DNA of 57,660 nt, filler included, from Basidiobolus ranarum (lineage: Eukaryota), in NCBI GenBank assembly GCA_040143965.1. It is 6 parts of 6 records of this genome, joined end to end, with 100 filler letters (N's around TTAATTAATTAA, not from the genome) between each part and the next. Parts side by side here need not be neighbours in the genome. Positions count along the whole stretch, not along the records: positions 19,280 to 28,808 come from JASJQH010007688.1; 5 more parts are not named here. One strand, written 5' to 3'. The position numbers were made by a program, and so were the translations under genes. Positions 1 through 57,660 of the stretch are shown here, one piece after another; position 1 is the stretch's first letter; each line of letters starts with the position of its first letter. A model generated the notes under the pieces. The model ran no database searches, was not told the DNA's origin, and worked only from the letters and a program-made list of their open reading frames with translations.

Positions 1-504
1 AGGTGCATGATTTCGAGGAATAGAAGTCGGGAGGATGGGTGAAGATCTGGTCGAAGGGCCCGAGCGGTGAGAGTACTGGCCTGATATATTGTGGATTCCA
101 TAATATCCATCGTCACTAAATGTCTCCGGATTTCGTGAAAAGTCGCCTGGATGGTATCTGGGATGGGAGAATCTTTGTGAGGAACTAAAACTCAAATGTG
201 AAGCAGTGTCACCACCAATACTGCTATTATCGTGGAAAGAGTCAGTTTCACTTAATCTATCAGCGAGACTACAATCATATTCCTCCTCCTCTTCCTCCTC
301 ATCGGTCCAATAAAACTCAGGAAAAGGGTCGGCTATATCCACCATCTCAATAACTGGCGGAACCGAACCAAAGTTAAACTCGGATACTTCAATTGGACCC
401 AAGAAAGATGGTCGTTTAACTTTACTGAAGAAATTATTGAACTTCTCTTGCACGCTTGAGGCTATTTCACCATCAAGTTTTTCCCAGAAGATTTCAAATG
501 ACAT
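1..504 (-). CDS. MDM12: ERMES subunit Mdm12 (SMP domain), 5' part; runs off window start
   Basis: Manual translation from ATG at 504: MSFEIFWEKLDGEIASSVQEKFNNFFSKVKRPSFLGPIEVSEFNFGSVPPVIEMVDIADPFPEFYWTDEEEE, the characteristic Mdm12 N-terminus followed by an acidic insert. Not in the ORF track. Confidence 0.85.
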   Translation of the reverse strand, partial: MSFEIFWEKLDGEIASSVQEKFNNFFSKVKRPSFLGPIEVSEFNFGSVPPVIEMVDIADPFPEFYWTDEEEEEEEYDCSLADRLSETDSFHDNSSIGGDTASHLSFSSSQRFSHPRYHPGDFSRNPETFSDDGYYGIHNISGQYSHRSGPSTRSSPILPTSIPRNHAP

Positions 505-815
505 GGATCTTAGGTAAGGTTTTGCCTTGTCAATAGAAACTACCAAAGCAATCCAAGTTAAGCAGCCTCTTTTGAAATGGTATAGAACTCTATTGATTTA
601 TCCTATAAACTAAAAATAATATCAAGCAAATCTTAGCTCACTTACAAACCACAGTGGAAAAAAAATTGGAATATTAAAATTTTCCAATGGAAATCAAATG
701 TTAGCCAACCAGAAACAAAGGAGCAGATCGGAAACTAGTTTGATAACATACAATGGGTTGTGCCTTTACTTCTTTCTCTCCTCTCATCCATTGACGAAAG
801 TTTCACATTTCCACA

Positions 816-1717
816 ATGGTACGTATGATTTAACAAGTTTGCCGGAGGATCTATCATTATTATAGATGGATGGTGACTGTTCGTTATGGATACGAGACTC
901 ATCATTTTCACCGTTAATTATGTAGGCTCGCGGACCTAGAAAACATTTGAAGCGTCTTAATGCTCCCAAGCATTGGATGTTGGATAAACTTACTGGTACC
1001 TACGCTCCTAGACCTTCAGCTGGACCTCACAAGCTCAGAGAATGCCTTCCCTTGGTAATCTTCTTGAGAAACAGATTGAAGTACGCTCTCACCAAGAAGG
1101 AAGTTCAAAGCATTCTCATGCAACGTCTTGTTAAGGTCGATGGCAAAGTTCGCACTGATACCACTTATCCTTCTGGTTTCATGGATGTTATCTCCATTGA
1201 GCAGACTGGTGAACATTTCCGTCTCGTTTATGACACCAAGGGACGTTTCACCGTTCACAGAATCACTGGTGAGGAAGCTAGCTACAAGCTATGCAAGGTC
1301 AAGAAGGTTCAAATTGGCGCCAAAGGCATTCCCTTTGTCATTACCCATGATGGACGTACACTTCGTTACCCCGATCCCCTCGTAAAAGCCAACGATACCA
1401 TCAAGCTCGACCTTGAGACTGGTAAAATGACCGACTTCGTCAAGTTTGATGTTGGTAATGTTGCCATGATTACTGGTGGTCGTAACATGGGTCGTGTTGG
1501 TATTATCACTCATCGTGAAAAGCATCATGGTGGTTTTGATATTGTTCACGTCAAGGATGTCTTGGACCGTCAATTCGCCACACGTATGTCTAACGTATTC
1601 GTTATTGGTGAGAACAACAAGCCCTGGATTAGCTTACCCAAGAACAAGGGAGTCAAACTTACCATTACTGAAGAGCGTGACCGTAGAAGAGAGAAACAAT
1701 TAGCTGGTTCCGCTTAG
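816..1717 (+). CDS. RPS4: 40S ribosomal protein S4 (eS4); join(816..818,926..1717)
   Basis: ATG then GTACGT...TGTAG intron gives [23 protein letters not shown]..., the canonical eS4 sequence. Confidence 0.98.
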
Positions 1718-2018
1718 GTTGTAGATTTTCTTGCCATCAGCTTCCAATAATATGTTTTGATAATGCAGTTTCTCCGTACAATAAAACCATAGTTATTTCA
1801 ATATTTAAAATAAATCTCACCATTGTATGTATCTCAAAGATGACTCAATCTGACATTTTCTCTACCATGTGTGATTCATATACAAGCCAACAATCATGGA
1901 ACGATTTTGGCTCCATTCTCGGTGCTGCGTAAATGCAATTTCGTACAAAATCCTAAATGGCAATCTAAAATTAATAACATTTCGAATCTTCCTCAGAAAT
2001 TCTTGTTTACTTCATACC

Positions 2019-3548
2019 ATGAGCGATAGCTACACTCTACATATTCCCAACAATGGTGAAAAGAGTATATTGAATGTATTTGACTTTGACAATACTTTAT
2101 TCCGCTCGCCCATACCTAATCCAAAACTATGGGACTCCTCATTGCTTGGTCCGTTAACTGCGTTTCAACAAATTAATAACGGTTGGTGGCATGATATAAG
2201 GAGTTTACAGCTGGGTGAGGAAGTTGAGAATAGTATGTGGGAAGGATGGTGGATTGAGGATGTGGTAATTATTTTCAATACTTTATTTACTTACTTCAAC
2301 ATATTTATTTTGTTGCTTTAATAGGTGAGCAAGGTCCGTCAATCAATGGAAGATCCTCAAAGTCTTACGGTTCTCTTGACAGGAAGAGTACGGGATATAT
2401 TTGAAGACCAAATATTGAGAATGGTTGCTTCTAAAGGGCTGATATTTGATCTAGTTATCTTGAAGTATCCTATACATTATGATCAAGTTCGACTTTCTGG
2501 CGAAGAATCCCACTCTACTACAAGCTTTAAAAAATCAATTGTGGAGGGGATCATCACTCAAAACCCTAGTATAAAGCATGTGCATATGTGGGAAGATAGA
2601 CCAACCCATGTTCTGAAGTTTCGAGAGGCGATAGCTGAAATGATTGCTTGTGGGAGAATACAAAACGGGTCAGTGATTCAAGTGCTGGACCCACCCTCGT
2701 ATATGCCTGAATCGGTTGAAAAAAGAACGGTTTTTGATATGGTCAATGAACATAATAGTTTTGCAGAGGACTGGCTTAAAGTGAACTTCAATAAGCAATT
2801 GCCTGCTGGTGCTCAAATACCCAAAAAAATAGAATTGAACACTCATGTGAAGTATACTGGTGTATTTTTCTCTCAAGATATTACCGACTTCATACTGGAC
2901 AGATACTTGCCACTATTGACAAATGATGTTAATATTTCACATTGGACTGTCTCCGCTGACCATGTCACCATGTGTTTGTTTCGATGCCCGGAACCGATGT
3001 TAGATAAAAGCGGAGGAATAGGAGCTTTGGTTTATGTAAAAGTTTTGGCTATTGGCCAATATGAGAATCGGGTTTGGGCTCTTAAAGTTGGTGAAGTCTC
3101 TATGCCAGATGAAAATACAGAATGTTGCGACAATATACCGACAAATACTCAAGAGTCTTGCGCAAACATCGGCCATTTGGTATCAAATAACCCCATACCG
3201 CACATAACTGTAGTATACGATCAAACACAAGGAGCAAAAGCAAATGAAAGCAATCTAATCACTGACTGGCGAGACTTACCTCCCAGCAAGCAGCACATAC
3301 TCGGAGGGACTATTCAGGAAAAAATAATTACAGGCATCAAAAAGGCACCCTCCCCCCCTCCTCCAACCAAAGCGGCAGTAAGTTTGGGTACTCTTATCAA
3401 GCAACACTACCCTGAAATTAAGGGGCCAGAAATAGGGAAGATGGTCAAGTTTGTGCAGTTACGGATGTCTGAATCTGGAATCACCAACTCTAAAGATAAT
3501 GAAGATAGAATCACTACACTTATTGTTACAGCTCCAGCTATGGAATAG
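2019..3548 (+). CDS. HAD-superfamily 'Swiss Army Knife' RNA-repair-like phosphatase with C-terminal 2H-phosphoesterase-like region; join(2019..2264,2325..3548)
   Basis: HAD motif I VFDFDNTLFRSP, motif II LLTGR, motif IV WEDR; later HVT and PHIT motifs; phase-0 GTAATT...ATAG intron joins the two ORFs. Confidence 0.8.
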
Positions 3549-3696
3549 CCACGACAAATAAAATCATCATCGTTCAAAATAATAGCAGTGAAGGGGGTTC
3601 AATTTGGAGCAAAAATAACGAAGGGAAACATACGATTGATGTAATGTGTGGATGTCTTTTATTAGATAGTATAGCATAGTAAAACATATAAGATGT

Positions 3697-4216
3697 TTAC
3701 AAACGACGACCACGACGACCACCCTTTCTACGAGTGCTATCGGTGGGGATAGGAGTAACATCCTCAATACGACCAATTCTCATACCAGCTCTGGCCAAAG
3801 CACGGAGAGCAGATTGGGCTCCGGGGCCGGGGGTCTTGGGACCATTACCACCAGTGGCACGAATCTTGATATGAAGAGCAGTGATACCGAGTTCCTTACA
3901 ACGAACAGCAACATCTTGGGCGGCCAACATAGCAGCGTAAGGAGAAGACTCATCACGATCAGCCTTAACCTTCATACCACCAGTAACACGAACCATAGTT
4001 TCACGGCCAGTTAAATCAGTAACGTGGACAAAGGTATCGTTGAAGGAGGCAAAGATGTGAGCAACACCGAAGACGAGTTCACCCTCACGAACTTGGGGGC
4101 CAAGGGATACGGTTTCTTGAACCTTGGTAACTTTTCCGGCTTTCTTAGACTAGAGAGTTGCAACAAGTCGTTAGTGAGTGTATATACAGATGAAACCAAG
4201 ATAATGAACTAACCAT
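3697..4216 (-). CDS. RPS14: 40S ribosomal protein S14 (uS11); join(4214..4216,3697..4149)
   Basis: [21 protein letters not shown]...[19 protein letters not shown]...[20 protein letters not shown] intron with CTAAC branch point. Confidence 0.97.
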
Positions 4217-4622
4217 GCTGAAGGATGGACGGATGAAAGGTCAAGCCTAATGATGGATTCGACCAAAAATGCAAGAGGAAGTGACAATAATCGATCCGAG
4301 TGTTGTTAAACTATCGAATGGTCATGATCAGAGACAGGGGACTGAATAAAAAAAATCCAAATCAGATTGTTGTCATTAACCAAACTAACTTTGCTAGAGT
4401 GGCAACTCGTGCTTAATCAACTAGTTATCCACATTAACATTAACAGGGCTAGCACAATCATATGCACAGTTATACAAGATATGAAAATTTTATTTGATCT
4501 AGCAGTTGATTGGGTATACCAGGGGTAGATTGAAAGTCCCAACAGAAGTCGAATAAAATATGTTAGCTAGGAGGTAGAAGCGTTCTTTCTCGTTACCGCT
4601 TAAGTCGCACGGTCTATCCACA

Positions 4623-4887
4623 ATGGTCGGTATCTCATCCATTTGTAAATTCTTTAATAATGCAGCGTAGTAACCTCATATTGTAGGAAAAACAAGCCCC
4701 CGTTAAGCACGCTAAGGTTATCAAGGTTCTCGGCCGTACCGGCTCCCGTGGTGGTGTCACCCAAGTTCGTGTTGAATTCATGGATGATACTTCTCGTTCC
4801 ATCATCCGTAACGTAAAGGGACCCGTCCGTGAGAACGATATCTTGGTTCTTATGGAATCCGAGCGTGAAGCTAGACGTCTTCGTTAA
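4623..4887 (+). CDS. RPS28: 40S ribosomal protein S28 (eS28); join(4623..4625,4687..4887)
   Basis: Manual translation [67 protein letters not shown]; absent from the ORF track. Confidence 0.97.
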
Positions 4888-5643
4888 GAGCCTCCCTTGC
4901 TGAAGCCACTAAATCGGGCTTTCATGTATGCCCATATTTGAGCACATTGTCAATAAAAGTAACGGACGCCTGTAAGCGCTGCCTTTCTTCTATTTAAACC
5001 CAGAGTGAACTTGGAAACGGTTCTGTTAGTCATTACCTTGCACACTATCAAGTCGCATTTTTCTATTGTAAATTAGTGATTCTGTCGACTCGGTTTGAAA
5101 ATCTTTGAAAGTTTAGGCGGGGAATTGACTTTTTTTTGGCAGCATTCGTAGTATTGAGTACACAAGTGCAAGATGATGGAAGTGGCTAAAAGCATCGCGA
5201 TGATTGTTTGCTGAACATCGATGCAACTTGGGTGTCAAGCGGGGAAATTCCTCCAAAATTATCGCTTTCAAGACATCCAAGTTTCTATGCTGAAATAGCA
5301 GCTTAGATCGCCAATCGACTTGCTGCGTCATTTCATAATGGGTCTGCGTTGTTCTTGTGATCAGCTCATTATTTTGGAATATGAATTTTATTCTTAGCAT
5401 TATGAGTAAAATTCATAATAATCAAGATCAAATGATATGATTATTTCCAGATTAGTTCCATCTGACCAACCATAAATTCGCAGTCAAACTAGAGCTAATC
5501 TAACAATACGTTTGATAAACGTCGGTTTTTCAAGGCGTCAAAATACTGTAATGTTACTAAACTTCCATTTAGCAATAATAGCACTTTTCCACCTCTAACT
5601 ATACAAAACCATACAGTACGTGACTCAACATTCGTCTCTCGCA

Positions 5644-7466
5644 ATGAATCTAAGCCGTCCTTCTCCTTCCTCCTCTCCTACCGATGCACCTAATCTGCTC
5701 TATGCTGGTTTCAATCAGGACTATGGCTGTTTCGCTGTTGGTTTGAAAAATGGCTTTCGTATTTACAATTGTGATCCACTAAAGGAAAAAATGAGAAAAG
5801 GTACGTGATCAAGTATCCCTCTTACTTATTACCACTGAGATGAATCTCTTTTTTAGAGTTTGACGATGGTGGATTAGGAATTGTTGAGATGCTGTTTCGT
5901 TGTAATTACTTGGCACTTGTTGGCGGTGGAAAAAATCCCAAATACTCTCCTAATAAAGTCATAATTTGGGATGATTTAAAGGGAAAGGGAATAATCGAAC
6001 TGGAATTTCGAAGTGAGGTGAAGAATGTAAAGCTTCGCAGAGACAGGTATTAACTTTCTTTTGTACAGTTTCATACCGCTTTCTAATGCCGTGCTATATA
6101 ATATCAGGATTGTAATCGTTTTGGGAAACAAAGTGTTTGTTTATACTTTTAGCGCTTCACCACAGAAACTTCAAGTGTACGAAACAACTGATAATGAGAA
6201 AGGTTACCAGAGTTTACCTTTATTAATTGTGCCAAATAATGTTCTCACTAGTTATTAGGCCTGGCCGCATTATCGCCTGGTACAAATTCTTCTATTCTTG
6301 CCTTTCCTGGTCGCCAGCCAGGATATGTACAAATAGTGGATTTAAACACTTTGGTTCCAACTACAGTTTCAACTGCGTTGCCAGGATCCTCAGGTGGACC
6401 ATCTTCGCCGGGAAAGATACCTAATCTTGCGGCCAATCATAGAAATTCTATATCCTCACCTCATATGGTATCCAACATACCTAATAATCAGTCCGTTAAA
6501 TTTGGATCTCCGAATGTTGCGAGATTTTCTAATACCACTTCACATAACACTACCACAACTAGTACTTTGACGTCTAATGTTAGTATCATAGCCGCGCACA
6601 CCACAACGCTGAGTAGTTTGGCAATCAGTCTCGATGGGACAAAAGTAGCGACAGCCAGTGTCAAGGTACTGTGACGCATTTCAGGCAATAGTAAAGTAGC
6701 CAGCGCTTACATGTCTTTAGGGAACGTTGATTCGAGTTTTTGATTCTTCATCCGGAAAACTGTTGAACGAACTAAGAAGAGGGTTTGATCGCGCAGAAAT
6801 ATATAGGTTGGGTTGTTCAATTGCATTGAATCTAGCTATAGCTTTTACTGATCTTGTGTTTCCAGTATCGCTTTCAGCCACGATGGAGCTCGACTATGCG
6901 TTTCTTCTGACAAAGGAACCGTACACATATTTAACCTCGAATTCGATTATGACTCTATCGAGAAGGCTGAGGGTGGAATATCTCCGTATTACGGAATGCT
7001 CAATATCAGGTACTCACACGACATAATATTCTACAACTGGCTCTTATTTATGACTTCTGTTTTACAGAGAACCCATGACACACTCTTCCACAACAGGGAA
7101 CCGATTATCCAGGCAAGTACTTGATCATTCTTATGGTTGACCACTGCTAATGCAGCCCTCATTTCATTAGTTTTTCGTTCATGAAAGATTTACTTCCCAA
7201 ATACTTCTCCTCCGAATGGAGTTTTGCTCATTTTCACGTTGCGACGGAAGGGCGATGCATCTGCGGATTTGGTTCCGAAAAAAACACTATCATTGGTAAG
7301 AAGAGCGTTTGTCACCTGATACCCATGTATTCTATCTAAACCTTTGACTATGGCAGCTATATGTGCCGATGGAAGCTGTTACAAGTTTTCTTTTGATCTC
7401 CGTAAAGGAGGGGAATGTGTACGAGAATCATACATCAAGTTTCTCAAGCAAGTCGAGGAAGATTAG
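5644..7466 (+). CDS. HSV2: PROPPIN WD40 phosphoinositide-binding autophagy protein, Hsv2/WIPI3-4 type (multi-exon)
   Basis: [11 protein letters not shown]...[29 protein letters not shown]...ATASVKGTLIRVF...ELRRG (LRRG is typical of Hsv2/WDR45), [12 protein letters not shown]; several GT-AG introns. Confidence 0.88.
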
Positions 7467-8199
7467 CAATAAAGCCTGGCTAATTGAATGTATGATCCGC
7501 AATGCAACTACCTATATTGGAACTTTCCACCACACCATAATTGTACCTCCATTGAACTCGCTATTTATTCACAACAGTTAAAGTCATAGTAGTCGCGTAT
7601 AGTTACTTCTATACACACATGTTCAAACTTATCCTGAGAATTTGAAGATTTTTGAATTGGATTTATTTTCTAGAATGACTACGTAGCACTAAAATATCTA
7701 TCTCATCACGATTAAAGTTTCAATCCAATGGAATGGTAATAAATTGTTGGAACCAACTATTGAACAGTAAGCAGAGTAGATTTTGGTCAGCTCTGCTTCT
7801 TTGAGTTCTATTTTTTCTTCAAGCCATCCTAAAGGTAAGCTATTGGATCTCTATGTGTGCACTCAGTTTTATTACCAACTCAATCTTGATGATTAATACA
7901 TCAAAGCCAAGAATATATTCCCCAGTTTAATGGCTAATACCTAGAAGTGCCATTTGAAAGTTTTATTCAGATACTGTAGGAGCTCTGATTAGCTAGTCTC
8001 TACCAAATTTACTAACTGATTATGTGAACAAAAATAGAAGTGTCAAGCTTTATGCAAGACACTTGATCAATATGAATTTTGAAAAACATTTGCTGATCTT
8101 GAATCTATTCTGCAACTTGAGATTATAGCTTGAGGTAAATCAAAATTGTAACATACATTGGAGTTGTTGGGAAAAGCAGCATTTTGTAACCAGTCTATG

Positions 8200-8912
8200 A
8201 AAAACCATCAATTTTTTCTAGTTCCTATAGCCACTTCCAACAACTCCCAAAATATTTCAACAGGTTATGAGCTCTGAGCTTCCACTCTCTGTAAAGTCTT
8301 CATCTCAGATCTCTGGATCTTTCCCTTCCTCTGAAAAATTGGATGGAATCAATTATCAAGTTTGGAAATTTTTGATGAAAATGCTGCTACAGGAAAAGGA
8401 CTTTGAGATACTGTTGTAGGCAAAGAAAAGCATGCAAAGCTGTCCCAAACCATGTTTCACTCCAGGTTAAAAAAGAACAAAGTACCGTTAGTACCATTAT
8501 TCTTAATGTTAGACAAATTACTAATTCAATGCTCAGAAGCCAAGACTGCCAAAAATTTGGGAAAGCCTGGGAAGACATCTATGTAGCGCATTCTGCTACC
8601 AACAAGGTGTTTGCAAGATAATTCTAAACTTTAAAATGAAGTTAGGATAAATCATAGAATCACTAATCAATAGCCACTATTTGTAGAAATTAGCATTGCC
8701 CAAATACTTATGTAGTTATAGGTAGCTTAGTATGTAGTGATTCTATGTTTCATTAATATATAACCTACTATTCTCAATTGGAAGTTTTTTAGAATGTTCT
8801 TACTAATATAACAAAGCTTCTCAGATATATAAATTTGCCACACTTGTACTAGAAGTCTCAGACCTGGTAAACATGTTTTTTGGACCTTTCTTAGCTAACT
8901 CTACATAGTTAT
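8200..8912 (+). mobile_element. Decayed Ty1/Copia 5' end: LTR tail (to 8262), PBS, gag fragment, then a truncated LTR (8682-8912)
   Basis: ...ttcaaCA followed by GGTTATGAGCTCT; gag-like EKLDGINYQVWKFLMKMLLQEK; 8682 onward matches the LTR at 49699. Confidence 0.75.
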
Positions 8913-9460
8913 TGTTAAGTATTTGGGAGCCTGTTGGAAGTGGTTTGGAGAATTAGAGGAATTGGTGGTTGTCACTTATTGATTGATTGAGTAGAAAGTT
9001 GACATTGATAGTTTTGTCAAGATGTAAGCAAACTAGCATAGAGAATATGTTAAGGAAGGTCCCAGAAACATGTGTGCAAAGTTAGGGGCTTCTAGCACAA
9101 GTTTGAAAAATCTGTATATCTAAGAACTTCTAAGGTGGTAAAAATATTCTAAGTAAATTCCAATTCAGAATAATGGATAATACCTTAGTGAATTATAAGA
9201 TAACTAAGTACTAAGCTATATATGAGATTATATAGGTTTTTAGGCAATGTTAATTTCAACACTCTCCCTCAACTAAATAGTCATATAAACTAATCCTTAT
9301 AAAGGTCAAAGTTTCTCAAATTTCTGTTTAGCTAATGTTTTGGTTAATATATCAGCAACCATATCTTCTGTAGAGCAATAAGTTAACTTAATAAATATAT
9401 TCTCTATAGTCTCTCTAATGAAGTGATCTCTAATATCTCTGTTGGAGGATCTTGACATAA
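8913..9460 (-). mobile_element. Copia 3' end: RNase H tail, polypurine tract (9262-9272) and full LTR (8913-9261)
   Basis: HFIRE...YCSTEDMVADILTK; reverse complement of ~49500-50037; TG...CA ends. Confidence 0.88.
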
Positions 9461-9548
9461 TGGGGTAGACTTTGAGTATTAGAAGCAACTTATGATAGTG
9501 TGTTTTAGTTACTTTATTCTTAAGAGTATATGGTGACTTATATAGTAG

Positions 9549-9648
9549 NNNNNNNNNNNNNNNNNNNNNNNNNNNNNNNNNNNNNNNNNNNNTTAATTAA
9601 TTAANNNNNNNNNNNNNNNNNNNNNNNNNNNNNNNNNNNNNNNNNNNN
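9549..9648. other. Artificial contig spacer
   Basis: N44-TTAATTAATTAA-N44 (stops in all six frames). Confidence 0.98.
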
Positions 9649-9894
9649 CGTCTTACCTTGACTCCTTTGGTTGTCAAGAGCCTTCCCCGTTCTGTCGGCT
9701 CCGGCGCTCTCAAGAAGGCTATCGAGAAGCAAGAAATCGTTGCCACCTGGAACAAGACCACCTGGGCCCAAAAGCTTGATGCTCGTCAAAAGCGTGCCGC
9801 TTTGACCGATTTCGATCGTTTCAAGCTTATGAAGTTGAGAAAGCAACGTCGTAACATCGTTGGTAAGCAAATTGCTGTTCTCAAGAAGAATTAA
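9649..9894 (+). CDS. RPL14: 60S ribosomal protein L14 (eL14), C-terminal part; 5' end cut by contig edge
   Basis: LTLTPLVVKSLPR...WNKTTWAQKLDARQKRAALTDFDRFKLMKLRKQR. Confidence 0.95.
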   Translation, partial: RLTLTPLVVKSLPRSVGSGALKKAIEKQEIVATWNKTTWAQKLDARQKRAALTDFDRFKLMKLRKQRRNIVGKQIAVLKKN

Positions 9895-12800
9895 ATAATT
9901 TACTTCCCCTTCATTATCGTCTGACGAACAATTCACTAAACTAAATAAACGGTTTAATCGGACTGTATATTGGTGTTTATCAATCATTTCTTGGCTGTTG
10001 ACGTGAGGGAGAACAATGGATGGGTCATTTATTTAATAGATTGAACGATTTATTTCACCTTCACACTATCGATCATCAATATGCGGATTAGTTCTACTGA
10101 GTGTTTGATTTGATGGGAGATAAGAATAGTAGTTTGTGTGATTGATACTGTTCTAGTTAGTGTATATCTCGTCTCAACTATGTGTGATGTGATGTGATAC
10201 TCACTCACAGATATCGACCGAGTTACTAAGCTCTCCGATGAAGACACAGAGCTTTGAATGTTTGTTAGGTAATTTAGTAATGTTGGAGACCTTGCATGCG
10301 TGAGATTTGATTACTAATCAGAATGCCCACAAAAAAGATATCTAACATAGCAACTTCATCAGCAGTTTTAAGTTAGTAGTGGGAAACCTCTGAGTATCTC
10401 TAACCCGAAGTAAATTGTACAAAGACAATCATTCCCACCATTGCATGCAAAGTAGTTTTCTCAACACCGAAAATGGTAGTAAGTGATGAGTGGTAACTCG
10501 GTTAATTTATTCTAACCAAGTTAGGAAGTAATTCACATCCTCTGGTGTCGTTAGACAAGAACCTGTTGAGTATCACAGTTATTTTTAGATAGGAAGAATC
10601 CACTCGCAGTTATATGTAAGTGGCAGCAGAGTACGTTTCGCTACATTTCCACAATTCAAAGTTAATAATGTATATACTCCACGAATGAGCATGCTAGAAT
10701 CCCCTAATAATGAAGATCAAATACAATGTGTTCACTTTAGTGTTGATCCCAGAATGGCTACTAGTTAGTCATAATATATGAATTAAGTTGAAACCTGCTA
10801 GATCCTGGATTGGTTGCACACAAAAATATGCTCATTAACTTCATTAACCAATACCTACTGATGAATACTAAAGAAGCTCTGACTAGTATCAATCCTATTG
10901 GACTTGGTGTGGTTGGCGAGGAAGAAATCAAATATAATGCGAGTATAGGTTACTCAGCAGCTGAGAACTGAGCAATTATCTTCCAGATTTACTAGAACAC
11001 GTTTAAAGTCACAGATATGTTGGAAAATATATAATTCTGTGCGTTGGAAGAGCTTCAGATGTCGCCGCACATATACTTCTTTAACCTCTTTTTGGTGATC
11101 GATTATAAGCTAAGCCACATCGAGATTGCTCGATCAACCGATATAGATCACAAACTTGGTAGTATAAGATTCAAGTTGAATACTAGCCATTCATAGGTAA
11201 TTGGGAAGTTCCGAAAAATATCCAATTGGTGGTGATAAAAATAGTACAATGAAAAGCAACCTTTGAAACTGTCTGAATGAAAGCCAATCTTCGAGTCAGA
11301 AAGACAGTTTTTTAGGTTGCTTTGTTTATCATACAAGACTACTCCTTTCTATTATATAGCATATCATACAACACTACTCTTTTCTATTGGAAAATGATGT
11401 TCAAGAAAGTAATAGGAAGTTACTATCTTGCATTTGCTTGTTAAGTTCACATTTTTGCTTGCAGCGTCCTAATCAATCTAAACAGCCGTAGAATTCCGTA
11501 TGTAGTACCGTAGCCAAGGATATATATTACATTTCAGCCTTAGTGTCAAGATTGCCAGCTTAGTAATAAAGTGAAGATTAAATTGGGTTTGGCTTAGAAC
11601 ATTATTACCGCAAACGTGGGACAGTTTTTGGAATCAGCTGTTTAATATATTAAACATCTCATGCACCACTGAATACCCAATAAATGAAACGGTCTACATC
11701 TTAGTAATATATGGTACGGTTGGCGATACCTGATAGTCGATTATGCGTATTTTTAGCGATATCATGAAGAGATATCCCTTGAAATATTTACCCTAACCTT
11801 CTATGTCTTACTGTGAAGGTGCAGATTGGGTATCAATGTTCGATGTCGCTTCTTTTGTAGCACGTTGCATGTAATTTGCTTTCTTTCCCTGTTATGGAAG
11901 AGAGGTCGGATCTCTTCTGGGTCATCCAGGTTCGATATGTACAGTTACACATGTTCTAAAATGGATGGGGCTCTTCCTATTTCTCTGTTGCATGATATAA
12001 CTTGAGCTATTATCAATGTAGTGTGTATCAATGTGTCTTCCGAAATGCTCACTGACGAAGTCAACTAAATCAGTCCTCTGATTAATGCCAATTTCCTATT
12101 GTGATGACCGACTATGTTTCTTGGATAAATTGAAGCCGATTGCCGGTATATTTGCTAGGAGAGGAGTGCAAGTGAGTAAGCAAAGAGAGGGAGTTTTTCA
12201 GGATTTTGTCAAGTACTCGAGGGTTAATTCCACAGAGGGGTTATCGCTTACATCCTGTGCATTACCTCCTTCATTCAAGCAGATGGAAAGGGACATGATG
12301 TGCAGTAGCAATTTATTCGCCTTTTTCATACCATTTGATCATTGGATATCTCTCCTAATTACCGATCGTAATTTCTTAATGAATTTCTTTTTTTAACTTT
12401 GTACAAGTGTTGACGAAGTGGTACTAACATATGTAGAACAGTCGATGAAACATATTTGGTGTGCACCCCTACGTGCTCTTTTGCGTCAACAAAGCTCTTT
12501 TGCGCAGACCCGTGTTAGTGGACAATATTGGATAGAAACTATGTTTTACTTCCTTTCAAGACTATTGCAGGGTTAGGATTGGTTGAGGACTTGTGATATA
12601 GCATAAAAGCGAAGTAGGGGGAGAACTAAAAGTAGGGTTAGTACTGAGGTAATTATCCTTAAAAGGTAATTTCGACATAGCCATTTATAGATTGTGTTGG
12701 TCTGATAGAATTTCTATTAGAGTACTTGCGGATGATTTGTTGTTTCCCCCATTACCAAGAAAGGCGGTGTTTTATGTTGACTGTTTGTTGCCTCTCATAT

Positions 12801-13175
12801 GTGAAACTTTAAAATAACTATTAATACACATTGGTTGATTGATTCAATGATTAATCTGAACAGAAGACACGATCAAGTAGCGTACATTTGGAATAACAGT
12901 AAATATATGTCTAAAATAGAATCCATTCAATGAGCAAATTGTGGTGGGGGATGCTGCTTAATATGGTTGGATGGAGCAAGGTATCTTCTTCTCTAGTGCA
13001 CTTCCATCGTGTCACAATTGATAAAGCATCTTCATATAGATCTTAGGTGCCCATCGTAATCATATAAATTCTCTATTGCTGCCACCTGTTATCCCTCACA
13101 TTTTAAATATTCTTCTGCTCTCTTGTATTAATTAATCTCCTTCTTTTTGATCCACACACCATTTACTCACATACA

Positions 13176-13754
13176 ATGGCTGTTAGTGTTCCTGAATATA
13201 CTTACTACACACTTCCTGGTACGAGACCCATTCATAATATCGTCGATGTGAAGTCTCCTTTGAAGCTCTCCAAGGCGCTCTTAAGAGACCCAGATGCTTT
13301 GATGAGTTTTGCTGCATTCAAGGTTGAGGTCGCACTTCAATGTGAAAAGGTCAACACACACAGACCTGATCTCCCAAGCTTGGAAGCGTTCGTGAAGTTA
13401 ATGACTATCCGAACTAAGCTTTCTCTTCCAACAATCATCGTTTCATTGATATATGTGGGTCGCCTACACAAATCACTCCCTCCCTCTGCCCGTGGGGATT
13501 TCGAAACCCCGTACAAAATCTTTCTTGCCGCTGTTCTTGCTGCTAGCAAATTCTTAGATGATCGCCCAATTGAGAACTGTAAGATGGCTAGTCTATGCGA
13601 TGGGTATTTTACCTTGTTTGAAATTAATGAGATGGAGAGATGTTTCTTAAGTCTCTTGAACTACGAATTATATGTCGACTCTGAGGATGTTCGTGTTTTC
13701 CTCAACGAAAACCGCAACTTACTTCAAGCAGGTCTTTATCAGGAAGGATGGTGA
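13176..13754 (+). CDS. Pho85-type (PCL/Pho80-like) cyclin, intronless
   Basis: LPSLEAFV...TKLSLPTIIVSLIYVGRL...IFLAAVLAASKFLDD...N...EINEMERCFLSLLNYELYV cyclin box. Confidence 0.88.
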   Translation: MAVSVPEYTYYTLPGTRPIHNIVDVKSPLKLSKALLRDPDALMSFAAFKVEVALQCEKVNTHRPDLPSLEAFVKLMTIRTKLSLPTIIVSLIYVGRLHKSLPPSARGDFETPYKIFLAAVLAASKFLDDRPIENCKMASLCDGYFTLFEINEMERCFLSLLNYELYVDSEDVRVFLNENRNLLQAGLYQEGW

Positions 13755-16079
13755 CGAGTTCACTGTGCTTCCTATCCTCAGATTAACATTAATTCCTAAT
13801 CTCATACTAGATATAATACAGACGCCGCATTATTCACCCACTAAATAATTTCATGTATAACATTGTTCACCAATAATACTCCTATAATTGACATTTCAAG
13901 CAATTATCTCTGTAAATAAATTTTCCTACATACAACACACTGCCCAATTTCTCTTCTCTATAGCCTCGCACTTGGGAAGAAGGATCTTCCACTGTCAAAG
14001 AATTCTCAGTTGCCACTGTCGAATATTCCACGGTAAAAATGGAATGATACGGTGCAGTTATTAAGGTTATCATGGATTTTCCTAACTATCTCTACCCAAT
14101 TTAAATCAGCCACCTTGTGTGCAATAAACCTAGAACTCCTACCATTTGGATAATAATGTATATATCAAAGATTCATGAGATTCTTCAAGATTCCCGAGAG
14201 ATGGATAGCAAATTTCGACTACCAAAGTAGTTCCAATGGGTCTCTAAGGAAGTTCTTTTGTGGTTCTTCGAGGAAATCTATATCACTTATAAGGCTATGT
14301 CATCACTAAAGGTACAAGGAGATAAGTCCTAAGTGAACCTATGCATGTACTTTGTTCGACTTGGAAACTACCTCTCTTGAAATGGCAATAATGATTTGAT
14401 TTCAGGAGTCAGGATCCAATCAATGAGTCGAAATCGTATCATTCTGATACTGTGGCCAATGATAAGCCCTTTCCTGTTAGGGTTCAATCTCCGAGACTAA
14501 AGAACATTCGGATGTAAAATCCTTCTGTTGAACTCGAATTCAAAGCTGATTGTTGTTTATTAGGATAACTACTGACAGATACGCCTTTAATCCAACTGTT
14601 TTGTCGTAATAAGGCGGTATACGAGACCTTAATATACTGAATACGTCAGGATTCATACCAGAGTTGCGTTCTTGGCATCTTAAATTCTAGGTGTAGGGGA
14701 GGGGCTAGGACTAGGGGTGGAGGGCTAGGTTGTTAGGTAGAATTCTTGACGGTACAATGAATAAATATCCCTAAATAAATATCCCAATATTCAACCATGT
14801 AATCAGGCATTACTAAAACCCATTATACTAACCTGTTTATTATTCAAGGTTAAGGTTTGATGTAAGTGTATGGCTTTGGTTTAAATCATCCATTCTAAAC
14901 TCAACTTGAACTCTTCCTTGATAGGAAATTTTTAAGGAATATTCCGTGTCGATCCTATTTCACACACATAGGAGATGTGGCTTGTTCTAAGGACACTCCT
15001 GTCTTTTCCGGTTTATCTATAGCATCTCTAATATTTTAGAAGACTTCACTGTAGTTCAAAGATCAGACCAATGCTTGAGCTACATATACGATAGTTAAAC
15101 ACATCCCATCCATCATAACAGAACTTCACAAAAGAATAATGGAACATCCCGAAAGAAGAGACCAATTTGAATAAAGATAAACCAAGCGGAATTCATATTC
15201 CCGCGGCCTCCACTTCCATCGTCTGGGAGAATATTCGGTAGAAAAGTATGAATGGAAAGAGTAGAATGCATAAAGCATAGATTTATCTGTTTTGTAGCAT
15301 TAAGATGTTCTTGGAAACCATCCATGTGATTTCTAGTAATCAGTTTGTGTTTCAGTAGATTTTCTTAATTCACTTGCAATGATCACTACAAACATCATCA
15401 CCATAGAGACGAAATCAACGGGATTCAATTAATGATGTATGTTGCTAATCAATTCGGGCATTGGTTTATCCATACAAATATACCTGAGTGTTACACCGAA
15501 TTACTCTCGTGTTTCGAACCGTCGGCTGAATGCTATACTAGAATGGGACTCTTGTAGTAAAACCTTGTTTATTTCTATAATTAGATGCATCCTCGGGGAA
15601 ACAATTACTAGTATATGTGCTCTCAACAAGTATGAGGCAGGAGAATCAGGTTCGTCGGTTCGTGTAAATAGCAAGTCTATTCGTCGAAGATGCATCATTT
15701 AGTATCAGTAGAACTAAATATTCCAAACCTGCTTGGGCTAGTCTATTACTATCCAAAATGGCAACCCACTACACAGTGATGACAACGGAGTCCCGTACTA
15801 ATATAGGCATATCCATGGCTTTAATTCCATCCATCTAATCGAATCTTCCAAGGCTGAACTCGTAATTACTGTTTTGGTATTAGAAGAGAATAGTCTACAT
15901 TTCCATCGGAAGTCCATATATGTATGTGTTCCAGTACATGTAGCACGGACAATATTTACTCATTTCGAAACGGATGCATGTCAACACTTGTATGCCATCC
16001 AAGTCCAGACTATCTCATTCTTGTTGTGAAGAAAACGTATATTCGCTTGGAGTGATCATGATTGTATTTGTTGAGTACT

Positions 16080-16120
16080 GTAATAGCCGATGTAATAGCC
16101 GACGTAATAGCCAACGTAAT
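16080..16120 (+). repeat. 12-bp tandem repeat, ~3.4 copies (GTAATAGCCGAC)
   Basis: gtaatagccgat gtaatagccgac gtaatagccaac gtaat. Confidence 0.85.
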
Positions 16121-16775
16121 GTCTGTGCTGACTCCTTCCACTCTATTCTAGTATTCATAATTCTGAAAGTGCCATTCTATTCTTTAGTTATTAACAATTC
16201 GGATGTTACATAATACTGTTATTAACGACAAAACCCACACTTTTATTACGTAAAGAATTTGTGTTATGTCATGTGATGATGATTGTAACGTTTCCTATAT
16301 TTGGCATGGTTATGTGTGACCTGTATACTTTGATTCCAATCAACAGAAATTACCAACGATGAATGTAAGCCAAGCCAGAGTCATTAGGGTTCGGTCGTTA
16401 ATCACGATTCACAATTTATACATAATTACCAATCGGAATATTAGTCATGTTTATTAATGAGGAGGTATTAGAACAAGGTGTTTGGTGCTCGTAGTTATCA
16501 TTTAGTGCTATCATTATTACTGAAACAACATCATATCCACTTCTTGCTTGGTGCTTCAAACAGCTCACATAGAGTTCAAAAGAGAGGGCCAAGCATTAAA
16601 GCAGATCATGAATATGTTGCATTTGCCAAGAAATTGTTGATTATTGCTATATATATAGGCCGAGGAGAGATTAATTCGCATATATATATATTCCATACTG
16701 CGCGACACGTGTAACTTACTCAATTTTCCCGTACACTTATTTCGTTATTGCTCTTTCGTTATTATTTTTCCAATA

Positions 16776-18077
16776 ATGACTCTTCCTGAAAATGAAGGTC
16801 GATTGTTTTCCAGAACAATTCCCGATGAAGATAGATTGCCACTCACCATGCCACACCCATCCGTTCCATATAATCCCCCATTGCAAATGCCAATTCCTTA
16901 CAAATCTGCTTTACCACCGTTTCAATCTCCAAATAACTTTACAGAACAGTGTGTAAATACCACTTACGGGAATCCGAATTACTCCCACTTCGACTCCAAC
17001 AATTCACAGACTTTTTCATTTCCTGAACCTTCACAGTATTATAGACCAAACACAGAATCATCGACTCACTTTCCCGAAATTCCTTTTTACAATCAGTCGC
17101 ATTCTTCGTCGATAACATTTCCTGAACCTGATTTTGGATCTAGCTTCCCTTCCACGGGGTCATTCGGATATACACCTAATATCTCCGGCCCCTTATTTCA
17201 ATCTCCAGAGATTGTACCAGGATTTCCAGTACCAGCAACTTATTTGGATTCTAATGAATATGATACAAAACCAGTCGAAAATTCAGATATACCAGACGCA
17301 TATACGTATAATAATTGTACAGACACTAAAGTCATTGTACCTGTCACCGACAACCTCTATCCTCCATTATTTTCAGGATATCCTCCTGCCAAACCATCCC
17401 AAATCTACGCTCTATCCAATCTTACGGGTATTAATAGCTCAACTCAATTTGAATGGGTGAACTCAGTGAATGGGTTAGTTAATGTTTAACCAATGATTTG
17501 ATGGAGTTTCTCAAACTTACCTCTATTTTAGTTATATCCCGCCTGAAGCTGCTGGTTGTGGCAAAGAAAATAACGGTGCTCCCTTGTATGTATCTCGAAC
17601 GGTCTATAAGCAAACCACTCATGTTGGTATGGTTGGACCTCATTTGAAAGGAATCAGTTTTATTCATAATGGTAAAGAAACATTGAATTCATATAGAACT
17701 CGTATTATCAAATGACTAATAATCATTAACCTTAGGCTCCGTAGTAAAGCAAAAAACCTGCTCTATCCTATGTGGGGACATCAGAAAGCTTCGTTGGATT
17801 AAGTGTATGGGGCCATTTAAAGTGGATGGACAAAAACTCGTTCAAGCCGGTACCACCGTAGCAGGCAAACCAGTATGTATTCCAAGTGCTTCAATATTCC
17901 ACTAGTAAAATGACTGATCAAGTTATGATATAGATATTCATAGGTATTGTCGATTATCGTGGTGGTATATATATCGGCGAAGTTGGTGAACATATTGAAG
18001 GGGGTATTTGCTTCGTTTATAATGGTAAGAAACATACCGCCCCTGATTTCTATTACCTTTTAGCATATAACTTTTGA
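16776..18077 (+). CDS. Pro-rich N-terminus plus DM9/DUF3421 repeat domain protein; join(16776..17473,17532..17671,17736..17872,17934..18077)
   Basis: Three GT-AG introns give an open frame: FEWVNSVNGYIPPEAAGCGKENNGAPLYVSRTVYKQTTHVGMVGPHL...LRWIKCMG...VQAGTTVAGKPIFIGIVDYRGGIYIGEVGEH...YYLLAYNF, matching the two-repeat DM9 pattern. Confidence 0.75.
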
Positions 18078-19179
18078 ATAGACATGGAAGATTGGATGTA
18101 AATAACTTTGTAAAATTCTTCCCCGTATCTTAATATGTGTTTGTTTGTCAAATGTTGAAATCTTGGTGGAAATCTTCAAATGGATGTAAAAAATCAATCA
18201 AATTGTACACTATAAATACTTGGAACATTATTCAATTTTTAAGGGGAGCAGACGGGATGTCCATAGTGAGACACCATAACACATTCTTGAGTGAAAAGTA
18301 TAGTTGAACTACAAATAACTAAAATACCTAATTGTCCACAAGCAATAGGAACTCTATCATTCTGGCTATTTTTTAGAACTCTAAATTCAATAATGATAAG
18401 CATGTAGCTCTAGGATACTTCTGGAGGTTTAGAAACCATTAATTATGCTTTAGATATTTATATCAATTTCAATACATAAAATCCTCAAAAACTGAGCAAC
18501 AAATATGAAGGCATGGAATAAGAGCAGTGCAATCTTTTAACACTTTGTCAAGATTCAGTGTTATGATCATATTTACTAATTATCTTTTGATACTGAAGTT
18601 TCAGCTCAGGGACTGTCTAAGTAATGCATAAACTATTGGACAATATATCCTTATTCAATATCTTAGTTTACTCTAGCATTTACACATATCTCAGAAACAA
18701 GAAAGTATCCTTGGTGTAATCAGATAGTTTTGAAATAGCTTAATAAACCAAAACAACAATCCATTACTGGAATCTGTTGAAATTATGGGGTATGAAAAGC
18801 ACCAGGTGGTGTGGACTTTATTTAGCTTATATACTAATCTAAACAAAGTGACAATTAAGACATCAATCTTTTGAGATATTGTAATAGTAATAGACTTTAT
18901 CCATACTCAACTTGATGACCAACTTAATCAAGTTCTGAGGTTGTAAATATAGTGTTAAGGGGTAAAGGTGGTATGCAGAAAGCAAGGTATTCAGTATACA
19001 CTAAATGGACAAAGTGACAAAAACCTGGGATAATAGGGACCAAGAAAGGTGTCTTGGAGGCAAGGTATTGCTTCCAAAGGTCTAGCTGGAAGTCTAGAGC
19101 AACAATTTTAGGCTGTTTTGTGTCATGCAGTTGTAGAGCTAACTCAGAAACCAAAGGAGCATCTTGTATCAATTTCCAG

Positions 19180-19279
19180 NNNNNNNNNNNNNNNNNNNNN
19201 NNNNNNNNNNNNNNNNNNNNNNNTTAATTAATTAANNNNNNNNNNNNNNNNNNNNNNNNNNNNNNNNNNNNNNNNNNNN
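19180..19279. other. Artificial contig spacer
   Basis: N44-TTAATTAATTAA-N44. Confidence 0.98.
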
Positions 19280-20710
19280 TTTAATTCCCCTTCCCCTTCC
19301 CCTCTCACCCTCCCCCACTTTGACGAAAAGGTTTTATCTACATCCTGTTGTATCATAGAATTGCTTACAAATAATCTTCTTTGCACTATATGATTTTTTT
19401 AAAAAAGGTTCATTCCATTTCCGATTAAAATCGATGATTATATTCTCTTATCAAAGGACCCATCCACATAATTCTGCTCGTGACAATGACAGACCTCTCC
19501 GCGTGTAACAAGTTGAAGTATAGATTTCGAGGGTTTCAAGGGGGAATAGTGTGGGTGCAGATAAAAATAACCTTAATGGTATATAAAAGTGATCCTTATG
19601 TGCATGCAGATGAGCTGCGAATCCAACCATATTACAAATCAAAGAGGTTGTATCATCACTCGCCAACACGGATATTCATATCCTAGAGGGATATGTATGA
19701 TATGTGAGGTTGAATGATTGGATTCACTTCAGATGTCGTGGTCATATTAAAGCTCTCTATGTTCATGCAAGCGCCTATTTGATATACATTCTGGATGTGG
19801 ACGCGCTCAAATAGAATATTAATTTCATTGTTGCTGCTAAGAGATCTGCTAGGAGTCTTCTATCCACTACTGCTTAATTCAACCATTCTAAACGAAACAG
19901 TCTGTAATGATGATGGATGTTGATACATATATCACATGTAAAAAATCAAGACAGCTATATTCCGTGACATACTGGTGCCGAAATTCATCCCACAAAAAGC
20001 AGACTTAAGATCTAGTCAAATGCCCCAGATCTTCCAAGTGGAAGCCCACTGATCAGTGATTAGAATCTACATCAAAGAATAGAAATGAAAAAAAATTCCC
20101 ATATGTACTTTTTTAACTGGATTACTTGGTTCATTTCTAGAAAGAAGGAGATTATCCAAGTGAATGTTATATTTGAATGATCTTTCATATCATCTGTGAA
20201 TACCAAGGATCTTGTTGTTAATGGTCAGGTATTATCTTGTCTAATGGGATGGTTGTTGTTTATCTCTACTTGACAAGGATCGGGATCTTCTCACATAATC
20301 TGATCGACCCATTTTTCATTTGGTTTAATTCAATATTTCGTTAACTTGAAACCATCTGGATTTCTTCTTGCCAGGTTATATTAGAAACAGGTGGTCATGG
20401 TCATTAGTAACAACTAAATGGATCCACAAATCAATCTGATTCTAAGGTTTCCTTGGAATGGCATAAACCGCTTCGGATTTCAAATCGAACTCCGATACCT
20501 TCAGGACTTGAGTGAGGTGGGGGTATAGGAAACTTAGTGAGATAAATAGAAGCATCAAGACCGTGACCGAGGTGAATTCTGGTTAGAATCATGTAAGTGT
20601 AGAATAATAATAATAATATGGATTTTATTTATATATATAAAATTACCCTAAATCTGAAGACTGTGTTTGTAGTTCTGATAATAAAAAGTTGGTGAAAATA
20701 CTGGTGGAGT

Positions 20711-23384
20711 TCATGTGTTTTTGAAATCACTCATTATCTCTACAACGCCAATATTATACTGTTGTTCAATTACAAATTCCATATTAATATCTGTTGTTGG
20801 AGAATCTTGGGAGTCAACGCCTGTGGTATCGGTGACATTACGTAAGAGCTCTTCCTTTAAATTCTTACTCTCTTGTTTCATTTGAATGTCTACCCAACTA
20901 GGTATAGAGCTCACTAGCTTCCCAGCAACCGTACGGAATACTAAGAAAAGGTGCTCTGCAACAACAGCAAAGATGGCAGCATAAACGATATGTGTATATT
21001 CAAGATTCTCCCATGTATGTGGATCGTTTGACATATCGCCAAAGTTTCGAAATTGATAAATAAACAAGGTATTGACAATGGTCCCTAACCACGCTAAGAA
21101 TTCCTATAAATGTATACATATATATATATTGCATTAGTAGTATACCATTGACGAAGGATAAACAAGCACGTACCATCGTACGCTTCCAAGGACCGATACT
21201 TTCTGCTCTGATTGGAATAGGTCGCCTTTTACCATGGGGATAAACAAGTTAGATTTGAATAGAATATCTCAAAATCAACTGAATATGTTTACTTAGTTCG
21301 AAAGCAAATTTTAACAGCGTCCGATCTAGTCTCGACCCATACGCATGCCAACACTGCCAATGGAGCCAGAGGCCATACACTCGTGAATAGACATACCGAT
21401 CCAAACTGGAATTTATGGAATGTTTCTAGGTAAGTAATTTATCGGCTAACTCAATGGAATTTTCTCTTCAGTGTATACCTGTGTTGTCATATCGACAAAA
21501 TCCCCATAGATGTCATAATCAGGAAGTTTACTTTCAGTTACAACACTCTCGATGAATCGTTGCTCATCGGCATCCTCACGGCCGCGGTGACGTCTGACGA
21601 CAGACTTGATCTTCCTCTTGTAATAAGAAAGAGCCCTCTTTCCTATTGGAATAAAGAACCCTGAGATCAAACTCTTAACATGGATGGTGAGCATAATTTG
21701 AGTGATCAATCTGGATGGGCCAAAACGAATATCAAGGCGTTCAAGAGCCAACTGGTTCTTAATCCAAAAGGCAAGATCATCACCGAACGGAATAAATACC
21801 CAAGCGACAAGAAATACCGAAGCATAAGTCAGGAGAAAGCTAATAATGAAGATTTTGTAGGTAAGATTGGAGTGATATTTCGTTTCGGTGGCGTAGTTCT
21901 CAAAATCATTCAGACGTATGGCAAATCTTCTATACATCTTGATCAACTGAGGTATAGAGACAGAATAAACCGCAACGGACCCATATTTCTACGAAGTATA
22001 TAGATTGTTAGCTTCTCGTCTAGACAAATAGCCTCACGAATAAAGTTGGCTTACAAAGAATTTCTTGAATGGTCCATGATAATACTCTCTGACCATGAAC
22101 TCAACAAAAAAGGTTGCTGAAATAACCGACATGAGGAGGAATGCAAAAGCAATAATCAACGGCGCTGCAAGTAGTTTTCGGAGCCAGCGTTTCCAGTGGG
22201 GGAAGTAATGAATGGTTTTTCCAGTAACCGGGTCGTATCTTTTGTCCGTAGACTTAAACTGTGGTCGGAGTTCTTCTACTCTTCGGCAATTACTTACTGA
22301 CCATCGGGCTGCCCAATTTCTCTCTTTCCAGCTCCAAAATGCCAAGAAAAACACGGACCATATGCAAGTGAGTAAGGAGAGGATTATGGAAAAATGGATG
22401 GAAAAGAAGGAGGCAGCAGCTCCAATCGCAGCTAAGGGAATAAGTCCTAAGAAGTAGTACTTGAGAAATGCAAAGTAAAATGCAATCTTTACGATACATG
22501 AAGTACCATCAATGTCAGCTGCTGTGTCCAGCTAATTCAAGTATATACAAGTGAGGAATGATTTACCTTTTCGCCAAACTCATCCCGCAGCTGAGTGAGA
22601 TCTTGTTTGCTAACTTGCCAGGTAGTCCCCCATGACAGTAACCATTTCTGTAGGGATTTGAAATATTGAGATTTAGTGAAGAATACAAGAAATAGAGTGA
22701 AGATTTGTATAATAATACTTCATTGAATTTTCGATTATGAAGTGGAAAGACAGACTCCACAAAGTTTTCCCCGGGAATTATCCCAGCATATCCCTCGTCT
22801 ATTGATCCGGTTAGTAGCTGATACTCAACACGATGCCTCTCAGCAGTAGTGGGAACCTGGCTATTAATAACTTTCCAAGGTTCACTTGTTTCTTTTGAAT
22901 AGTTCTTTCCGGTGATATGGAGTCCAGCAAGCCAGTCTTTAACTCTATAATATGCAGATCTTGTTAATAAATCACAAGAGATAACTAAAAATTCAGTATA
23001 AGAAACTACGTTGGTAGAGAAATACCTATTTAACCGATATTTGGTGTTTATTTTATCACCAGGACACAGTATAAAAACTAGTAAGCTCTTTGGATCGCCT
23101 TTTCTTACTTCGCACAACAATCCAGCATTTTGGATCCGCTCAAGCATACTCCGAAAAGCCGAAGTAACTTTTTCTTCTAGCTGTACTCTTTCTGCACGAG
23201 TAGACTCAACTGGAGGAGTAGGATATCGAAAAACAATCACAAAATCAGCGAAGAAATCAGTTAAGTTTGATTCTATTTGCTGCTTATGATATTTCATAAA
23301 GAGAAAGGAGTCAGTATCATGTGAAGCCTTTCTAAACTTCAGTGTGTTGACAGTGGTGTCAACGAGTTCACGGAACTGCTCCAT
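20711..23384 (-). CDS. Anoctamin/TMEM16 (Ist2-like) Ca2+-activated channel/scramblase, multi-exon
   Basis: DFVIVF...VFPLHN, EFGEKIAFYFAFLKYY, FLAFWSWKE...W, LNDFENYATETKY, DYDIYGDF, RRPIPIRAESIGPW, VVAEHLFL motifs. Confidence 0.92.
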
Positions 23385-23753
23385 GGTTAAGCTAGAGGTT
23401 TGCGAGACTAGAATGGAAGTTTAGAGGCTTTTCTTATCAGCGTCCTTGTTCATGACGTCAGTTTCATCAAAAAAAGAGGAAACCGTCACCAACTTTAGCA
23501 AGCTGTATTTGGCATTCCAAAACTGCTTAAATAAGAAGTCCATGTGTTTTGAAATTTATTATATCGAAGTCTGAAAAACTATCGCATACACTAGTTATCC
23601 TGCATAATTGTTACGTATGGGAAATACTAGATGCAAAACATAGCCAATCATACCTTCTGAACGGACTCCAAGGATTGAAAGAAATTTCGAATATTCATGG
23701 AAGATTTGTTATTACTCGTTTTCTCTCCAAGCTCCACATCTTATTTCTGACAA

Positions 23754-24528
23754 ATGGGTAAGTTGCCAAGTGACAGCAAAGTGAATATAACTTCTTCTAA
23801 CTAACCTGTATTGACAACGTTTAGCGGCGCCACAACAACAACAACTCCAGGCTTGGTTCCAAGCTGTTGATGTGTATGTGTTCTTAGTTCGCAGCCTACT
23901 TGTTCTCTAAACTAATTTAGCTTGAAAATGTTTTAGCGATCACAGCGGAGGAATCAGCGCAGATGAGCTTCAAAAAGCTCTCTTGAATGGTAACTTGTAC
24001 AATTAATATTTACGACTAGATGATACTAATCTTACACTATATTGCTTATTAGGCGACTGGAGCCCATTCAATATCGAAACTGTACGTATGATGATCAACA
24101 TGTTCGACAGAGATGATAACGGCACTATCAACTACCAAGAGTTCTGTGGTCTCTGGAAGTACATCGAAGACTGGAAAAGATGCTTCATGGGTTTTGATAA
24201 AGATCAGAGTGGGTCCATCGATCAAAATGAACTAAAAAACGCTATGATTACATTTGGCTACAACCTGAGTGATAAATTTCTTTCCATGATGATTCGTAAA
24301 TACGACAAAAAGGGTAAGTATCCATTGCTATACTTTCTAATGCAAGCGGGGCCACTTATACAGTCGTAAATTCTAGGTACCGGCAATATTACCTTCGACA
24401 ACTTCATCCAAGTCAGCGTCACCGTAAGAACTCTAACCGACTCTTTCAGAAGATTCGATACTGATTCCGATGGTTGGGTCACCATCAACTATGAACAGTT
24501 CATGGAGCTCGTTGTTAGTAGTCGCTAA
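23754..24528 (+). CDS. PEF1: Penta-EF-hand Ca2+-binding protein (Pef1/ALG-2 family), multi-exon
   Basis: MAAPQQQQLQAWFQAVD.DHSGGISADELQKALLNGDWSPFNIETVRMMINMFDRDDNGTINYQEFCGLWKYIEDWKRCF...FDTDSDGWVTINYEQFM. Confidence 0.92.
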
Positions 24529-25354
24529 GCATTTTTGATAACTTTTGTTAAGGCTACTTGTAGACTCTACGTTGTTTTCTTTGCGGTTACACGAATAAAT
24601 CGTATATTTCTCATTTGAACATAGTTACTTTTGAATGAGCAGCTGAGCAATCCACCATTAATTGTATGCAACCTATGTTTTAAAAAGAGTTGTGAAGCCA
24701 GATTCTAATGCGATCATCGGAATTAGAAAGCCGAGCTAACCCACGAATTAAGATGCAAATTTCTATAGAAACTGTCGAGACACCTAGCCATCAATACATA
24801 TCATTGCTGCATACGATTACCAAGGTTACACTGGGTACACAAACTAAAGTGCATATACTCTAAGTTGTATGCTCTACCATCTCGACAAACAAAATACAAT
24901 GGAGTGAATACGGAAACGGTATCCATTCACGAACTCTGGTAATTCATACACAACCCACCTATGTCATATGATTTATCAATTCATTTGTTGGCCAGTAGAA
25001 GACAAATCAAATCTATGCTTTTATACTAGCAAGATATCCTAATTTACCTGGAGCCTAAAATCCCAAGGTTCGTATCACATGTCACTAAGCCATATGCAAA
25101 TGCTCAGTGTGGGAATCAGATCGCCACGGCCACCAATCACCTGAAAGACAATGATAAGTAATAATGCAATGACGCCAATAGGGAGAGCTTGGTGCAAGTG
25201 CAAACCAATCTAGAAAAGTTGCTTGAAGGGAAAGGCCTAGGCGAAGACCAACCCTTTATTTACCATAGAGAACATTAGGAAAACGAAATGCAGTATTGTC
25301 TATTAACATACACGAATGAATGGATTTATATTGACAGTGTGTAGGTGTGAGATA

Positions 25355-27562
25355 TCAAGACACTTGGAATGGTTCCCGACTTGGAATAGGAGAAAGGATG
25401 CTCGGATACTCGGATTGTACCAAATCAATGATCTCTCGAGTATCTTGTGGGCGATGCTTGATCTGGTTCAGAAGTGTTTGTAAGGATTTCGAGCTAGGTT
25501 TGATCCCGCATTCCTTCAACTCCGTCGTAAACACACGCTTGGCTTCATTGAATGATTCAAACTTACACAGAGCCTCAATGTAAGAGTTGAAGTTATTTTC
25601 GCTTAGTGGAAATCGGGCATCCTTTAAGTTGGACCAGGTGATCTTCAATGCTTCAAGATCACCGTTGACTCCACACGAGTCTAGTAAAATAGAGACATGG
25701 GCGGAAAGTTGTTTCGTGGGAAACGTTTTCCTAGCAATGTTCCATAATTCCAATATTTTTGCTTTATCTCCAACGAAGCTATGGAAATTCATCAACACTC
25801 CATATGTAATCGCATCGGGTACGAGACGTTGATCTATTAACTCGTGGTAGAAAGGTAGGACTTGCTCTAGCTTGAAGTTCACGAGACACCCATGCATTAT
25901 TATGTTATATGTACTAGTAATCAGCGGAATCTTGCTTTCTTTCATCTGTTCAAACATACCAACTGCTCTGTCAAAGCTAGAGCTTTTCATATAACCATCA
26001 ATCAGACAGTTATATGTAAGGGTGTTTGGTCGGAGACCAACAGTTTTCATCTCCTCAAATAGTGAAATGGCTTTGTCCATATTGGACTGCTTGCCAAAGC
26101 CATTTATCAAGGTAGTATATGTTTTCACATTAGGTGCTACTTGATATGGCTTCATAGACTCAAAGAGGTTCTGCGCTTGATCGAGGTCTCCAACTTTAGC
26201 GTAGCCATCGATAAGTGTTGTAAAAGTAACAACATCTGGCGTAAGGTTTCGGCTTAGAATCTCTTCAAATGTTTTGCTTGCCTCTTGCATTTCTTGTGAA
26301 TTGGAGAAGGCATAAATAAGGGAGTTAAGAATCGCAGTATCTGGCACAAGTTTTCGTGAAAGCATGTGTTGATATAACTCGAGTGAATGTTGAACGTCCG
26401 AGTTTTTAGCAAATGCGCTGATAAGAATGCTGTAGGTTATTTCGTTCGGAAGAATATCTTCCGCTAGCATACGTTTGTAGTAACTCATTGCCCTACTCAG
26501 ATCCTGATTCAGAGCAAAGCCCTGGATCAATGTGGAGTAGGTGACGACGTTGGGGGTGATTCCGCGTTCAAGCATTTCTTCAAACAGTGCTACTGCTTCA
26601 TCTAAACGAGATTTTCGTCCATATCCTTTGATAAGAATAGAATATGTCCATATGTTTGGTGAGTGTCCAAAATGGATCATATCATTATAGGCATCTCTTG
26701 CCTGCTCTAGTTTCCCCTGGTTGATCAATAAATTAATGAATACCGAGAAAGAAGTGACGTCCGGGACAATATCTTGCTCCATCATCTCTTTGTATATTTC
26801 TTGAGCCTGGCTACTGTTTGAGCTTCTAGCACAGGAATTCAGCATTAAAGAGTAAGTCTCATCGTTTGGTGATATTTGGAACTTCTTCATGTCAAAATAT
26901 ACACTCGAAACTTGGTTGAATTGTTGGTGCTTGCTTAACATTTTCATGACGGCATTATAAGCATAAGTGTTTGGTATGATGTCTTGTTGAAGCAACATCT
27001 GGTACAGTTGATACGTTGGTAATGGAGAGCTTCGCTTGAGGTTTACTATAAGTTCAATGTATAGATCTGGAGTGAGCTTAAGCCCCTTTTGAAGCATTCT
27101 TTGTAATATTTCCTCGACACATTTTACATTGCCACTTTTTGCATGATATAAAACCAAGGTACTATACTCTGTAATAGAAATCAATTCTACATCGTTTCGC
27201 TCGATATAAGTAATTATCCGTCGACATCGTTCAACTGTATTCGGATCCCTTCCTTTTTCAATTAAACGTAGTAGAAGAGTGATCTGTTTAGAAGGTAAGA
27301 TCTTCACCTGACCATGCTCGTAGAATTCACTAAATATTTTCCAGGCTTTAACTGAGTCGCGACGACGTATAGCTGCATCAAAATTGGGAGTTTGTGGTGA
27401 TTTGGAAGCCAGTTTGTTGTATCCGGAAGTCAACCGAACCTGGTTTCTCGAAACCAACAGTAATGGTGGTAAGGGTCGGAGTAAACGTTGGCCTTGGAGG
27501 TTTCTCTGAACTAGAGTAAAGATGCCACGCCCCAAAGCCGGCACTCGCCCAAGCTGGGACAT
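25355..27562 (-). CDS. Pentatricopeptide-repeat (P-class PPR) protein, probably mitochondrial
   Basis: 735-aa ORF with tandem 35-aa repeats (PNVVTYSTLIQGFA, PDVVTFTTLIDGYAK...); Arg/Leu-rich acid-free N-terminus. Confidence 0.95.
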   Translation of the reverse strand: MSQLGRVPALGRGIFTLVQRNLQGQRLLRPLPPLLLVSRNQVRLTSGYNKLASKSPQTPNFDAAIRRRDSVKAWKIFSEFYEHGQVKILPSKQITLLLRLIEKGRDPNTVERCRRIITYIERNDVELISITEYSTLVLYHAKSGNVKCVEEILQRMLQKGLKLTPDLYIELIVNLKRSSPLPTYQLYQMLLQQDIIPNTYAYNAVMKMLSKHQQFNQVSSVYFDMKKFQISPNDETYSLMLNSCARSSNSSQAQEIYKEMMEQDIVPDVTSFSVFINLLINQGKLEQARDAYNDMIHFGHSPNIWTYSILIKGYGRKSRLDEAVALFEEMLERGITPNVVTYSTLIQGFALNQDLSRAMSYYKRMLAEDILPNEITYSILISAFAKNSDVQHSLELYQHMLSRKLVPDTAILNSLIYAFSNSQEMQEASKTFEEILSRNLTPDVVTFTTLIDGYAKVGDLDQAQNLFESMKPYQVAPNVKTYTTLINGFGKQSNMDKAISLFEEMKTVGLRPNTLTYNCLIDGYMKSSSFDRAVGMFEQMKESKIPLITSTYNIIMHGCLVNFKLEQVLPFYHELIDQRLVPDAITYGVLMNFHSFVGDKAKILELWNIARKTFPTKQLSAHVSILLDSCGVNGDLEALKITWSNLKDARFPLSENNFNSYIEALCKFESFNEAKRVFTTELKECGIKPSSKSLQTLLNQIKHRPQDTREIIDLVQSEYPSILSPIPSREPFQVS

Positions 27563-27785
27563 GGTTGTTAGTAGCTACCAAGGAGGTAAATTTTTCGGTT
27601 TTGTTTGGGGTGAGCACCACTAGACTATTATCCTGAAATCGCCGTCAAATAGCTCGGTAGAGTTGCATGAACAAAATTTGATTCATAGAAAATTTCCAAG
27701 TGTTTGGGAAAACAATGTATGATTTAAAATCAACTATTTAAAAGTGATTGGGGATATACTGTATCTTGGATTAGTGTAGCGGTAA

Positions 27786-28808
27786 CTACAAAGGATGGGT
27801 TGGTTTTTTAGCGGGTCGACTACTACTAACTAATGAGACCCCCTTTCTTTTAGAACTTGTGGAGGGAGCTGCCTTCAGTCTGCAAAATCGCTCTGGTCTT
27901 TTGCCGTTTTCACGCATCCCAAAAAGAATATTCGTTTTTTTGGCTTGCATATAAAAAGCTTTTACCTTAAAAGGCCATGGCATGTTACAGTGGGATTCTT
28001 TTCTCTTTTAAAAGGTCTCAGGTCCTGTACTTCTTTGAATATTTCAAGCTCGCCGTTTCCACAGACAGGACACAAGCTAGAAGCTTTGAACTCATCAAGG
28101 AGGTATACCTGGAAGCCCTCTTTTGCTAGCATTCTTATTCTAATGCCTCTAATGGGCTCATGAAACTTCACATTTCCGACAGTCCAGTTGCCGATTATTA
28201 TCACAGCATCATCGCCGAACTTTTTCTGAAGATTCCTGGCTAGTCGTTTGTCTGATTGCTGTCGATTTATAAAGCTTGAAAGTTTCATTTTTCGGAATGG
28301 CAGCAAATTACTTTCTCGGTTTTCTGCAGCAGGGACATCTTCGTTTGAATAATACTTTTTCAGGACCAGCGTGGCTTTGGCTCTCTCCTGGAGGTACTTG
28401 ACAAACTTTTCTCCATTGACTGTTGAAGATTTATGATCCGACAATGATAACTCGGCAGCTACAACTTCATCAGGCTTCAAGTTCTCACGGAGTTTCTTGA
28501 ATTTTCTGGATTTGGTTTCAATAGCTCTTTGATTGCTAGTGTATCGGTATGTCCTTTTCTTTTCTACAGTACTTTCTTCGTGCATGCAGTAGAGCATGTC
28601 GCGTCGACCAGGATCGATCAACACACACTTGCCGACACCAGCCAAGAGTTCTTCTTTTTCCAACTTATCAACATACTGAAATTCTTCGACTTCTTTTTTT
28701 TTCTACTAGCACCACCACTACTACCTTTCTTCGTATCATAGTTTTGCTTCAACACAGACACACCAACACCATCAGTAAGCAACATGCCCCTAAACTTCAT
28801 TGCATTCC
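27786..28808 (-). pseudogene. Fanzor1 (eukaryotic TnpB-like RuvC nuclease), C-terminal half; frameshifted, RuvC-III segment missing, 5' end cut by contig edge
   Basis: FRGMLLTDGVGVSVLKQ; CVLIDPGRRDMLYC (RuvC-I); FRKMKLSSFINRQQSD; VIIIGNW; LLDEFKASSLCPVC (shifted RuvC-II Glu plus CxxC); VTCHGLLR; C-terminal ILFGMRENGKRPERFCR. Confidence 0.88.
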
Positions 28809-28908
28809 NNNNNNNNNNNNNNNNNNNNNNNNNNNNNNNNNNNNNNNNNNNNTTAATTAATTAANNNNNNNNNNNNNNNNNNNNNNNNNNNNNNNNNNNN
28901 NNNNNNNN
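28809..28908. other. Artificial contig spacer
   Basis: N44-TTAATTAATTAA-N44. Confidence 0.98.
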
Positions 28909-29594
28909 CATATTGGATAAAGTATTCTAAAATTTATGCGGCACAATTTGGCACTATCCATCACCCTCTGGCATGATCAATTTAAATCACATTTACTCTA
29001 ATATATTGATCCAAGGTCCGATAAATCCTGGCACAATGGAACAAGTCTTGTGTCTTAGACTCTACTTACTTAAATTTTCTACTTGGCATTATTCATACCA
29101 ATACACCAGAACTTTACACTTTAATTAAGAAACTACAAAAGTAGTTATGGCTTCTTTGTTTTGTTTGAAATAAAGATTTCACCTGTTGGTGACTGTCTCC
29201 CCCCTAATAAACTTGTGTTGGATAGGAGCTAATCCTTGGCTATAGAGTACTTTCTAATAATATTCAGGAGAATATATCAAAGAAACTAGATATTTTGATG
29301 TTGACACATTATTGTCCAGGTGGTAAATGTGTAAAATTTGGGTTTATATTTTTCGCACATGAATTGACCCATAGTTTTCTGATATTGCAGACAACCATAT
29401 GCAACTTTTTTGAAAGATCTTTATATGTTGCAGCAGAAATTGTAAAAATAATTAATATCAAATACTACTTGGTGATTTTATGATGGTAAGTAAATGGTCA
29501 ACCTAAAATGTATTAAAATTGATCTGATAGGATAATCAGATGCAAATAAGGGAAGAGATATTGAAAACAGGAGATCTCCTGCAGGATGCTGTAA

Positions 29595-29762
29595 CTTTGC
29601 ACATATGTTCCTGGGACCTTTGTTAGCACATTTTATACATTATTTGCTTACATCCTGACAAAACTATAAGTGTTAATTTTCTACTTAATCAATTAAAAGT
29701 GAAAATCACCAATTTCTCTCATTCTCCAAACCACTTCCAACAGGCTCCCCAATAATTTAATA
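29595..29762 (+). mobile_element. Partial Copia LTR (3' half)
   Basis: Matches ~49865-50037 (tttgcacatatgttcctgggacc...cttccaacaggctccc). Confidence 0.8.
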
Positions 29763-30146
29763 AGAACTTCACTCTTCACTAAACTTTGATATTCAATGTA
29801 TATAGAATTTTGCAAACTCTAAGGTTTTTAACTAACCTCAGTATTTCTGTACTTGTTTATTTCTATATATTTTAACTTCAACATATATTGTTGACATCTT
29901 ATGCTAAATTGGGAGGTTTATTTCATAATTGCTTATTTACTTGTTAAATAAATTTTACACCCTGTGGTGTTTATCATCCCCCCTAAACCCTAACTCACAA
30001 TAATCACTACCAAATCAAATCAGCATCAAATATGCTCTCCTTAAGCACAATTAATTTGGAATGCCCAATAGAGAATCTAAAAACTGACACTGACCAAAAG
30101 AGTAGCATAGGCTCATGGGTGGTAGGGCTATTAGGTAGGATAAGTC

Positions 30147-30888
30147 CACACTTACCGTGTGCACCCTTACCGGAAAAGTATACCAGTATAAGCAGCAGAA
30201 AAATTGCACCTTACCAGAAAGATGATAACCATAAGTCGATTTTGATCAATCAAATCGCTATGATTCTGCACTCTTACCAAAAGAGCAGTATGGCATAAGT
30301 GGTAACATCGCTTCCACCACGATTCTTTCCAGAATTATCAGTGCCGTCTCCATTATTGCCGTTTCCGTTGCAATTATCTCATCCATTACCAAAGCTACCG
30401 CTACCGTCGCCGTTTTCATCACTACCCTCTCCAGCATCATATGTACCAGCTCCGGTGTCGCCGTTTCTATTGTAATTGCCCTCCATTTCCAACCGTAGTC
30501 TTATCCTGGAGAGTATGGTCAAGCTGGAAGAAGGTCCAACCGCTCTCAGAAGCACAGTATTTCTGGTAGAACAGGGTGCTCTTAGTTAGCCTTGTTGCCC
30601 CGGTATATCAATAAATGAACCTTATATGAGTAATAAGAATGGTTCTAGCAAAAGTGTGCTCTAACCGTAGGCACTCTTACTGGAATGAGCCTATTACTAA
30701 CCCACTTTGATGATGAAATACTCTCATTTTGCACTCTTACTGAAAGAGTATCATGGGCTAATAGGTAGTATAAGCAGTAGGTAATGTGTACTCTTACGGG
30801 AATTATCATAACCCAACCCATTTTGGCCAATCAAATCGACAGATGCCGCACTCTTACCTAAAGAGCAGCATGACACAAGTGGTAGCAT
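30147..30888 (+). repeat. Dispersed degenerate repeat with GCACTCTTAC core (~7 copies), some forming CTCTT/AAGAG-type hairpins
   Basis: Copies near 30161, 30205, 30268, 30671, 30731, 30788, 30848; 30268-30308 and 30848-30888 are near-duplicates. Confidence 0.7.
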
Positions 30889-30960
30889 TTATTTCCATCT
30901 TAGCCACATTCGTACCACTACTGCTACAAACCTCAGCTTCTGCTGGAACCAGATTAGCTT
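30883..30960 (-). pseudogene. Relic of Cys-rich peptide gene (copy A)
   Basis: Encodes ANLVPAEAEVCSSSGTNVA fused to gatggaaataaatgc (DGNKC segment); the first CCxWxxC module is deleted. Confidence 0.75.
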
Positions 30961-31035
30961 ATTTATATTGCACTTGGTGGAGTGCAACACCAATTGCCAC
31001 ATTAACACAAGTAATTTTGGTTCAAATATGTTTAT

Positions 31036-31269
31036 TTATTTGATATAAATAGAGAAAAGTTCTTTAAAAGAATTCAAAAAGTTGCAAGCACTCCACATGC
31101 AGCATTTACTTCCATCTGAGTCACAGCCCCACCACTGACAGCAGCCACGAGCTTCGATAGTACCACTGCGGATACGAATTCCAACTTCTGCTGGAACTGG
31201 ATTAGCATCAACGGTCAAGGTGGCCAAGGCAAAGACTATTATGGGAAGGGCAGCGACAGAGTGTTTCAT
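31036..31269 (-). CDS. Secreted Cys-rich prepropeptide (copy B) with C-terminal extension
   Basis: Signal-like MKHSVAALPIIVFALATLTVDA, pro-region ending IEAR, core GCCQWWGCDSDGSKCCMWSACN; TATA-like element at 31327-31337. Confidence 0.85.
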   Translation of the reverse strand: MKHSVAALPIIVFALATLTVDANPVPAEVGIRIRSGTIEARGCCQWWGCDSDGSKCCMWSACNFLNSFKELFSIYIK

Positions 31270-31439
31270 TGTGCCAACAGTAGAGGTAGAGAAGAGATAA
31301 ATTTAAAGAACATGAGACCGACCCGACTTTATATATAACTTTCGAAGATGGCCACCCTTACGCTTCAAGCTACTGGTGTGATTTAGTTGATGCATATTAC
31401 ACAAGCAACGTTTCACGTTTAAGCTCAAGTTCACAGTGA

Positions 31440-31880
31440 GTGGAAGATGCATATATATGAGATATTAATTGGTGAATGGAGGTTAATAGTAACAACGCCT
31501 GAATTTTAGATTATGAGAGTAAGCAATATCCCATGTTACATAGAATAGTATGCTTCAACCTAACTGATGATGATACCCGAGAATATGTAACAAAAGTGTA
31601 TGTAATAACGATTTACTTTTAAATTCCACCGCTAATGTAACAATACCTTTCAGCCATTACTAGGAATCATCTACCGGTTGCAATGTACAGATGACCATAT
31701 ACTGGTGGACATACTGTTTGCCAAGAGATTGAGTGGATACGCATCGTATGCAAATATCAGATATGGATCGTGTGTGAATGTTAGCATTACTTCATCAATC
31801 CTTACTTAGATAATATACTCTTGCTGTTATTGATTAGGTTCAACCGTCATTGGATAGGTGATAGTCGTAGAGTGGCATAT
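31440..31880 (+). repeat. Upstream duplication block, paralogous to ~34190-34580
   Basis: gtggaagatgcatatatatgagatattaattgg...cccatgttacatagaatagta...ggaatcatctac...gatcgtgtgtgaat found in both. Confidence 0.85.
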
Positions 31881-32282
31881 ATATGGAATATTACTCCTTG
31901 GTAGTAAGAGTTTTGCTCTAATTCATTCATCTCGGCATATGTACTTTGAGTAACTACTAATCATGCTTTGACTCTCTAGCATAGACTTTACGATGTCCAT
32001 CAATCTACCTACTAAAACTAGTACCCCAGCTCAAGGCTGGAATTGTGTCATTTGTGGTGGTGATGAGCTATATTTCCAGTAGCAGCTAGATAGCGAACAA
32101 CAATAAATATGCGGCTTCTAATCTGAAAAGCTCGGATGAGAAAGACACAGAACTGCACTTGATGGAAAATCCCAGCAGAACATCTTGCACTGAACTTCGT
32201 AAATTTAGAAATACCTATTCCTATTATGCATTCCTATGGATTTTGGTTCAAAGCAAGTATTCTTGGAGCACTTCTGGTACTT

Positions 32283-32570
32283 AGCGGTCAAGGTAACCAT
32301 AGCGAATGCAATTTTTCAAAAGGCAGAGATAGAAAAGAGATATTTTTGATGTACTTCAAACATATGCAACCAATTCTTTTATAGATAGTATGGATACTGC
32401 CACTAATTTTTAGGTTTTATTGGATGCTGTGCTACGATGAAACAATTTTGTGATTGAGCTTGGCTGGGCGCTGTGCCTGAGAAAATTTCACTTCGTTGAT
32501 GATTCAGGAAAGTGGAAGGCTCATAATCAGGTCTTAGGTATTTCAAATATGCTGCAACTAACATAACTTT
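32283..32570 (-). pseudogene. Relic of Cys-rich peptide gene 5' end and promoter (copy C)
   Basis: gcggtcaaggtaaccatagcgaatg and caaaaggcagag match copy D; upstream sequence matches the promoters of copies D and E. Confidence 0.7.
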
Positions 32571-33006
32571 ATATTTATAGTTAAGCTACCATATATATAT
32601 ACTCACAGCTTTACTTACTCCAGTTTAATTATTCACTAATTCTCTGCTTTTTGTGCAAGAAAATGGAATTTAATCTATGATATGGCCAACATAATTCTGG
32701 CAGTACTGAACGCAACTCTATAAAAATACGATTACTGATTCTGAAATATCATGCTTCAAGCAGCAATAACGACTATTATCACATGTTTGATTGGTCTTGA
32801 TGGCGTTGAGTCATTAACATGTCCATAATTATTAGCTCTGTATCCATAAAGATAGACGTGAGGCATAATATACTTAGATAGCACTCTTCAAATAATTTTA
32901 GTCGATAACAACGTTAGTTGCCACATGCACACAAATGCTTTGTGATACATAATTGTTTATTCATTCAATACGAGCAGATAAATTTTGCGTAGAGTACCTT
33001 AATCCC

Positions 33007-33197
33007 TTAGTTACAAGCACTCCACATGCAGCATTTACTTCCTTCTGAGCGACAGCCCCACCACTGACAGCAGCCACGAGCCTCAATAATGCCACTGCTG
33101 CTACTGACTTCAGCTTCTGCTGGAACTGGATTAGCCTCTGCGGTCAAGGTAACCATAGCGATGTAGCTAGGAGGAGAGCAACGACGGAGAGTTTCAT
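33007..33197 (-). pseudogene. Cys-rich prepropeptide (copy D), 1-nt deletion in the signal peptide
   Basis: ATG at 33197 (MKLSVVALLLAT...), span 191 nt; core GCCQWWGCRSEGSKCCMWSACN* lies in another frame; relic C keeps the missing T (ATTCGCT). Confidence 0.8.
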
Positions 33198-33723
33198 CTT
33201 TACAAAGGCAGAGGTAAAAACATATATTTTTTATAAATACAAAACCTACGTAGCCCAATCTTTTATTCGAATTTTGAAAGATATCATCGATTTTTGGGGT
33301 TAGGCTATGTTGGATGATGTGCTAAGAGAAGAATTGACAAGTCACATAATATGAAAGCTCGTCAACTGATTTTCGTCATTGCAAGCCTGCAGTAGCTAAT
33401 ACATTTCTTTTTCTCACTGTATGAACTTGGGAATACAGACTCACCAATATGTATTTTGGGCTTAGTATTTAGCCACCAATGGGCCAAAGAGTGTAACTTT
33501 GGAACATCTAAAACTTGCCATGTGACTTTGGCAGTTATATTTCATATTCACATTCACCCGGTCATCTAATACCTAGGTGTATCAAGCTAACGAGAGTATT
33601 TTGTCTTAGTTTGTTTAGTACTTTATTAGCATTGCCTCTTATTTCTCTGCACTTGGATTAGTTAAGAGTTTATTCATTTGAGATTGGCAGAAAAACTCGA
33701 CTTCAAAAAATTTCATTTGTTGG

Positions 33724-33912
33724 TTAGCAAATACCCCACATGCAGCATTTATTTCCATCTGAGCCGCATCCGTACCACTGACAGCAGCCACGAGCCTCAA
33801 TAGTATCACTGCTTTTACTGATTTCAGCTTCCTCTGGGACTGGATTGGCCTCAACGGTTAAGATACCCAAAGAGAATACGCTTAGGAGGAGAGCAACGGT
33901 GGAGAGTTTCAT
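33724..33912 (-). CDS. Secreted Cys-rich prepropeptide (copy E), intact
   Basis: MKLSTVALLLSVFSLGILTVEA-NPVPEEAEISKSSDTIEAR-GCCQWYGCGSDGNKCCMWGIC*; TATATAAAG at 33979-33987. Confidence 0.9.
   Translation of the reverse strand: MKLSTVALLLSVFSLGILTVEANPVPEEAEISKSSDTIEARGCCQWYGCGSDGNKCCMWGIC

Positions 33913-57660: not shown

Follow-up and report, generated by a model that had tools for sequence, protein, structure and literature searches.

The minus strand of positions 28808–27786 very probably carries the 3' ~1 kb of an inactivated Fanzor1 gene that belongs to a Rhizopus-like subfamily of the Mucorales-type Fanzor1 elements, a reading to which we assign a probability of about 0.88 on the basis of sequence comparison. 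Positions are those of the window, by which we mean the whole stretch of 57,660 bases that was analysed, and the coordinates of the gene and of its parts are given in reading direction along the minus strand. Elements of this kind are known already: Fanzor1 families of Mucorales have been in print since 2013, when Bao and Jurka described those of Rhizopus oryzae, Mucor circinelloides and Phycomyces (PMC3627910), and the Fanzor1 protein of Parasitella parasitica (PpFz1) has been solved and its cutting of DNA shown (PMC11423790). The window copy is best regarded as a degraded member of a known family, with little significance by itself. An earlier note on this DNA had spoken of a Fanzor1 nuclease locus; the derivation from Fanzor1 holds, but the gene is not intact, being cut at contig end 28808, shifted in frame at a run of A residues and short of 138 nt.

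The make-up of the window bears on how the upstream limit of the gene is to be read. Five identical linkers (N44-TTAATTAATTAA-N44) were found at positions 9549–9648, 19180–19279, 28809–28908, 38432–38531 and 48050–48149. The 57,660 bases are therefore not continuous genome and consist of six separate contigs of 9548, 9531, 9529, 9523, 9518 and 9511 bp, arranged by decreasing length, so that adjacency across a linker is meaningless and any feature that ends at a linker is an assembly cut. In the protein database, the PPR protein encoded by the third piece is assigned to a contig of 9529 bp, the very length of that piece. The Fanzor remnant occupies the extreme end of the third piece (19280–28808, 9529 bp), where the artificial linker at 28809–28908 separates two contigs and the gene is cut at 28808. 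Because the upstream loss coincides with this contig end, the absence of roughly the N-terminal half of the protein, to which the WED/REC domains belong, is an assembly limit and not a shown biological truncation, and the remnant serves as a warning that apparent truncations at the linkers of a joined window are not biology.

Fanzor1 identity and relatives

Seven motifs had been listed in a given order by the earlier note, and all seven were located in that order on the minus strand, from 28776 to 27879: TDGVGVSV (28776–28753), the RuvC-I motif IDPGRRD (28618–28598), FRKMKLSSFINRQQ (28297–28256), IIIGNW (28201–28184), DEFKASSLCPVC with the alternative Glu and the first CxxC (28096–28061), CHGLLR (27982–27965) and RPERFCR (27899–27879). 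What had gone unmentioned is that these motifs are distributed over three reading frames, the longest open stretch being one of 246 codons (frame 28702–27962). A tblastn comparison with nine full-length relatives showed that the window covers only about residues 209–577 of one of them, P0001, in three pieces (28803–28696, 28693–27965 and 27932–27789); no other segment of the 57.7-kb window was matched by these nine proteins.

The most upstream coding piece retained (AMKFRGMLLTDGVGVSVLKQ..., 28808–28696) is in the first of the three frames and was recognized by tblastn with P0001, whose residues 209–253 fall on 28800–28669, and with P0002, whose residues 156–191 fall on 28803–28696. It begins at about residue 207 of the 577-aa P0001, a gene model that is itself N-terminally short. 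The main open stretch (28693–27965), which is part of the 246-codon frame and is supported by phmmer, tblastn, alignment and dN/dS, contains RuvC-I, IIIGNW, the alternative Glu with the first CxxC, and CHGLLR, and is 72% identical to both P0001 and P0002 (tblastn). The C-terminal tail (NILFGMRENGKRPERFCR...THPL, 27932–27786) lies in the third frame and ends with the normal stop of the family, TAG at 27788–27786; by tblastn it is 69% identical to residues 466–512 of P0002 and 55% identical to residues 529–577 of P0001. The RPERFCR tail noted previously is hence present, but it stands beyond a deletion and in another frame.

Searching all PDB sequences with the 246-aa frame by phmmer returned exactly two proteins, PpFz1 (9cf0, E=4.6e-61) and the Fanzor1 of Spizellomyces punctatus, SpuFz1 (8gkh, E=8.7e-27), with the blocks DPGRRD, GNW and DEF..SS.CP.C aligned. 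These values place the seven motifs far beyond chance and bear out the Fanzor1 identity that had been proposed from the motifs. A family profile run against the PDB reached the same two Fanzor1 proteins only, the 9cf0 match being in this case partly by construction since P0040 was included in the profile; neither the single-sequence nor the profile searches with HMMER gave similarity to any solved TnpB or Cas12. Pfam yielded only a sub-threshold match for the fragment, to the Cas12f1-like TNB / OrfB zinc-ribbon (E=0.047; 14.3 bits, where the cut-off is 26.3), and nothing at E<=0.01 for P0001 or P0040, in a Pfam copy that did not contain the family model PF26935.

Of 3893 candidates in the protein database, 116 proved to be homologues longer than the fragment (E<=0.001), and of 689 further candidates 104 proved to be homologues of similar length (E<=1e-30); their sources were almost all Mucorales (Rhizopus, Helicostylum, Gilbertella, Pilaira and others), Kickxellales (Coemansia) and Basidiobolus. 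Rhizopus proteins came closest, with 66–78% identity, and none exceeded 78%. A quick maximum-likelihood tree, built from the fragment and 57 proteins picked from 220 hits by genus spread and coverage, placed the fragment within a group of 17 rows (SH-aLRT 90, not starred) whose other members are Rhizopus copies, two fragments from Basidiobolus and one from Phycomyces; this group is nested in a starred 35-row clade (support 98), and PpFz1 falls outside that clade. Three database proteins (P0303, P0319 and P0336) labelled Basidiobolus ranarum, a fungus outside the Mucorales, are degraded Fanzor1 fragments with 66–77% identity to the window fragment, and two of them nest among Rhizopus copies in the quick tree (support 88–94), a placement that could be due either to contamination or to the element having been transferred horizontally.

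DNA for comparison came from metagenome contigs, in which a scan gave 207 pattern matches and four confirmed related loci (L001–L004); among these, L001 (4815 bp) encodes P0001 at 99.6–100% identity. The Rhizopus-type copies (P0001, P0002 and P0004, with 66–78% protein identity; L001, with 75.9% DNA identity) have in common with the window copy the position and 5' sequence of an intron after HGLL(R), the C-terminal tail and the context of the stop codon, and they are its neighbours in the tree. The window copy differs from them by the loss of 138 nt, in which the zinc ribbon's second half and RuvC-III are encoded, by its frameshift and by being cut off where the contig ends. PpFz1 (PDB 9cf0–9cf3; PMC11423790), reported as a DNA endonuclease that is guided by an omegaRNA and whose TAM in vitro is 5'-ATN (PMC11423790), is ~47% identical to the window copy and, unlike it, intact; RuvC-I DPGRRD, GNW, the alternative Glu and the first CxxC are aligned between the two. 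The alignment runs in two stretches that skip an insertion of ~60–100 residues in PpFz1, which is probably the FRI (Fanzor RuvC insertion) domain. SpuFz1 (PDB 8gkh and others) is a much more distant relative that matches over frame residues 25–245, its catalytic and zinc-ribbon motifs standing in the same order, and it keeps the third catalytic Asp, D606, which is deleted in the window copy.

Prokaryotic TnpB (IS200/IS605, IS607) is described as having the same superfamily architecture, with a RuvC domain split by the zinc ribbon (PMC3627910; PMC10711439). The window copy is set apart from it by the DPG and alternative Glu fingerprints, which are reported for <1% of TnpB-family homologues (PMC10711439), and by its eukaryotic intron and fungal context. 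In prokaryotic TnpB the canonical RuvC-II Glu stands ~50 residues ahead of the zinc ribbon, RuvC-I has the form D-hydrophobic-G, and the setting is that of an IS200/605 or IS607 element; the window does not show these traits.

The catalytic site and its lesions

According to the published descriptions, Fanzors have replaced the canonical RuvC-II Glu with Gly or Pro and use an alternative Glu (PMC10530073), and their fingerprints are DPG in RuvC-I and an alternative Glu positioned six residues before the first CxxC, in the pattern ExxxxxxCxxC (PMC10711439). In the fragment the RuvC-I catalytic Asp lies within DPG, IDPGRRD being aligned to MDPGRRD of PpFz1 and IDPNKRD of SpuFz1, and the alternative Glu, E204, is followed by six residues and then by C211-x-x-C214 in DEFKASSLCPVC. 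Among 14 sequences D203 and E204 are invariant, and G171, N172 and W173 occur in >=90%. From the conservation of GNW we infer, in agreement with the earlier note, that G171 of IIIGNW takes the canonical RuvC-II position. The rearranged RuvC site that the earlier note had claimed is, on the same footing, consistent with the sequence (IDPG, G171, and E204 ahead of CxxC) and with the two reports just cited.

The third catalytic residue of Fanzor1 has been described as an Asp on the helix after the zinc ribbon, D606 in SpuFz1 (PMC11423790), and the family motif given by Bao and Jurka, D-x-[TS][TS]-x-x-C4 zinc finger-x(5,50)-RD, ends in RD (PMC3627910). In the window copy the C4 zinc ribbon (TNB domain) is incomplete, with only the first Cys pair, CPVC, present; the second pair, which is CKNQQC in relatives, belongs to the missing 138 nt. 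Nowhere in the window did tblastn reveal a counterpart to the WNRD of relatives that holds the RuvC-III Asp, and the DNA alignment shows this part to be deleted. Intact relatives carry both CKNQQC and WNRD within the missing stretch.

Two lesions interrupt the reading of the gene. The first is a frameshift zone (28709–28692) with an A9 run at 28702–28694, where the tblastn matches on either side are in different frames and the net change relative to L001 is -1 nt; pairwise alignment to L001 places +6 nt at 28709–28704 and -7 nt after 28692. The shift could be a homopolymer sequencing error. The second lesion affects an intron. When the DNA is read unspliced, a TAA stop (27964–27962) follows directly after CHGLLR, and what remains from 27965 to 27930 (GTAAAAGC...) is the beginning of a conserved intron, as evidenced by its alignment to the first ~31–36 nt of the intron of L001. 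The latter is a 59-nt GT..AG intron (L001 positions 4038–4096) located directly after HGLL(R), at the same codon as the intron remnant of the window. A short intron at this place is common to the window, L001, L003 and L004 (~441–470 in the last), while the more distant L002 is without it and continues as CHGLLRCTNQNC. The database proteins P0004, P0010 and P0014 end at or just past HGLLR; these are probably gene models that read into the unspliced intron.

The intron remnant is broken off by a deletion whose junction lies at 27934–27929 and which removes 138 nt relative to L001 (~4069/4074 to 4211), as determined from the DNA alignments and tblastn. It appears as a 138-column gap in a three-way DNA alignment and as gaps of 105 and 33 nt in the pairwise alignment to L001; since L001 is only 75.9% identical in DNA (800/1054 aligned bases), the breakpoints are approximate. 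Lost are the 3' end of the intron, the 3' splice site and ~115 nt of exon 2 that encode CKNQQC...RRLWNRDMAATLNFRQ, and with this part of exon 2 the second zinc-ribbon Cys pair and the Asp of RuvC-III 'NRD'. At the protein level, ~38 residues (about 491–528 of P0001) were without counterpart in the window by tblastn, and the sequence resumes past the deletion at ...ILFGMRENG. A splice that joins the retained GT (27965) to the AG preceding 27881 was considered as an alternative; it would be in frame yet would still lack RuvC-III, and does not rescue the gene.

Judged from its sequence, the copy as assembled cannot encode an active nuclease because the third catalytic Asp, the second Cys pair and the 3' splice site are deleted and the frame is shifted by 1 nt. 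With a catalytic residue and half of the zinc ribbon gone, it is not an editing candidate. Degraded copies with internal deletions are common in the family: P0319 and P0336 have such deletions, and L004 is frameshifted and diverges inside the same intron, near where the deletion of the window copy begins. In working relatives, Fanzor1 is an omegaRNA-guided, TAM-dependent double-stranded DNA endonuclease borne on cut-and-paste transposons, and its split RuvC site is made up of the Asp in 'DPG', the alternative Glu that precedes the zinc ribbon by six residues and the Asp in 'NRD'. The window copy retains the first two catalytic residues and has lost the third Asp with the 138-nt deletion; the deletion and the 1-nt frameshift would together have inactivated it, probably recently, if the lesions are, as we take them to be, real and not assembly errors.

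The ends of the element and the stop-codon block

In L001, a near-complete Rhizopus-type copy, terminal inverted repeats of 135 nt (1721–1855 and 4446–4580; 89% complementary) flank the Fanzor ORF in a compact element spanning 1721–4580. Both repeats begin with TATAGTGTTTTAATC... (TATAGTG...), a TA (or TATA) duplication being inseparable from the repeat, and the resemblance between L001 and L003 ends at ~4580–4598. Between the repeats no ORF of >=70 aa was found except Fanzor, and no transposase gene; L001 looks like one of the non-autonomous, Fanzor-only elements that Bao and Jurka described (PMC3627910). A 9-bp, MuDR-like target duplication, as reported for ROr-4 (PMC3627910), was looked for at the ends of L001 and not seen. 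The superfamily of L001 is possibly Tc1/mariner. By analogy with L001, the parent element of the window copy would have had terminal inverted repeats as well. The Fanzor ORF of L001 has a frame change of its own in a T-run near 2430 (overlapping frames), and upstream of the element an open frame (L001 positions 1–906) gives a weak tyrosine recombinase match (Pfam Phage_integrase, E=6.4e-4, below the cut-off); this frame may belong to a Crypton- or DIRS-like element beside the Fanzor element.

Downstream of the stop codon, the window stays similar to L001 for ~40 nt, after which the similarity breaks off. The remaining spacer (27749–27563), which leads up to the start codon of the neighbouring PPR gene, is without detectable similarity to the L001 terminal repeat: when the 135-nt repeat was sought downstream of the window copy, the best match was 21 nt of AT-rich sequence with a score of 20, which was rejected as chance. 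Within the window, other copies or MITE-like repeats of 27560–28808 were not found beyond chance matches of 12–24 nt, a second Fanzor copy was detected neither by tblastn nor by the repeat search over all 57.7 kb, and no omegaRNA, terminal repeat or transposase could be identified for the window copy. Since the L001 repeat match is absent downstream and the region is unrepeated in the window, the element has no defined right end here, and its left end lies off the contig. The earlier note had put the 3' end ~220 bp upstream of the PPR start; the distance is correct, at 223 nt from TAG (27788–27786) to ATG (27562–27560), but it marks the stop of the ORF and not a demonstrated end of the element.

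A block of DNA is conserved across the stop codon itself (27796–27750; local match to L001). Over this local match (L001 positions 4350–4392), 38 of 42 nt agree with L001, as against 75.9% for the whole alignment, and the core of the block, GTAGTTAnCGCT, is also kept in L002 (~3120–3150), the protein of which is 42% identical. A possible 6-bp hairpin at 27790–27775 is paired in 18/18 cells with one compensatory change, a count that comes from three sequences only, was equalled by 155 of 500 shuffles and is not significant. The fold z-scores of the block are weak (-1.6, -1.8 and -0.7), and Rfam returned 0 matches on the whole window. We regard it as unlikely that the block is a functional RNA module of this Fanzor1 subfamily, for example a start or processing site of the guide RNA, through which the remnant could supply RNA to intact Fanzor proteins elsewhere in the genome. 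The omegaRNA (reRNA) of a Fanzor1 element is expected at its right end, with the guide extending beyond that end. Where such elements have terminal repeats, these and the target duplication have been reported to form part of the guide-RNA scaffold (PMC10711439); a repeat-derived scaffold of this kind would put the guide RNA of L001 downstream by another ~220 nt, and this speaks against the hairpin as its first stem. The remnant nonetheless documents both the subfamily-specific intron and the conserved stop-codon block.

Age of the inactivation and rival explanations

Over 243 codons of the main frame, the comparison with L001 gave a dN of 0.167, a dS of 1.73 and hence a dN/dS of 0.097, a ratio that is rough because dS against L001 is saturated; over 47 codons of the tail, dN/dS was 0.39. 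Across ~330 retained codons there is no in-frame stop besides the two lesions. These values show that most of the divergence from L001 was accumulated under purifying selection, and with a dN/dS of 0.097 over 243 codons, the inactivation is therefore probably recent. The lineage would have carried a selected, presumably active Fanzor1 until recently; if the inactivation is recent, intact relatives elsewhere in the same genome are plausible, and the low dN/dS makes a full-genome search for intact copies reasonable.

An open main frame of 246 codons with a low dN/dS is also what an active gene would show. On that ground the copy could be an intact, potentially active Fanzor1, its frameshift and 138-nt gap being artefacts that arose when a repeated element was sequenced or was assembled into fragmented, short contigs. 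The element does lie at a contig end, where the assembly of repeats is least reliable, the frameshift does fall in the A9 run, and an assembly artefact could in principle account for the gap. Nevertheless, the 138-nt loss is clean, with good alignment on both sides, it is situated outside a homopolymer and ~875 nt inside the contig edge, and comparable damage recurs in the family (L004, P0319 and P0336), all of which makes an intact gene quite improbable. An inactivated gene could also have been kept for a secondary role, as promoter or 5' regulatory DNA of the PPR gene 223 nt downstream or as the source of a non-coding RNA from the stop-codon block. Its orientation is the same as that of the PPR gene and it is close to the PPR ATG, the block is better conserved than the coding DNA, and the hairpin can be paired in every cell. 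The pairing, however, is no better than in the 155 shuffles and is drawn from three sequences, the fold z-score is only -1.6, Rfam finds nothing, and in a fungal genome, which is compact, chance alone would be expected to bring a remnant close to a gene; we consider it very improbable that the remnant has been retained for such a purpose.

That the motifs are a chance resemblance, or come from a prokaryotic TnpB contaminant instead of a eukaryotic Fanzor, has next to no probability. The Pfam search did give no more than a sub-threshold match (E=0.047) to the Cas12f1-like TNB / OrfB zinc-ribbon, and the PDB profile search reached no TnpB or Cas12. This origin is refuted by the PDB match, with E=4.6e-61 to a solved Fanzor1, and is further opposed by the spliceosomal-type intron in common with L001 and by flanking genes of fungal or at least eukaryotic character, namely PPR and anoctamin genes on the same contig and that of a Velvet factor on another piece. 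The gene content of the window marks the host as a fungus, and the relatives of the Fanzor point to a lineage that diverged early. The reading as an inactivated Rhizopus-like Fanzor1 gene is the one that we prefer.

The claim of a neighbouring PPR gene was confirmed: a single-exon gene of 735 aa (27562–25355) lies downstream on the same strand, is not part of the element, and matches Pfam PPR_2 with E=7.7e-113 in 11 stretches. Besides its own record, the candidates scored were at most ~32% identical to its protein, those from plants (PPR proteins) and Basidiobolus ranking highest; this is weak evidence, as the word-based candidate selection was saturated at 8000 candidates. The same contig carries an anoctamin/TMEM16 gene (23420–21446, minus strand) with at least three exon-sized open frames, and on other pieces of the window there are genes for ribosomal protein S4e, a Velvet factor, SBDS, a cyclin and an RRM protein.
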